This document shows positions 1 to 64,000 of a DNA stretch of 64,000 nucleotides, piece after piece (the stretch's first letter is position 1; each line of letters opens with the position of its first letter). Source of the DNA: Candidatus Methylomirabilota bacterium. Lineage in GTDB: Bacteria; Methylomirabilota; Methylomirabilia; Rokubacteriales; CSP1-6. The notes under the pieces were generated by a model. It had not been told where the DNA came from, did not search any database, and worked only from the letters and a program-made list of their open reading frames with translations. The DNA lies in NCBI GenBank assembly GCA_046726415.1, contig JBKPAK010000103.1, forward strand, positions 1-64,000. Reading direction: 5' to 3'. The translations under genes were made by a program, and so were the position numbers.

Positions 1-3
1 CGC

Positions 4-31
4 TTGCGTCTTGCGCGGTCGCGGCTATAAT
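4..31 (+). promoter_or_regulatory. Putative sigma70 promoter
   Basis: TTGCGT (4-9), 16-nt spacer, TATAAT (26-31), upstream of the ABC operon. Confidence 0.55.
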
Positions 32-383
32 CCTTCAACTTTCCCGATTTCTCGGCCTGGGACGATCCTGCCGATCGCGAAGACGCGGAGGGCGAGGCGA
101 TGACGCTCCGATCGCTGCCGAGACTGATGGCCTGCGAGGTCATGGCCGTCTGCCTTGTCGCCCCTCTGCCCGATCGGACCCCAGGAGGCCCTGAGGCCCA
201 AGACGTGACCTTCGACGCGAGGAGCCGGGAACGTGCTACCTTCTCAGCCGGCTGGCGCGAGACGAAGCTCAAGGGCATCATCGCAGCATCCGCGGGAACG
301 CCGGCAACGCCGCCACCCGCATCGAGGCCTCCGCGGCCAAAGGGAGGGATCTACGGTGACCTCTTCCACTAGCAGGCCCGAGC

Positions 384-426
384 GCTATCCTCGGCTCGAG
401 CCGATCTCCCCGTCGTCGCGACCATG
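384..426 (+). repeat. Single degenerate copy of the 65-bp start-codon-associated repeat
   Basis: 33/43 ungapped identity (by hand) to the 3' part of the 7311-7695 unit; ends on the ATG at 424-426. Confidence 0.6.
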
Positions 427-1344
427 AAAAAGTTCTTCTTCAAGCGCCTGGGCTATTCGCTCATCTCGCTCGTACTCCTGTCCCTCACGATCTTCTTGTT
501 CGTGCGGCTGACGGGGGACCCCACCACCTTGCTGGTGGAGCCCGGGGCCAGCCGCGGGGACATCGAGGCCCTCCGCGCGCAGCTCGGGCTCGACCGGTCG
601 CTCCTCGTCCAGTACGGGAGCTTCATGGGCCATCTCCTGCGCGGCGACTTCGGCCAGTCGTTCTACTACCGCACGCCCGTCTTCGAGCTCTACCTCTCTC
701 GCCTGCCCTACTCGCTTATGTTGGCCGTGGCCGCCATGGCCTTCTCCCTCATCATCGGCATCCCGACCGGGATCCTCGCCGCCGTCCGCGTCAACGGCTT
801 GTGGGACAGCGTGGGCAAGCTGTTCGCCCTGCTCGGCCTCTCGTTTCCGTCGTTCTGGGTCGGTCTGCTCCTCATCCTCTTCTTCTCCGTCTATCTGGGC
901 TGGCTCCCGTCGTCGGGCTCGGGCGGAGTTCTGCACATCCTCATGCCGGCCTTCTCCCTCGGCTGGTTCTTCGCGGCCGCCCACATGCGCCTGACCCGCT
1001 CGTCAATGCTGGAGGTGCTGGGTTCCGAGTACGTGAAGCTGGCGCGGCTGAAGGGCTTGCCGGAGGCGCTCGTCATCGGGAAGCATGCGTTCAAGAACGC
1101 GCTGATCCCCGTGCTCACCCTGGCCGGGATCAACCTCGTGCTCATGGTGAACGTGTCCATCGTCGTGGAGACCGTCTTCGCGTGGCCGGGGGTGGGCCGC
1201 CTCTTCTACGAAGGCATCGCCTTCCGCGACTTCCCCGTCGTGCAGGCCACCGTGCTGCTGAACGGAGCAATGATCGTCGTCGTTAGCTTGGTCGTGGACG
1301 TGCTCTACGCCGTCATCGACCCGAGGATTCGCTATGAACGCTAG
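424..1344 (+). CDS. Dipeptide/oligopeptide ABC transporter permease (DppB/OppB family)
   Basis: Hydrophobic; EAA-like loop SEYVKLARLKGL; ends DPRIRY. Confidence 0.93.
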   Translation: MKKFFFKRLGYSLISLVLLSLTIFLFVRLTGDPTTLLVEPGASRGDIEALRAQLGLDRSLLVQYGSFMGHLLRGDFGQSFYYRTPVFELYLSRLPYSLMLAVAAMAFSLIIGIPTGILAAVRVNGLWDSVGKLFALLGLSFPSFWVGLLLILFFSVYLGWLPSSGSGGVLHILMPAFSLGWFFAAAHMRLTRSSMLEVLGSEYVKLARLKGLPEALVIGKHAFKNALIPVLTLAGINLVLMVNVSIVVETVFAWPGVGRLFYEGIAFRDFPVVQATVLLNGAMIVVVSLVVDVLYAVIDPRIRYER

Positions 1345-2224
1345 CCGCGCCGCAACGCTGCCCCTGACCTGGCCCTCGCGCCTGGCCTCGATCCGGATCG
1401 AAGCCGTGGCCCTGGTGCCGATCGCCATCCTGAGCCTCCTGGCCGTCGCGGCGATCTCCGCGGACTTCATCGCCCCGCACGATCCCCAGGTCGGGATGCT
1501 CGGCTCTCGCTTCCGCCCGCCCTTCTGGCAGACCGGCGGGAGCACGGAGTACCTGCTGGGTACCGATCACCTCGGACGCGACGTGCTCTCCCGGCTGATC
1601 TTCGGGGCGCGCGTGTCCATGTACGTCGGCTTCACCGCGGTCATCTTTGCGGGGACCCTGGGTACCCTGCTGGGCATCCTGTCCGGCTATCTCGGCAAGT
1701 GGGTCGATCAGCTCATCATGCGCGTCACCGACACCTGGCTGGCCCTGCCCGCCCTCACGTTCGCCATCTTCCTCGCCGCCGTGATCGGGCCGAGCGAGAC
1801 GAACATCATCATTATCCTGGGGTTGGTGTTCTGGACGCGCTACGCGCGGGTGATCCGCGGCGAAGTCCTGTCGCTCAAGGAGCGCGACTTCGTTCGCCTG
1901 GCCATCGTGGCCGGCTGTTCGAGGCGGACGATCATGCTGCGGCACATACTGCCCAACGTGCTGAACTCCGCCATCGTGCTCGCTACCCTCATGCTCGGCC
2001 AGGTCATCATCGCCGAGGCGGCCCTGAGCTTCCTCGGGGTCGGGGTGCCTCCGCCCAAGCCGGCCTGGGGTCTCATGCTGGCCGATGGCAAGAAAGGACT
2101 GATGGCCGGCTACTGGTGGCTGACCGTCCTTCCCGGCACTTGCATCATGCTCATGGTGCTCTCCGCCAACCTCCTGGGGGACTGGCTTCGCGTGAAGCTC
2201 GATCCGCAACTCCGCCAACTGTGA
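1334..2224 (+). CDS. ABC transporter permease (DppC/OppC family)
   Basis: LGTDHLGRD, RHILPN, LSFLGVG..P.WG motifs. Confidence 0.93.
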   Translation: MNASRAATLPLTWPSRLASIRIEAVALVPIAILSLLAVAAISADFIAPHDPQVGMLGSRFRPPFWQTGGSTEYLLGTDHLGRDVLSRLIFGARVSMYVGFTAVIFAGTLGTLLGILSGYLGKWVDQLIMRVTDTWLALPALTFAIFLAAVIGPSETNIIIILGLVFWTRYARVIRGEVLSLKERDFVRLAIVAGCSRRTIMLRHILPNVLNSAIVLATLMLGQVIIAEAALSFLGVGVPPPKPAWGLMLADGKKGLMAGYWWLTVLPGTCIMLMVLSANLLGDWLRVKLDPQLRQL

Positions 2225-3192
2225 AGCTGCTGGAGGTCGACGGACTCAGCACTCACTACATCACGGCGCGGGGCACGCGGGTGACCCGCGCCGTGCAGGA
2301 CGTCTCCTTCTCCCTCGACGCCGGAGAGACGCTGGGTATCGTCGGCGAGTCGGGCTCGGGCAAGACCACGCTGGCCCTCACCCTGCTGCGCCTGCTGCCG
2401 CCGGGCGCGCGCATCGTGGGCGGGTCCATCCGCTTCGAAGGCGAGGATCTCCTGCCCAAGTCCGAAGCCGAGATGCGGCACATCCGCGGCAAGAGAATGG
2501 CCATGATCCTGCAAGACCCCATGGCCTCCCTCAACCCGCTCTTCACCATCGGCGACCAGGTGGCGGAGCCCATCCGGGTCCACGAGCATGCGACTCGCCG
2601 GAGCGCCCGGGACAGGGCGCGCGGCCTCCTGGCCGCCGTGCGCATCGCCGCGCCCGCTCAGCGCGTGCGGGAGTACCCGCACCAGCTCTCCGGGGGGATG
2701 CGCCAGCGCATCGTGGGCGCCATCGCCATCTCCTGCGAGCCTCGCCTCCTCATCGCCGACGAGCCGACCACCAGCCTGGACGTCACCATCCAGGCCCAGT
2801 ACCTGGCCCTGCTGCGCGAGCTGCAGCGGGCGCACGGGCTGGCCCTGATTTTCATCACCCATAACCTCGGCATCGTGGCCAAGATGTGCGACGCCGTCGC
2901 GGTCATGTACGCCGGGCGCCTCATGGAGTCGGGCTCGGTGCGCCAGATCTTCAACGCCCCCGCGCATCCCTATACGAAAGCGCTCATCGAATCCATTCCG
3001 CGGCTCGGCGATGCCACCGCGCGGCTGACCGCCATCGACGGTCAGCCGCCGGATCCCTCGGCCCTGCCGTCCGGCTGCGCCTTTCACCCCCGTTGCCCGA
3101 AGGCGATGGCGCAGTGTCGCGCCGAGGCTCCCCCCGCTGTCACAGTGGCGCCCGGTCAGATCGCCGCCTGCTGGCTCTGGCCCTCGTCATGA
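2221..3192 (+). CDS. ABC transporter ATP-binding protein (DppD/OppD family)
   Basis: GTG start overlapping the upstream TGA; GESGSGKT, LSGGMRQR, DEPTT, C-terminal CAFHPRC. Confidence 0.93.
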   Translation: MKLLEVDGLSTHYITARGTRVTRAVQDVSFSLDAGETLGIVGESGSGKTTLALTLLRLLPPGARIVGGSIRFEGEDLLPKSEAEMRHIRGKRMAMILQDPMASLNPLFTIGDQVAEPIRVHEHATRRSARDRARGLLAAVRIAAPAQRVREYPHQLSGGMRQRIVGAIAISCEPRLLIADEPTTSLDVTIQAQYLALLRELQRAHGLALIFITHNLGIVAKMCDAVAVMYAGRLMESGSVRQIFNAPAHPYTKALIESIPRLGDATARLTAIDGQPPDPSALPSGCAFHPRCPKAMAQCRAEAPPAVTVAPGQIAACWLWPSS

Positions 3193-4160
3193 CCCCGATC
3201 ATCGAAGCGCGGCATCTCACCAAGCACTTCGCGGTAAAGCGCGGCCTGTTTAGCAAGGCGATCGGGTACGTCAGCGCCGTCGATGACATTTCGTTCGTCA
3301 TCGAGCCCGGCCACACCCTGGGGGTGGTCGGGGAGTCGGGCTGTGGCAAGACCACGACCGCCAAGCTGGTGCTGCGGCTGGAGGATCCGACGAACGGCGA
3401 ACTGATCTTCGAGGGACGCGATCTGCACACGCTCGACCCCGCTGGCGTCCGGGTCTATCGCAGCTCCGTGCAGGCGGTCTTCCAGGATCCCTACGCCTCT
3501 CTGAGTCCGCGCATGCGCGTGGGGTCGATCATCGCCGAACCCCTCGTCACCAACGAGCAGCGGACCACGGCCGAGGTGAAGGACCGGGTCGAGAGTCTGC
3601 TCGATGTCGTAGGGCTTCCGCAGCGGTCTACTTCATTGTTTCCGCACGAATTCTCGGGAGGGCAGCGCCAGCGCATCGCCATCGCGCGCGCCCTGGCCCT
3701 CTCCCCCAAGCTGCTCGTGCTCGACGAGCCGGTGTCGGCGCTCGACGTGTCGATTCGCGCGCAGATCCTGAACCTGCTGCGCGACCTCCAGCTCAAGCTC
3801 CGGCTGTCGTACCTCTTCATCGCCCACGATCTGGCGGCAGTCGGCCACATGAGCTCGACCATTGCCGTCATGTATCTCGGCAAGATCGTCGAGATGGGAA
3901 AGGCCAACGCGGTCGCCAAGGATCCGAAACATCCGTACACGCAGGCGCTCTTCTCGGCGGCCCTCCCCTCGCACCCCGACGATCAGCGCCAGGAGATCCT
4001 GCTGCCCGGCGAAGTGCCGAGCCCCCTCAATCCGCCGAGCGGATGCCGCTTCCACCCGCGTTGCCCGTCCGCCATGCCGCGCTGCGCGAGTGAGATCCCT
4101 CTCCTCCAGACCGTAGAGGGACGCGAGGTCGCCTGCCACCTTTACCCGCAGCCCGCGTAG
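3189..4160 (+). CDS. ABC transporter ATP-binding protein (DppF/OppF family)
   Basis: ATGA overlap; [24 protein letters not shown]. Confidence 0.93.
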
Positions 4161-4295
4161 ATCGGGACTCCCGGCCTCTTTTCCATTCCTTGGTGAATCG
4201 CGGTCCCAGGACCTATCGTATCCAGGGATCGGCGCCCTTCGGTATCCCAGCGCCTGCAGGCGCCCACGGTCCGGCGTGGGCGCGGGGAGGTGACC

Positions 4296-4841
4296 GTGAT
4301 CACTCTGAGCTGGTCGGCGCTTGCGCTCCGCGGTGTCCTGGCCGTCATCTTCGGGATCCTGGTCTTCGCCTGGCCCGCGCTCACCATCGGCATCCTGGTG
4401 CTCTTCTTCGGGGCCAACGCGCTCATCGACGGGGTTCTCGCACTCGTGGCCGCCTTCCGGGGCTCGACGTCGGGGGCGCGCTGGTGGGGGATGCTCCTCC
4501 AGGGCATCCTGGGCATCGCCACCGGCATCATCACCTTCCTCATGCCGGGGCTTGTCGCCCTCGTGCTGCTCTATCTCATCGCGGCATGGGCCGTCGTGAT
4601 CGGCGTCTTCGAGATCGTCGCCGCCGTCCGGCTCCGCCGGGAGATCGAGGGCGAATGGCTTCTCGCCCTGCGCGGGGTGCTGGCCGTGATCTTCGGCGTG
4701 ATCCTCTTCGTCTACCCGGCGGCCGGCGCGCTCGCCGTGGTGTGGCTGATCGGCGCCTTCTCGATCGCACTGGGCGTCCTCAACCTCGCCCTCGCCTTCC
4801 GCCTGCGCCGCCACCACCAACGTCGGACGGCGACCGCCTAA
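4296..4841 (+). CDS. HdeD/DUF308 family membrane protein
   Basis: GGAGG RBS; W..LALRG..AVIFG repeated helical pattern. Confidence 0.85.
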   Translation: MITLSWSALALRGVLAVIFGILVFAWPALTIGILVLFFGANALIDGVLALVAAFRGSTSGARWWGMLLQGILGIATGIITFLMPGLVALVLLYLIAAWAVVIGVFEIVAAVRLRREIEGEWLLALRGVLAVIFGVILFVYPAAGALAVVWLIGAFSIALGVLNLALAFRLRRHHQRRTATA

Positions 4842-4886
4842 TCTTTTGACCGCCGGCTCAGCCTCTCGCGTCGCACCTCACGCGAA

Positions 4887-4969
4887 TGGGGAGGTTCGGA
4901 GGGGGGCGTCTCGCCTCCTCCGAGTCAATTCGGACAGGTTGGGAGGGGTCGACCCGGCCCCTCCCCAGC
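4887..4969. repeat. GC-rich palindromic hairpins (REP-like or bidirectional terminator)
   Basis: TCGGAGGGGGGCG..CGCCTCCTCCGA and GGGAGGGGTCG..CGGCCCCTCCC stems between convergent ORFs. Confidence 0.5.
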
Positions 4970-5104
4970 TCAGGGGACGTTCGCGGACCACGCGAGCTGC
5001 GCGCGCCGGACGATTTCCTGCACCAGTGGGCTGAACATCATCACCACGAAGAACGCAGTGATGACGGCGATGGCCCAGCGCACGAGCTTCGGGAAAGGCG
5101 TCAT
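4970..5104 (-). CDS. Small 44-aa single-TM protein (below the ORF-track cutoff)
   Basis: MTPFPKLVRWAIAVITAFFVVMMFSPLVQEIVRRAQLAWSANVP; ATG lies in the last repeat unit. Confidence 0.55.
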   Translation of the reverse strand: MTPFPKLVRWAIAVITAFFVVMMFSPLVQEIVRRAQLAWSANVP

Positions 5105-5296
5105 TGTAACGGGCCCCGTGGGGCCGGCTTTCGCCGCGGGTGGCCTGCGCCGGGCGCGCGTGGCGTCACTAACGGGCCCCGTGAGGCCGGCTTTCGCCGC
5201 GGGTGGCCTGCGCCGGGCGCGCGTGGCGTCACTGTAACAGGCCCCGTGAGGCCGGCCTGAGCCGAGGGTGGCCTGCGCCAGGCGCGCGGCGTCATT
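5097..5296 (-). repeat. Tandem array, ~3 units of 63-65 bp
   Basis: GGCGTCA(T/C)T recurs at 5097, 5162, 5225, 5288; reverse complement shares TACAATGACGCC and CAGGCCACCC with the 7311 array. Confidence 0.9.
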
Positions 5297-5305
5297 CTCG
5301 ACGGG

Positions 5306-5782
5306 TTATGCGGTCAGGAACGCCCGCAGCATCCAGGCCATCTTTTCGTGCCGCTCCATGAGGCCGGTCAAGAAGTCGCTCGTCCCGGCGTCGTGATACG
5401 TCGACATGGTCGTGTCGAGATCATCGCGAAGCTGACGGATCGTCGACTCGTGATCGGCGAGCAGGTTGCTGATCATGGTCTTGGCGTCCGGTATGTGCCC
5501 GGGGTGCTCCTTCAATCGCGCCTGCTGGCTGAACTCGGTGAGCGTCCCCAGGGCCGGTCCGCCAAGCGTGCGGGCCCGCTCGGCCACCTCGTCCACGATG
5601 TCGTCGAGCGCCTCGTACTGCCCCTCGAAGAACTTGTGCAGGTCATTGAACTGCAGACCCACCACATTCCAATGGTAGTTGCGGGTCTTGGTGTAGAGCA
5701 GGTACTCGTCCGCGAGCAGGCTGTTCAGGATCTTGACGATGGCCGTGCGATCGCTGTCGACAATGCCGATGCTGGGCTTCAT
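5306..5782 (-). CDS. dps: DNA starvation/stationary phase protection protein Dps
   Basis: KTRNYHWNVVG, F.DLHKFFE, DEVAER, HEKMAWML; GAGGA RBS. Confidence 0.93.
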   Translation of the reverse strand: MKPSIGIVDSDRTAIVKILNSLLADEYLLYTKTRNYHWNVVGLQFNDLHKFFEGQYEALDDIVDEVAERARTLGGPALGTLTEFSQQARLKEHPGHIPDAKTMISNLLADHESTIRQLRDDLDTTMSTYHDAGTSDFLTGLMERHEKMAWMLRAFLTA

Positions 5783-5867
5783 GGTGGTGTGTCCTCCTCT
5801 GTTTTCGGATGCGGAGGCGGAAACGTTTCGCGGCCTCAGGGAGCCCCGTGTCACAATAGTATGCATC

Positions 5868-6245
5868 GTGGGCGGCTCGGTTGGGCGGCTCCTTTCCGTC
5901 GTCGTGGCGGTAGGATTGTTGGCCGCCTGCGCTCAGGGGCCCATCGCCGGCCGCCTGAGCCGCCCCGACCAGGTGCCCGTCGCCGCAGTCCTGAACTATG
6001 AGTCCAGCATCCTGGGAGGGTCGGGCAAGCTCCGGATGTCGCTGCCGACGGGCGAGAACTTCAAGGGGACCTACCGGCTGGTTCCCCACGATCCGAAGCG
6101 GCAGATGACCGCCACCTTGACCGGTGACCGCGGTTCGACGATGCTCTGTCGCTTCACGCTCGACGAGCCGGGGGTCGGTCCCGCGGGAGGAGGCTCGGTG
6201 CAGTGTCAGCTCTCCAGCGGCGGGACCTTCGACAGCAGCTTTTGA
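5868..6245 (+). CDS. Putative lipoprotein
   Basis: Hydrophobic leader ending in lipobox LAAC; GTG 5 nt after TAGTAT. Confidence 0.65.
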   Translation: MGGSVGRLLSVVVAVGLLAACAQGPIAGRLSRPDQVPVAAVLNYESSILGGSGKLRMSLPTGENFKGTYRLVPHDPKRQMTATLTGDRGSTMLCRFTLDEPGVGPAGGGSVQCQLSSGGTFDSSF

Positions 6246-6338
6246 CGTCGGAGGAGCGAGCGCCGCTTCCCCTTGAAGATCCCTCCGCCCGGTCTGTTAG
6301 AGTGAAGCGCGAGAGAGCGATGTGACCGGAGGTGAGGC

Positions 6339-7289
6339 ATGAAGCTGCCTGGGCGTGTGACGATGTGCGAGGTCGGAACCCGGGACGGATTCCAGATCGA
6401 ACCGGAGTTCATCCCCACCGAGCTGAAGGTCGAGGTCGTCGATCTCCTGTCTGAGGCCGGGATCCCGCGCATCGAGGTGACGTCGTTCGTCCATCCCAAA
6501 GCCGTGCCCCAGCTCCGCGACGCCGAGGCGGTCATGAGCAAGATCCGCCGTCACCAGGGCACGCAGTACGCCGCGCTCGTTCCCAACGACAAAGGCGCGG
6601 TGCGCGCGGTGGACGCGGGCGTGGATGCCATCCACACCGTGGTCAGCGCCAGCGAGAGTCACAACCTCGCCAACGTGAACATGACCATCGCGGAGTCGCT
6701 CGAGAGGCTGCGAGCGGTCTTGCAGGTGGCGGCGCGGGCCGGGGTCCTGGTGGGATGTGGAATCTCCACTGCTTTCGGCTGTCCGTTCGAGGGCGAGGTA
6801 CCGGTCAGCCAGCTGGAGTCCATCGTGGCACGGCTGGCCGACATGGGCGCGCGCGCTTTTGGCCTCGCCGACACGACGGGCATGGCCAACCCGCGCCAGG
6901 TCGCGCGTACGCTCGAGCATCTGATGCCGCGTTTTCCAGGCGTCGAGTGGACGCTTCACACGCACGACACGCGTGCCATGGCCATTCCCAACATCCTGGC
7001 CGCCATGGAAAGCGGGGTCACGCACTTCGACAGCTCCATCGGGGGACTCGGCGGCTGCCCCTTCGCCCCGGGCGCCTCGGGGAACGTGTGTAGCGAAGAT
7101 CTGGTGCACGCCTTACACGCGATGGGCGTGGAAACGGGCATCGACCTGGACCGCCTGATCGCGGTGTCCAAGCGGGTCGAGGCGATCGTCGGCCGTCCCA
7201 TGCCCGGCCAAATTATCAAGGCCGGCAAGTGGAACCGTCGCTTTCCGCTCCCCGACGGCGTGGCCGCTCGTCTCCCGGGAGCTGCGTGA
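6339..7289 (+). CDS. Hydroxymethylglutaryl-CoA lyase family protein
   Basis: EVGTRDGFQ, LADTTG, HTHDT, GLGGCPFAPGASGN. Confidence 0.93.
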   Translation: MKLPGRVTMCEVGTRDGFQIEPEFIPTELKVEVVDLLSEAGIPRIEVTSFVHPKAVPQLRDAEAVMSKIRRHQGTQYAALVPNDKGAVRAVDAGVDAIHTVVSASESHNLANVNMTIAESLERLRAVLQVAARAGVLVGCGISTAFGCPFEGEVPVSQLESIVARLADMGARAFGLADTTGMANPRQVARTLEHLMPRFPGVEWTLHTHDTRAMAIPNILAAMESGVTHFDSSIGGLGGCPFAPGASGNVCSEDLVHALHAMGVETGIDLDRLIAVSKRVEAIVGRPMPGQIIKAGKWNRRFPLPDGVAARLPGAA

Positions 7290-7310
7290 CGCCAGCAGAG
7301 CCCCGCCCAT

Positions 7311-7695
7311 CAGGCCGCCTTCGGCTCGAGGCGGTCGGGCGGTATTCGCTACAATGACGCCTCGTGCGCCCAGAGCAGCCCACCCTCGGCTCGAGGCGGT
7401 CTCGCCCGCTTCGCTACAATGACGCCCCGTGCCCCTAGAGCAGGCCACCCTCGGCTCGAGGCGGTCTCGCCCGCTTCGCTACAATGACGCCCCGTGCCCC
7501 TAGAGCAGGCCACCCTCGGCTCGAGGCGGTCTCGCCCGCTTCGCTACAATGACGCCCCGTGCGCCCAGCGCAGGCCACCCTCGGCCCGAGGCGGTCTCGC
7601 CCGCTTCGCTACAATGACGCCCCGTGCGCCTAGAGCAGGCCACCCTCGGCTCGAGGCGGTCGGGCGGTACTCGATACAATGACGCCCCGTGCCCA
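7311..7695 (+). repeat. Tandem array, ~6 units of 65 bp
   Basis: TACAATGACGCC at 7350, 7415, 7480, 7545, 7610, 7675 (exact 65-bp period); last copy holds the ATG of the downstream gene. Confidence 0.95.
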
Positions 7696-8272
7696 GCGCA
7701 TGCTCGCGCTGATGGACCGGGCAACGACCCACTGGCACATCCCCATCATCGGCCGAGCCAAGAGCCGTCTGCTCCGGCGTCTCATCCAGAAACACCGGCC
7801 CCGGCGCGCCATCGAGATCGGTTCACTGCTCGGCTACTCGGCTATCGTGATCGCGGGTTCCCTGCCGCGCAGCGGAAAGCTGGTCTGCGTGGAGGCCAAT
7901 CCGTTCCTGGCCAGCCTGGTGGAGGCCAATGTCGAGGAAGCTGGCCTCGGCCGCCAGGTAAAAGTGGTGACGGGAGACGCGCTGCGCGCAATCCCTCTTC
8001 TGTCGGGGCGCTTCGACTTCGCCCTGATCGATGCCGCCAAGCAGGACTACCTGGACTATCTCCGCCAGCTCGAACCCCGGCTGATGCCGGGCGCGGTCAT
8101 CGTGGCCGACAACACGGGGATCGCGCGACGGGCCGTGGCGTCCTATCTCGCGTATGTGCGCGCGACCGGCGGCGCCTACCGCAGTCGAGAGTACGTCTTC
8201 GGGGACGACGCCATAGAAGTGTCCATCCGCAATGGCGCCTTGCCGGTACCGTGCCGGGGGAGCCGGCGGTGA
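7679..8272 (+). CDS. O-methyltransferase (YrrM/caffeoyl-CoA OMT-like)
   Basis: IEIGSLLGYSA, FDFALIDAAKQDY, VIVADN. Confidence 0.88.
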   Translation: MTPRAQRMLALMDRATTHWHIPIIGRAKSRLLRRLIQKHRPRRAIEIGSLLGYSAIVIAGSLPRSGKLVCVEANPFLASLVEANVEEAGLGRQVKVVTGDALRAIPLLSGRFDFALIDAAKQDYLDYLRQLEPRLMPGAVIVADNTGIARRAVASYLAYVRATGGAYRSREYVFGDDAIEVSIRNGALPVPCRGSRR

Positions 8273-8389
8273 AGCGCGCCGTCCACGTCAACCCGGAGCG
8301 CGACCTCGGTACCTCGGGAGCGCGGGCGAGACGAGCAGCGGAGTCGGCTTACAAGAGCGTGTGGGTGACGCACGGCGAAGGAGACGCCC

Positions 8390-9154
8390 GTGGAAGCGAT
8401 CCTGACCGTCGATGGTCTCGCTGCGCTGGTCGCGCTGGGCGCCATGGAAATCGTCCTCGGCATCGACAATATCGTCTTCATCGCCATCCTCACCGGGCGG
8501 CTGCCCGCGGGCCAGCGACGCCGAGCGCAACGCTTGGGCCTGGCCGCGGCGCTTCTGACGCGGATCGCCCTGCTCTTCGCCATCTCGTGGATGCTCGGTC
8601 TGACCGCGCCCCTCTTCGTCCTGTGGCGGCCCTTCTCGGGGCGCGACCTCATCCTGCTCGGAGGCGGTCTCTTCCTGATCGTCAAGGCAGTCATGGAGAT
8701 CCATACCAAGCTCGAAGGCGGCCATCATGAGCGAGGGGCGGCGGGCCCACGGCACGCGAGCTTCGCATGGACCATCGTCCAGATCATGCTTCTCGATATC
8801 GTCTTCTCCCTGGACTCCGTCATCACCGCCATCGGCATGGCCGAACACATTTCGATCATGGTGCTCGCCATGGTGATGGCCATGATCGTCATGATGGTCT
8901 CCATGGGTGCAATCGGCGGCTTCGTGGAGCGCCATCCCACCGTAAAGATTCTGGCCCTGGCCTTCCTGGTGTTGATCGGCGTCATGCTGGTGGCGGATGG
9001 TATGGGTCGCCACATCGAGAAGGGCTACATCTACTTTGCGATGGCCTTCGCCCTCTTGGTCGAGCTCTTGAACATGCGCTATCGGGGGAAGCAGTCGCCC
9101 GTCGCGCTGTATCGCCGCTTCGAGCCCCCGGCCGGGGAGCGCCGCACCGATTAG
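8390..9154 (+). CDS. TerC family membrane protein
   Basis: EIVLGIDNIVFI, DIVFSLDSVITA; AAGGAG RBS. Confidence 0.93.
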   Translation: MEAILTVDGLAALVALGAMEIVLGIDNIVFIAILTGRLPAGQRRRAQRLGLAAALLTRIALLFAISWMLGLTAPLFVLWRPFSGRDLILLGGGLFLIVKAVMEIHTKLEGGHHERGAAGPRHASFAWTIVQIMLLDIVFSLDSVITAIGMAEHISIMVLAMVMAMIVMMVSMGAIGGFVERHPTVKILALAFLVLIGVMLVADGMGRHIEKGYIYFAMAFALLVELLNMRYRGKQSPVALYRRFEPPAGERRTD

Positions 9155-9236
9155 GAACCGCCGCGGCGCCCTGAACGCCGGGAACGGTTGACGCGCGCCG
9201 TCCCAGACGCCGAGGGTCCTGTCGCGCCCCTCTCTT

Positions 9237-11183
9237 CTACTCCGCCTCGGCCGCCTGGCGAAACGCCTCCAGGTGCGAGGGCAGACCGAAGGCGCGCACG
9301 CGGTCACCGGGTCTCACGACGGTCTCGGCGCCCGGATCGATCACCGCCGAGCCGTCGGCACGGGTGATCGACACGATGGTGACGCCGAAGCGCTCCCGCA
9401 CGCGCGCTTCGCGGAGCGACTGGTCGGATAACCCCCCGGAGCCAATGCCGACCTCCCGAATCTCCGGCAACGGATGGCGGACCGTGGTCTCCCGCGGAGC
9501 GCGTAGGTCGATGGCGTCACGGAAACGCTCGAGGTACGCGACGATCGGCGGGGTCGGCACCGACAGACGGACCAAGGCGTGCCGGATGAGGGTGGCCGCC
9601 GCCTCCAGCTCGGGCTGAACAACTTCCGTGGCGCCGCCCTCGATCAGCTCCTCGTGCGCCGGGCCGTGGTGCGCCCGGGCCAGGATGAGCAGCGGGGGGC
9701 TGAGTGCGCGCAGGTGGCGAACGACCAGGCGCGCGCGGTCGAACTCCGGCACCGTGACCACGGCGAGAGCCGCCCGCGCCGCCCCCGCCTCCTCCAGGAT
9801 GCGCGCATGGGCCGCGTCGCCGAAGAGACATGACACACCGCGCCGGCGCAGGTGCTTGACGATGTCGGGATCGATCTCGATGACAGTGTAGGGCACGCCG
9901 AACGTCTCCAGGGCCGCCCCCACCGCGCTGCCCACCCGTCCGAACCCGCAGAGCACCACCTGCCCGCTGTTCCGGGCCGGTGCGGATGCCGTCGTCAGCT
10001 CTCGCGTCTCGCGGGCGAGCTGAGCGCGCGCGGTCCACACTGAGACGACGCGCACGAGTGCCGCATTGATCAGGATGGTCAGCAGTGAGGTGGCCAGGGT
10101 GGCGTTGTACACGTCGTCACCGACGTGGCCCGCCTCGCGCGCCACCTGGACCAGGATGAAGGAGAACTCCCCGATCTGCGTGAGCCCGACGGCCGCGCGG
10201 AGCGCCGTCCATACCGGTCGCTCGAAGAGCCACACCACCACCGTCCATACCGCGAGCTTGCCGAGCACGACGAGGCCCACGATGGCCCCGAGCAAGGGCA
10301 GATTGCTGACCACGGCCCGCGGATCGATGAGCGCGCCGATGGTGACGAAGAAGAGCGCCACGAACGCGTCCCGCAGAGGGAGCAAGCGGGCCAGCGTCTC
10401 GTGGGCGTAGTCCGACTCGCTGAGGAGGAGCCCGCCCAGGAACGCGCCCAGCGCGAGTGAGAGCCCCACCGCTTGAGTGATGGCCGCCGCGCCTAGCCCG
10501 ATGGCCAGGGCCACCAGGAGGAAGAGCTCGTCGTTTCGGGTGCGGGCCACGCGCGCCATCAACGGCGAAATCACCTTGAATGCGAGGTAACCGAAGGGCA
10601 GGAGGATGGCGGTGGCGGTGGCAAACGCCCAAGCGAGAGCGATGAGTCGCTCGCCCTTGCCCGCCCCGAGCACCGGGATGAGGACCGTCATCACGACGAC
10701 GGCGAGGTCCTCCACGAGGGTGATGCCGATGGTGATGCGGCCGTGGCGGGCGTGCAGTTCCCCGCGATCCATTAGGAGGCGCGCGAGCACCATGGTGCTG
10801 GCCACCGAGATCACCAGGCCGATGACCACGCTCTGCAGGGTGGGCCAGCCGAGCACGGCGCCCACACCCAGGCTCACCACGACACAGAGCGCGATGCCGA
10901 GCGGACCACCGATGAGGGCCACCCACCGGACGCGTGCCAGCTCGCGCAGCGAGAACTCGATCCCGATGGAGAACATCAGGAGGACGACTCCGATTTCCGC
11001 GAACAGCTCGAAGGTGTGCAGGTCGGAGACGCTGGGCCCCGGGGTGAACGGGCTGATGATGATCCCCCCGATCACGTAGCCGAGAATGAGCGGTTGCCGC
11101 GCCAGCCATGCTACGGCGCCGCCGAGAACGGCCGCCACAAAGACGTAGGCGAAGTCTCGGAAGAACAGGGGATCGGTTGTCAT
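9237..11183 (-). CDS. CPA2 cation:proton antiporter with TrkA-N/TrkA-C domains (Kef-like)
   Basis: Multi-TM N-terminal region (EIGVVLLMFSIG, QIGEFSF), CGFGRVG KTN motif, C-terminal RCK domain. Confidence 0.9.
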   Translation of the reverse strand: MTTDPLFFRDFAYVFVAAVLGGAVAWLARQPLILGYVIGGIIISPFTPGPSVSDLHTFELFAEIGVVLLMFSIGIEFSLRELARVRWVALIGGPLGIALCVVVSLGVGAVLGWPTLQSVVIGLVISVASTMVLARLLMDRGELHARHGRITIGITLVEDLAVVVMTVLIPVLGAGKGERLIALAWAFATATAILLPFGYLAFKVISPLMARVARTRNDELFLLVALAIGLGAAAITQAVGLSLALGAFLGGLLLSESDYAHETLARLLPLRDAFVALFFVTIGALIDPRAVVSNLPLLGAIVGLVVLGKLAVWTVVVWLFERPVWTALRAAVGLTQIGEFSFILVQVAREAGHVGDDVYNATLATSLLTILINAALVRVVSVWTARAQLARETRELTTASAPARNSGQVVLCGFGRVGSAVGAALETFGVPYTVIEIDPDIVKHLRRRGVSCLFGDAAHARILEEAGAARAALAVVTVPEFDRARLVVRHLRALSPPLLILARAHHGPAHEELIEGGATEVVQPELEAAATLIRHALVRLSVPTPPIVAYLERFRDAIDLRAPRETTVRHPLPEIREVGIGSGGLSDQSLREARVRERFGVTIVSITRADGSAVIDPGAETVVRPGDRVRAFGLPSHLEAFRQAAEAE

Positions 11184-11282
11184 GCGGTCCCACCACTGTA
11201 CTTCGACTCCATCCCGCCCGGGACTGGCTCGGCGCCCGGGGCGTGACGGGCTCCCGGATGCGATGATAAAGGGTAGGCTCAC

Positions 11283-12206
11283 ATGCGGGCCTACCTCGTC
11301 TCACGCCTGGCGCAGACCGCCCTGGTCGTCTTCCTTTCCTTGTCTGCCGTCTTCGCCATGACCCGCCTGGCCGGCGATCCCGTGCTGCTCTTCATGCCGA
11401 TGGACATCCAGGCCAAGGACGTCAATGAGTGGCGGCAACGCCTCGGTTTCAACGATCCGGTGGTGGTGCAGTACGCGCGCTTCATCGGCGGCGCGGTTCG
11501 CGGCGATTTCGGCGACTCCCTCCGCTATCGGCGCGATGCCCTGGGTCTCGTCCTGGAGCGCCTGCCCGCCACGCTTCAGCTGGCGGGGGCGGCGCTGATG
11601 CTGACCCTCCTCCTCGCCGTGCCGCTCGGTGTCATCACCGCGGTGCGACGCAACTCGTGGCTCGACCACCTGGGGACCATCGCCACCGTGCTGGGGCAGG
11701 CGGTGCCGGGCTTCTGGCTTGGCCTGATGCTGATCTATTTCTTCGCCGTGCACCTTCGCTGGCTGCCCACGGGCGGCATCGGGGGCCTCGCGCATCTCGT
11801 CATGCCGGCCCTCGTCCTCGCCGCGTTCTTCGCCGCGCGCGTCGCGCGGCTCACGCGCTCGGCCGTTCTCGATGTCCTGAAGGAGGACTACATCCGGACG
11901 GCCCGCGCCAAGGGGCTCGGAGAGGGCGGAGTCGTCGGTAAGCACACCCTGCGCAACTGCGCCATTCCTATCGTCACCCTCGTCGGCCTCGAGGCCGGAC
12001 AGCTCATCGGCGGCGCCGTCATCACGGAGACGATCTTCGCCTGGCCCGGACTCGGACGCTTGACGGTTCAGGCGCTCCTCAACCGCGACTTCCCGGTCGT
12101 GCTGGCCGCCGTCTCCTTCACGTCGATCGTCTACACGCTTCTGAACTTGCTCGTCGACCTCGCCTACGGCTGGCTCGATCCGCGGGTCCGGGTCAGGACA
12201 CCATGA
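11283..12206 (+). CDS. ABC transporter permease (DppB family)
   Basis: EDYIRTARAKGL, ETIFAWPG, DPRVR. Confidence 0.93.
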   Translation: MRAYLVSRLAQTALVVFLSLSAVFAMTRLAGDPVLLFMPMDIQAKDVNEWRQRLGFNDPVVVQYARFIGGAVRGDFGDSLRYRRDALGLVLERLPATLQLAGAALMLTLLLAVPLGVITAVRRNSWLDHLGTIATVLGQAVPGFWLGLMLIYFFAVHLRWLPTGGIGGLAHLVMPALVLAAFFAARVARLTRSAVLDVLKEDYIRTARAKGLGEGGVVGKHTLRNCAIPIVTLVGLEAGQLIGGAVITETIFAWPGLGRLTVQALLNRDFPVVLAAVSFTSIVYTLLNLLVDLAYGWLDPRVRVRTP

Positions 12207-13045
12207 CCTTCAAGGCCGGTCTCGGGCTCGCCCTCTCTCTGACCGTCCTCCTGGCCGCCCTCGCGGCGCCATGGCTGGCCCCCGGCGATCCCTTGAAAGC
12301 CGACTTCGCCATAGGCCTCCGCCCCCCGGGGACTCCGGGGCATCCTCTGGGGACGGATCAGCTCGGTCGGGATCTCCTGTCGCGCATCCTCTACGGCGCG
12401 CGGCTCTCGCTCTTCATCGGGATCTGCACCGTGCTGGCCACGGCGGTCGTCGGCAGCCTGCTCGGCCTCGCCGCAGGCTTCGTCGAGCGCTGGCCATCGG
12501 CGGCGATCATGCGTCTGGCCGACGTGCAGCTCTCCTTCCCGTTCATCCTGCTGGCCTTGACCATCAACGCCATCGTCGGCCTGGGGCTGCGCAACATCAT
12601 CCTCAGCCTATCCGCGGCCGGATGGGTCGTCTACGCGCGGGTCGTGCGCGGGGAGGTGCTCTCCGTGAAGCAGCGCGACTTCGTCCTCGCGGCCGCGGCG
12701 CTGGGCGTGGGACGCCTGCGCCTGCTCTTCCGTCACGTGCTGCCCAACGTGGCTCCCTCCATCATCGTGGTCGCCAGCCTGCAGTTCTCCCAGTTCATCG
12801 TGGCGGAAGCGGCCATCAGCTTCCTCGGCTTCGGCGTGCAACCCCCCACCCCGGCCTGGGGGAGCATGCTCTCCGAGAGTCGCGACTTCCTCTACGTGGC
12901 CTGGTGGCTCGCCGCCCTGCCCGGGGCGGCGCTCGCCCTCACCGCCCTCGGGGTCAATCTCCTCGGCGATTGGCTGCGCGACACCCTCGACCAAGAAGCT
13001 CCGCGTCTGAGCGCCGCCGCTCATCGCCCGCGCAGACGCGTTTGA
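12203..13045 (+). CDS. ABC transporter permease (DppC family)
   Basis: HPLGTDQLGRD, RHVLPN; atypical C-terminus, possible small indel near 12990. Confidence 0.9.
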   Translation: MTFKAGLGLALSLTVLLAALAAPWLAPGDPLKADFAIGLRPPGTPGHPLGTDQLGRDLLSRILYGARLSLFIGICTVLATAVVGSLLGLAAGFVERWPSAAIMRLADVQLSFPFILLALTINAIVGLGLRNIILSLSAAGWVVYARVVRGEVLSVKQRDFVLAAAALGVGRLRLLFRHVLPNVAPSIIVVASLQFSQFIVAEAAISFLGFGVQPPTPAWGSMLSESRDFLYVAWWLAALPGAALALTALGVNLLGDWLRDTLDQEAPRLSAAAHRPRRRV

Positions 13046-13318
13046 CCGTGGGTGAGACGCTGGATCACCACCCGGGCCATCCAGGTCGCCACGGGCCCGC
13101 CGCCCGCGCCGCTCGCATTGAGGTCGTGGTTACCGGCGCACAGGGACCCAGGCGTGTCCGCTGGTTGGCTATCTTCGGGGATCGCGTGCATGCCGGTCGC
13201 GCCTCAGATATCCAATCCGAAGGCATAGATGCGTCAGATCGGCTCGTGTATGCTCGCGTCGTGCCGGCCCGCAGTGTGGCGCGTCCGAGCCGGAACTCTC
13301 GCGCGTAAGGAGATCTGC

Positions 13319-14863
13319 ATGCATGTGCTGCGCGTACCCACGCTGGTGGTCCTCGCCCTCGTCGCCGGCTTGACCGGGCTGGCCGTCCCGGCATTTGCCC
13401 AGGATCGCGTGCGCACGAAGGAGGTCGTGGTCGGGCTGGGCGCCGAGCCACGCACGATGCTGGCCGTCACCATCGTCGACTGGACAACGAACAACATGCT
13501 CGAGCACATCTACGACCGCCTGCTCGATCGCGACGCGAAGACCCTCAAGCCCAAACCCATGCTGGCCACGGCCTGGAAGGTGGTCAACGACACCACCTGG
13601 GAGTTCACGCTCCGCCAGGGGGTCAAGTTTCACAACGGTGAGTCGTTCAATGCGCAATCGGTCAAGGCCACGATCGAATACGCGCTCGACCCGGCCAGCA
13701 AGAGCCACTACGCCACCGCCGCCTACTGGAAACCGGTCAAGGACGTTCAAGTGGTCAACGACTACACGGTGCGCTTCATTACCGACAAGCCGTGGCCGGC
13801 CCTGATCGACCACGTCTCGCTGACGAACGCCCTGATGATGCCGGCCCGGGCTCTCAAGGAGCAAGGCCCCCAGAAGCTCGCTGAGAAGCCCATCGGCGCC
13901 GGGCCCTTTCGGTTCGTGGAGTGGAAGCGGGACGAGCGCCTCGTTCTCGAGCGGAACCCCGACTACTGGGCCGGTCCGGCCGACGCGAGCAAGGTCACCT
14001 TCCGCTTCATCCCCGAGTTCAGCGCCCGCATGGCCGCGCTGCTGTCCGGGGAGATCGATATCATGAAGGACGTGCCACCCCACGCCCTGGAGTCGGTCGA
14101 GCGCTCGGGCCGGGCCAAGATCCGCTCCACCGTGTCCTCGCGGATCAACTACCTCGCCCTGGTGAATCTCAAGCCTGGGCCCATGCAGGATCTCCGCGTG
14201 CGGCGGGCCATGAACCACGCGGTCGACGTGGACGAGCTGATCGCCAAGGTGCTGCGCGGGCACGCCACCCGGATGTGCGGCGTCCTGTCGCCCGCCAACG
14301 TCGACTACGCCAGGGTGGAGTGCTACAAGCACGACCCCGCTCGCGCCCAGGCCCTCTTCAAGGAAGCCGGGATCGATCCGGCCAAGCTGCCGCTCACCCT
14401 GGACACGCCGTCGGGGCGCTACCCTCTCGATAAGGACGTGTCGCTGGCCATCGCCGCCCAGCTCCAGCGCTTCGGCATCAAGACCAATGTCGTCGTCAAC
14501 GAGTGGGGGACGCACCTGGACAAGATCAAGAACCGCAATACCGGCGACGCCTTCTTTCTCGGGTGGGGACCCGCGCTCTGGGGCCAGGGCACGATCCAGC
14601 CGCTCTTCCAGGCCGACCAGACGTATTCCTCGTACGGTAACAACAAAGTCGTTGACGAGAAGGTTGCCCGCGCTGTCACCATCGTGGACCCCAAGGGGCG
14701 GGCGGCGGCGTATGCCGAGCTACAGCAGATGCTCAGAGACGAGGCCCCGTGGGTGTTTCTCTGGCAGCAGCACGATCTCTACGGCGTGGCCAACACGGTC
14801 GAATGGTCGCCGCGCCCTGATGAGAAGGTGTGGATGTACGAGGCCAGGATCGTCGCGCGCTAG
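13319..14863 (+). CDS. ABC transporter substrate-binding protein (SBP family 5)
   Basis: AAGGAG RBS, signal peptide, FTLRQGVKFHNG, PIGAGPF. Confidence 0.92.
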   Translation: MHVLRVPTLVVLALVAGLTGLAVPAFAQDRVRTKEVVVGLGAEPRTMLAVTIVDWTTNNMLEHIYDRLLDRDAKTLKPKPMLATAWKVVNDTTWEFTLRQGVKFHNGESFNAQSVKATIEYALDPASKSHYATAAYWKPVKDVQVVNDYTVRFITDKPWPALIDHVSLTNALMMPARALKEQGPQKLAEKPIGAGPFRFVEWKRDERLVLERNPDYWAGPADASKVTFRFIPEFSARMAALLSGEIDIMKDVPPHALESVERSGRAKIRSTVSSRINYLALVNLKPGPMQDLRVRRAMNHAVDVDELIAKVLRGHATRMCGVLSPANVDYARVECYKHDPARAQALFKEAGIDPAKLPLTLDTPSGRYPLDKDVSLAIAAQLQRFGIKTNVVVNEWGTHLDKIKNRNTGDAFFLGWGPALWGQGTIQPLFQADQTYSSYGNNKVVDEKVARAVTIVDPKGRAAAYAELQQMLRDEAPWVFLWQQHDLYGVANTVEWSPRPDEKVWMYEARIVAR

Positions 14864-14883
14864 CGCGCGCGGAGGGCGCCACC

Positions 14884-16119
14884 ATGAGCCTGATCGTCTT
14901 CACCAACGCATTCCTGATCGACTGCACCGGCGCCGAGCCCTGTGAGGGCGCCGCGGTTGTCGTGGAGGACGACCGCATCGCCGAGGTCGCCCTCACCGGC
15001 AAGGTCGGAGCACTGCCGGGCGACGTCACCACGGTCGACCTCAACGGCGCGACCCTCATGCCCGGCCTCACCGACGCGCACGTGCACATCTGCGCGGTGG
15101 AGGGCAACATCACTGACCAGCACCGCTACGTGCCCCCGAGCCTGCTCGCCGCCAAAGCCCTTCGCCGCGCCGAGGAATGTCTCCTGCAGGGGTTCACCAC
15201 GGTGCGAGACGCCGGAGGGGCCGACTACGGCTTTCGCGAGGCGATCAACGAGGGGATCCACCCGGGCCCGCGCCTGCTGGTGTCCGGCAACTACCTGTCG
15301 CAGACCGGTGGCCATGGCGACAAGCGGCGCCGCGCGGAGTGGATCGAGCCCATCGGGTGCTGCCTCGGCATGGTGGGGTCGATCGCCGACGGCGAGGCCG
15401 AAGTGCGCAAGGCGGCGCGGGAGCAGCTCCGCCGCGACGTCGATCAGATCAAGATCATGGCCTCGGGCGGGGCCATGTCGCCTTCCGACGAGCTGGATAC
15501 CACGCAGTACACGGTCGGGGAGATGCGCGCGGCCGTCGAGGAGGCCCAGGCCGTCGGCAAGTACGTCCTCGCTCACGCCTACTCCGACCGCGCCGTCCGC
15601 AATGCCATCGAGGCGGGGGTGCGCTCCATCGAGCACGGCAATCTGATCCGGGAGGCGGCCGCCCAGGCCATTGCGAGCGCCGCTGCGTTCATCGTGCCGA
15701 CCATGGTCACTTACGAGGCGATCTATCGAGAGGGGAAGCGCTACGGCATCGGCGACCACCAGATCCAGAAGATCAACCAGGCCCGGGAACAGAGTATGCA
15801 GGGTCTCGAGTTTGCCTACCGTGCGGGCTGCAAGATCGGCTCGGGCTCCGATCTCCTCGGCGACATGATGGTGCAGCGTGCGGTGGAGTTCGAGCTGAAG
15901 GCACAGGTCATGAAGCCGATGGAGGTGCTGCTCTCGGCGACCAAGATCAACGCCGAGCTATTCAGGATGAGCGATCGCATCGGCAGCGTGGAGCCCAAGA
16001 AGTTCGCCGACCTCATCGCGGTGAGCGGCAACCCGCTCCGAAACCTCCGCGCCTTCCAGAATCAGGACAACCTGAAGGTCATCATGAAGGGCGGCCGCTT
16101 CTACAAAAGGGCACTCTAA
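14884..16119 (+). CDS. Metal-dependent amidohydrolase (prolidase-like subgroup)
   Basis: MPGLTDAHVH, GFTTVRDAGG, SQTGGHGD, SIEHG, GSGSD. Confidence 0.9.
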   Translation: MSLIVFTNAFLIDCTGAEPCEGAAVVVEDDRIAEVALTGKVGALPGDVTTVDLNGATLMPGLTDAHVHICAVEGNITDQHRYVPPSLLAAKALRRAEECLLQGFTTVRDAGGADYGFREAINEGIHPGPRLLVSGNYLSQTGGHGDKRRRAEWIEPIGCCLGMVGSIADGEAEVRKAAREQLRRDVDQIKIMASGGAMSPSDELDTTQYTVGEMRAAVEEAQAVGKYVLAHAYSDRAVRNAIEAGVRSIEHGNLIREAAAQAIASAAAFIVPTMVTYEAIYREGKRYGIGDHQIQKINQAREQSMQGLEFAYRAGCKIGSGSDLLGDMMVQRAVEFELKAQVMKPMEVLLSATKINAELFRMSDRIGSVEPKKFADLIAVSGNPLRNLRAFQNQDNLKVIMKGGRFYKRAL

Positions 16120-16135
16120 GCGGGGATCGGCGGCC

Positions 16136-16939
16136 ATGCGGCAGAGCGCACGACGACATCAGCCTGACGAGGCCGAGGGGCGCGCGCCCCATGCCGCCCT
16201 GACCCGCTACTACCGAGACGACAGGGAACGCCAGCAGTTCCTCAATGCCATGTTCGACCAGACCGCGGCGTCCTATGACCATCTCGCCGGCCTTATGTCG
16301 TTCGGAACCGGGTCGTGGTACCGGCGCTGGGCTCTTCGGCAGGTCGGGACCGGGCCGGGCATGCGCGTGCTCGACGTGGCCACCGGAACGGGGGCGGTGG
16401 CCAGGCTCGCCGTCCGACTGGTGGGCCCGACGGGGGTCGTGGTCGGACTCGACCCGAGCGCGGGAATGCTGGCCGAACACGCCCGCCGGCCATTCGCTGC
16501 CCGGTTGACCCAGGGCGTCGCCGAGAGCTTGCCGTTCGCGGACGGCGTATTCGATCTCCTCACCATGGGCTACGCGCTCCGGCACGTCCCTGACCTGATG
16601 GTGACCTTTCGCGAGTACCGCCGTGTAGTCCGTCCGGGCGGCCGGTTACTCATCCTCGATTTTTATCGGGCCAGTCACGCCGCGGTCCGCGGAGTTGGCG
16701 CACTCTATTTCGGCTGGCTGGTCCCGTGGCTGGCGCGGCTGACGTCTTCCAGCCGCTCGCTCCCGCGCCTCATGGAGTACTGCTGGGAGACGGTGGCGTC
16801 CTCGCTGCCGCCGGCAGCCATCGCTGAGAGCCTCGCGGCGGCGGGGCTCGAGAACGTCCGGGTCAGGCGCTGGGGGCTGGTCATCGAGTACCACGCGACG
16901 CGGCCCGGGCCGGGATCCCCAAACCGCGGCGGGGGATGA
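16136..16939 (+). CDS. UbiE/COQ5-like SAM-dependent methyltransferase
   Basis: VLDVATGTG, AESLPFAD..FD, GYALRHV. Confidence 0.85.
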   Translation: MRQSARRHQPDEAEGRAPHAALTRYYRDDRERQQFLNAMFDQTAASYDHLAGLMSFGTGSWYRRWALRQVGTGPGMRVLDVATGTGAVARLAVRLVGPTGVVVGLDPSAGMLAEHARRPFAARLTQGVAESLPFADGVFDLLTMGYALRHVPDLMVTFREYRRVVRPGGRLLILDFYRASHAAVRGVGALYFGWLVPWLARLTSSSRSLPRLMEYCWETVASSLPPAAIAESLAAAGLENVRVRRWGLVIEYHATRPGPGSPNRGGG

Positions 16940-17037
16940 TGCGACGCACCGGCGCTCGCGCCCGTCAGTTCGCTTGCGTTGTGCCGCCACGAGGAGTTCA
17001 GCGACGTCTCCCGACTAGACGGAGCCCTCACACACGC

Positions 17038-18453
17038 TCATGACACGACGGGGGGACGTCGCGTTCCAAAGCCCGTCGTCTGCTCGAACGCGTGAGCGAG
17101 CTGGAGGACGCTCAGCTCGCGCTGATGTCGACCGACGATCTGGATACCCACGGGGAGTCCCTCCGGCGTGAAGCCAGCCGGCACAGAGATGGCCGGCAAG
17201 CCCGTGACCGTGATGTCCGAGCAGGTCCGCATCCAGTCGATGTAGGTCGGCAACGCCACGCCGTTGATCTTCGTGATGTAGGGGGTGTCGACATCGAAGG
17301 GCGGGACCTGCACGGTGGGTAGCACGAGGAACTCGTAGGTCTCCATGAACCGTCGCACCCGGTGGTAGAGCTGCGTGCGCTTCAGCTCGGCATCGGCGAT
17401 CTGCGGGCCCGTGAGCTTGAGCCCTTCCTCGGCGTTCCAGATCACCGTGTCCTTGATCTGATGCCGGTGCTCGCGCAGGAGAGGGCCGTACCTGGCGGCA
17501 AACATCTGGGCCCGCAAGACCTGGAAGATTTCTCTGGCGTCGGTGAAGTCGGGTTGGCCGTCCTCCACCACGCAGCCCAGGGCGATGAACGTGGAGCGCT
17601 GAGCCTCAGCGACCGCCGCCACGCGCCGGTCGATGGGAAGTCCGCCGAGGTCGCGGCTCCAGGCGACGCGCGCGCCGTGGAAGTCGCGATCGAGTGGGAC
17701 GTGGAAGCGGTCGCCGGGCTCCGCGATGGCGATGGGCGAGCGCGGGTCTGGGCCGGCCATCACCGAGAGCAGCAACGCCACGTCGCCAACCGTGCGGGCC
17801 ATCGGCCCCTGGACACTCAAGGCCTCCCAGGCGAGCGGCGCCGGCCATTTGGGAACCCGGCCGAGCGCTGGCCGCAGACCCACCACGTTGCAGAAGCTGG
17901 CCGGATTGCGCAGCGAACCTCCGGTGTCACTGCCGTCGGCGATCGGCACCATGCCGCAGGCCAGGGCCACCGCGGCCCCGCCGCTGGAACCGCCGCACGT
18001 CTTGGACAGATCGTAGGGATTGAGGGTGGCGCCGAAGACCTGGTTGAAGGTCTGCGAGCCCGCCCCGAACTCTGGCGTATTGGTCTTGCCGATCGTGATG
18101 GCACCGGCCTGGCGCAGCCGCTCGATGATCAGGCAGTCTTCGTCGGGCACGTGGTCGCGATAGATGGGGGAGCCGAACGTCGTGCGGATCCCCTTTGTTG
18201 GCACGAGGTCCTTGTGGGCAATGGGCAGCCCGAACAAGGGGCCGGTCGTGTCCCCTCGCGCGAGAGCCGCATCCGCCGCACGGGCTTCGGCCAGCGCGCG
18301 CTCCGCGGTGAGAGTGACGATGGCGTTGATCTTGACGTTGACGCGCTCGATCTGCGCGAGGTGTGCCTGCATCACTTCGGTCACCGACACCGCACGGACC
18401 CGGATGCGGGCGGCCAACTCCGTGGCCGTCAGGAAGCAAAGATCGGTCGTCAT
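17038..18453 (-). CDS. Amidase signature family protein
   Basis: KD, GKTNTPEF, GGSSGG, GSDTGGSLRNPA. Confidence 0.93.
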   Translation of the reverse strand: MTTDLCFLTATELAARIRVRAVSVTEVMQAHLAQIERVNVKINAIVTLTAERALAEARAADAALARGDTTGPLFGLPIAHKDLVPTKGIRTTFGSPIYRDHVPDEDCLIIERLRQAGAITIGKTNTPEFGAGSQTFNQVFGATLNPYDLSKTCGGSSGGAAVALACGMVPIADGSDTGGSLRNPASFCNVVGLRPALGRVPKWPAPLAWEALSVQGPMARTVGDVALLLSVMAGPDPRSPIAIAEPGDRFHVPLDRDFHGARVAWSRDLGGLPIDRRVAAVAEAQRSTFIALGCVVEDGQPDFTDAREIFQVLRAQMFAARYGPLLREHRHQIKDTVIWNAEEGLKLTGPQIADAELKRTQLYHRVRRFMETYEFLVLPTVQVPPFDVDTPYITKINGVALPTYIDWMRTCSDITVTGLPAISVPAGFTPEGLPVGIQIVGRHQRELSVLQLAHAFEQTTGFGTRRPPVVS

Positions 18454-19892
18454 GGCTCTCGTTCCCTCGTCTGGTTTCCGTCGAGTGCTGGCCGGCGCTG
18501 CGCCCACGGCCGCGCGGCCTCGAAGGCCGCCGACGCCTGCAGCACCGTGAGGTCCGCGAAGCGACGGCCCACGATCTGCAAGCCCACCGGCAGACCGGCC
18601 GGAGTGAAGCCCGCGGGCACTGTCGCCGCCGGCTGGCCGGTGAAGTTGAACGGATAGCTGAACGACGCCCAACCGATCCAGTCCCACGGCCGCTCCGGTA
18701 CCGGCCAGTGCTCGGGGTTGAGCCGCTGGACAGGGAACGCGGCGACGGACAGCGACGGCGTGAGGAGCAGGTCGTAGCGCTCGAAGAAGGGGCGCACGGC
18801 ATCCCAGAGATCCATCTTGCGACCGCGCGCCCGAACGTAGTCGGCGGCGTTGATCTTGAACCCGTCCTCGATGCAGGCCACGAAGCCGGGATCCATACGC
18901 GAGCGCCACTCGGGCAGGAAGTGGCCGTAGCCCCCGGCATAGTGAGCGCTCCACATGCCGCGGATCAGCTCATAGGTCGGCGGCCATCGAGGTTCGAGCT
19001 CTTCCACCACACAGCCCAGCGACGCGAAGACGAGCGCGGCCTCGCGGACCACTGTGGCCACTTCGGGATCCACGCGCTGCCCGTCGAGTGTCGGACTGAA
19101 GGCCACGCGTCGCCCCTTGACCCCCGCGCCGAGCTTTCCCGCGTAGTCATCAGGGGCCGCCTCCAGCGAGGTGCGATCCCAGTCATCGGGCCCGGCCATC
19201 ACCGAGAGCATGAGCGCCGCGTCGGCGACGGTGCGAGTCATGGGTCCGTGGTGCGTGGTGTTGTCGTTGTTGGACACAGGCCACATCGGGACGCGCCCGA
19301 ACGACGGCTTCAGCCCGAAGATGCCGCAAAACGCCGAGGGGATGCGGATGGAACCAGCGCCATCGGATCCGTGGTGCAACGGCCCGAGCCCCGCCGCGGC
19401 AGCCGCGCCAGCTCCGGCGCTGGAGCCGCCGGTGTTCATGGCCGTGTTCCACGGATTGCGCGTGCTGCCCGTGAGGGGGCTGTCACCCAGGCCGACCCAG
19501 CCGAACTCCGGCGTGGTGGTCTTGCCCGTCACAATGGCGCCCGCAGCCGAGAGCCGGGTGACGAAGGGCGCGTCGACGTGCGGCACCCGGTGCTCGAAAA
19601 TGAAGGACCCCGCCATGCAGCGAACGCCCTTCGTGAAGGCCAGATCCTTGATGGAGACGGGAACGCCGTGCAGAGGGCCGAGCGAGGCGCCTCGCATCAC
19701 GGCGTGTTCCGCGTCGCGCGCCGCGGCCATCGCGGTATCCGCGGTCACGGTGCAGAAGCAGTTCAGCATGGGATTCAGTCGCTCGATCCGCTCCAGGACG
19801 GCGCGCATCAGCTCGACGGGTGACAGCGCCTTGGTGCGAACGAGGCGAACCAGATCGGTAGCGGGCGTGTAGCACAGCTCGGTGTTCGTCAT
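18450..19892 (-). CDS. Amidase signature family protein
   Basis: KD, GKTTTPEF, GGSSAG, GSDGAGSIRIPS; GAGGAGG RBS. Confidence 0.93.
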   Translation of the reverse strand: MTNTELCYTPATDLVRLVRTKALSPVELMRAVLERIERLNPMLNCFCTVTADTAMAAARDAEHAVMRGASLGPLHGVPVSIKDLAFTKGVRCMAGSFIFEHRVPHVDAPFVTRLSAAGAIVTGKTTTPEFGWVGLGDSPLTGSTRNPWNTAMNTGGSSAGAGAAAAAGLGPLHHGSDGAGSIRIPSAFCGIFGLKPSFGRVPMWPVSNNDNTTHHGPMTRTVADAALMLSVMAGPDDWDRTSLEAAPDDYAGKLGAGVKGRRVAFSPTLDGQRVDPEVATVVREAALVFASLGCVVEELEPRWPPTYELIRGMWSAHYAGGYGHFLPEWRSRMDPGFVACIEDGFKINAADYVRARGRKMDLWDAVRPFFERYDLLLTPSLSVAAFPVQRLNPEHWPVPERPWDWIGWASFSYPFNFTGQPAATVPAGFTPAGLPVGLQIVGRRFADLTVLQASAAFEAARPWAQRRPALDGNQTREREP

Positions 19893-19998
19893 GGCCTCCT
19901 CACTCGGCTATCTTGGGTCGGCGCGGCGCTGGGCCTAGGCGTGCGTCAGCTACGCGGAATCATTCGCGCAACCTGGCATCTCTCGGTCACGTGCTCAG

Positions 19999-20140
19999 GA
20001 GGACCTCGCCATCGCCGATGACGAGGTCCTCCTGCATTCACACCTAGGCCGACTGCCTCGAGCCGTGGAGGATGATCACATCCTCCGCAACATCTGGCTC
20101 GATGACGTGCACGACTCCACGGCCCTCGAAGGTAACACGA
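19999..20140 (+). pseudogene. N-terminal fragment of a Fic-family protein
   Basis: LGRLPRAVEDDHILRNIWLDDVHDSTALEGN resembles the Fic N-terminal S(T)AIEGN motif; no downstream HPFxxGNGR. Confidence 0.45.
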
Positions 20141-20452
20141 CCGTGTGGACGCGGAGCTGGCAGCGCTGGACGCCGCGACCCCGCACCTTGGGCCGGGGGC
20201 GGCTGCGGCCCACCCCTGGAGCAGCGGCTGGCCACCTGGCGGGATCGTCAGCTCCTTCGCACGCTGCTCGACGGACGGATGTTCTACACTCCCACGGTAG
20301 ACGGTGTGGGGTTCTCGTCCGCATCCGGCCGGGCAGGGTTGTCAGCGGCGTGGCGCCCTCAAATCGTCTCATGCGGGTCGACGCATCATACCCGAGGCGG
20401 GCCGCCCCATTCCGTGGGCGGGCGGGACGCGCCCCACCGAGGAGAGATCGAC

Positions 20453-20683
20453 ATGACGCGCGAGACCGTATCGACGTTGCCGCTCGAGACGCTCGACAAA
20501 GAGCGCGTACTGCACCCCGCAACCTCGATCGCCGACCACCTTCGCTCGGGGCCCCGCATCATGGCCGAGGGCTCAGGCCTCACCTTGGTCGACACGGAGG
20601 GAAGGCGCTACCTCGACGCGGTGGCCGGCCTCTGGTGCGTGGCCATCGGCTACGGGCGGACCGAGGCGCGATCGACCATGTGA
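20453..20683 (+). pseudogene. Truncated class-III aminotransferase (N-terminal 76 aa)
   Basis: GAGGAG RBS; LHP...G.G..LVD.EGRRYLDAVAGLWCVAIGYGR then stop. Confidence 0.8.
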
Positions 20684-20733
20684 CTGACGAGCTGACCCGC
20701 GCCGGCGCGTGGCGCGCCGGGAGGAGCTGACCC

Positions 20734-21501
20734 ATGACCACGGAGAATCACCGCGACCAGATCCTCGACCAGTTCACGCGGCAGGCCGTGCCCTTCTCGA
20801 CGTCCCCCGCCGTCAGGGACGAGCAGGCCTTGCGGCTGGTCGTCGAGTTCAGTGGAGCCGGCCCGGACGACACCGTCCTCGACGTGGCCTGCGGGCCCGG
20901 CATTCTGGCCTGCGCCTTCGCGCGCGTGGTGCGCCATGTGACCGGCATCGACCTGACGCCAGCCATGCTCGACCGCGCCCGGGCCCTCGCCGACGAGCAG
21001 CGATTGACCAACGTCACGTGGCAGCAAGGCGACGTCTTGCCGCTGCCCTTCCCCGATGGCACCTTCACCATCGTGACCGCGCGGTTTGCCTTCCACCACT
21101 TCCTCGATCCGGGCGCCGTGCTCGCCGAGATGCGACGGGTGTGCGCAACCGGTGGCCGCGTGGTCGTGATCGACAGCGCGCCGGCCGCCGACAAGGCCGA
21201 CGCCTTCAACAGGATGGAAAAGTTCCGCGATCCCTCGCACGTGCGGGCCATGCCGATCGAGGAACACCTCGCCCTCTATCGAGAGGCCCGCCTGCCGGAG
21301 CCGCGCGTGACATGGTATCGCCTGGAGGGCGAGATGGAAGGGCTCATCAGGCGCTCGTTCCCCAATCCCGGCGACGACGACAGGATCAGGGAGATGTTCG
21401 AAGCGTCGCTCACCGATGACCGCCTCGGGATCCAGGCGCGGCGAGAGGACGGGCGCATCCACTACGGCTACCCGGTGGCCGTGCTGGTCGCCGACCGATG
21501 A
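20734..21501 (+). CDS. Class I SAM-dependent methyltransferase
   Basis: VLDVACGPG, LPFPDGTF, RFAFHH, RDPSH. Confidence 0.88.
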   Translation: MTTENHRDQILDQFTRQAVPFSTSPAVRDEQALRLVVEFSGAGPDDTVLDVACGPGILACAFARVVRHVTGIDLTPAMLDRARALADEQRLTNVTWQQGDVLPLPFPDGTFTIVTARFAFHHFLDPGAVLAEMRRVCATGGRVVVIDSAPAADKADAFNRMEKFRDPSHVRAMPIEEHLALYREARLPEPRVTWYRLEGEMEGLIRRSFPNPGDDDRIREMFEASLTDDRLGIQARREDGRIHYGYPVAVLVADR

Positions 21502-22163
21502 AGATCGTCGACCTCAGCTTCCCATCCGACCTCATTTCCGCTGGGCGGTGGCGCGCGAGATCCGCGCGTCGCACGCGCGCGGCGACAATTCGAGTCATCG
21601 GTGATGACATTGGGCTGTCACGCCTACACGCACGTGGACGCCCCGCGCCACTTCCTGCCGGACGACCGCTCCATCACGGACATGCCCCTCGACCAATGGA
21701 TCGGCGAGGCGGCCGTGGTCGACCTCACGCATCTCGGCGCGAACGGCGAGGTCGCGGAGGCCGATCTGCAGATGCGCGCCCGTCACGTGTGCGCGGGCGA
21801 CATCGCGTTGCTCCGGACGGACTGGCCGCTGCGGATGAGCGTGCATGACGAGCGCTTCTGGCGCAATGCGCCGTACACCGGCCCCAGCGCCTGCCGGTGG
21901 CTGGTGGCGCGGGGGTAAAGTCCGTGGGCTACGACTACCCGCCCGACTTCGCCGTCCGCACGTCCATCCTCGAAAAGGGCCGCCGCATCCCGCGCGAGGA
22001 CAACACGACTCATTACATCTTCTTTCCCGCCGGCATCACGGTGATCGAGTACCTCACCAACCTCGACCAGATCGGCGTCCCCCGCTGCCGCTTCCTGGCG
22101 CTGCCGCTCAAGATCGAGGGCGCCGACGGCTCGCCGGTCCGCGCGGTGGCCATCGTAGACTAG
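21498..22163 (+). pseudogene. Cyclase (kynurenine formamidase-like) family gene split by three -1 frameshifts
   Basis: MKIVDLS, HAYTHVDAPRH, LLRTD, IEYLTNL, LPLKIEGADGSPVRAVA found across successive frames. Confidence 0.8.
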
Positions 22164-22167
22164 CTCT

Positions 22168-23109
22168 GTGACGGACGAGCACCTCCTGGACCTGCGCCTG
22201 GCGCCGATGGCCGGCGTCACCAATGCGCCGTTCCGGGTCGTCGCCCGCGAGTGTGGGGCGGGGCTTCTCACCAGCGAGGAGATCGACGCCCGCGGGCTCG
22301 TCGCCGACAGCGGCCACACGCGCGAGCTGGCCCGCTACCTACCCGAAGAGCATCCTATCGCCTTCCAGCTCCTCGGCAGTGATCCCGAGATCTTGGCCGA
22401 GGCGGCACGCCGACTGGAGGATGCCGGAGCCGACGGCATCGATCTCAACATGGGTTGCCCGGTGGCGAAGATCGTGGCCAAGGGGCATGGCGCCGCCCTC
22501 ATGCGCGATGGGGTAGCGGCCGCCGTGATCTTCCGCACCGTGCGCAAGGCCGTGCGGGGGCCCTTCACCATCAAGATCCGCGGCGGGTGGGATGACCGGA
22601 GCCTCAACGCCGTGGAGATCGCTCGCTTCGCCGAAGATGAAGGTGTCGATGGCATCACCGTGCACCCGCGCACGCGCTCTCAGCAGTTCACCGGGCGCGC
22701 GCCCTGGGAGATCATCGCCGCCGTGGTGGAGGCCGTGCGCCTCCCGGTCATCGGCAACGGCGACGTGCGCAGTCGCGCGGACGCGAAGGCGATGGTGGCG
22801 GCCACGGGCTGTGCGGGGGTGATGATCGGACGCGGGGCCCTGGGCGCCCCCTGGGTGTTCGCGTCCGCAGCGGTGACGCGCGAGGAGCGGGCGCGGTTCG
22901 TTCGGCGGCATGCTGACCTGATCGACGCGCACTTCCCGCCGCGGGTGGCGCTCATCCAGCTCAAGAAACACCTCGCCTGGTACACGCACGGACTGCCGTT
23001 TGCCGCGCCGGCGCGCCCCGTCATCTTCGAAGCGCCGGACGCCGAGCGCGCCAAGGCCGCTTTCTGGCGCTTCTGGGATAAGGTGGACGCCGACGCGGCG
23101 CAGACATGA
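22168..23109 (+). CDS. tRNA-dihydrouridine synthase (Dus family)
   Basis: LAPMAGVT, DLNMGCP, TVHPRT, GNGDV, VMIGRG. Confidence 0.9.
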   Translation: MTDEHLLDLRLAPMAGVTNAPFRVVARECGAGLLTSEEIDARGLVADSGHTRELARYLPEEHPIAFQLLGSDPEILAEAARRLEDAGADGIDLNMGCPVAKIVAKGHGAALMRDGVAAAVIFRTVRKAVRGPFTIKIRGGWDDRSLNAVEIARFAEDEGVDGITVHPRTRSQQFTGRAPWEIIAAVVEAVRLPVIGNGDVRSRADAKAMVAATGCAGVMIGRGALGAPWVFASAAVTREERARFVRRHADLIDAHFPPRVALIQLKKHLAWYTHGLPFAAPARPVIFEAPDAERAKAAFWRFWDKVDADAAQT

Positions 23110-23552
23110 CCCAGAAGTTCTTTGAGGACTTCGCCATCGGCGAGCGCTTCGGCAGTCCCAGCAAGACCCTCACCGATGCGCACTTCATGTTCTTCGCGGG
23201 CATGACGGGAGACGCCCACCCCATCCACTACGATGACGAGTACGCGAAGAAACACCGCTTCGGGCGCCGCCTCGCCCACGGCCTGCTGCTCACCTCCATG
23301 ACGGCCGTCGGCGCCTCGACCTTGGCCCCGCTCATCGAGGATTCCATCATCGCCTTTGTCGAGCAGACCACGCGCTTTCTGGCACCGGCCTTCGTGGGCG
23401 ACACCATCACCCCGACCCACGAGATCGTGGGTCTCGATCGGAAGCGCTCAGCCGGCCTGCTGACCTTGCGGGTGACCTTGACCAACCAGCGCGGCGAAAC
23501 CATCCTCGACGGCCAGCACCGCTATCTCATCGCCTACCGCCCACTCGCCTGA
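23106..23552 (+). CDS. MaoC family dehydratase
   Basis: FAGMTGDAHPIHYD, AHG, PAFVGDTI. Confidence 0.9.
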   Translation: MTQKFFEDFAIGERFGSPSKTLTDAHFMFFAGMTGDAHPIHYDDEYAKKHRFGRRLAHGLLLTSMTAVGASTLAPLIEDSIIAFVEQTTRFLAPAFVGDTITPTHEIVGLDRKRSAGLLTLRVTLTNQRGETILDGQHRYLIAYRPLA

Positions 23553-23583
23553 TCGCCCGACACGGCGCGGGGCCGGGAGCGGA

Positions 23584-24684
23584 TCAGTCGGAACGGCCGC
23601 GGGCGGCGATCTCCCAGACGGCCTCGACCTCCTGGCCGCGCACGGCGTAGACGCGATCGTAGAGGTTGAAGGTCGGATCGCAGTGGGGCGGGAAGAACTC
23701 GATGCGGTCAGCCAACCGTATCGGCCGATCGGGATCCTTGATCACCAGCCGGCCATGCTCGTCCCCCGCGAACTCGTAAGCCAGGCCGGGGCGCTCGACG
23801 GCCTCCGGTGGGAACGGCTTGTCCGTGGAAAAGGCCTTGAGTCCGCCATCGACGATAGCCCGCTCGGCCGTGGGGACGCTGACCACAGTGGTGGTCACGG
23901 TCAAGGCCATCTCGAAGTCGGTGAGCGAATCGCCGGTGCGGCCACCGATCCGCCGGTAGTCGATGTCCATCACGCAGTACGAACCGGACTGCAGCTCACT
24001 GAGGCCCGACAGCTCGCTGTCGATGTCATACGTGCCCGTCGAGCCACCAGCCACGATGTCCACCGGCAACCCCGCCCGCTCCAGAAGCGTCCGAGTGGTC
24101 ATGAGGGGCGCCAGGGCCGCGTGCGACGCTTCCCGCCGCGCCTTCCAGCCGACGACGTGAGCGCAGTGCCCGGCGTACCCCTGCAAGCCGCGGAGGCGTA
24201 AGGCCCGCGAGGCGACGACCGCTCGGGCCAGGGCGAGGGCCAGCTCACCGGGCTGAATTCCGGTGCGCCGGGTACCGACGTCGACGTCCACCAGGACATC
24301 GATCGTCACCCCGGCCGCCCGGCCGGCGCGATCGAGGGCGGCGACGTTCTCGGCGTGGTCGACGACGAGCATAGTGTCCGGTGCCTCGCGAACCAGGCTC
24401 ACCAGGCGCTCGATTTTCGGCTCGGGGACGACGGGCGTCGTGATGAGGAGACCGCGAATGCCGGCCCGGGCCATCACTTCCGCCTCACCGAGCTTGGCGC
24501 ACGCTACCCCGACCGCCCCCGCCGCGATCTGGCGCCGGGCGATCTCGGGACATCGGTGCGTCTTCGCGTGTGGACGAATCGCCTTGCCGGCCTCGCGCAC
24601 GTGCGCGGCCATACGCGCGAGGTTGCGCTCGAAGCGGTCGAGATCGAGGAGCAGTGCTGGAGTGGGAATCGCGTCGCGTCGCAT
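23584..24684 (-). CDS. DSD1/D-threonine aldolase-like PLP-dependent enzyme
   Basis: TPALLLDLD, RPHAKTH, QGYAGH, DEHG, PPHCDPT.NL. Confidence 0.88.
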   Translation of the reverse strand: MRRDAIPTPALLLDLDRFERNLARMAAHVREAGKAIRPHAKTHRCPEIARRQIAAGAVGVACAKLGEAEVMARAGIRGLLITTPVVPEPKIERLVSLVREAPDTMLVVDHAENVAALDRAGRAAGVTIDVLVDVDVGTRRTGIQPGELALALARAVVASRALRLRGLQGYAGHCAHVVGWKARREASHAALAPLMTTRTLLERAGLPVDIVAGGSTGTYDIDSELSGLSELQSGSYCVMDIDYRRIGGRTGDSLTDFEMALTVTTTVVSVPTAERAIVDGGLKAFSTDKPFPPEAVERPGLAYEFAGDEHGRLVIKDPDRPIRLADRIEFFPPHCDPTFNLYDRVYAVRGQEVEAVWEIAARGRSD

Positions 24685-24770
24685 GGGCGACCGAACTCTA
24701 GCACACTCGACCGCTCTCCGACGACGGCGGGGCGGGCGGGGATCGACCACGGCCGGTGCCGACGAGGCCC

Positions 24771-25244
24771 TCACGGCTCGACGCTGACGCTGTCGCTCAG
24801 CTCATCGGTATCGCCCCGCTGTCGCGGGAAGTGACGACCGAGGGCGAGCCCCAACTCGCGCACCGCGTCGACCACGGCCGCCCGGGTCTCGCCCCGGCGG
24901 AGCCGCTCGACCATGAGGTCGCGGATCTGCGGCCAGTAGGCGTCGCCAACCCGCGCGTGGATGCCCTCGTCGCCGACGATCGCCACTTGACGATCCTCGA
25001 ACGCGAGATAGACGAGCACGCCATGGCGCAGCGCCGTCCGGTGCATACCCAGATGGGCGAACACGTCGCGGGCGCGGCGCAGGGTATCGCGACGGCCCGC
25101 ACCGCGCGCCGCCGGCACGCGCCGCTCCAGATGCACGCGGACCTCCGCCGACGTCGCCCTCTCGGCCTCCTCGACGGCCTGCGCGATGGCCTCGAAGTCG
25201 GCCTCGGAGAACAGGGATTGCGCCCAGCGAGGATGCCGCCCCAT
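24771..25244 (-). CDS. TPM domain protein
   Basis: AE..TSAEVRVH, IVGDEGIH, HFP....DELSD; lemA operon context. Confidence 0.88.
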   Translation of the reverse strand: MGRHPRWAQSLFSEADFEAIAQAVEEAERATSAEVRVHLERRVPAARGAGRRDTLRRARDVFAHLGMHRTALRHGVLVYLAFEDRQVAIVGDEGIHARVGDAYWPQIRDLMVERLRRGETRAAVVDAVRELGLALGRHFPRQRGDTDELSDSVSVEP

Positions 25245-25993
25245 TACCAGTCTCCGCTCGCGCCGCCCCCGCCGAAACTGCCTCCCCCCGGCGAGAAGCG
25301 GGTGTCCTCGCGGTCATCATCACCTGCGCTCCGGCCCCAGCCACCGCCCCAGACGATGGGAGGGACCGCGACGGGCACACCCCACCCGCCGCGCGAGCGC
25401 GAATAGGTGTAGGCCGCCGGCCCGCGTCGGCGGGCGCCACGGAGAGCGCCGAGGACCATCACCGCGATGACGACGACCACGAAGAGCAGCGCGATCTGGG
25501 TGGGACCGACAGGGGCCGAGCCTGGACGAGCGCGCGCTGGCACCGGGGTGGCATCGATCCTCGCAAAGATCGCGTTGACGGCCGCCTCGAGACCCGCGGC
25601 GTACCGTCCCTCCCGGAATGCTGGCGCGATGCTGTCGCGAATGATCAGGCCGGCGACGGCGTCCGGAATGGCGCCCTCGAGGCCATAGCCGACCTCCAGC
25701 CGGACTTTCCTGTCCTTTGCAAACACCAGGATGATGACCCCGTTGTCGAGCCCCTTCTGCCCGACCCGCCAGCGATCGGCCAACCGGATGGAGAAGTCCT
25801 CGAGGTTCTCCCCGTCGAGCGACGGAAAGATCGCCACCGCGACCTGCGCCCCCGTGGCCCGTTCCCGGTCGCCGATCCGCGCCTCCAGGCGCTCCCGCTC
25901 AGCCGGGGCGAGAATCCCGGCGTAGTCGTTCACGCGAGCAGTGGGCGCGGGCGGGATGACGAGAGCGAGGGCGAGCAGTGCGGTGACGACCAG
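25244..25993 (-). CDS. TPM domain protein (YgcG-like), start uncertain
   Basis: VNDYAG.L, DNGVII, EVGYGLEGAIPD, Gly-rich tail GGGGASGDW; signal-like region begins at CTG 25993. Confidence 0.88.
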   Translation of the reverse strand: MVVTALLALALVIPPAPTARVNDYAGILAPAERERLEARIGDRERATGAQVAVAIFPSLDGENLEDFSIRLADRWRVGQKGLDNGVIILVFAKDRKVRLEVGYGLEGAIPDAVAGLIIRDSIAPAFREGRYAAGLEAAVNAIFARIDATPVPARARPGSAPVGPTQIALLFVVVVIAVMVLGALRGARRRGPAAYTYSRSRGGWGVPVAVPPIVWGGGWGRSAGDDDREDTRFSPGGGSFGGGGASGDW

Positions 25994-25994
25994 A

Positions 25995-26579
25995 CTAGAA
26001 CTTCACCTTCGGAGCCGTGGCCGCTTCGGGCGCCGCCTCGAAGAAGGCGCGCGGCTCGAATCCGGCCAGGCGGGCGACGAGATTGCCCGGGAACCTCCGG
26101 AGCTTCGTGTTGTACTCCCGCACGGCCTCGTTGAAACGGCGGCGCTCGACGACGATGCGGTTCTCCGTCCCCTCGAGCTGGGTCTGGAGGGCCAGGAAGT
26201 TCTGGTTGCTCTTGAGTTCCGGATAGCGCTCCACCGTCACCAGCAGGCGGCTCAGCGCGCCCGAGAGCTGGGTCTGCGCCGCCTCGAACCGCTCCAGCGC
26301 CTTTGGATCCTTGAGCGCTTCGGGCGTGAGCTGGATGCTGCTGGCGCTGGCCCGCGCCCGCGTGACCTCCTCCAGAACCGTTCGCTCCTGCGCAGCCGCG
26401 CCCTTCACCGTCTCCACCAGATTGGGGATGAGATCCGCGCGGCGCTGGTAGACGTTCTGGACTTGCGCCCACCGCTCGTTGACGATTTGCTCGATGGGGA
26501 CGAGCTGGTTGTAGACGCTGACGCCCCAGATGCCGAGGCCTACGATCAGCACGACCAGCACCCCGGCCAGCAGCTTCAT
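25995..26579 (-). CDS. lemA: LemA family protein
   Basis: YQRRADLIPNLVETVKG, ERYPELKSNQNF, EGTENRI. Confidence 0.95.
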   Translation of the reverse strand: MKLLAGVLVVLIVGLGIWGVSVYNQLVPIEQIVNERWAQVQNVYQRRADLIPNLVETVKGAAAQERTVLEEVTRARASASSIQLTPEALKDPKALERFEAAQTQLSGALSRLLVTVERYPELKSNQNFLALQTQLEGTENRIVVERRRFNEAVREYNTKLRRFPGNLVARLAGFEPRAFFEAAPEAATAPKVKF

Positions 26580-26672
26580 CAGCGGTCAGTATACGCGACA
26601 CCCGGCGGCGCTCTGGCCACCACCACCGAACACGACCGCGCGGAGCAAGCTCACGCGAGGGACGGTCGGTCG

Positions 26673-26702
26673 GTTGACGTCAACGGTTGGGCGGCTTAGA
26701 CT
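26673..26702 (+). promoter_or_regulatory. Sigma70 promoter with a 12-bp palindrome over the -35 box
   Basis: TTGACG (26674-79), N17, TAGACT (26697-702); GTTGACGTCAAC palindrome at 26673-84. Confidence 0.6.
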
Positions 26703-26709
26703 TCGCGGC

Positions 26710-27537
26710 GTGCCGCTTCAAAGCCTGCCCGAATACCGCATCACGGCACGCAACACCTCCAAGCAGTCCGAGAACCTCATCCACGACGACGCGACGGCCC
26801 GCCGATATGGGTTTGGAGGCGGACTGGTTCCCGGCGTGACCGTGTACGCGTATCTTACCCATCCGCTGGTCGCCACGTTCGGGGCGGCGTGGCTCGAACG
26901 GGGGACGGCCGCGGTGCGCTTCGTCAAACCGATCTTCGAGGGAGACGAGGTGGTCGTGTCCGGCTCGGTGACCGAGCGCGACGCCACCGGCATCGCCGTC
27001 TCTGTCGCCGCACGGGGCGGGCGGGGGGAAGAGTGCGCCCTGATGTCGGCCACGATTCCCGCCGGCCTTCCAACCCCGGTGAACGTCGCGCCCTATCGCG
27101 AGGCGCCTCTCCCCGTCCAGCGCCCGACCGCCACGCGCGAGTACTTCCTGGGCACGGCCACTCTCGGGACTCCCATGACGTCCTACGACGACGCGCGGGC
27201 CGCCGAGTACCTGGCCAAGGTGGATGATCCGCTCGCGCTCTACCGCGGCACCGGTGCCCCGGTGCATCCGGCGTTCTACCTCGACCAGTCCAATCGCGCT
27301 CTGAGCGGGAACGTGCGGCTCGGGCCGTGGATCCATGCGGCGAGCGCCGTGCGCCATCTCGGCTCGGCCCGCGTCGGCGACACCCTGCGAACGCTCGGCC
27401 TGGTCCGCTCGCTCTACGAGAAGAAGGGGCGTGAGTTCGTGGAGTTGGACCTCGTTATCGTCGCGGGCGAGCGCCGCCGCCCGATCGCTCACGTCCTGCA
27501 CACCGCGATCTATCGGCTCCCCGAGCCCGCGCCGTGA
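26710..27537 (+). CDS. Double hotdog-fold (MaoC-like) protein
   Basis: SENLIHDD..A..YGF.GGLVPGV, RFVKP..EGD, second half YEKKGREFVELD. Confidence 0.75.
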   Translation: MPLQSLPEYRITARNTSKQSENLIHDDATARRYGFGGGLVPGVTVYAYLTHPLVATFGAAWLERGTAAVRFVKPIFEGDEVVVSGSVTERDATGIAVSVAARGGRGEECALMSATIPAGLPTPVNVAPYREAPLPVQRPTATREYFLGTATLGTPMTSYDDARAAEYLAKVDDPLALYRGTGAPVHPAFYLDQSNRALSGNVRLGPWIHAASAVRHLGSARVGDTLRTLGLVRSLYEKKGREFVELDLVIVAGERRRPIAHVLHTAIYRLPEPAP

Positions 27538-28670
27538 CGCCGCTCGCCGGCGTTCGCGTCCTCGATTTCACGAGCTATATTGCCGGCTCCTACGCGGCCA
27601 TGATGTTGGCCGACCTGGGAGCGGACGTCCTCAAGGTCGAGTCGCTCGAGGGCGACTCGTTTCGCGAGCTGCCCGGATTCTTCGGATGGAACCGGGGCAA
27701 GCGCTCTCTGGCGGTGGACCTCAAGACCCCGGAGGGACGTTCGATCGCAGAACGCCTGGCCGCCGAGAGCGATGTCGCCATGGAGAACATGCGTCCGGGC
27801 GTCGCCGATCGTCTGGGGGTGGGCGCCGATCGGCTCCGCGCGCTCAATCCCCGCCTCGTTTACTGCTCGGTGACCGCCTTCGGCTCGAGTGGCCCCTACC
27901 GCGACCGCCCGGGATTCGACCCGCTCCTCCAGGCTCTGGGCGGCGCCATGGCACTGCAAGGCGGCGATGGTCCACCTCAATTCCTCAGGATGGCGGTGAC
28001 GGATTACTACACGGCCGCGCTAGCCGCGCAGGCAGTGCTGGCGGCTCTGGTGGCTCGGGGCCGGACCGGCGAGGGCCAGCATGTCAAGACGTCGCTCCTC
28101 CACGGGGTCCTCGCCCTGCAATCGGGCGATATCGTCGCGTACCCAGGGAAGCCGCCGCGCTTCCGCGAGACGCCGACCTACCGGCTCTACCAGGCCAGCG
28201 ACGGCGAGTGGTTCTTCCTGGCGTGCGGAAACCAGTCTTTCTGGGCGAAGCTCTGCAAGGCGCTCAACCGCGAAGATCTCACCGATGATCCGCGTTTCGC
28301 ATCCTGGCGCCTCCGCGGCGAGAACCGAGCCGCGCTGGCACCGCTGCTCGAGGAGACGTTCCGCAGCCGGCCGCGGCCGGAGTGGCTGGCCCTGCTCGCC
28401 TTGCACGACATTCCGGCGGCCCCGGTGCAGACCCTGGAAGAGTTTCTCCGCGATCCCGTGGTTCACCATCACGGCATGGTGCGGGAGTACGCGCATCCCG
28501 AAGTCGGTCGCCTGCGCCTCATGGGTCAGCCGCTGGCCTTTTCCGACACACCCACCGCGGATCCGGGGCCACCGCCCACCCTTGGCCAACACACCGACGA
28601 CACGTTGAAAACGCTCGGCTACAGTCCCGACTCGATTGCCAATCTGAGGTCTCGAGCCATCGTGAGGTGA
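27534..28670 (+). CDS. CaiB/BaiF family CoA transferase
   Basis: PLAGVRVLD, LADLGADV.KVE, NRGKRS, ENMRPG, PP.LGQHT. Confidence 0.93.
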   Translation: MTPLAGVRVLDFTSYIAGSYAAMMLADLGADVLKVESLEGDSFRELPGFFGWNRGKRSLAVDLKTPEGRSIAERLAAESDVAMENMRPGVADRLGVGADRLRALNPRLVYCSVTAFGSSGPYRDRPGFDPLLQALGGAMALQGGDGPPQFLRMAVTDYYTAALAAQAVLAALVARGRTGEGQHVKTSLLHGVLALQSGDIVAYPGKPPRFRETPTYRLYQASDGEWFFLACGNQSFWAKLCKALNREDLTDDPRFASWRLRGENRAALAPLLEETFRSRPRPEWLALLALHDIPAAPVQTLEEFLRDPVVHHHGMVREYAHPEVGRLRLMGQPLAFSDTPTADPGPPPTLGQHTDDTLKTLGYSPDSIANLRSRAIVR

Positions 28671-28673
28671 GTG

Positions 28674-29465
28674 ATGTCTGAGCCGGCCTACGAGACCATC
28701 CGCCACGACGCGGCCGACGGCGTGGCCACGATCACCCTCGACCGGCCCGCCGTGCTCAACGCCATGAACGACCCCATGCGGCGCGAGCTGACTCGCTGCT
28801 TCACCGAACTCGCCGGCGACGATGACGTGCGCGTAGTGGTGGTCACCGGCGCGGGTGATCGGGCCTTCTCGGCGGGCGCCGACATCCGCGAATTCGTAGA
28901 ACCGCCGGTGCCGGTGCGCCTCCGGGAGCAGCGCCGACGGCAGGACTTCCGCCAGGTCATGGACCAATGTCCACAACCTATCATCGCGGCGATCCGCGGC
29001 TATGCCCTGGGGGGTGGACTCGAGCTGGCCCTGGCCTGCGACATCCGCATCGCGGGCGAGGACGCTCAGCTCGGCCTCACTGAGATCAACCTGGCTATCA
29101 TCCCCGGCGGGGGCGGCACTCAGCGTCTGCCGCGGGTGGTGGGGCGGGGCAAGGCCCTCGAGATGATTCTCAGCGGCGCGCGGCTGCCCGCCTCCGAGGC
29201 GCTGCGCCTTGGACTCGTGGAGCGCGTGGTCCCGCCCACCGAGGTGCTCGCGACGGCGCTGGACCTCGCGCGGACCCTCGCCGCCAAGGCTCCTGTGGCA
29301 TTGCGCTACGCCAAGGAAGCCGTTGTGAAGGGACTGGAGCTGCCCCTGGCGGAAGGTTTGCGCCTCGAGGGAGATCTGTCCACTCTGCTGCGCACGACGG
29401 AGGATCGCCTGGAAGGTGCCCGGGCCTTCCTCGAGAAGCGGACGCCGCGCTGGCAGGGTCGATGA
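28674..29465 (+). CDS. Enoyl-CoA hydratase/isomerase
   Basis: AFSAGADI, ALGGGLELALACD, GGGTQRL. Confidence 0.93.
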   Translation: MSEPAYETIRHDAADGVATITLDRPAVLNAMNDPMRRELTRCFTELAGDDDVRVVVVTGAGDRAFSAGADIREFVEPPVPVRLREQRRRQDFRQVMDQCPQPIIAAIRGYALGGGLELALACDIRIAGEDAQLGLTEINLAIIPGGGGTQRLPRVVGRGKALEMILSGARLPASEALRLGLVERVVPPTEVLATALDLARTLAAKAPVALRYAKEAVVKGLELPLAEGLRLEGDLSTLLRTTEDRLEGARAFLEKRTPRWQGR

Positions 29466-29472
29466 TGCATTC

Positions 29473-30465
29473 ATGCCGTTCGCGTACTACACACGGCTGA
29501 GCCCATCCCAGCAGGCTGTCTACCGGCGAAGCGACGGCATCGCCGAAGTTCGGCTCCATCATCCCGCATCGCTCCACCCCCTCGTCGCGGCACTCGAAAC
29601 GGCGCTGACCGCGGAGGATCGCGCGGCCACTCAGGCGGCGGCCATCCGGCTCATCGGGGGCCTCACCGACGCCTTGGCGGCGCCGCCCGTGCGGGTGGAT
29701 GTGCTGGCCGCGCGTCCACACGCGGGCTGGGGGGAGCTGCACGGTCTGTACACTGCCGAGCAGGGACGGAGGCCACACATCCAGCTCTGGATGCGCACGG
29801 CGAAGCAGAAGCGCGTGGTGGCGTTCCGGACGTTTCTCCGCACGCTGCTGCACGAGGTTGGCCACCACATCGACTACACGCTGCTTCACCTCCCGGAGTC
29901 CTATCACACGGAGGGCTTCTACAAGCGGGAATCGAGCCTCTTTTACCAGCTCGTTCCCAGAAAGGACCCAGCCATGCCGACGATGGAAGAGTACGCCGCG
30001 CAGCCGCTCGCCGCCCGGCTGACCCGTCTCGGGCGCACGCCGGACGAGCTCGAGGCCGCTATCAAGGGGCAGAGCGAGACCGCGCTTTCTCGACGACCCG
30101 ATGCGAAGAACTGGGCAGCCAAGGAGATCGTCTGTCACCTGCGCGACACGGAGGAGCTGTTCAAGCAACGCTTCGATCAGATCGTCTTGATGGCCGAACC
30201 GAAGCTCATGGGGCCGGAGCCCGACCGCTGGGCCGAGGAGCGCCAATACCTGCGCAACGACGCGGCGCAAGCCGCCGCGGCGTTCCGGGCGCGCCGGCGC
30301 GACTCGCTGGAAACGCTTCGCAAGCTCAGTCCCGGGGAGCTTCAGCGGGCCGGTCTCTCGCCGACCCGCGGGCCCATCACCATCGACCAGTTCGTGACGT
30401 TGATGGCCTGGCACGACGACAACCATCTGGATCAGCTTCGGCGCGCCTTGGAGGGTCGTGCGTGA
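29473..30465 (+). CDS. HExxH metallopeptidase-like domain fused in frame to a DinB-family domain
   Basis: LLHEVGHHIDY...HTEGF in the N-terminal half; W..KEIVCHLRD...MAWHDDNH in the C-terminal half. Confidence 0.75.
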   Translation: MPFAYYTRLSPSQQAVYRRSDGIAEVRLHHPASLHPLVAALETALTAEDRAATQAAAIRLIGGLTDALAAPPVRVDVLAARPHAGWGELHGLYTAEQGRRPHIQLWMRTAKQKRVVAFRTFLRTLLHEVGHHIDYTLLHLPESYHTEGFYKRESSLFYQLVPRKDPAMPTMEEYAAQPLAARLTRLGRTPDELEAAIKGQSETALSRRPDAKNWAAKEIVCHLRDTEELFKQRFDQIVLMAEPKLMGPEPDRWAEERQYLRNDAAQAAAAFRARRRDSLETLRKLSPGELQRAGLSPTRGPITIDQFVTLMAWHDDNHLDQLRRALEGRA

Positions 30466-30549
30466 CTAGCTCGGCTCTCCACCGGCTGGGCACCCCTGGC
30501 TGCCCTGCCGCGGTCCCGCGATGTTTCTAACGGAGGGCGGGGGCGCATC

Positions 30550-30816
30550 TCACCGGGTGGTGATACCGCTGGGGCCGCTAGGACGCGCAGGTTCCGGCGG
30601 CTTTTCGACCTTCCCGCCGGGACTGACGGCGACCCAGCCCCTGCTTCGCATGCACGCCTCATCGAGCGCCGCGCCCTTGCTGCAGGAGGCGTAATCCCGG
30701 CGGAACTCCGCCACGGTAAAGCTTTCGTCGACCTTCATCCACTCCCTCTCTTGGGAGGCGCACGCACCGAGGCCGAGCGCGACACAGAAGGCGGTCAGCA
30801 TCATCAAGGTTCGCAT
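30550..30816 (-). CDS. Small putative lipoprotein
   Basis: Lipobox LGAC; Cys pair DYASC...DEACMRSRGW; TACAAT 6 nt upstream. Confidence 0.7.
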   Translation of the reverse strand: MRTLMMLTAFCVALGLGACASQEREWMKVDESFTVAEFRRDYASCSKGAALDEACMRSRGWVAVSPGGKVEKPPEPARPSGPSGITTR

Positions 30817-30859
30817 GCGGAGATTGTACGGCGGTCGGTGGGAAGCCCCAAGCTCTTCG

Positions 30860-31903
30860 TCACACGGCGAAGAGCACGTAGCCCACGCCGCCGCGCTCCA
30901 GCCACACGCGGCAGAACTCATCGCGGCGGTACCGGCGTCGCACCTCGCCGGACGACTCGGCCGCGGGATCATTGACGAGGACCTCGCGGCCCTCTTCGCC
31001 GGTGAGCACCACGAGGTGACCATCGGTCCGGCGGATGGCCGAACCCTCCAGTTCGCCCGTCCCGTAGCGGATCGAGGCGATCACGGGCCGTCCTTCGGCA
31101 AGGCACCACGCCGCCGAGGCCCAGTCGGGGAAGCGGAGAAGATATCCGCCGAGCCCTCGGCGGGCCGCCGCCTGAATGGCCGCCGGCCAGACGCCATAGC
31201 GGTCGAGTCCCCCGTGGAAGACCTCGGTGGCCAGGTCCGCGACGGCCGCCGGGCGCCGCCAATATTCCAACACCATGGCCACGCAGGTCGGCGAGCAGAT
31301 TCGATCGCGAATGCCGGGCGCCTCGTCCATTTGGCTGCGCAGGGGCACGCACAGTCTCGATGCCTGCGCCGGCTCCCTCTCCCCGATCGCGGACGGAGCC
31401 AGATCGCTCGCGGACAGCGCGAACATCGACGAACGCGAGAGCGCATCAACCGGGTGTACCCGCACCCGGAGGCGCACGCTCTCCACGGGCTCGGGGGCGT
31501 TGTACATATCGATGTCCACCTGCAGGGCCGGATCCGACGCGAGCGCTTCCGGGAAGATGGGTGGGCCGATCGTCGTGGTCGCCACCCAAGGTGTCCACCG
31601 CCTTCCCGTCAGGGCCGACAGCTCGAAGCGAAAGCTGCAAGGTGAAGCGCCGAGCAGGCTACAGGATGGGACCAGATGCCGAGAACCTCGCCGCGGTGTC
31701 CAGGTCGGAGCCTCCAGCACGGCGGTCTCTCCATCGACGGTGACCCGAGCCAAATCCACGGCCCGGCGACACTTCGGTGGAATCGCGCTGGCGACCATCT
31801 GCACGTTCACGTTCGCGACAGCTGCGAAAAGGTCGGTGAGCACTGCCGATCTCGGAGAGAAGGTTTTGCGGGGGGGTGGGCGAGCAACACTCGCCCACTG
31901 CAT
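30860..31903 (-). CDS. Peptidase C39-like family protein (start uncertain)
   Basis: SQM..ICSPTC.AM, GHLVVL.G, VNDPA (Cys-His-Asp). Confidence 0.8.
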   Translation of the reverse strand: MQWASVARPPPRKTFSPRSAVLTDLFAAVANVNVQMVASAIPPKCRRAVDLARVTVDGETAVLEAPTWTPRRGSRHLVPSCSLLGASPCSFRFELSALTGRRWTPWVATTTIGPPIFPEALASDPALQVDIDMYNAPEPVESVRLRVRVHPVDALSRSSMFALSASDLAPSAIGEREPAQASRLCVPLRSQMDEAPGIRDRICSPTCVAMVLEYWRRPAAVADLATEVFHGGLDRYGVWPAAIQAAARRGLGGYLLRFPDWASAAWCLAEGRPVIASIRYGTGELEGSAIRRTDGHLVVLTGEEGREVLVNDPAAESSGEVRRRYRRDEFCRVWLERGGVGYVLFAV

Positions 31904-32205
31904 CCCCCTGTTCTGGTTTCGCAGCGTGTCACTGCGCCGCCCGGCATGCGCCGGACGATTTGCGTTCCTCGCTGGGCGCCGCCTGGAGCCGCTAGCCTGC
32001 TCCCCGCGACGCGGCCTCCGAGCCCGGTGGCGTCTGTTCCATCTGACACCTCCTGGTTAGGCCTACCGACGACGGGCATTCCGCATCCGCCGTCAGTCCC
32101 CTTCTACGCCCGCCCATGTGCCGAGTCAAGCGCGATATGCGATCCCCGCGGCGAGGCGCAGTCGCACGAACACGCCATCTCGCGGATCACTCCCGACGGC
32201 GCGGG

Positions 32206-33219
32206 TCAGCGACCGGCCGACCCACTGGTGATCAGCACGGCCGACCCGGCGAACGCGCCGCGCTTGAGGCCATCGAGCGCGGTATGGGCATCGTCGAGGG
32301 AAAAGGTGGTCGTGGTGAGGCGGACGGGAATGCGGGCGGCCTCCTCCAGCAACGCGTCGCCGTCGGCGCGCGTGTTCGACGTCACCGTGCGGATCGTCCG
32401 CTCGAAGAACAGGTCGCGGTACTCGAGCGGGGGAACGGCGGACATGTAGATCCCGGCCAGGGACAGCGTGCCGCCCTTCTTCAGATTGCGAAGGGCCACC
32501 GGCACGAGTTCGCCAACCGGAGCGAAGATGATGATGCCGTCAGGCGAAACTGGCATGCGATCGACGAGCTCACCCGTCCAGACCGCCCCGAGACGCCGGG
32601 CCAGGTCGCGATGTGACGGCTCGCGCGTGCAGACGTAGACCTCGCAACCACGCGCTTGCGCCACCTGGACGGTGACGTGCGCCGACGATCCAAAGCCGTA
32701 GATTCCGAGGCGCCCTCCTGGCGGCACCGCGGCGAGGGTGAGCGCTCGGTAGCCGATGATGCCCGCGCAGAGGAGCGGCGCCGCCGCGACGTCGTCGAAG
32801 ACGGGGGGGATGGCGTAGGCGAACTGCTCGGGCACGGTGGCATACTCCGCGTAGCCCCCATCGTCGGTGTAGCCGGTGTAGGCCGAGCGCTCGCAGAGAT
32901 TCTCGCGGCCGATCTGACAGAATTCGCACGCGCCGCACGTCCGTCGGAGCCAGGCGATCCCCACGCGGTCGCCAGAGCGGAAGCGCGCGACGTGCGCCCC
33001 CACACGTTCCACATAGCCGACAACCTGGTGGCCGGGAATCACCGGCGCACGCGGGAGAGGGAGCTCGCCCTCGATGATGTGCAGATCGGTTCGGCAGATG
33101 CCGCACGCCACCACCCGGACGAGGAGCTCGTCGGCCGCCGGGGTGGGGACGTCGACCTGCTCCGCCATCAGAGGATACTCACCGATCGGCCGCGGCGCCC
33201 GCAGCACCATGGCGCGCAC
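32206..33219 (-). CDS. Zinc-dependent alcohol dehydrogenase family protein
   Basis: CGICRTDLH, PGHQVVG, CxxCxxC...C, APLLCAG. Confidence 0.93.
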   Translation of the reverse strand: MRAMVLRAPRPIGEYPLMAEQVDVPTPAADELLVRVVACGICRTDLHIIEGELPLPRAPVIPGHQVVGYVERVGAHVARFRSGDRVGIAWLRRTCGACEFCQIGRENLCERSAYTGYTDDGGYAEYATVPEQFAYAIPPVFDDVAAAPLLCAGIIGYRALTLAAVPPGGRLGIYGFGSSAHVTVQVAQARGCEVYVCTREPSHRDLARRLGAVWTGELVDRMPVSPDGIIIFAPVGELVPVALRNLKKGGTLSLAGIYMSAVPPLEYRDLFFERTIRTVTSNTRADGDALLEEAARIPVRLTTTTFSLDDAHTALDGLKRGAFAGSAVLITSGSAGR

Positions 33220-33225
33220 GCCACG

Positions 33226-34158
33226 CTACTCGCCGGCCCGGGCGAGAATCTTCTGCGCCCGCGTGAGATGCGGAGCGTCGACCATCATTCCCCTGAATCG
33301 GAAGGCGTAGATACCCTGACGGGCGTGCTCCGCGAAGGCCTGCACCAACGCCCGGGCCTCCGCGATCTCGTCGGCCGCCGGGGTGAAGACCTCATTGATC
33401 ACGGGAAGCTGGCTCGGGTGAATGGAGATCTTCCCCACGAAGCCCATGGCCACGCCTTCCTCGCACTCACGGCGGAGGCCATCGAGATCGGCGATCTCCG
33501 TGTACACGGTGTCGATGGCCTGAACCCCGGCGGCCGCCGCCGTCACCGCGCACATCACGCGCGCGTAGCGCGGAACGTCGAGGAAGCGCCCCTGGGCGTC
33601 GCGGACGCGCCCCAGCGCCATGGCCGCGCCGAGATCCTCCACGCCCCAGCCGATGGCGACGATCCGCGAGCTGGCCGCCGTCGTGTCCCGGATGTTGAGG
33701 AGTCCCTCCGGTGTTTCGGTGGCGATCAGGAGGAGCTTAGTGCTGCCGTTGGGGATGCCGTGCTGATGCTCGAGGCGGTCCAGCAGGTGCGCGATCTCGC
33801 GAACGTCGGCTGCGCGGTTCGGCTTGGGGACGACGTAGCCGTCGGGACGGGCCTTGATCGTCTCCTCCAGGTCGCCCCGACCGAGGCCGGTCCCCAACGG
33901 ATTCATGCGCACCCATCGCTCCCGGCCACCGAAACTCAGCTCCCCGAGCCACCGGGCCACGATGGGGCGTGTCGCCACCTTGCGGTCGGGTGGAACGGCA
34001 TCCTCCAGGTCGAGGATCAGACCGTCCGCGGGAAGGGTGACGGCCTTGTCGATCATCTTCTCGTTGCCGCCCGGCACGAAGTGGACCGACCGGCGGCGCC
34101 GGTTGCTCGCGTCCGGCGCTTCGCTGCTGCGCGCGAGGCCGGGCCCCGGAGGGGTCAT
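33226..34158 (-). CDS. CitE/HpcH family CoA-ester lyase
   Basis: [32 protein letters not shown]. Confidence 0.92.
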
Positions 34159-34607
34159 GGCGGGCGCTTCCGCATCATGGCCTGCCGCCGCGTCCGCATG
34201 ACGATGTCGCCGTGCTGGTTGCGGGCGATGTGCTCGAAGGTGACAATGCCCCACTGCGGACGCGACTTCGACTCGCGCTTGTCGACGATGCTCGTCTCCG
34301 CATAGATGGTGTCGCCGTGGAAGACGGGCTTGGGGAACTCCACCTTCTCGAAGCCGAGATTGCCGACCGTCGTGCCCAAGGTCGTCTCGCCGACCGACAG
34401 GCCCACCGCAACGCCGAGGGTGAGCAGGCTATTGACGAGGGGCTTGCCGAACTCCGCCTTCGCGGCAGCGTGAAAGTCCAGGTGGAGCGGCTGGGGGTTC
34501 ATGGTCATGGTGGTGAAGAAGACGTTGTCGGCCTCGGTGATCGTCCGGCCCGGCTGGTGCGCGAAGCGCTGCCCCACCTCCAGCTCCTCGTAGTACTTGC
34601 CCGCCAT
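34155..34607 (-). CDS. MaoC family dehydratase
   Basis: [35 protein letters not shown]. Confidence 0.92.
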
Positions 34608-34759
34608 CCAGATCCTCCCACCAGGCGAGCGCAGTTCCGCGTACCAATCGCTCGCCACCCGCGGTTCATGCCCGGTACGGGGTTCGTTCGTCGCCGCGCT
34701 TAGCCTACCGCCGCGGTGCCGAGGCGGACAAGGGCCGCTCCCGTGTAGAATGACGGGCC

Positions 34760-35968
34760 ATGGCGGACCGATACGACCTCGCGATCGTGGGCGGCGGCAT
34801 CGTGGGCCTCGCCACCGCGCGCGCTCTGGTCGAGCGGGCGCCGCGCGCCCGCATGGTCATCCTCGAGAAGGAGGATCACGTCGGCGCCCATCAGACTGGT
34901 CACAATAGCGGCGTCATCCACTCCGGCATCTACTACAAACCGGGCTCCTACAAGGCCAGACTCTGCGTGGAGGGCAAGAATCTGATGTATGCCTTCTGCG
35001 AGCAGCACGGCATCAAGGTGGAGCGCTGCGGGAAGGTGATCGTGGCCACCACCGAAGAGGAGTTGCCGCGGCTCACGATGATCTACGAGCGCGGTCAGGC
35101 CAACGGAGTGCCCTGCGAGCTGATCGAGCGCGATCGGCTACGGGAGCTGGAGCCCCACGCCAACGCGCTCCGAGGGATCCATTCGCCCACCACGGGCATC
35201 ATCGACTACAAGGAAGTGGTATCCGCGCTCATGGGCGAGCTGGTGGCGAGCGGTGTGGCGCTCGAGACCCGAGCGGCCGTCCAGCAGATCGCCCACACCC
35301 GCGACGGGCTCGTGCTCGTGACCCCACGGCTCATGGTGCAGGCGCGGCATCTCGTGAACTGCGTCGGCCTGCATTCGGACCGGGTGGCGCGGCTGGCCGG
35401 CGCGGAGCCGGACGTGCAGATCATACCCTTCCGGGGCGAGTACTACATGATCCGACCGGAGCGCCGCCACTTGGTGCGCACGCTCATCTACCCGGTGCCG
35501 GATCCCGAGTTTCCCTTCCTCGGCGTGCACTTGACTAATACGATCCACGGTGAGCTGGAAGCCGGTCCCAACGCCGTGCTGGCCTTGGCCCGCGAGGGTT
35601 ACGGCTGGACCACGGTGAGCCTCGGCGACCTCGGGGACACGCTCAGCTATCTCGGCTTCTGGGCCATGGCGCGCCGCTACTGGAAAATGGGGGGCTTCGA
35701 GATCTATCGCTCGCTCAGCAAGCCGGCCTTCGTGCGCGCCCTGCAGCGGCTCGTACCCGACCTCCAATCGGACGATCTCGAGGGCGGTGGGGCGGGTGTG
35801 CGCGCGCAAGCGGTGAGCCCCGACGGGTCGCTGGTGGACGACTTCCGCATCGTCACCGGGCGGAACGCCATCCACGTGCTCAACGCGCCGTCGCCCGCGG
35901 CCACCGCCTCGCTGGCCATCGGCCGCCAAATCGCGGGCCTCGCCGCGGAGACGTTCAGCCTGGGCTAA
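34760..35968 (+). CDS. lhgO: L-2-hydroxyglutarate oxidase
   Basis: [49 protein letters not shown]. Confidence 0.9.
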
Positions 35969-36013
35969 TTCCGTGGTCTGCCTCGCCGAGATCGCTGACG
36001 GCCTCCGCTGGCG

Positions 36014-36832
36014 GTGAGTGCCGTGCGCCTCGAGCGCGTCCTCGACGCTCTCGACCCGCGCCTGGCCGACTTCCGGGCATCGAAAGGCTCCGATCACCGC
36101 GAGCGGGGCATCTTTGTCGTCGAGGGGCGGTTCGCCGTCCGCCAGCTCCTGCAAACGCCGCGCTTTGCCACGCGATCCGTGCTCACCACCGAAGCGATGC
36201 TGGAGGGACTGCTCGATCTCCTGGAAGGTGGGTCGACGGCGCGCCCCGTCCTGGTCGCGTCGCACGCGATCATCCGCGCGGTCGTGGGCTTTGCGTTCCA
36301 CCGCGGCTGCCTTGCCGTCGGCGAGCGATGCGCTCCAGTCAGTGCGGCGGAGCTGATCGAGCCACCGGGACCGCGGACGATTCTCGTGCTGGAGGCTCTG
36401 GTCGACCCCGAAAACGTCGGCGCGGTGTTCCGCAACGCCATGGCCTTCGCCGCCCACGCCGTGCTTCTCTCGCCAGGTTGCGGCGACCCGCTTGGCCGCA
36501 AGGCCATTCGCGTGAGCGCGGGCGGTACCCTGCGCGTCCCCTTCGCGACCCTCGACGACTGGCCCGATGGAATCTCCGGGCTCCGGGCATCCGGGTACGA
36601 CCTGATCGCGCTCACGCCGGACGGCGCAATGAATCTGGCTCAGCTCGGTCGCGCTCACCCGCTCGGCTCTCGCGTGAGCATCCTTCTCGGCAACGAGGGA
36701 AGCGGCCTGAGCCAAGCCGCTCGGAAGGAAGCGACACTGACCGTCCGCGTCGCCATGGCCACCGGCGTTGACTCACTCAACGTGGCCACCGCGTGCGGGA
36801 TTGCTCTGTATCATCTAAGCTGGGGGGCCTAG
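36014..36832 (+). CDS. TrmH/SpoU family RNA methyltransferase
   Basis: DPENVGAVFR, GNEGSGLS, DSLNVA. Confidence 0.9.
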   Translation: MSAVRLERVLDALDPRLADFRASKGSDHRERGIFVVEGRFAVRQLLQTPRFATRSVLTTEAMLEGLLDLLEGGSTARPVLVASHAIIRAVVGFAFHRGCLAVGERCAPVSAAELIEPPGPRTILVLEALVDPENVGAVFRNAMAFAAHAVLLSPGCGDPLGRKAIRVSAGGTLRVPFATLDDWPDGISGLRASGYDLIALTPDGAMNLAQLGRAHPLGSRVSILLGNEGSGLSQAARKEATLTVRVAMATGVDSLNVATACGIALYHLSWGA

Positions 36833-36975
36833 CCCGGGCCCCCCAAGCCCCCCCCCGACGCTCGGGGCGGCCCGGCGGAGCCGTGCCGCCCCTCGAGCAC
36901 GCGCCAGCTTGGCGGGCCTGACGATGCCCCCCAACCCCTCCGCGCCGCGCCCCGGGAAACCCGGAGCGCTCGTCG
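36821..36975. repeat. Cluster of GC-rich palindromes between convergent genes
   Basis: GGGGGCC..GGCCCCC, GGGGCGGC..GCCGCCCC and CCGGGAAACCCGG stems. Confidence 0.55.
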
Positions 36976-36984
36976 ATTCGCGAA

Positions 36985-38718
36985 TCAGGCCTTCTCGACC
37001 ATGTAGATGTGGGTGAGCATGTCGAAGTAGATGTTGCCGTCGACCACCAGCTCGCCCTGCCGGTTCTTCTCGAGGCCGCGCACGGGGGGCTTGGCCGCCG
37101 CGTAGCGCACGACCCACGCCACCGGCACGTAGCCGGCGTCAGTCTGCAGGATCTCCTCGGCCTTGGCGTAGTGTTGCAGGCGTTTCTTGGGATCGCGGGT
37201 GTCCCGCCCCGCCTCCAGCTCCCTGTCGAAGGCGTCGTTGACCCACGCCTGGCGCTTCCCGGTGGTCTTTTTGCCGTAGAACGTGTCGAAATACTCGTTG
37301 TGCGGATCCGGGTAGTCCATGAACCAGCGGATCCACACGAACTGGTGTTCCTGCTTCCACAGGCGCTCGCGGAACACGCGCTGCTCGAGCACCTCGAGGT
37401 CGGTCTTCATGTTGAGATGCTCCAGGAGCACCGACTGCACAGCCTCGGCCAGGGGCTTGGAGCCAAGGCCCTCTTCTCGCATCGAGAGCGTGATCTTCGG
37501 CCAGTTGCGGCCACCCTCGAAGGGCGTGCCCTTGAGCTGGGCCAGGGCGGCCTTCGGATCAAAGCGCTGGATGTCCCGGATCTTCTTGTCGTCGAGCGCG
37601 CCCGGAAAGCCCGGCGGGATCATCGCGTGGGCCGGGATGGCAAAGCCCTGCGAGACGCGCACGATGTTCTCCCGGTCGATGGCGTGGCCCACCGCGCGCC
37701 GCACCTTCACGTTGTCGAAGGGCGGCTTGGTCACCTGGGGCAGGAGGTACCACGTGCCGGGGAACGGATAGCGGAAGACCTCCTTGCCGGTGCGAGCATC
37801 GCCCTGGAGCCGCTTGAGATCGGCCGTCTGCAGGGCGGTCAGATCGATCTCGTTGTTCTCGTACGGCAGGGCCCCGGAGGCTATCGGGATGATCGGGATG
37901 ACCGCCTTCTCGAGCGTCATGTCCTTGGCGCCGAGGAAGTGCTTGTTCTTCTTGAGCACCATGACTTTGTTGTGCTCCCAGGACTCGAGCACGAACGGTC
38001 CGTTGCAGACGATGTTGGCGGCCTCCGTCCACTTGTCGCCGAACTTCTCGATAGAGGCCTTGTGGCCGGGGAGGGCCGCCAGGTACGCGGCCAGCACGGG
38101 GAAGTACCCCCGTGGCCCCTCGAGGGTGACCTCGAGCGTCCAGTCGTCTTTGGCGCGGATGCCAACCTGCCCGGGGTCGGTGACTTGCTTCTTGTTGAAG
38201 GCCTCTGCGTTCTTGATGTCGTACAGGAACGACGAGTACGGAGCGGCCGTCGCCGGGTCGAGCTGGCGCTTCCAGGAGTACTCGAAGTCGCGCGCGGTGC
38301 ACGGACCGCCGTCTGACCACTTCGAATCCCTGCGAATGGCGAACGTCCAGACCGACCCCTCCGCGTTCGACGTCACCTTGCTCGCCACGTAGAGGACCGG
38401 TTCGAAGTTCGCGGTGCACTTCATGAGGCCGGCCCACAGGGCGGGCACGCCAGCGCAGTACAGGTCCTTGTTGAAGTCGTGGCTCGACGGGTCGTTTTGC
38501 CACCAGCCACCGCCGCCCAGGCGGAGGGTCTGATCTCTGGCCAGCTTCTCGCCTGGAGCGAGCTTGGGCTGGGCGATGGCTGGCCTGGTGTTGAAGCCGG
38601 CCGGTCCCAGGGCGGCCAGGGCCGCCGCGATCTTGAGGAAGGTGCGCCGGTCCACCCCGGCCGCGGACGAGCGCCGCTCGAGCAGATCGAACTGCCGGTC
38701 GGAGATATGAGGCGTCAT
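36985..38718 (-). CDS. Peptide ABC transporter substrate-binding protein (OppA-like, Tat signal)
   Basis: RRTFLK twin-arginine motif, KWSDG, FEYSWKR, NGPF. Confidence 0.92.
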   Translation of the reverse strand: MTPHISDRQFDLLERRSSAAGVDRRTFLKIAAALAALGPAGFNTRPAIAQPKLAPGEKLARDQTLRLGGGGWWQNDPSSHDFNKDLYCAGVPALWAGLMKCTANFEPVLYVASKVTSNAEGSVWTFAIRRDSKWSDGGPCTARDFEYSWKRQLDPATAAPYSSFLYDIKNAEAFNKKQVTDPGQVGIRAKDDWTLEVTLEGPRGYFPVLAAYLAALPGHKASIEKFGDKWTEAANIVCNGPFVLESWEHNKVMVLKKNKHFLGAKDMTLEKAVIPIIPIASGALPYENNEIDLTALQTADLKRLQGDARTGKEVFRYPFPGTWYLLPQVTKPPFDNVKVRRAVGHAIDRENIVRVSQGFAIPAHAMIPPGFPGALDDKKIRDIQRFDPKAALAQLKGTPFEGGRNWPKITLSMREEGLGSKPLAEAVQSVLLEHLNMKTDLEVLEQRVFRERLWKQEHQFVWIRWFMDYPDPHNEYFDTFYGKKTTGKRQAWVNDAFDRELEAGRDTRDPKKRLQHYAKAEEILQTDAGYVPVAWVVRYAAAKPPVRGLEKNRQGELVVDGNIYFDMLTHIYMVEKA

Positions 38719-38740
38719 CGCGTGGACTCCTTTCCTGCGC

Positions 38741-39712
38741 TCATTTCAGTCTTGGGTCGAGGGCGTCGCGCACGCCGTCGCCGAGGAAGGTGAACGACAG
38801 CATGGTGATGGCAATGGCAATCGACGGGAACACGCACAGATGCCAGGCCGACCTCAGATACTGCTGCCCCTCGCCGACCATCTGGCCCCACGAGGGGGTG
38901 GGGGGATTGATGCCCACGCCGATGAAGCTGAGCGCCGCCTCCGTAAAGATAGCCTCCGGGATGCCAAAGGTGACGGCGACGACGATGGGCGTCAACGCAT
39001 TCGGCAGGATGTGGCGGAGCAGCAAGCGGCCGGACCGCGCCCCCAGTGACCGGGCGCCCTCCACGAATTCCTTGGCCCGGATGGCGAGGACCTGCGCGCG
39101 CGTCTGGCGGGCGATCCCCACCCAACCGGTGAGGCCGATGGCGATGAAGATATTCGTCAAGCCCGCACCCAGCATGGACATCACGAGGATCACGAAGAGC
39201 AGACGCGGAAACGCGTACATCACGTCGATGAACCGGGTGAGCAGCAGATCGGTCCGCCCACCGACGTAGCCGGACAGCGCGCCGATGGGAACGCCGATGG
39301 CCACCACGATCAGCTGCGCGCCGAGACCCACGAGCATCGACACGCGGGCCCCGTAGATCATGCGCGAGAGCATGTCCCGGCCGAGATTGTCGGTGCCCAG
39401 CGGATAGTCGTGGGTCGGCCCTTCGTTCAGCCGGCCGAAGTTGGTCTTGGTGTACGAGTACGGGGCGAGCACGTCCGCGAAGATGGCGACGAGGACCAGC
39501 AGAATGACGACGACCCCGCCCCCCACGGCCAGCCGGTTCCGGAGGAGTCGGCGAAACGCATCGCGCCACAGGCTGCTGGAGCGGGTGGCCCCGCCGGTGG
39601 CCTCGTCGGCGATTGAGCGCGGGCTTTGCCCGCGCAACTCCTCGACGGGATGGGACGGGGGGCGCAGCCCCCCTCCGACGTTAGTACCGGATGCGGGGGT
39701 CGAGAGCGCCAT
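38741..39712 (-). CDS. ABC transporter permease (OppC family)
   Basis: SLWRDAFRRL.RN, LGTDNLGRD, DALDPRLK. Confidence 0.92.
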   Translation of the reverse strand: MALSTPASGTNVGGGLRPPSHPVEELRGQSPRSIADEATGGATRSSSLWRDAFRRLLRNRLAVGGGVVVILLVLVAIFADVLAPYSYTKTNFGRLNEGPTHDYPLGTDNLGRDMLSRMIYGARVSMLVGLGAQLIVVAIGVPIGALSGYVGGRTDLLLTRFIDVMYAFPRLLFVILVMSMLGAGLTNIFIAIGLTGWVGIARQTRAQVLAIRAKEFVEGARSLGARSGRLLLRHILPNALTPIVVAVTFGIPEAIFTEAALSFIGVGINPPTPSWGQMVGEGQQYLRSAWHLCVFPSIAIAITMLSFTFLGDGVRDALDPRLK

Positions 39713-40607
39713 AGGCGAGGTCGACGACGAGATTCATGACGGCGAGGAACGCCCCGTAGGAGAGGACCACGGCCATGATCATCGGATAGTCGCGTCCGGT
39801 CATCGAGAGCACGAAGAAGCGGCCCATTCCGGGCACCCGGAAGATCGACTCCACGAAGAACGAGCCGGTCCCCACTGCGGCGAACATCGGCCCCAGCAAG
39901 GTCACGATGGGGATCAGCGCGTTCTTGAAGGCGTGCTTGAGGATCACCGGCGCCTCGCCGAGTCCCTTCGCGCGCGCGGTCAGGGTGAAATCGGACCGGA
40001 TGACCTCCAGCATGCTCGCCCGCGTGAAGCGCGCGATGAGTCCCATGGGGGCCAGGGCGAGCGTCACGGTCGGCAGGATCCAGTTTCGCCACGAATCCCA
40101 GCCTCCCGTGGGAAACAAGGGCACGACGAACGAGAACAGGATGATCAGGAAGACAGCGAGGACGAAGTTGGGGACAGCAACCCCGAAGGTAGCGAGGGTC
40201 ACCGACACGTAGTCCCACATGCGATTCTGGTAGGTGGCGGCGAGCACGCCGAGGCTCACGCCCCCGGCGATCGCCAGGGCCAGGGCCATCGATCCGAGGA
40301 AGAGAGAAATAGGAAAGGTCTCGCGGAGGATCTCGCTGACCGTCCGCGTCTTGTAGACGAACGAGTTGCCGAAATCCCCGCACACCGCCTTGGCGACGAA
40401 GATGGCGAACTGTTGCCAGAGGGGTCTATCGAGCCCGTACGCCGCGGCCAGGTTTTTCTGGGCCTCCGGCGACAGTGGGTTGGCCCCCTCGGCCACGGGG
40501 TCCAGGGGGCTCCCCGGCGTAGCGTGCATCACGAGAAACGTCACCAGGGCCATGGCCAGGAGCGTGGGGACCAGCCACAGCATGCGCGAGACGGCGTATT
40601 GGATCAC
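39681..40607 (-). CDS. ABC transporter permease (OppB family)
   Basis: SDF..TARAKGL, DPRIRY; GGAGG RBS. Confidence 0.93.
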   Translation of the reverse strand: MIQYAVSRMLWLVPTLLAMALVTFLVMHATPGSPLDPVAEGANPLSPEAQKNLAAAYGLDRPLWQQFAIFVAKAVCGDFGNSFVYKTRTVSEILRETFPISLFLGSMALALAIAGGVSLGVLAATYQNRMWDYVSVTLATFGVAVPNFVLAVFLIILFSFVVPLFPTGGWDSWRNWILPTVTLALAPMGLIARFTRASMLEVIRSDFTLTARAKGLGEAPVILKHAFKNALIPIVTLLGPMFAAVGTGSFFVESIFRVPGMGRFFVLSMTGRDYPMIMAVVLSYGAFLAVMNLVVDLAYGALDPRIRY

Positions 40608-40699
40608 GCGAAGCCTCCGGGCGCCTCTGCGGCGAGGCCGATGCTCGCTACGGGTGCCTTACTATTCAGGCTCAGGCCCGGAGCAGTCAAGTATCGGAC

Positions 40700-40940
40700 T
40701 CATCGCGCCAACGCGACGCACGCCACCCCACCGAGGACGAGCCGCCCCCGCCAGGCGGGGACTGGCATGGCCTTCGCGCATGAGGAGGCTGCCGATCAGC
40801 ACCGAGAGGACGATCGACGTTTCGCGCGCAGCGACCACGTACCCGGCCTTCGACAGACGGAAGGCCAAGAGGACGAGGAGGTAGCTCGTGAGGTTCATGC
40901 TGGACGCCACCGCGATGGCTCGCGCGTTCACGCGCCACTC
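40700..40940 (-). pseudogene. C-terminal remnant of an EamA/DMT transporter
   Basis: SYLLVLLAF..SKAGYVVAARETSIV..VLIG...RE....RLAGA, then frameshifted LVLGGVACVALAR*; 5' part absent. Confidence 0.7.
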
Positions 40941-40987
40941 ACCGCAACGAGAACCTTTCGGTGGGTCAATGGCGAAAAAACCATCTA

Positions 40988-41016
40988 TTGACAGACATTT
41001 GTCGATCGGCTAGAGT
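40988..41016 (+). promoter_or_regulatory. Sigma70 promoter for a leaderless transcript
   Basis: TTGACA (40988-93), N17, TAGAGT (41011-16); ATG 6 nt later with no SD. Confidence 0.75.
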
Positions 41017-41022
41017 TCCCGC

Positions 41023-42156
41023 ATGATCACGGTTCCCGCGCACCGCGTCAAGCAATTCGGGGTGGAGTTCTATCAGGCGGGACTGTCCGTCAAGGACATC
41101 GACCGTCTGGTCAAGTTCGAGGTGCTCGGCTACGCAGGCGGTCCGAAGCCGGCCCAGCACGGCCCGAGCAAGGCGGCCGCGCGCTCCCGCGTCAACTGGG
41201 ACAGCCTCGAACGGCGAATCAGCGAGAGCGAGGCCGCCTATCAGCGTCCAGTCATCCGGCGCAAGATCGACGAGATCATCGCCTACTACCGGGAGTGCAA
41301 GGACTCCGCGACCCTGCCGGCCATCCCCGGCGCCGTCATCATCACCTCTGAGAAGCGCTTCACCTTCACGCCCGTGGCCGGCCACCACGATCTCGGCCTC
41401 CTGCAGATCCCCGAGGAGCACGGGGTGCTGCGCGTCCTCGACGGCCAGCACCGCCTGCTCGCGTTGCACGGGCTGAGCCAAGGCGGGAACAACCTCGGCA
41501 TCGAGGTGCCCGCCGTCCTGTTCGATTCGCTCGACGCGCGCCAGATCGTGGAGCTGTTCGTCACCATCAACGCCAAGCACACGCGCCTCAATCCATCGCA
41601 CATCATCAGTCTGGCCGGGCGCAAGCTCTATCCCGATCCCAACCAGGCGCTGGCCCACGACGTCATCCGCTCGCTGAACGAGGACGAGACGTCGCCCCTG
41701 CACGGCGAGATCAAGATGCTGGGCACCGGGCGCGGCCGCGTGAGCCAGGCGCCGCTGGCCGAAGAGATCGTCGATTTCTTCGAGACGGTGGAGAAGGTGG
41801 GAGGCGCGGGCAAGATCCAGGAGCTGCGCGGCGGCGCCAAGCGCTTCTTCCTCAACTATGTCAAGGCGCTCGCCGGCATCTTTCCCACCGCGTGGGCAGG
41901 GCGAAAATACTCCATCAAGACGGGCGCGGCCCTGCGCGCCTTCATCCGCGTGGCGCCCGACGTCATGGCGCGCGCCCGGGAGCTGCGGCGCGATCCGTTC
42001 GACCTGAACGCGATCCGCGAGGCCATTCGCCCCTGGGGCGACCGGCTGCGCGATCGCCGCTTCGAGACCGAGGGAGAGTGGAAACTGAAGCTCGCCGGGG
42101 GCACCCGGGGCACGGTCGAAGTTCTGACCCGCGAACTCCGCGACGCCCTGCGCTAG
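41023..42156 (+). CDS. DGQHR domain-containing protein (DndB/DpdB-like, ParB superfamily)
   Basis: YQR, LRVLDGQHRL, LFVTIN motifs. Confidence 0.88.
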   Translation: MITVPAHRVKQFGVEFYQAGLSVKDIDRLVKFEVLGYAGGPKPAQHGPSKAAARSRVNWDSLERRISESEAAYQRPVIRRKIDEIIAYYRECKDSATLPAIPGAVIITSEKRFTFTPVAGHHDLGLLQIPEEHGVLRVLDGQHRLLALHGLSQGGNNLGIEVPAVLFDSLDARQIVELFVTINAKHTRLNPSHIISLAGRKLYPDPNQALAHDVIRSLNEDETSPLHGEIKMLGTGRGRVSQAPLAEEIVDFFETVEKVGGAGKIQELRGGAKRFFLNYVKALAGIFPTAWAGRKYSIKTGAALRAFIRVAPDVMARARELRRDPFDLNAIREAIRPWGDRLRDRRFETEGEWKLKLAGGTRGTVEVLTRELRDALR

Positions 42157-42187
42157 GTCATCGAAGGGGCCCTCGAGGTCCCCCTCC

Positions 42188-42688
42188 TCAGGGACCGGCT
42201 TCCTCGTCTTCCAGCCAGGCGAAGTTCACGTCGAGAATCTCGAAGGTCTTCGCCCCTCCCGGAAGTTGCGCCTTCACGGTATCGCCGACCCTCTTGCCGA
42301 TGAGGGTGCGCGCCAGCGGCGCGAGAACCGAGATGCGCCCGCGCGCGGGGGCGGCCTCGTCGGAGCCCACGATCCAGTACCTGACGTCCTTCCCCGATTC
42401 ATCCTCGAGACGGACGGTGGACCCGAAGGTGACGCGATCGCCGGTCGTGGGGGGATCGATGACTTCGGCGTGACCGATCTTTCCCTCCAGATCGTTGATC
42501 CGTCCCTCGATGAAGCTCTGCTTCTCACGGGCCGCGTGATACTCGGCGTTCTCGCTGAGGTCGCCGTGCGCCCGCGCCTCGGCGATGGCCCGGGTGATCG
42601 CCGGGCGCTCCACGCGCTTGAGGCGGTCCAGCTCATCGCGCAGGCGCTCGAATCCCGTGCGCGTCATGGGTGTTCGCGGCGTCGACAT
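42188..42688 (-). CDS. greA: Transcription elongation factor GreA
   Basis: [26 protein letters not shown]. Confidence 0.95.
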
Positions 42689-42735
42689 GCGCCTTACGTT
42701 AGCACGGTGTGCGGGGATGGTACGCTGGGGGCGCC

Positions 42736-44049
42736 ATGGTGCGTTCCCGGTGGTTCGCCCTCCTCGCGACGGCGCTCGCGCTGGCCGGGAGCGCGTGCAG
42801 TCGATCGCAGGCCGAGGCGCCCGCCAAGCCCGGGGGGGCGCCGGCCGCCGGACCGCGCGCCATTCCCATCACGGTCGGCCGCGCCGAGACGCGCGCGGTG
42901 CAGCGCTCCGTGGAGACGAGCGGGAGCCTCCTGGCCGGGGAGGAAATGCTCGCCAAAACCGAACAGTCTGGCACCATCGCCAAGCTCTTCGCCGATCTTG
43001 GCGATCGCGTCGCCGCCGGCGCCACCTTGGCCGAGTATGACCGCCGCGAATTCCAGCTGGCCGTGGATCAGGCGCAGGCGGACCTCAATGCGGCCCGCGA
43101 GGCTCTCGCCCGTTCCCAGGCCACGGCGGCGGCGACCGAGGCCTCGCTCCAGCGCGTGAAGGATAATGTGGCTTCCCTCGATGCCGACGTGGCGCGCGCC
43201 CAATCGCAGGTGGACTGGGCACGGTCTGAGCTCGAGCGGAATCAGCAACTGTTCGCCAAGGAGATCATCGCGGCCCGCGACGTGGACAATGCCCGCAATC
43301 AGTACAACACCGCGGCCGCCCAACTCACCATGATGAAGACGGCCGCCGCGCAGCATCCGGACCAGGTGCGGGTGGCCGAGGCCCAGCTGCGCTCCGACCG
43401 GGCCGCCGTGCGGGCTGCCGAGGCCACTGTGAAGCAGCGGGAGGCCGCGCTCGGCCTCGTCGAAAAGCGGCTGGGGGACACTCGAGTGAAGGCGTCCATC
43501 AGCGGCTCCATCGCCAAGCGTCACGTGTCCGCTGGTGAGTTCGTGAAGGACAACACGCCGCTCTTCACCATCGTCATCACCAATCCGCTCAAGTACGCCG
43601 GCACCGTGCCCGAGCGACAGGCCCCCGAGCTGAAGGTCGGCCAGACTCTTCGGCTGAGCGTCGAGGCCTATCCCGGCAAAGCGTTCACGGGGACGATCAC
43701 CCGCTTGGCCCCTGCGGTCGACGTGGCCACGCGCACCCTGGCCGTCGAGGCCCGCGTTCCCAACGACGCCAACGCGCTGCGGCCCGGCTTCTTCGCCAAG
43801 GGCAACGTCCTCACCCGCGAGGATCCCAGCGTGGTGGTGGTGCCCTCTGACGCCCTGATGAATGTGGTGGGCCTCAACAAGGTTTTCGTGATCGCCGACG
43901 GCAAGGCTCAGGAGCGCCAGGTGCGGCCCGGGGCCCGGCAGGAGGGCATCCTCGAGATCCTGCAGGGCGTGAAGGCCGGGGAGACGGTGGCTACCTCGAA
44001 CCTGCCAGCTCTCTACCACGGCGCCGCCGTCACCGTGGTCGCGCGTTAG
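42736..44049 (+). CDS. RND efflux periplasmic adaptor subunit (lipoprotein)
   Basis: Lipobox GSAC, long coiled coil, LRPGFF. Confidence 0.9.
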
Positions 44050-44101
44050 ACGGCAGCCATGCGTGCCCATCGCTCGCCATGACCGTCGACCGCGGAGCGC
44101 A

Positions 44102-44165
44102 GCCCCGCGCGCCCATCACTTGCCACCTTCGGCTCGAGCCGTGCTAGCGCCCTCGTTACAATGAG
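44102..44165 (+). repeat. Single degenerate copy of the 65-bp start-codon-associated repeat
   Basis: GCCCCG..GCCACCTTCGGCTCGAG (16/17 to the unit) ...TCGTTACAATGA (11/12); supplies the ATG at 44161. Confidence 0.75.
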
Positions 44166-47100
44166 CCTGCTGGAAGTCTTCGTCCGGCGACCGGTCTTCA
44201 CGACCATGCTGATCACCTCGCTCGTGGTCCTCGGCCTGGCCTCGTTCGCCCAACTCGGTGTCGACATCTTCCCCAAGGTCGATCTTCCGACCATTACCAT
44301 CACCACGCGCCTGCCCGGGGCCTCTCCGGAGGAGATCGAGAGCCAGATCACCAAACAGATCGAGGAGGCCGTCAACACCATCGCTGGCCTCGACGAGCTG
44401 CGCTCCAGCTCCATCGAGGGGCAGTCGCAGGTCTTCGCAACCTTCGTGCTCGAGCGCAACGTGCAGGAAGCGGCCAATGACGTGCGGGAGAAGGTCAACG
44501 CCATCGTCTCCCGCTTCCCGCCCGGCACCGAGTCGCCCATCATCGAAAAGGCCGACCCCGATTCGTCCCCGGTCATGGCGGTGGTGGTCTCCGGCCAGCG
44601 CTCGGCGCGCGAGATCACCGAGATTGCCGACAAGCGGATCAAGCGTCAGCTCGAGACCGTCAAGGACGTGGGGGCCATCACCATCGTGGGCGGCCAACGG
44701 CGCGAGATCCAGGTCTTCGTGGATCCCGACCGCCTCTCCGGTTACGGTCTGAGCATCCCGCAGGTCAAGGATGCCCTGGCCCGCCAGAACGTAGAGATCC
44801 CTGGCGGACGAATCACGGGCGGGGACCAGGAGGAAGGTCTCCGGACGCTGGGGCGCATCGAGACGCCGGAGGGCTTCGAGAGTCTCATCGTGGCCGACCT
44901 CAAGGGCGGCCCCGTGCGCATCCGCGACATCGCCACCGTCGTGGACGGTGAGGAAGAGCCCCGCACGCTCTCTCGCCTGAACGGGCGCAACGCCGTGTCG
45001 CTGGTCATCCGCAAGCAGTCGGGTACCAACACGGTGGCCGTGGTGGACCGCATCAAAGAGCGGCTGGCCGAAGTCAACAAAGGCCTGCCCCAGGACATCA
45101 AGTTCGAGGTGGTACGCGACCTCTCGCGCTTCATCAAGCGCTCGATCCACGAGGTTCAGGACCACCTACTCCTCGGTGGCCTCCTGGCCAGTCTCATCGT
45201 GGCCATCTTCATCGGCAATCTGGTGTGGTGGGAGATTGCCGCGGTGGCCCTCATCGTCGCCACGGTGGGCGCCGCCTTCCTCACCGGCGACCCCGAACTG
45301 CTGCTGCGGGTGACGGGAATCTGCATCGTCATCACCATGGTCTTCTTCGGCGCGGTGCGGAAGCTGCGCCCGGCCTTCGTGGCCGCGCTGGCCATCCCCT
45401 GCTCCATCATCGCGACGTTCTTGGCCATGCGCATGGCCGGCTTCACCCTCAACAACCTGACCATGCTCGGGCTGTCGCTCTCCACGGGAATCGTCATCGA
45501 CGACGCCATCATCGTGCTGGAGAACATCTTCCGGCACATCGACGAGGAGCGGCGACCGCCGTTCGAGGCGGCCATCACCGGCACGCGAGAAATCGCCCTC
45601 GCCGTCACCGCCACCACCCTGTCGCTGGTCGTCATCTTCCTGCCCGTGGCCTTCATGGGTGGGCTGGTCGGCAAGTTCTGGAATTCCTTCGGGCTCACGG
45701 CGACGTTCGCCATCATGGTCTCTCTGCTCGTCGCCTTCACCCTCACCCCCATGCTGAGCGCCCGCATCTTCGCCGCCCAAGCGCCCCGCGTGGAAAAGCA
45801 GGGCGCACACGACCGCGAGGCCGGCGGCGTTTACCGCGCCCTCGAACGCGGGTACGAGGGACTCCTGGGCTGGTGCCTCCGGCATCGTTGGGTCGTCGTG
45901 CTGGTCAGCATCCTGATCCTCGTCTCAGGATGGTTTTTGCTGACCCGCTCCAAGCTCGAATTCGTGGTGGACGACGACATGAGCGAGTTCGAGGTGGTGG
46001 CGGAGGCTCCGCCGGGCTCGTCCCTCGCCCGCACGGCCGATCTGGTGGCCCGGATGGAGGCCGAGATCCGCAAGATCCCCGAAGTGACGGCGCTCTTTTC
46101 GACGATCGGCGTGCGGGGTCAGGCCCAGTCCACGGTGGGCGACATCTCGATCTACGTCGGCCTCAAGCCACTCCGGGAGCGCAGGCGCAGCCAGGAGGAC
46201 ATCAAACAGGAGGTCCGCCAGCGTTTAGGGGCATTCCCCGGCACGCGGGCGAGCGCTCAGCAGATCAACCTGATCAGCAGCGGCGGCTTCCGCCAGACTC
46301 CGTTCAGCATGGTCCTGCGCGGCCCCGACCTCGGCCGCCTGGAGACCTACGGCCGCGAGGTCATCCGCGAGCTGTCCAGCAAGCCGGGCTTCGTGGATCT
46401 GGACACCGCCCAGGCCTACCGCCAGCCCGAGGTCCAGGTGCACATCGACCGGCAGAAGGCCTCCGATCTCGGGGTGCGTGCCGATGCCATTGCCACCGCG
46501 CTGCGCACCATGGTCGGCGGGGAGAAGGTCGGCTTTTACCGGGAGGGCGGTGAGCAGTACGACGTACGGCTGCGCCTCAAGGAGAGCCACCGGAGCGCGC
46601 CGGGGCCCTTGCCCAACTTGATGGTCCCCGCCAGCGATGGAAGGCTCGTGCGTCTCGCGAACATCGCCGACTTCGAGCGCGGCATGAGCCCGGGGCAGAT
46701 CGAGCGATTTGCGCAGGAGCGGTCGGTCACCATCATCTCGAATCTCTATCGGAAGCCATTGGCCGAGGCCTTCAAGGACGCCTACGGATCGGTGGCCAAG
46801 CAGAAGATGCCACTCGAGTACGGCATCGTGACCACGGGGCGGGGCAAGCTCATGCAGGAGTCCGTCCAGAGCTTCCTCCTCGCCCTGGTCCTTTCCCTGG
46901 CCTTCATCTACATCGTCCTGGCCGCGCAGTTCGAGTCGTTCGTCCACCCGGTCACCATCATGGTCTCCATGTTCCTGGCCATCCCCTTCGGCCTCGTCAC
47001 CCTCATGGTCCTGGGCATGAGCCTCAACATCTACTCGATCATGGGGTTGTTCCTGCTCATGGGAGTGGTGAAAAAGAATGCCATCCTGCAGGTGGACTAC

Positions 47101-47445
47101 ACCAACGTCCTGCGCGGGCGAGGCATGCCAAGGCTCGAGGCGCAGATGGAAGCCGACCGCGCTCGGCTGCGACCCATTCTCATGACCACGCTGGCCATCG
47201 TGGCGGGGATGCTGCCCGTGGCCATGGGGCGCGGTGACGGTTCGGCCTCTCGTGCGTCGCTGGCCACGGTCGTGGTGGGCGGGCAGATTCTCTGCCTGCT
47301 GGTGACCCTCATCGTGACCCCGGTCATCTACTCGATGTTCGACGATATGAGCGGACTCCGCTTGTTCTCGTGGATCCGCTTTCCCCGCCTGCTCCGCCGA
47401 CGCAGCTGGGTGCCGGGCGGCGAGAGGGTCCCGGCCGGATCGTAG
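44161..47445 (+). CDS. RND efflux permease (AcrB/MdtB family)
   Basis: RRPVFT, GIVIDDAIIVLENI, KNAIL.VD, RLRPILMTT. Confidence 0.95.
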   Translation: MSLLEVFVRRPVFTTMLITSLVVLGLASFAQLGVDIFPKVDLPTITITTRLPGASPEEIESQITKQIEEAVNTIAGLDELRSSSIEGQSQVFATFVLERNVQEAANDVREKVNAIVSRFPPGTESPIIEKADPDSSPVMAVVVSGQRSAREITEIADKRIKRQLETVKDVGAITIVGGQRREIQVFVDPDRLSGYGLSIPQVKDALARQNVEIPGGRITGGDQEEGLRTLGRIETPEGFESLIVADLKGGPVRIRDIATVVDGEEEPRTLSRLNGRNAVSLVIRKQSGTNTVAVVDRIKERLAEVNKGLPQDIKFEVVRDLSRFIKRSIHEVQDHLLLGGLLASLIVAIFIGNLVWWEIAAVALIVATVGAAFLTGDPELLLRVTGICIVITMVFFGAVRKLRPAFVAALAIPCSIIATFLAMRMAGFTLNNLTMLGLSLSTGIVIDDAIIVLENIFRHIDEERRPPFEAAITGTREIALAVTATTLSLVVIFLPVAFMGGLVGKFWNSFGLTATFAIMVSLLVAFTLTPMLSARIFAAQAPRVEKQGAHDREAGGVYRALERGYEGLLGWCLRHRWVVVLVSILILVSGWFLLTRSKLEFVVDDDMSEFEVVAEAPPGSSLARTADLVARMEAEIRKIPEVTALFSTIGVRGQAQSTVGDISIYVGLKPLRERRRSQEDIKQEVRQRLGAFPGTRASAQQINLISSGGFRQTPFSMVLRGPDLGRLETYGREVIRELSSKPGFVDLDTAQAYRQPEVQVHIDRQKASDLGVRADAIATALRTMVGGEKVGFYREGGEQYDVRLRLKESHRSAPGPLPNLMVPASDGRLVRLANIADFERGMSPGQIERFAQERSVTIISNLYRKPLAEAFKDAYGSVAKQKMPLEYGIVTTGRGKLMQESVQSFLLALVLSLAFIYIVLAAQFESFVHPVTIMVSMFLAIPFGLVTLMVLGMSLNIYSIMGLFLLMGVVKKNAILQVDYTNVLRGRGMPRLEAQMEADRARLRPILMTTLAIVAGMLPVAMGRGDGSASRASLATVVVGGQILCLLVTLIVTPVIYSMFDDMSGLRLFSWIRFPRLLRRRSWVPGGERVPAGS

Positions 47446-47508
47446 AACCTGCCGCCCGAGGTGGACCCCCCAACGCTCGGGCCCCTCGTGGCGGCTGGCG
47501 CCTCGCGA

Positions 47509-49410
47509 TCAGCCTCGGCGGGGCGGCTGGACCCCGGGCGTGAGATCGACCTTGGCGCGGCTCATGGCCTCGCTCAGCCAGCTCTCCCAGGCCCGGCTCT
47601 GCTTCTGAGTGAGCACCTCGCGCGAGAGCTTCTCGCGCTCGCTCGCGAATGCACTCATATCGGCGGCGACGCGCTCGAGCACTTTGAGCACGTAGTAGCC
47701 CTGCGGCGTGCGGACGGGTTCGGTGACGCCGTTCAGCGGCGTCTGGAGGGCGGCGATCATGGCATCACCGGGGACCCGGTCGGCCGGCGTCTGGCGCGTG
47801 AACACCGGGGTCTCTCCGGTGACGGCGCCCGTCTTCTTGGCCGCTGCCGTGAAATCGCCGGCACGAGCGTCGGTGACGAGCTGCTTGGCCCGCTCGAGGG
47901 CCTGTGCCTCTGCTTTCTGGCGGCGTACGACCGTCGCGACCTTGTCGCGGATGTCGGCCAGGGGTGGTGTCGTTGCGGGAAGGCTCTCCACATTCTTCAT
48001 GACCACCCAACCGGCCGGGGTCTTCAGCGGCGCCGAGACGCCTCCTGGGGCCAGATTGAAGGCCGTCTCCTGCATGGAGTCGGCGGGCATGCCGGGAGTC
48101 GGCCGCTCCGGACGCTCGATCGTCGTCTCCAGCGGCGTGAGACCGCGGCCCTTGGCCTCGGCCATGAAGTCCTTGGCCGCCAAGAGCCCAGCACGCGCCT
48201 CGTCGGCCTTGGCCTTGGCCGCGCGGTCGGACGCCTCGGTCGCCAGCTTCGCGCCGATTTCACCCGCGACCGCCTCCTTGGGCTTTCGGCCACCCTCCTT
48301 GATGTCCGTCACCTTCACCGCGTGGTATCCGAAGGGCGTGCGGACCGGCTCGGGCGACACTTCACCCTTCTTCAGTTTGAAAAGTTCCTCCTCGAACTGC
48401 GGCACCATCTCACCTTTGGTCACGTACCCGAGGTCGCCACCGTTTGCGGCCGAGGCCGGGTCCTGGGAGAGCTCCCGGGCGAGCTTGGCGAAATCCTCCC
48501 CTGCTTTGACGCGGCGGATGATGTCGGCGACCGCCGCCTTCGCCTTGTCTTCCGCGTCACTGCCCCCGGCCTGGGAAACCGGGATGAGGATGTGCGCAGC
48601 GCGCGCCTGGTGCGGATTCTCGAACTCCTTGGGGTGCTCCTGATAGTACTTGTCGATCTCGGCCGGTGTGATCGAGGGCGTGAAATCCTTGGGGTTGAAG
48701 GCCACGTACTGAACGCGTCGCCGTTCGGGCAGCCGAAACTCGGCGGCGTGGCTCTCCAGGTATTTGGCTAGCTCATCGTCGGCGGGCGCGATCGCGGCGA
48801 TGATGGGCGTGAGATCGACGTGGGCCCACGCCGCCCGGACTCCCGCGCGCTGATGGGCAAAGACTCGCTCCACCTCCGCCTCGGAGACCTTGACCCCGCC
48901 CTTCACCATCGCTTCCACCTTTTGGCGGGTGAGCTGCCGCCGGGCCTCTTCCTCGAAGTGCGCCTTCGGCATGTTGCGCGCTTTGAGGAAGGCCTCATAG
49001 CGCTTCATGGAGAAGCGCCCGTTCTCGTGGAAGGCCGGCACGGCATGGACCCGCGCGTTCAGCTCCTCGTCGGTGACGGCGAGGCCCTCCCGCTTGGCGC
49101 GCTGAAAGACGACGGTCTCCTGGACCAGGTCGTTCACCGCTTGCTGCGGCAGTTGGAGCTGCTGCGCCATCTCAGGGCTGAAGCGCTCCCGGAGCATCTG
49201 GGCGTAGTGATCGTAGTAGGCGCGATACCGCCGTTCATAGCGGTCGACGGGAATGGCCTCCCCGTCGACCCTGGCGATGGCATCCGGCTGAACGCCACCG
49301 GGGCCAGCGCCGAAGACCACCACGGAGGTGATGACGAAGGCCGCGATGACGACGAGCAGGCCGATCTGAAGCGTCTTCCGATAGTTCCGCATTACCGTGA
49401 TCATCTGCAC
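47509..49410 (-). CDS. PpiD/SurA-like membrane-anchored peptidylprolyl isomerase
   Basis: N-terminal TM, SurA-N domain, parvulin motifs AHILI, F..LA...S.D, GGDLG, TPFGYH. Confidence 0.9.
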   Translation of the reverse strand: MQMITVMRNYRKTLQIGLLVVIAAFVITSVVVFGAGPGGVQPDAIARVDGEAIPVDRYERRYRAYYDHYAQMLRERFSPEMAQQLQLPQQAVNDLVQETVVFQRAKREGLAVTDEELNARVHAVPAFHENGRFSMKRYEAFLKARNMPKAHFEEEARRQLTRQKVEAMVKGGVKVSEAEVERVFAHQRAGVRAAWAHVDLTPIIAAIAPADDELAKYLESHAAEFRLPERRRVQYVAFNPKDFTPSITPAEIDKYYQEHPKEFENPHQARAAHILIPVSQAGGSDAEDKAKAAVADIIRRVKAGEDFAKLARELSQDPASAANGGDLGYVTKGEMVPQFEEELFKLKKGEVSPEPVRTPFGYHAVKVTDIKEGGRKPKEAVAGEIGAKLATEASDRAAKAKADEARAGLLAAKDFMAEAKGRGLTPLETTIERPERPTPGMPADSMQETAFNLAPGGVSAPLKTPAGWVVMKNVESLPATTPPLADIRDKVATVVRRQKAEAQALERAKQLVTDARAGDFTAAAKKTGAVTGETPVFTRQTPADRVPGDAMIAALQTPLNGVTEPVRTPQGYYVLKVLERVAADMSAFASEREKLSREVLTQKQSRAWESWLSEAMSRAKVDLTPGVQPPRRG

Positions 49411-49525
49411 TCCTTCAGTCGTGCGACGCCCGGGGGCGAGCCCGGGCCGATCCAGCGCAAGGCGGCCGCGCCCCTTCGCGCTCCCTGGTCAGACCGCCCC
49501 ACCGCGGCCGGAACCGCCGGGCGAC

Positions 49526-50362
49526 TCAGTCGCGATCACCGACGGCGGGTGCCGCCTTGGCGGGCGCGCCGTCTTCCGGAACCACGCGGCGCGCCAGGGT
49601 GATGAATCCCGTGTGGGCGACCATGCGATGGAAGGGGCGCACCGATTGGCCTTCGATGTTCCAGGGGCGGTAGAGCGTTTCGAAGGTCTCGATCTGGGCC
49701 CAGCGCGGGTCGTGCCGCAAGGCGTCGGAGAACTGATGGGACTGGATAATCGTCGGGACGTACGCGAGAAAAATGCCCCCCGTCCGCAGCCGCGAGGCCA
49801 CTGCCGGAGCGACGGCCCAGGGTTCGGGTAAGTCGAGCAACACGCGGTCGACCGGCTCCTCGTCGGGAAGCCCCTCCTCGACCGGCATCAACCGCACGAC
49901 CAGGTTCCCCACCTCACCCAGGCGGAGGCGGATGTTGGTCAGCGCTCGCCGCGCGAACTCATCGCGCTGTTCGTAGCTGATGATCCGTCCGTCAGGACCC
50001 ACGGCGCGCAGCAGGGCCAGGGTGAGCGCCCCCGAACCCATGCCCGCCTCGAGGACGCGACATCCGGGAGCGATGTCCGCCCAGAAGAGGATCATGGCCA
50101 GATCCTTGGGATAGATGACCTGAGCGCCGCGCGGCATCTCCAGCACGTATTCGGCCAGAGTAGGGCGCACGGCCAGGTAGCGGAGACCGAGCGAGCTGCG
50201 CACCCAGCTCCCCTCGGGCTGCCCGACGATGGCGTCGTGGGGGATCCATCCCCGGTCAGAATGAAACGTCTCCGACTTGCGAAGAAAGATCAGGTGTCGC
50301 TTGCCCCGCTGATCGATGAGCAGCACCTGCTCACCGTCCTGGAACGCCATGCCGTGGGTCAC
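49526..50362 (-). CDS. trmI: tRNA (adenine-N1)-methyltransferase, TrmI/GCD14 family
   Basis: MPRGAQVIYPKD, LEAGMGSGALT, LDLPEPW, RP.HRMVAHTGF. Confidence 0.9.
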   Translation of the reverse strand: MTHGMAFQDGEQVLLIDQRGKRHLIFLRKSETFHSDRGWIPHDAIVGQPEGSWVRSSLGLRYLAVRPTLAEYVLEMPRGAQVIYPKDLAMILFWADIAPGCRVLEAGMGSGALTLALLRAVGPDGRIISYEQRDEFARRALTNIRLRLGEVGNLVVRLMPVEEGLPDEEPVDRVLLDLPEPWAVAPAVASRLRTGGIFLAYVPTIIQSHQFSDALRHDPRWAQIETFETLYRPWNIEGQSVRPFHRMVAHTGFITLARRVVPEDGAPAKAAPAVGDRD

Positions 50363-50584
50363 GAGCGAGGGCGGGCAGCCGGGCGAAGCATCGCGGCCGC
50401 GGGATCAGCGCGGGGCGTTGCGGAGACGGTGACCACGACGAACAGCACGGCAGTGTCGAGCATGACCTACCAATGGTACCGCAGCCATCCGAGGGACACG
50501 AGCGCCTGAGGTCCGCTCATCGACTGGGGATCTGGCGGTGCGGCGAAAGCGTCCCGATCAGGTTGACGGGGTGACCGGCCGTGT

Positions 50585-51760
50585 TCATGCCATGCCGAAG
50601 GCGTCCAGGCCGGTGATGTCCCGGCCGATGATGAGGGTGTGGATGTCGTGAGTGCCCTCGTAGGTGTTGACCGTCTCCAGGTTGAGCAGATGCCGGATGA
50701 CGGGGTGCTCGTCCACGATCCCGGCCGCCCCCATGATGTCCCGGGCCAGCCGGGCGGCGTCGAGCGCCATCTGCACGTTGTTCATCTTGGCCATCGAGAC
50801 CTGCTGGGCCCGCGCCTGGCCCTGGTCTTTGAGCCGCCCGAGCTGCAAGCACAAGAGCTGGGCCTTGGTGATCTCGGTCACCATCCACACCAGCTTCTGC
50901 TGCACGAGCTGGAAGCTGGCGATGGGTTTGGCGAACTGGATGCGCTGCTGGGCGTACTGGAGCGCCCAGTCGTATACCGCCATGGCCGCGCCCACCGCGC
51001 CCCAGGCGATCCCGTAGCGCGCCTGGTTGAGACAGCCCAGGGGCCCGCGCAGGCCCCGCACGCCGGGAAGTTTGCTGTCGAGCGGGATGTGGCAGTCCTG
51101 GAAGCTCAACTCAGAGGTGATCGACGCGCGCATCGAGAACTTGCCGTGGATGTCCAGGGTGGAGTATCCGGGGGTGCCCTTCTCGACCAGAAACCCAGAA
51201 ATCTCCCCGTCGTCCTCGCGGGCCCACACCACCGCCACATCCGCGATGGAGCCGTTGGTGATCCAGAGCTTGGTCCCGTTCAGGACGTACCCATCGTCTT
51301 TGCGCACCGCTCGGGTCTTCATGGATCCGGGATCCGAGCCGTGGTCGGGTTCCGTGAGCCCGAAGCAGCCGACCTTCTCGCCCGTGGCGAGGGTGGGCAG
51401 CCAGCGGTCCTTCTGCGCCTCCGAGCCATAGCTGTAGATCGGGTACATCACCAGGCCGCTCTGCACCGACGCCGCCGAACGCAGTCCCGAGTCACCCCGC
51501 TCCAGCTCCTGCATGATGAGCCCATAGGCGACATTGTTGAGCCCCGCGCAGCCGTACCCTTTGAGGGTGGCGCCGAAGACGCCCATGTCGCCGAGCTTCG
51601 GGAGGAGATCGAGCGGGAAGGTCCCCGCCCGGTGGTGCTCGCTCACGATCGGCAGGAATTCGGCCTCGACCCAATCGCGAATGGTATCCCGCACCATCCG
51701 CTCATCTTCGGACAGCAGCGCCTCTACCTGGTAATAATCGACGCCCTGGAACTTCTCCAT
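50585..51760 (-). CDS. Acyl-CoA dehydrogenase, glutaryl-CoA dehydrogenase-like
   Basis: ELERGDSG.RS, CFGLTEPDHGSDPG, NLETVNTYEGTHDIH. Confidence 0.9.
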   Translation of the reverse strand: MEKFQGVDYYQVEALLSEDERMVRDTIRDWVEAEFLPIVSEHHRAGTFPLDLLPKLGDMGVFGATLKGYGCAGLNNVAYGLIMQELERGDSGLRSAASVQSGLVMYPIYSYGSEAQKDRWLPTLATGEKVGCFGLTEPDHGSDPGSMKTRAVRKDDGYVLNGTKLWITNGSIADVAVVWAREDDGEISGFLVEKGTPGYSTLDIHGKFSMRASITSELSFQDCHIPLDSKLPGVRGLRGPLGCLNQARYGIAWGAVGAAMAVYDWALQYAQQRIQFAKPIASFQLVQQKLVWMVTEITKAQLLCLQLGRLKDQGQARAQQVSMAKMNNVQMALDAARLARDIMGAAGIVDEHPVIRHLLNLETVNTYEGTHDIHTLIIGRDITGLDAFGMA

Positions 51761-51799
51761 CGTCGGGCTCCTCCAGGCTGGGGCTCGCCGCCCCGTGCT

Positions 51800-52459
51800 T
51801 CACAAGTGCAGTGGGTTGAAGTCGGTGTCCCGGTCGTAGGCATCCATCCGCTCGCGGTCTTTCAGCCAGCCGACGACAAGGTACGTCAGTGGGGTGGCCG
51901 CGGCCTCGTAGGCGACCTTGGTCACCCACTGCGCCACGATGATGGTGACCAGCATGGCGAGCGGCACCAGGCCGGCGAAGGCGAACGCAACGAAGACGAC
52001 ACTATCCAGTCCTTGCCCGACGATGGTCGAGCCCACCGTTCGCGTCCAGAGCCATCGCCCCTGGGTGGCGATCTTCATGCGGGCCAGCGTGAAGCTGTTG
52101 GCGAACTCTCCGATGAGGTAGGCGAGGAAGGACGCCGCCAGGATCCTCGGGGTCTGCGCGAAAATCTCGGCATAGGCCGCCTGCCCCTTCCACACCGGGG
52201 CCGGAGGCAGCTCTCCGGCCAGCCAGATGGCGGCCACCATCAGGACATTGCAGGCGAAGCCGAGCCAGATGACCCGGCGGGCCGCGGCGTAGCCGTACAC
52301 TTCGGTGAGAACGTCCCCCACGATGTACGAGAGGGGGAAGATCACGACGCCGGCCGGCAACACCAGGCCGCCGACGATCACGAGCTTGGTGGCGATGACA
52401 TTGGCCGTGAGGAGACAGGTGACGAACAGCCCGGCGAAGACCAGGAATCGCCACGTCAT
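51800..52459 (-). CDS. Queuosine precursor transporter (YhhQ/VUT family)
   Basis: FPLSY...[23 protein letters not shown]; divergent from queC. Confidence 0.9.
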
Positions 52460-52575
52460 CACCAGCCCCTGCTCGGCCACATCGCCTCGATACTACACGA
52501 CGCATCGGCCCGCCACGACGAGTCGGCCCGGAGTTCTGGGGGCATGAGGCGCCGCGACACAGTGACGGTGGGGCG

Positions 52576-53277
52576 ATGAGCGTGGCCCGTCGCGCCGTCG
52601 TGCTGCTCAGCGGTGGCATCGACTCCACCACGGCCCTGGCCGTCGCCCTGCGAGGGGGATTCGCCGTCCATGCCCTGACCTTCAACTATGGTCAGCGGCA
52701 CGCCGCGGAGATCGGGGCGGCCCGGCGCGTGGTGCGGTCGCTGGCCGCGGACCAGCACATCGTCGTCAGCTTCGATCTCCGCCTCTTCGGCGGCTCCGCG
52801 CTCACCGCCGCCGTCGACGTCCCGAAGGATCGGGCTCCGGCCGAGATGGCCGGCGACATCCCCATCACCTACGTTCCCGCACGCAACACGATCTTCCTCT
52901 CCTTCGCGCTGGCCTGGGCGGAGACTCTCGCGGCGAGCGACATCTTCATCGGCGTCAACGCCCTCGACTATTCGGGATATCCCGACTGTCGCCCGGAGTA
53001 CATCGAGGCCTTCCAGCGAATGGCCGATCTCGCGACCAGGGCCGGCGTCGAGGGGCGCCAGCGACTCCGCATTCACACGCCGCTCCTCCGCATGACCAAG
53101 GCCGAGATCATCCGGACAGGCCTGGCCCTCGGGGTGGATTACGGCTTGACGCTCTCCTGCTACGACCCCGCCCCCGACGGCGCCTGCGGGCGCTGCGATG
53201 CGTGCCACCTGCGACTCAAGGGCTTCGCCGAAGCGGGCCGGCGCGACCCGGCCACCTACCGCGCGTCAGGACGATGA
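52576..53277 (+). CDS. queC: 7-cyano-7-deazaguanine synthase
   Basis: SGGIDS, YGQRH, TYVPARN, YPDCR, SCY, CGRCDAC. Confidence 0.95.
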
Positions 53278-54696
53278 CTACACGTTGGTGACGATGGACG
53301 AGGGCTCCTCGTTGAGCGCGCGCTTGAGGGCAACGGCCAGTTCGGCGTCGTGTTCGTGGGAGGTCGCGAAGATGCGGCACTGGGCGACCTTGCCCGGGAG
53401 GTACTTGAGGATCTCGGTCAGCGGCTCCTCGGACACGCGTTTAGTGGCCGAGTCGTAGACGTAAATCTGGCGGTCGCCCATCTTGAGGGGGTTGAGCGGT
53501 CGCGGGTCCTGCAGGGCCATGTCGATCTTGAAGGGGAACTCCTTGAGCCTCGAGGGCAGAAAAGTCCGGACGCGCCGCTCCACGGTCTCCGCATCCAAAA
53601 AGGCCTGACCCTTGCGCGCTTCGAACTGATCGAGAATCTCCTCGCTCGACATCCGCCACTTCAGCCGCCGGTCGAGCACATGCCGCCATTCGGCGCCCAA
53701 CGCTCGCTTCCCGGTCTGCGGATCATCAGGCCGGTCGTCGTGCCACCGGCCGACTTCCTCCAGCAGCGTCCATTCCGTCAGGTGCAGGTACGGATGCAGC
53801 TCCTTGCGAAGGTCGTAGGGAAAGGCCAGTCGCATGGTCTCGCGGAAGATCTCCTTCAAGTGAAGGTCGATCCCCCGCGTGGTGCGATGGTAGTAGACGT
53901 TGGTGTACATGTAGAAGCGGGCGTTCAGGAACATGGTGAACGCTTGCAGCCCACTTCGGTCGAGGGTCAGGCCCTTCTCGCTGAAGAACGAATAGTAGAT
54001 GATGCGCTCGATGTCGATGGGACCGACCGCCACCCCGCACATGTAGGCGTCGCGCAGCACATAGTCCATGTTGTCCGCTGTGAACACCCCCGACAGGAGC
54101 GGCTTCAGGAAGGACAGCCATTTCGGGTGCGACTCCAGGGGCTGAGTGTACGTCTTCCCCATCAGGTAACACAGCCATTCGGGATCGATCTGCTCATCGG
54201 CCTGGAAGGCGCCAGACGGGCTCCGCCGAATGCCGCGCAGGATATCCGCCAGCTCCTCACGGATGATCTTCTGGCCCACCAGTTCGTGGGTCAGCTCGAA
54301 ATCGTTCAAGAAGTTGTCGTCGAAGAAGTGGCCGAATGGACCGTGGCCGACGTCGTGCAGCAGCCCGGTCATCCGCAACAGTTCCTCCAGGAGCGCCGTC
54401 GACGGACCGTCGGGGAAGATGGCGTGGAGCGACGCAGAGAGTTGCTGGGCCAGACGCCCGGCCAGGTGCATGGCGCCCAGTGAATGTTGGAAGCGGCTGT
54501 GCTCAGCAGCGGGAAAGACCCAGCGCGCCGACTGGAGCTGGGGAATCCGCCGCAGGCGCTGCACCCATGGCGTATCGATGACGTCCTGTTCCGTGGCCTC
54601 GCCCGGAATCCCGCCGGGCCGGGTGTAGAAGATATAGTGATGGATCGGATCGCAGATGAGTCCGCGCCCCTCGTAGGTGTCGACGGCCCCCTTCAT
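53278..54696 (-). CDS. HD-domain phosphohydrolase (dNTP triphosphohydrolase/SAMHD1-like)
   Basis: DPIH, QRLR.I.QL, HSRFQHSLG, LLHDVGHGPF.H, D.MDY..RD. Confidence 0.88.
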   Translation of the reverse strand: MKGAVDTYEGRGLICDPIHHYIFYTRPGGIPGEATEQDVIDTPWVQRLRRIPQLQSARWVFPAAEHSRFQHSLGAMHLAGRLAQQLSASLHAIFPDGPSTALLEELLRMTGLLHDVGHGPFGHFFDDNFLNDFELTHELVGQKIIREELADILRGIRRSPSGAFQADEQIDPEWLCYLMGKTYTQPLESHPKWLSFLKPLLSGVFTADNMDYVLRDAYMCGVAVGPIDIERIIYYSFFSEKGLTLDRSGLQAFTMFLNARFYMYTNVYYHRTTRGIDLHLKEIFRETMRLAFPYDLRKELHPYLHLTEWTLLEEVGRWHDDRPDDPQTGKRALGAEWRHVLDRRLKWRMSSEEILDQFEARKGQAFLDAETVERRVRTFLPSRLKEFPFKIDMALQDPRPLNPLKMGDRQIYVYDSATKRVSEEPLTEILKYLPGKVAQCRIFATSHEHDAELAVALKRALNEEPSSIVTNV

Positions 54697-54711
54697 GACC
54701 TCGAGCGTACC

Positions 54712-55728
54712 CTAGCGGTTGGTAGTACGGAACAGCTGGCGCCGATCCACCGATCGCACGGCGACGATGCGGATGGCCTCGTCGCGCACGATCGAGAGCG
54801 CGATCACGTCGCCGGCCCGCGCGCGCCAGAGCTGCTCGTAGAACTCTGCTTGAGCGCTCACCCTGACGCCGTTGACGGCGACGATGCGATCTCCCTTGCG
54901 GAGGCCGGCCCCCCGAGCGGGGCCGACGGCGGAGAAGCCGTCGATGATGATCCCGTCATCTCTCTCCAACGTGTAGAGGCCCAACCAGGGTCGGGGCGGG
55001 CGGCTCACCACGTGGCCGGCCGCGATCAATTCTTCCTTCACCGGCACGAACTTCTCGAGGGGAATGGCCAAGTTCACGTGCGGATGCGGCCCGAGGCGAA
55101 GTGACGCGATGGCGATCACGTCGCCGCGGGCGTCGACCACCGCGCTGCCGCCCCAGGAGGGGCTTCCGGGCGCGACGATGAACGCGCGATCGAGCATGTA
55201 CTCCCAGTACGCCGAGAAGCGGCGGATGGCTTGCAGCCCGCTCGCGACCCACACCAGGTTGCCGTCCTCGTCGACGCCCACGGTGCCCGTGAGGGCGCCC
55301 GGTGCGGCGTCACGCGACTGCCCGAGGGCGGCGACCGGCCACGGGCCGGCCTCCTCAAGCTTGACCACGCCCAGGCCGGAGTCGAAGTCGATGCCGATCA
55401 GGCGCGCCGGCACGGTGCGGTCGTCGCGGGTTCGCGCTTCGATGGAGACGGCGTCGAGGAGTACATAGCTCACCGTCAGGGCAAAGCCACGGCTGTCGAA
55501 AATTACGCCGCTCGCGAAGCGCTCTGTGCCGAGCGTCGCCGCCGAGGGGCCATCCTCGCTCGCTCGGACCCGCAAACCAATGATGGCCGGCTGAACGCGC
55601 TGCACGAACGAGGGCAGCGCGGAGAGTTGACGTGGGTCGAGTCGGTACTCGCGCGCGGCCGGCGTCGCGCCGACGAGTACGGGGAGAAGGACGGCCAGGG
55701 CGATCAGCAGCGCCGCGCGCCGTCGCAT
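54712..55728 (-). CDS. Trypsin-like + PDZ protein with a degenerate catalytic triad
   Basis: Signal peptide, HtrA-like layout, PWLG + PDZ; LTVSY and PSWGG replace TNAH and GNSGG. Confidence 0.8.
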   Translation of the reverse strand: MRRRAALLIALAVLLPVLVGATPAAREYRLDPRQLSALPSFVQRVQPAIIGLRVRASEDGPSAATLGTERFASGVIFDSRGFALTVSYVLLDAVSIEARTRDDRTVPARLIGIDFDSGLGVVKLEEAGPWPVAALGQSRDAAPGALTGTVGVDEDGNLVWVASGLQAIRRFSAYWEYMLDRAFIVAPGSPSWGGSAVVDARGDVIAIASLRLGPHPHVNLAIPLEKFVPVKEELIAAGHVVSRPPRPWLGLYTLERDDGIIIDGFSAVGPARGAGLRKGDRIVAVNGVRVSAQAEFYEQLWRARAGDVIALSIVRDEAIRIVAVRSVDRRQLFRTTNR

Positions 55729-55734
55729 GCTCCA

Positions 55735-56271
55735 CTACCCCCGCGCGATGTCCCACACATCAGCGCCCGCGAAGTCCCAAGGCAGCCGCCCTTCGTCGCA
55801 GAGGGCTGGATCGGCGGAGAACGGCTGGTCCACGAAATAGATCACATGGCCGGTGGCCAGTCCCAGATTCCGTATGCCATGGGCCACGCCCGGCGGGACG
55901 CGCAGGAGCCGGGAGCTTCCGCTCCCGAGGACGAGACGAACGCGAGTCCCTTCCGTCGGTGAGTGCTCGCGGACATCGAGGAGTACCACGAGCATGCGGT
56001 CGGAGGGGGGCACGTACCAGATATCCGTCTGGCGCTTGTGCAGGTGGAAGGCCTTGATCACCCCAGCTTCGATCTCGCTGTAGTTGATCTGACGCATCGC
56101 GAAGCCGTCGAACGCCTCTGGGCGGCCATCCACCAGCCGAGCCAGTTCGGTGATGGATCCCCCGTCATCGGCATGGCGCTTCAGTTCGACAACCTGGACG
56201 CCGTCGATCTGGGGCGCCGGCGAATACGATTGCGTATAGAAGGCCCGCTTGGCATCCGAGGTGACGTTCAT
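55735..56271 (-). CDS. dTDP-4-dehydrorhamnose 3,5-epimerase-like cupin
   Basis: IDGV..V.LK.H.DD.G, IKAFHLH, DVR..SPT, VPPGVAHG. Confidence 0.85.
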   Translation of the reverse strand: MNVTSDAKRAFYTQSYSPAPQIDGVQVVELKRHADDGGSITELARLVDGRPEAFDGFAMRQINYSEIEAGVIKAFHLHKRQTDIWYVPPSDRMLVVLLDVREHSPTEGTRVRLVLGSGSSRLLRVPPGVAHGIRNLGLATGHVIYFVDQPFSADPALCDEGRLPWDFAGADVWDIARG

Positions 56272-56432
56272 CCGTGGGTCTACCTTTTGGGTTTTCGCGA
56301 GTATAGCAGTCACGCCGCCGCCTCGGTAGCCATGGTCGAGTCATATGCTGTTGACTCGATCGGAAATGCGGATGATCATGTGAGGGAGCGTCTCATCGTT
56401 TCGATCGCGAGGAGAGGAGTGGAATCGCGCCG

Positions 56433-57659
56433 ATGAAGACCTTGAAAGAAATGATCGCCGAGGCCCGTGCAGTCGTTCCCGAGGAGGGGCCCGCGGATCT
56501 GCGGCGCCGTATCGAAGCTGGAGAGCCGGTCAGCATCGTCGACGTGCGTGACCCTGACGAATACCGGGATGGCCATATCGAGCCGGCCACCAACATCAGC
56601 CGGGGATTCCTGGAGTTTCGCATCGGAAGCGCTGTTCCCGATCCGTCGTCGACCGTCGTTCTCTATTGCCAGTCCGGCCTTCGCTCCGTCCTGGCGGCCA
56701 AAGCGCTTAAGGATCTTGGCTACGCGAACGTCATCAATCTCCAGGGCGGATACCAGAAGTGGGCGCAATCCGGATTCCCGGTGGTCAAGGACGTCGCGCT
56801 GACCACCGAGCAAATCCAGCGCTACAGCCGACATTTCCTCCTCTCCCAGGTGGGCGAGAAGGGGCAGCGCAAGCTGCTGCGCTCCAAGGTCCTGCTCATC
56901 GGCGCCGGCGGCCTGGGGTCGCCGACGGCCCTCTACCTGGCCGCGGCTGGCGTCGGCACTCTCGGGCTCATGGACGGCGACATCGTCGACATCACCAACC
57001 TGCAGCGGCAGATCCTGCACACGACGGCCGACGTCGGCAAGCCCAAGGTGGAATCGGGTACGCGAACGCTGAAGGCCCTGAACCCTGACGTCAACGTCAT
57101 CGCCCTCCCCACGCGCATCACCGTCGACAACGTCAACGACATCATTGCCGACTACGACCTCGTCGTGGACGGCTCCGACAACTTCGAGACTCGCTACCTC
57201 GTCAACGATGCATGTTACCTGGCCGGCAAGACCAACGTACACGGCTCGATCTTCCAGTTCGAGGGCATGGCGTCGGTGTTCGCCCCTAATCAGGGGCCGT
57301 GCTATCGCTGCCTCTATCCCTCTCCGCCGCCACCCGGCCTCGTACCCTCCTGAAGCGAGGCCGGTGTCCTGGGCGTGCTCCCAGGAGTGATCGGGCTGGT
57401 GCAGGCCACCGAAGCGGTGAAGCTTCTCCTCGGTATCGGCGACCCCCTCATCGGACGGCTCCTCACCTACGACGCCCTCGGCATGCGCTTCCGCGAGGTG
57501 CGTCTGAGGCGGGATCCGAAGTGCCCCCTGTGCGGGAATGCCCCCACCATCAAGGATCTGTCCATTCATCGGGAAGGGGCCGACGAAGCGTGCGCCGCGA
57601 CTGAGAACGGCGACGGCCAGGTCGCGCTCGCTGGTACCCCGGTCCGCGCCGGCGCCTGA
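56433..57659 (+). CDS. moeB: Rhodanese-MoeB (molybdopterin-synthase adenylyltransferase) fusion, probable selenoprotein (TGA at 57351-57353)
   Basis: Rhodanese YCQSGLRS; RYSRH, GAGGLG, NLQRQ, CYRC, PS*SEAGVLG, RDPKCPLC all in one frame across the TGA. Confidence 0.85.
57361..57394 (+). promoter_or_regulatory. Putative bacterial SECIS hairpin
   Basis: TCCTGGG-cgtgct-CCCAGGA stem (57367-86) extended by CCGGT/ATCGG; apical loop ~20 nt 3' of the UGA. Confidence 0.6.
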
Positions 57660-57729
57660 TCGTCCGTCCAGGCGCCTCCGCGGACCGGCCGGTGCGTCGG
57701 CCCCCACCGACAGGTATGCGACATCCGAG

Positions 57730-58230
57730 ATGAGTCGGCGCAGCGGGACCGAGTTGACCCCCGCGCTCGTCCAGCGCTTCTCGCAACGCGAACTTCGCAA
57801 CCGGCTTGGCGCCGTGCTGCCCTTCGTCACCATCGATGGGCAGGGGCGGGCGCATCCGATGCTGCTCTCCTACCTCGAGATCCGGGCGTACGATTCGCGG
57901 ACGCTGGGGCTGGTGATTCAGGCCCGCAGCGGGAGTGCACAGAACCTCGTCGAGCGGGGCGTGGGAACACTACTCGTCGTGGAGCCCGACGCCATTGTGT
58001 ACGTGAAGACTCGGGCCATCGATGGGCCGCTGCCCGTTCCAGGCGGGGAGGAGGCGGGGCTGGGCTACTTCCTCCTCGAGGTCGAGGAGATCCTGGAGGA
58101 CGTCGCGGCGGACTGGGAGACAGCAATGCGCATTACGGCCCCTGCTCAGTATCGGCCCGTACCCACGCTCGACGAGCCGTGGGCGCGCGCGACGCTCGAC
58201 TCCCTCGCCTCACCCCGCGCGCGGGCCTGA
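57730..58230 (+). CDS. Pyridoxamine 5'-phosphate oxidase-like (FMN-binding split barrel) protein
   Basis: TID..G.AH..LLS..E, S.S..NL...G..TL. Confidence 0.65.
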   Translation: MSRRSGTELTPALVQRFSQRELRNRLGAVLPFVTIDGQGRAHPMLLSYLEIRAYDSRTLGLVIQARSGSAQNLVERGVGTLLVVEPDAIVYVKTRAIDGPLPVPGGEEAGLGYFLLEVEEILEDVAADWETAMRITAPAQYRPVPTLDEPWARATLDSLASPRARA

Positions 58231-58249
58231 GAGGGGGCCGGTGATGTCC

Positions 58250-59326
58250 CTAGCGCTCGCGGTAGAGACCGATCTCGACCTCGAGTTCCCTGCGCGTCCC
58301 CTCGCGCACGAGCCCGACCTTCACCTTCTTGCCCACCGGAGAAGAGGACACCAATCGCATGAGGTCGCGCGGCCCGTCCAGCGGCGCACCGTCCAGGGTG
58401 GTGAGGACGTCATTGGCCTTCAACCCACCCCGGTCGGCGGGCTCGCCGGGAATCACGCCGCGCACGAGCACGCCCTTCACCTCGGCCAGCTTCAGCCGCT
58501 CGGCATCTTCGTCGCTGACCTCGGTGATGCTCACTCCGAGCCAGCCCCATTCCACCTTGCCCTTGCTGGCGAGTTGGGGCACGAGCAGCGACACGAGGTT
58601 CGATGGAATGGCGAACCCGATCGTCCCGGTGCGGGCCGCCATGGTGTTGATACCGACGACCTCGCCGGCCATGTTGACGAGCGGGCCCCCGGAGTTGCCG
58701 GGATGGATCGCGGCGTCGGTTTGGATGAAGTCGAAGCCCGGGGCGGCCACCGCGATCGGCGCACCCTTTCGACTCACGATGCCGAAAGACACGGAGTGCT
58801 CGAGCCCGAAGGGGTGGCCGAGTGCCATCACGAATTCGCCCACCCGCAAGCGGTTGGCGTCGCCGAAGGTGAGCACGGGGAGCGGGCCCGCGCCTTCGAT
58901 CCTGATCACGGCCAGATCCACGCGCGCGTCCTTGCCGAGCACGGCCGCCGTGAAGCGCCGCCCGTCAAAGGTTCGCACCTGGATCCAGTCGGCGCCGTCC
59001 ACGACGTGCGCGTTGGTGACGATGATGCCACTGCGGTCGACGATGACGCCCGACCCCGTGGAACGCCGCGGGTCCCCGGGCTCCGCTTCCTCTTCTTTGG
59101 GTACGTTGGCCCGCCGGGCCCGAATGTGAACCAGCGCGGGCTTCAGCCGCTCGGCGAGGTCCGCCAGGATCTGGTTGAAGCGGGCCAACTCGGGCGGCAC
59201 CGCCGCGGGGGCGGTGTCGACGGCCTTTGGATTCGCTGTCTGGGCGGCACCAGGAACGGCTGAGCCCACCAGGGCCGCGGCGAGAAGGGCGACAACGAGG
59301 CGGGCGGAGAGCCCGGATGCACGCAT
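58250..59326 (-). CDS. HtrA/DegP-like serine protease with PDZ domain
   Basis: TNAHVV, DLAV, QTDAAI.PGNSGGPL; GGGAGG RBS. Confidence 0.93.
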   Translation of the reverse strand: MRASGLSARLVVALLAAALVGSAVPGAAQTANPKAVDTAPAAVPPELARFNQILADLAERLKPALVHIRARRANVPKEEEAEPGDPRRSTGSGVIVDRSGIIVTNAHVVDGADWIQVRTFDGRRFTAAVLGKDARVDLAVIRIEGAGPLPVLTFGDANRLRVGEFVMALGHPFGLEHSVSFGIVSRKGAPIAVAAPGFDFIQTDAAIHPGNSGGPLVNMAGEVVGINTMAARTGTIGFAIPSNLVSLLVPQLASKGKVEWGWLGVSITEVSDEDAERLKLAEVKGVLVRGVIPGEPADRGGLKANDVLTTLDGAPLDGPRDLMRLVSSSPVGKKVKVGLVREGTRRELEVEIGLYRER

Positions 59327-59372
59327 GGAGAACCTCCCGTCGAGCAGTGTCGTCACAGTATAGCGCCAGCCC

Positions 59373-59897
59373 TCACCGGCTCACTTCGCGCACGAGGTGT
59401 GGCAGCTCCGGAATGAGCAGCTTCTCGAGCGCCAGCCGGCACGCATTTGGCGATCCGGGCAGAGACACGAGGATGCGCCCGGCGTGGATGCCCATCTGGG
59501 CGCGCGAGAGCATGGCGGCGGCGCCCACCTCCTGGTAGGAGAGGATCCGGAACAGCTCGCCGAAGCCGGGGAGTCGCTTCTCGAGCAGAGCCTCCACCGC
59601 CTCGAACGTCGAGTCACGCGAGGTGATTCCGGTTCCCCCGGTGAGCACCACCGCGCGCACGGCCGGGTCGGCGCAGGCTTCCCGGACGATGCGCTGGACC
59701 TCGACGGGCTCGTCGCGCACGATGGCCGAGCCGAACACCGGGTGGCCGGCCGAGACCAGCAGCTCGCGGATCAAGGCGCCGCTGGTATCGGTTTCCGGCG
59801 TCTTCGTGTCGGAAATCGTCAGGACGAAGCAGCCCACGGTCTCGGGGGCGCTGGCCTTGTGCGCGCGAGGAGTCGCGGCGGGATCGGAGGCGCTCAT
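59373..59897 (-). CDS. MogA/MoaB family molybdenum cofactor biosynthesis protein
   Basis: TISD, D.SG, TGGTGIT.RD.T.EA, PGFGE, AMLSRA, LPGSP. Confidence 0.92.
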   Translation of the reverse strand: MSASDPAATPRAHKASAPETVGCFVLTISDTKTPETDTSGALIRELLVSAGHPVFGSAIVRDEPVEVQRIVREACADPAVRAVVLTGGTGITSRDSTFEAVEALLEKRLPGFGELFRILSYQEVGAAAMLSRAQMGIHAGRILVSLPGSPNACRLALEKLLIPELPHLVREVSR

Positions 59898-61213
59898 CCA
59901 GCGCCGTAGGCCCGATCGAGGAGCTCGACCAGGTGGAGCACGCGCACCCCTGATCCGCGCTCGCGCAACCCCTTCTCGATCTGCAGGATGCACCCCGGAT
60001 TGGCCGTCACCACCGCCTCAGCGGCGGTAGCCAGGATGTGGTCGATCTTGCGCCGCAGGAGGCGAGCGGCCATCTCGAGTTCGGTGAGGTTGTAGATGCC
60101 GGCCGAGCCACAGCACCAGTCGGACTCCGCGAGGGATACGACCTTCAGTGAGGGCACCTGGGCGAGCAACTGGCGCGGCTGATTCCGGATCTTCTGGCCG
60201 TGCACCACATGGCAAGGGTCGTGATACGCGACGGTCATCGGGACCGCCTGGAGCGGTCCCCGCAGCGGCTCACGGGCCAGGAATTCGGAGATGTCCTGGA
60301 CGCCGGCCGCGAAGCGACGGGCGCGCGGTGCCCAGGTCGGGTCGCCCTCCAGCAAGGTGCCGTAGGCCTTCATGTGGGCGCCGCAGCCCGATGTGTTGAC
60401 GACCACGGCGTCGACGCGTTCCCTCTCGAACGCCTCGATGGTTCGCCGGGCCATGATCAGTGCGCCTGCGTGCTCCCCGCCATGGGCGTTGAGGGCCCCA
60501 CAACATCCCTGTCTCGACGGAACGACGACATCCACTCCGTTCCGCGCGAGGACCCGGGCCGTGGCCCGGTTGTGGGCACCGAACACCACGGACTGAACAC
60601 AGCCGGTGAGGAGCGCCACGCGTGCCCGGCGCGGTCCCTTCGCGGCGATCAGCCGCGGAAGCGCCCTTCGCTCGCGCGCGCCAGGAATGCGGGGCATGAG
60701 CGCTTCCCAGGCGGGAAGCGCTCCCGGCAGCATGCGCACCAGACCGGTGGCGTTCGCCAGAGCTTGCGCGCCCGACACTTGATAGAAACGAAGCGCGGCG
60801 GCGGCCGTCCTCAGCATCGCCGGCCGACCCAGCAGAACGCCGAAGTTGAGCGACCGGAACAGCCGGCGAATGATTCCGCCGGGACGCCGATGCTCGATCT
60901 CCGCCTTGGCGGCTTCGATGAGGCGCCCGTAGGGCACGCCAGCTGGGCAGACTGTCTCACAGGCGCGGCAGTCGAGGCACAGCGATAAGTGTCGCGCCGT
61001 CCCCGCGGACAGAGCAATGCGTCCCTCGGCCAGGGCCTTGATGAGGAAGATGCGCCCGCGGGGGGAGTCCATCTCCGTCCCGAGCTCAGCGAAGGTTGGA
61101 CAGTAGGCCAGGCAAAGCCCGCAATGAACACACTGGTTGACGCCTTCCACCGACATGCCCTGTAGGGCAAGCGGACCGGGTTGGCGTGGCGCTTCGGAAA
61201 CCATGTGCGCCAT
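59894..61213 (-). CDS. glcF: Glycolate oxidase Fe-S subunit
   Basis: CVHCGLC...CPT, SPRGRI, CLDCRAC...CP, two CCG motifs. Confidence 0.9.
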   Translation of the reverse strand: MAHMVSEAPRQPGPLALQGMSVEGVNQCVHCGLCLAYCPTFAELGTEMDSPRGRIFLIKALAEGRIALSAGTARHLSLCLDCRACETVCPAGVPYGRLIEAAKAEIEHRRPGGIIRRLFRSLNFGVLLGRPAMLRTAAAALRFYQVSGAQALANATGLVRMLPGALPAWEALMPRIPGARERRALPRLIAAKGPRRARVALLTGCVQSVVFGAHNRATARVLARNGVDVVVPSRQGCCGALNAHGGEHAGALIMARRTIEAFERERVDAVVVNTSGCGAHMKAYGTLLEGDPTWAPRARRFAAGVQDISEFLAREPLRGPLQAVPMTVAYHDPCHVVHGQKIRNQPRQLLAQVPSLKVVSLAESDWCCGSAGIYNLTELEMAARLLRRKIDHILATAAEAVVTANPGCILQIEKGLRERGSGVRVLHLVELLDRAYGAG

Positions 61214-61221
61214 GGCCGGCC

Positions 61222-62535
61222 CTAGATGCCGGCCACGAAGCGACCGGGGTTGAGGAGATTGGCCGGATCGAGCTGTGCCTTGATGCGCCGCATGAGACGC
61301 CCGGCGGCGCCCAGGTCTTCCCACACCGACACTTCCGACTTCACGGCGAGTGGTGCCCACTCCAAGGTGGCGTGGCCACCGCCGGAATGGGCGAGATCGC
61401 GCCACTCACCGAGCACCGAGGCCACTGATTTCAGATCCGGACGATCGCTTGTCGACCCGAGGGCGGCGGTCACCACGCCCACGCCCGCGTGCGAGGTCCA
61501 GGCCGTGCGGAATCCGCGCTGCTTGGCCACGCTCGCACCCTGCTCCATCAGCTCGGCCACGAGGGTCGGCAGGACATTGAAGCGCATGACGGCCGCGGCG
61601 GCACCCACCGAGGCGCGCGCCGGGAAGCCTCCCGGCGGAGGGCCACCGGCGAGGGGGACGATGCCATGCCCACCCAGCGGCCCGGTGACGGAGGCCAGCT
61701 CCCCGCATTGCCAGTCGACCTGCTCCGGTAAGCCGTCGAAGGCCACCACGAGCGTCGGGATCGCAACCGACGAGACGGCACGGCTCGCGTCGGCGTCCAG
61801 CAACTCCACAGCGCAGGGAATAAGGTCGGCACTCATCATGGCCCGGACGGCCGCGCTCGCATCCTTCAAGCGATCGAAGCGGACGCATACCCAGCGCTCC
61901 GCGTCGGGGACCGGCCGCAGCCTGACGGTCAGATCGACAATGACGCCGAGGGTCCCGTATGAACCGATGAAGAGCTTTGGCAGGTCGTAGCCCGCCACGT
62001 TCTTGACCACCTTGCCGCCGCCGCGCACGATCGCGGCATCGCCGGTGACCACGGTGAGACCGATGAGCTGATCACGGGCAGTGCCGTAGAGATGGCGGCG
62101 CGGACCCGAGGCATTCGCCGCGACGACACCGCCTATGGTGGCGCGATCGGCGTCGGCCGGATCGAGCGACAGCCATTGTCCCCGCACGCGCAGTGCCGCT
62201 TGAAAGCGCGCGAGGGTCATGCCGGCTTGGACGGTGGCCGTCAGATCGCCGGGCTCATGCTCGATGATCTGGTCCAGGCGACCCAAACCGAGCACGATGC
62301 CCATCCGGGCCGGAGGCGCGCCCACTGTGGCGGCTGTCCCTCCTCCCCACGGGATGAGGGTGCTGCCGCACTCTGCCGCGAGCGCCACCACGCTCCGCAC
62401 CTCGTCCACCGACCGCGGGAATACTGCCGCATCGGGCGTCCGCCCCTCGATCACATAGGGGCACAGCTCGATCCCGGTGAGGACGTTGGTGGAGCCGACC
62501 AGGGCGCGGAGCTTTTCGATGACCGCGGGCTGCAT
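61222..62535 (-). CDS. glcE: Glycolate oxidase FAD-binding subunit
   Basis: HEPGDLT, GGKVVKNVAGYDL.KLF.GS.GTLG, LDP...LNPGR. Confidence 0.88.
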   Translation of the reverse strand: MQPAVIEKLRALVGSTNVLTGIELCPYVIEGRTPDAAVFPRSVDEVRSVVALAAECGSTLIPWGGGTAATVGAPPARMGIVLGLGRLDQIIEHEPGDLTATVQAGMTLARFQAALRVRGQWLSLDPADADRATIGGVVAANASGPRRHLYGTARDQLIGLTVVTGDAAIVRGGGKVVKNVAGYDLPKLFIGSYGTLGVIVDLTVRLRPVPDAERWVCVRFDRLKDASAAVRAMMSADLIPCAVELLDADASRAVSSVAIPTLVVAFDGLPEQVDWQCGELASVTGPLGGHGIVPLAGGPPPGGFPARASVGAAAAVMRFNVLPTLVAELMEQGASVAKQRGFRTAWTSHAGVGVVTAALGSTSDRPDLKSVASVLGEWRDLAHSGGGHATLEWAPLAVKSEVSVWEDLGAAGRLMRRIKAQLDPANLLNPGRFVAGI

Positions 62536-62555
62536 GAGAGCCACCGCGCCCGCGC

Positions 62556-64000
62556 CTAGAAGCGCTGGGCGAGGCCCTTCTCCTCGATGGCGTGAGGCCG
62601 GTAGGCCACGGGGCCGACCTCGATACAGGATTTTCGGGTGGGAAAGACCTTCCCCGGATTGCAGAGCCCCCGGGGATTGAACGCGTTCTTCAGTCGCTGC
62701 ATCAGCTCGAGATCGGACGCCGAGAAGATGAACGGCATGAAATCGGCTTTCTCCAGACCGATGCCATGCTCCCCGGAGATCGACCCCCCCACCTCGGCGC
62801 ACACCCTCATGATCTCCGCGCCGGCCGCCACGACCCGCTGCTCCTCGCCGGGCCGGCGCGGGTCGTAGAGGATATTGGGGTGCAGGTTGCCGTCGCCCGC
62901 GTGGAAGACGTTCCCCACCCGCAGCGCGTGCTCGGCGATAATCTCGTTGACTCGCCGGAGCACGTACGGCAGTCTTGTGCGCGGGATGACGCCGTCCATC
63001 ACCATGTAGGCGGGGGAGAGGCGGCCATACGCCCCAAAAGCCGACTTGCGACCTTTCCAGAGAAGCTGGCGCTCGGCCTCATCCCGGGCCGTGCGGATCT
63101 CCCGGGCGCCGACGTCCCGGCACGCCTGTACGATCCGCTCCACTTGCGCAGCCATGCCCACGGAGAGGCCGTCCAGCTCGATCAGGAGCGCAGCCGCCGC
63201 GTCGCGCGGATAACCGCACTGGAACGCGTCCTCTACGGCCTGGATCGTGAGGTGATCGATCATTTCCATCGCCGCCGGTACCAGTCCACGCGCAATGACC
63301 GCGGAGACCGCCTCTGAGGCCCCGTTGACATCGTCGAAGATGGCCAGGACCGTCTTGACGGCCTGCGGCTTCTTGAGAATGCGAACCACGATGGCCGTGG
63401 CGATGCCGAAGGTGCCCTCGGAGCCGACGAAGACGCCGGCCAGATCGTACCCGGGCGCCTCGCGTGTCTTCCCCCCGAGCCAGACCACCTCGCCATCAGG
63501 CATGACGACTTCGAGGCCCAAGACGTGGTTGGTGGTCACGCCGTACTTGAGCGTATGAGGCCCGCCCGAGTTGTTGGCGATGTTGCCCCCAATCGTGCAG
63601 GCCTGCTGGCTCGAGGGATCGGGCGCGTAGTAGTACCCTCGCGAACCCACGGCCCACGACAAGTGCAGGTTGACGAGTCCAGGTTGGACGACCGCGATCT
63701 GGTTGTCGTAGTCGACCTCCAGCACGCGATTCATCCGCATCATCGAGATGACGATGCCCCCTTCCGCGGGCAAGCACCCACCGGATAGGCCGGTGCCCGC
63801 TCCTCGCGCCACGAAGGGAATCCCCTGCCGGTGAGCGAGCCGAACGACATCGGCCACCTGGGCCGTCTCGCGCGGAAATACGACGAAATCGGCCAGGGCG
63901 CGGAAGAGGGTGAGCCCATCCGATTCGTACGTCAGCAGCTCGTCTGGGTCGGCGAGAACGCCATCGCGGCCGAGGATCCCCTCCAACTCCGTCCGGAGAC
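62556..64000 (-). CDS. glcD: Glycolate oxidase subunit GlcD (start probably beyond the window edge)
   Basis: RGAGTGLSGG, YAPDPSSQ.ACTIGGN, HAGDGNLHP, GEHGIG.EK. Confidence 0.9.
   Translation of the reverse strand, partial: LRTELEGILGRDGVLADPDELLTYESDGLTLFRALADFVVFPRETAQVADVVRLAHRQGIPFVARGAGTGLSGGCLPAEGGIVISMMRMNRVLEVDYDNQIAVVQPGLVNLHLSWAVGSRGYYYAPDPSSQQACTIGGNIANNSGGPHTLKYGVTTNHVLGLEVVMPDGEVVWLGGKTREAPGYDLAGVFVGSEGTFGIATAIVVRILKKPQAVKTVLAIFDDVNGASEAVSAVIARGLVPAAMEMIDHLTIQAVEDAFQCGYPRDAAAALLIELDGLSVGMAAQVERIVQACRDVGAREIRTARDEAERQLLWKGRKSAFGAYGRLSPAYMVMDGVIPRTRLPYVLRRVNEIIAEHALRVGNVFHAGDGNLHPNILYDPRRPGEEQRVVAAGAEIMRVCAEVGGSISGEHGIGLEKADFMPFIFSASDLELMQRLKNAFNPRGLCNPGKVFPTRKSCIEVGPVAYRPHAIEEKGLAQRF

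Follow-up and report, generated by a model that had tools for sequence, protein, structure and literature searches.

A rhodanese-ThiF/MoeB sulfur-carrier-activating enzyme gene of Rokubacteriales with a predicted selenocysteine at the crossover-loop cysteine position

Sulfur-carrier-activating enzymes differ in the role of their crossover-loop cysteine: a thioester forms on it in Uba4, an acyldisulfide in ThiF, and neither intermediate is known from MoeB. Xi et al. reportedly described the acyldisulfide of ThiF with ThiS in 2001, and C184 is the ThiF residue that we take to form it. According to the passage on E. coli MoeB in PMC7911844, its thioester with MoaD was never identified. In yeast Uba4, as described in PMC6007339, C225 forms a thioester and the rhodanese-domain C397 an acyl-persulfide, and both residues are needed in vitro and in vivo. 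A selenocysteine (Sec) version of such enzymes has also been catalogued. The selenoprotein family "Molybdopterin biosynthesis MoeB protein" was reported by Zhang, Fomenko & Gladyshev in 2005 from the Sargasso Sea (PMC1088965). It appeared again in the GOS data of 2008 with 19 Sec vs. 2262 Cys sequences (PMC2398784) and is listed in two reviews (PMC9312934, PMC13188914). The catalogues define the family by PF00899/COG0476 only, and domain order is not a stated defining feature. For Methylomirabilota, PMC13188914 mentions, after Deng et al., a MAG with 63 predicted selenoprotein genes; among the papers found on selenoproteins of this group, only this 2026 review has a relevant passage. The papers found on selenocysteine in Rokubacteria do not deal with Sec-MoeB, judged by titles and abstract openings.

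The gene considered here lies near the end of the window, by which we mean the whole analysed stretch of 64,000 nucleotides from a soil Rokubacteriales genome. Its features are collected in Table 1. Read from the sequence, the gene is a single 408-codon frame on the forward strand, and its sole interruption is a TGA at 57351-57353 that is in frame with both the ATG at 56433 and the TGA at the end of the gene. ORF calling with table 11 gives two pieces, 56433-57353 and 57375-57659. Reading through gives a product of 408 residues that contains ...GLVPS-U-SEAGVLG. A sequence-only reading of this DNA had pointed out that the two pieces belong to one frame and had proposed a protein of 408 residues with a rhodanese domain at its N-terminus. 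This observation is confirmed: only the one TGA intervenes, and PF00581 is found at residues 20-112. The apparent stop is almost certainly a selenocysteine codon at the position of the catalytic-loop cysteine.

Table 1. Features of the rhodanese-ThiF/MoeB gene, in window coordinates
Feature	Position	Strand	Basis
Rhodanese-ThiF/MoeB sulfur-carrier-activating enzyme gene, predicted Sec at residue 307	56433..57659	+	Frame and NF006444
Shine-Dalgarno-like purine-rich run GAGGAGAGGAG, 13 nt 5' of the ATG	56409..56419	+	Candidate, read from sequence
N-terminal rhodanese domain, residues 20-112	56490..56768	+	Pfam PF00581, 76.2 bits, E 3e-21
Cys79 codon (TGC), within the active-site loop C-Q-S-G-L-R-S of the rhodanese domain	56667..56669	+	Invariant in 113/113
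ThiF/MoeB adenylation domain, residues 131-365	56823..57527	+	Pfam PF00899, 285 bits
First CxxC (C290, C293), presumed zinc site	57300..57311	+	Invariant in 113/113; aligned to CYRC of ThiF/MoeB
In-frame TGA, predicted Sec307, crossover loop	57351..57353	+	Column counts and alignments
SECIS-like hairpin, stem 57367-57373 / 57380-57386, loop 57374-57379 (CGUGCU)	57367..57386	+	Folding and conservation
Second CxxC (C364, C367)	57522..57533	+	Cys in 112/113, one gap; aligned to the C-terminal CxxC of ThiF/MoeB
TGC, Cys387 in the C-terminal tail past the ThiF domain	57591..57593	+	Cys in 105/113 rows
True stop codon TGA	57657..57659	+	Frame

The predicted fold is obvious from the sequence. The NCBIfam equivalog model NF006444 (PRK08762, MoeB) matches residues 4-374 (profile positions 3-374 of 387) with 536.8 bits vs. 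a cut-off of 449. The NCBIfam MoeZ model NF005902 gives 398.4 bits, which is below its cut-off of 647 bits. In the rhodanese domain, C79, G82, and R84 are unvaried in all 113 aligned relatives (113/113), and Cys79 would be the persulfide carrier, by likeness to Cys397 in the rhodanese domain of Uba4. Residues 123-370, which take in the adenylation domain, align with E. coli ThiF (1zud/1zfn, E 5.5e-59) and MoeB (1jw9, E 9.5e-56). Both CxxC motifs are shared with these proteins, and published descriptions of Uba4 point to zinc binding at the CxxC site. E. coli ThiF and MoeB differ in being without a rhodanese domain and in having Cys instead of Sec. Counted in these alignments, residue 307 falls in the column of ThiF C184 and MoeB C187; the crossover-loop cysteine of Uba4 (K in 6yuc and 6z6s) aligns with it as well. 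The earlier placing of the TGA at the ThiF cysteine is borne out. In the tail, Cys387 might serve as a resolving or relay cysteine, which is a speculation.

Orthologues with cysteine at this column are found in Rokubacteria/Methylomirabilota MAGs, where they are annotated as "molybdopterin-synthase adenylyltransferase MoeB". They share the architecture and length (381-446 aa), are 74-83% identical to the protein studied here, and keep the motif, with C in place of U. They differ in that TGC replaces TGA and in that the codons of the downstream hairpin are not invariant. On a FastTree tree of 113 rows, the Cys forms are nested within the Sec forms, with at least two state changes, and 6/7 of them are in one clade (support 99). 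The near-identity of these orthologues (77-83%) suggests that the same chemistry is carried out with S or Se.

Taken together, the comparisons make it highly probable that the locus encodes one rhodanese-ThiF/MoeB selenoprotein E1 of 408 residues, with the UGA decoded by tRNA-Sec and SelB under the direction of the hairpin. The earlier reading of the gene as a selenoenzyme is supported. We know of no member of the Sec-MoeB family in which selenium incorporation at the UGA has been demonstrated. In the proposed mechanism, the ThiF domain would adenylate the C-terminal Gly-Gly of ThiS/MoaD-type carriers, and a persulfide would form on the rhodanese Cys79. Sec307, at the site of the thioester cysteine of Uba4, would then bind the activated carrier in a selenoester and pass it on to the persulfide. 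Alternatively, Sec307 would resolve the acyl-persulfide, and the carrier thiocarboxylate would be released. Selenium could make either step faster and allow the enzyme to be re-reduced more easily. The role of residue 307 in this scheme is drawn by analogy from Uba4 and ThiF, since MoeB offers no known precedent. The enzyme may work like MoeZ, Uba4, and MOCS3, though it is not classed as one of them.

The genome offers several possible substrates. It has seven ThiS/MoaD-type carrier genes. MoaD occurs with MoaE as a fusion, ThiS with ThiG and ThiE, and another carrier adjoins cysteine synthase. In this draft (98% complete, 352 contigs), the gene described here is the only one with PF00899 above cut-off. 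The enzyme probably serves several carriers (those for Moco and thiamin and the one adjacent to cysteine synthase), since a search of the genome turned up no second ThiF-family gene. A PP-loop ATPase beside MoaD-MoaE was considered as a TtuA-type tRNA thiolase and rejected; NCBIfam names it TilS (165 bits), and therefore no claim about tRNA thiolation is made. The sequence-only reading had also placed a mogA/moaB gene close by. The neighbour exists, as a MoCF_biosynth (MogA/MoaB-type) ORF at 59373-59993 on the reverse strand, but it sits 1.7 kb downstream in convergent orientation, beyond an HtrA-like protease gene, and is not an operon partner.

It is conceivable that Sec307 is real and that its main job is other than carrier thiocarboxylation, namely as a redox or regulatory switch in the crossover loop or in selenium traffic. 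In the selenium-traffic version, a Gly-Gly carrier would, for example, be loaded for a selenium pathway. What speaks for such a job is a 78-residue ThiS-family ORF with a Gly-Gly end that sits immediately 5' of tRNA-Sec in the same orientation; a carrier ORF has this position in 17/30 tRNA-Sec loci of the order. However, adjacency of genes counts for little by itself. No second ThiF-type E1 was found, and both MoaD-MoaE and ThiS-ThiG-ThiE require one; the Cys-form orthologues are otherwise near-identical. We regard this alternative as unlikely. A wider proposal, in which the selenoenzyme alone acts as E1 on every ThiS/MoaD-type carrier of Rokubacteriales and is, together with its carrier, tied into selenium metabolism, is on present evidence quite improbable. 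If its single-E1 part were true, Moco, thiamin, and cysteine made by the carrier-dependent route would all depend on the selenium supply. If the tie to selenium metabolism were true, it could take the form of, e.g., a carrier-borne sulfur/selenium relay that feeds or regulates the Sec pathway.

The selenoprotein reading is strengthened by the presence in the genome of the complete set of tRNA-Sec, selA, selB, and selD, for which the sequence-only reading had proposed to search. The tRNA-Sec scores 71 bits with RF01852, vs. a gathering score of 47, and is called by ARAGORN as tRNA-SeC with anticodon tca. It is adjoined by selA (TIGR00474, 591.9 bits) and selB (TIGR00475, 374.2 bits). The selD gene (TIGR00476, 335.6 bits) has one in-frame TGA of its own. 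All three protein matches are above their cut-offs.

The hairpin that follows the UGA had been described as a perfect 7-bp stem with its loop about 20 nt from the UGA, and it is present as claimed. It starts 13 nt 3' of the UGA, and its 6-nt loop starts 20 nt after it (57354-57373 lie between). Folded alone, 57367-57386 gives -11.1 kcal/mol. The conserved core of the stem is 6 bp (57368-57373 / 57380-57385), and the seventh upper-stem pair, 57367-57386, is formed in only 50/90 sequences. The bacterial SECIS consensus model in the legend to Fig. 2 of PMC13188914 has a loop of 3-9 nt, an upper stem of 4-16 bp, a G at loop position 1 or 2 that is mostly followed by G/U, a distance of 16-37 nt from the UGA to the apical loop, and a minimum free energy of at most -7.5 kcal/mol. 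The hairpin agrees with this legend in each respect, with a 6-nt loop, 7 bp (6 conserved), a second-position G followed by U in CGUGCU, 20 nt, and the energy given above. A lower stem had also been proposed. It belongs to the minimum-energy fold, yet the 90 sequences do not conserve it: the pairs 9-46, 15-40, and 6-49 are broken in 63/90, 53/90, and 29/90, respectively; it was rejected as part of the element.

Folding energy was rejected as a discriminator, being no better than that of shuffles in DNA of 68% G+C. The 60 nt after the UGA give -25.3 kcal/mol (z = -0.57), and 49/200 shuffles fold equally well; sister-order and Cys-form stretches have folding z values from -0.57 to +1.42. For the full minimum-energy structure over 90 unique Sec-form 60-mers, 84.9% of cells are paired vs. 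84.5% in shuffled sets (16/500 as high). The covariation score on the same 60-mers is not above shuffled controls (136/500). These covariation measures fail to exceed shuffles because the stem hardly varies. Codon usage gives a different kind of evidence. The five consecutive codons of V312-L316 are 4- to 6-fold degenerate, and each is a single codon in 33/33 Sec-form sequences. They are the only five single-codon columns out of 107 degenerate columns with an invariant residue, and a run of at least five such columns occurred in 0/100000 shuffles. Across 85 unique Sec-form 60-mers of Rokubacteriales, the 20-nt core varies only by A/G at one wobble-compatible site, where U-A becomes U-G; this is the single variable site of the stem. 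Among eight unique Cys-form 60-mers, there are seven different cores. In the sister orders, the TGA is kept, and a re-registered hairpin occupies this position; in it a C-G pair is swapped to G-C, and the loop (GGUCCUG, 7 nt) starts with GG. A weak hairpin is also found in some Cys forms because high-G+C codons for VLGVLPG are by nature self-complementary. In the aligned sequences, the synonymous-site constraint on the hairpin codons is limited to TGA forms. This constraint and the agreement with the published model bear out the SECIS-like character that had been attributed to the hairpin.

Near-cognate tRNA read-through exists in bacteria, and the UGA might be read through without Sec, by near-cognate insertion of Trp or Cys or by lineage-wide reassignment of TGA. 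Such reassignment is at odds with the window, in which TGA is an ordinary stop: it ends 7/14 Pfam-supported ORFs checked in that part, the present gene included. Besides TGA, the column was found to have only TGC for Cys, which gives the classic Sec/Cys pair. With the full selA-selB-selD-tRNA-Sec set in the genome and a hairpin that fits the SECIS model and is constrained in TGA forms only, read-through without Sec is very improbable.

Related loci carry the argument further. Column 307 has TGA in 115/124 of them and TGC in 9/124, which is the Cys/TGA alternation expected of a selenoprotein, though such counts overstate the independent support because related genomes are kin. In the first-examined set, 33/34 loci have TGA at the column; a phylum scan gave an in-frame TGA in 143/150 among the matches listed, and sister-order orthologues of 57-65% identity keep it. 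Full-length database proteins with the Cys form number 48, of which some may be Sec records with U displayed as C (P0011 has the Sec-form neighbour S). The DNA-level count is therefore safer. Among the RNA runs looked up, none is listed with this gene. If the TGA were a real stop, the locus would be a pseudogene or would be split into a rhodanese/half-ThiF protein of 306 residues and a remnant of 94 residues. This is how databases treat it: table 11 yields two ORFs, and gene callers end 71/120 of the best matches at ...GLVPS, as the sequence-only reading had predicted of annotation pipelines. However, 115/124 loci, down to 57% identity, keep both the TGA and the frame behind it, and the residues after the TGA (EAGVLGVLPG) and the second CxxC are conserved as protein. 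A real stop would cut the ThiF domain at the crossover loop and leave it without the second zinc CxxC, and synonymous constraint just after the TGA is unexpected in a pseudogene. A real stop is hardly credible. An error for TGC/TGT, a general possibility in a metagenome-assembled genome, is negligible, given that 90 distinct 60-mers of independent assemblies share this TGA and that contigs from four soil runs of four studies (one of them, X1, possibly the source sample itself) span it with no other letter listed.

The assignment of the TGA corrects an annotation. The Sec-MoeB family itself has been known since 2005 and is already catalogued, whatever the significance of this gene. Metabolic reconstructions of Rokubacteria would wrongly score their only sulfur-carrier E1 as broken because gene calls cut it at the TGA. 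Should this enzyme be the only E1, an abundant soil lineage would depend on selenium in several of its cofactor pathways. The natural Sec/Cys pair, in enzymes that are otherwise 77-83% identical, is a ready-made probe of the crossover-loop step.

Among known systems, Uba4/MOCS3 (6yub, 6yuc) and MoeZ-type fusions have E1-like and rhodanese domains in one chain, as here. In Uba4, MOCS3, and MoeZ, however, the rhodanese domain is C-terminal of the E1, whereas here it is N-terminal. The carrier of Uba4 is Urm1, and its loop residue is Cys; here, bacterial ThiS/MoaD-type carriers and Sec would take their places. The statement in the sequence-only reading that Sec-containing MoeB homologues had been reported before was correct. 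The Sargasso Sea sequence AACY01471790 (supplement to PMC1088965) reads ...LVPS-u-AVAGVLGVLPG, compared with ...LVPS-U-SEAGVLGVLPG here, so Sec is in the same column, and its hairpin covers nearly the same codons. Its rhodanese domain is C-terminal (the MoeZ/MOCS3 order), while that of the present protein is N-terminal (the PRK08762 order). The gene thus shares with the published family the ThiF/MoeB domain and the same-column UGA paired with Cys, and departs from it in domain order. The Sargasso Sea form comes from ocean plankton, and the form described here from Rokubacteriales of soil and groundwater, where Sec is the usual state throughout an order rather than a sporadic one.

The two table 11 ORF calls (56433–57353 and 57375–57659) share one frame, as the sequence-only reading had claimed. 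This frame, the rhodanese-MoeB gene, is broken by a single internal TGA (residue 307, in ...GLVPS-U-SEAGVLGVLPG) and ends at a second TGA (57657–57659). Pfam supports the proposed order of an N-terminal rhodanese and a MoeB/ThiF domain. The NCBIfam equivalog NF006444 (PRK08762, 'molybdopterin-synthase adenylyltransferase MoeB') matches residues 4–374 at 536.8 bits against a cut-off of 449, so both the start and the read-through fit a full-length member. HMMER alignments with solved structures pair residue 307 with the cysteine of ...ERN-C-RTAGVVG in E. coli ThiF (position 184, counted in the 251-residue chain 1zud), which agrees with the earlier assignment. They also pair it with the cysteine of ...ALT-C-VEAGVM in E. 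coli MoeB (position 187 in 1jw9_B) and with that of ...TS-C-GEAG in Chaetomium Uba4 (6yub), where the trapping constructs 6yuc and 6z6s have lysine instead. By these alignments, residue 307 occupies the crossover-loop cysteine site of E1-like enzymes. Among 113 relatives there is next to no variation in either CxxC motif (C290/C293, C364/C367) or in the rhodanese loop C79-x-x-G-x-R, and Cys387 (57591–57593), in the C-terminal tail past the ThiF domain, is kept in 105 of them and may be a candidate relay or resolving cysteine. An antisense ORF of 485 residues (56376–57833, minus strand) covers the entire gene; long antisense ORFs are frequent in 68% G+C DNA.

Features of the rhodanese-MoeB gene (window coordinates) and of other loci (G, genome, G000 being that of the window; C, contig; L, fetched locus)
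Feature	Location	Strand	Remarks
Rhodanese-MoeB gene	56433–57659	+	one frame, 408 codons; sole interruption TGA 57351–57353
Rhodanese domain	residues 20–112	+	Pfam
ThiF domain	residues 131–365	+	Pfam
Hairpin	stem 57367–57373 / 57380–57386	+	perfect 7 bp; loop CGUGCU
tRNA-Sec	G000:C313:32822-32915	-	same contig as selA, selB
selD	G000:C223:11994-12938 = L019	+	335.6 bits; one in-frame TGA
Second tRNA-Sec-like matches	G032:C34:7190-7283; G034:C10:644089-644182		family f4 genomes
ThiS-family ORF 1			MoaD-MoaE fusion
ThiS-family ORF 2			ThiS adjoining ThiG and ThiE
ThiS-family ORF 3			adjoins CysK-type cysteine synthase and Rrf2 regulator
ThiS-family ORF 4			beside MOFRL gene
ThiS-family ORF 5			beside Moco-dependent dehydrogenase
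ThiS-family ORF 6			weak match
ThiS-family ORF 7	G000:C313:32980-33147 = L078:1498-1734	-	78 residues, Gly-Gly end, Pfam ThiS 34.5 bits

The alternation of Cys and TGA proposed for homologues is seen at this column. TGA stands there in 33 of 34 loci (the window and 33 same-order orthologous loci) and TGC in one. A larger set of 125 loci comprised these 34, six stop-free matches, five genomes of sister orders and 80 named contigs; one locus, with a contig end within 63 nt of the codon, was left out. TGA was read in 115 of the remaining 124 loci and TGC in nine, many loci of both fetches coming from the same genomes; distinct 60-mers after the codon number 90 and eight, respectively. Across the phylum, 251 genomes were scanned, the unpublished G115, G235 and G084 among them, and 169 gave a match at E <= 1e-120. 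Among the 150 of these matches listed, 143 have at least one in-frame TGA (at any position, the position being read in fetched loci only), six have none and one has TAG alone, with Cys at the residue-307 column. Three families of the phylum gave no match at this threshold (0/21, 0/15 and 0/20 genomes). The relatives carrying the gene are MAGs of Candidatus Rokubacteria, Rokuibacteriota or Methylomirabilota. Among the best 120 protein-database matches, 48 are complete and carry C at the column, and 71 stop exactly at ...GLVPS and have therefore been cut short by gene callers, just as mis-calling by pipelines had been predicted.

The TGA also holds in metagenome contigs. Contigs (Logan), rather than raw reads, from four soil-metagenome runs of four studies were placed on the gene at >=90% likeness; the best-matching run may be the source sample. 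All four runs cover 57335–57375, and several pieces span the codon. No other letter is listed for the contigs of the four runs at 57351–57353 or within 57363–57385; the listed differences are at 57344 and 57362. Of 14 Pfam-supported ORFs in this region of the window, 7 stop at TGA, and the 13 other than the rhodanese-MoeB gene have no internal in-frame TGA; TGA reassignment is absent in this genome.

A search of the genome (7.6 Mb, 352 contigs, 98% complete) recovered all four components of the Sec-decoding machinery that had been named for checking. The tRNA-Sec scores 71 bits against a gathering score of 47, is called tRNA-SeC with anticodon tca by ARAGORN, and is adjoined by selA (591.9 bits) and selB (374.2 bits). 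Because one TGA interrupts the selD frame, its product is probably a Sec-containing SelD. Several genomes of family f4 of the phylum carry a second, weaker tRNA-Sec-like match (49.7–52.5 bits, above the 47-bit gathering score), which in two of them shares a contig with the Sec-moeB gene, about 16 kb apart.

The claim of a SECIS-like hairpin was upheld for the perfect 7-bp stem, with a loop beginning 20 nt past the UGA, but not for the predicted lower stem, for which no conservation was found among Sec-form 60-mers (Sec forms being orthologues with TGA, and Cys forms those with TGC, at the column of residue 307). Folded on its own, the hairpin gave -11.1 kcal/mol, and it falls within the bacterial SECIS model outlined in PMC13188914 on all four criteria (loop of 3–9 nt on a stem of 4–16 bp; G in one of the first two loop positions; spacing of 16–37 nt; MFE <= -7.5). 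The VLGVLPG peptide in G+C-rich codons is inherently self-complementary, which counts against the SECIS reading. Folding energy (z = -0.57; equally stable in 49 of 200 shuffles) says nothing for or against the hairpin here; conservation does. When the codons of the 33 Sec forms are aligned, 107 columns hold an invariant, at least fourfold degenerate residue, with a mean codon entropy of 1.09 bits. Only five of these show a single codon throughout. They follow one another directly (V312 to L316) and encode the 5' arm and loop of the hairpin plus the first part of its 3' arm; 100000 shuffles produced no run as long or longer. The 20-nt core is invariant in 85 distinct Rokubacteriales Sec-form 60-mers save for one A/G site (U-A to U-G pair), whereas the Cys forms have seven different cores in eight distinct stretches, with changes that disrupt the stem. 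Conservation of the hairpin is thus evident among the Sec forms. Five sister-order Sec forms (57–65% protein identity) place it at the same distance from the UGA, with the 3' arm moved one base, the second pair changed from C-G to G-C and a 7-nt loop beginning GG. Two further points, besides the lower stem, speak against the SECIS reading: the seventh stem pair is present in only 50 of 90 sequences, and formal covariation measures showed no excess over shuffles among Sec-form 60-mers, because almost no site varies.

The history of the two forms was followed with FastTree on 113 distinct rows (106 Sec, 7 Cys; rows < 330 residues and duplicates left out), with the Sec/Cys column masked and five sister-order rows as root. 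At least two changes of state are required. One clade (support 99) unites six Cys forms and sits among the Sec forms of family f1, with support of only 81–92 at the enclosing nodes; the seventh Cys form is placed apart. Since the deep branches all carry Sec, parsimony favours replacement of Sec by Cys. In three MAGs (G140, G195, G137; contamination 2–9%), a Sec-form and a Cys-form copy lie on separate contigs, as could result from a paralogue, from transfer or from a mixed bin.

The only PF00899 match above cut-off in the genome is the rhodanese-MoeB gene, and the two other genomes of the genus have a single match each at E <= 1e-60. This single gene beside seven ThiS-family ORFs above cut-off points to a product that is probably a multi-carrier E1. 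The 78-residue ThiS-family ORF, which also matches Ub-Mut7C and TGS and is under NCBIfam cut-offs, precedes tRNA-Sec by about 64 nt and shares its strand; selA and selB come next. Of 30 tRNA-Sec loci from families f1, f2 and f4, four of them weaker second tRNA-Sec-like matches, 17 have a homologue of this ORF upstream in the same orientation. We infer the mechanism from yeast Uba4, in which crossover-loop C225 forms a thioester and rhodanese-domain C397 an acyl-persulfide, both being required (PMC6007339); by analogy, the crossover-loop residue and the rhodanese cysteine would act as a relay. For MoeB, a thioester with MoaD is described as never identified (PMC7911844).

The neighbours of the gene are divergent or convergent, which leaves it on its own, and no sulfur-carrier gene adjoins it. 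The mogA/moaB gene noticed nearby corresponds to a MogA/MoaB-type ORF downstream. Among 80 related loci, such an ORF occurs downstream in 26 and an HtrA-like protease in 43, both counts being limited by 3-kb flanks (both flanks full in 47 loci); a cupin-like ORF lies upstream on the opposite strand in 70. Elsewhere in the window (51800–53277), a minus-strand Vut_1 ORF (YhhQ-type queuosine-precursor transporter) neighbours a plus-strand QueC ORF. Three successive minus-strand ORFs (59894–63986) resemble a glycolate-oxidase-type GlcF/GlcE/GlcD cluster, with CCG and 4Fe-4S domains in one and FAD_binding_4 and FAD-oxidase_C in two.

That Sec-containing MoeB was already known, as the sequence-only reading held, is correct. 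'Molybdopterin biosynthesis MoeB protein' was a new selenoprotein family of 11 sequences in the Sargasso Sea study (PMC1088965). The GOS data again contained the family, with 19 Sec and 2262 Cys homologues (PMC2398784), and reviews of 2022 and 2026 give it under PF00899/COG0476 (PMC9312934, PMC13188914). In the Sargasso supplement, Sec stands at the identical column and is followed by nearly the same codons as in the window gene, whereas the rhodanese domain is C-terminal there and N-terminal here. The 21 nt over VLGVLPG in AACY01471790 and AACY01605093 differ from the Rokubacteriales core at two synonymous sites, one being a mismatch mid-stem as the stem is drawn for Rokubacteriales. These near-identical marine codons may have been inherited from a common ancestor of the Sec forms or have arisen by convergence towards one peptide. 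The family is therefore known; the distinctive points here are a rhodanese domain at the N-terminus, Sec near-fixed throughout an order of soil bacteria, and a rhodanese-MoeB that is the only E1 found in its genome.
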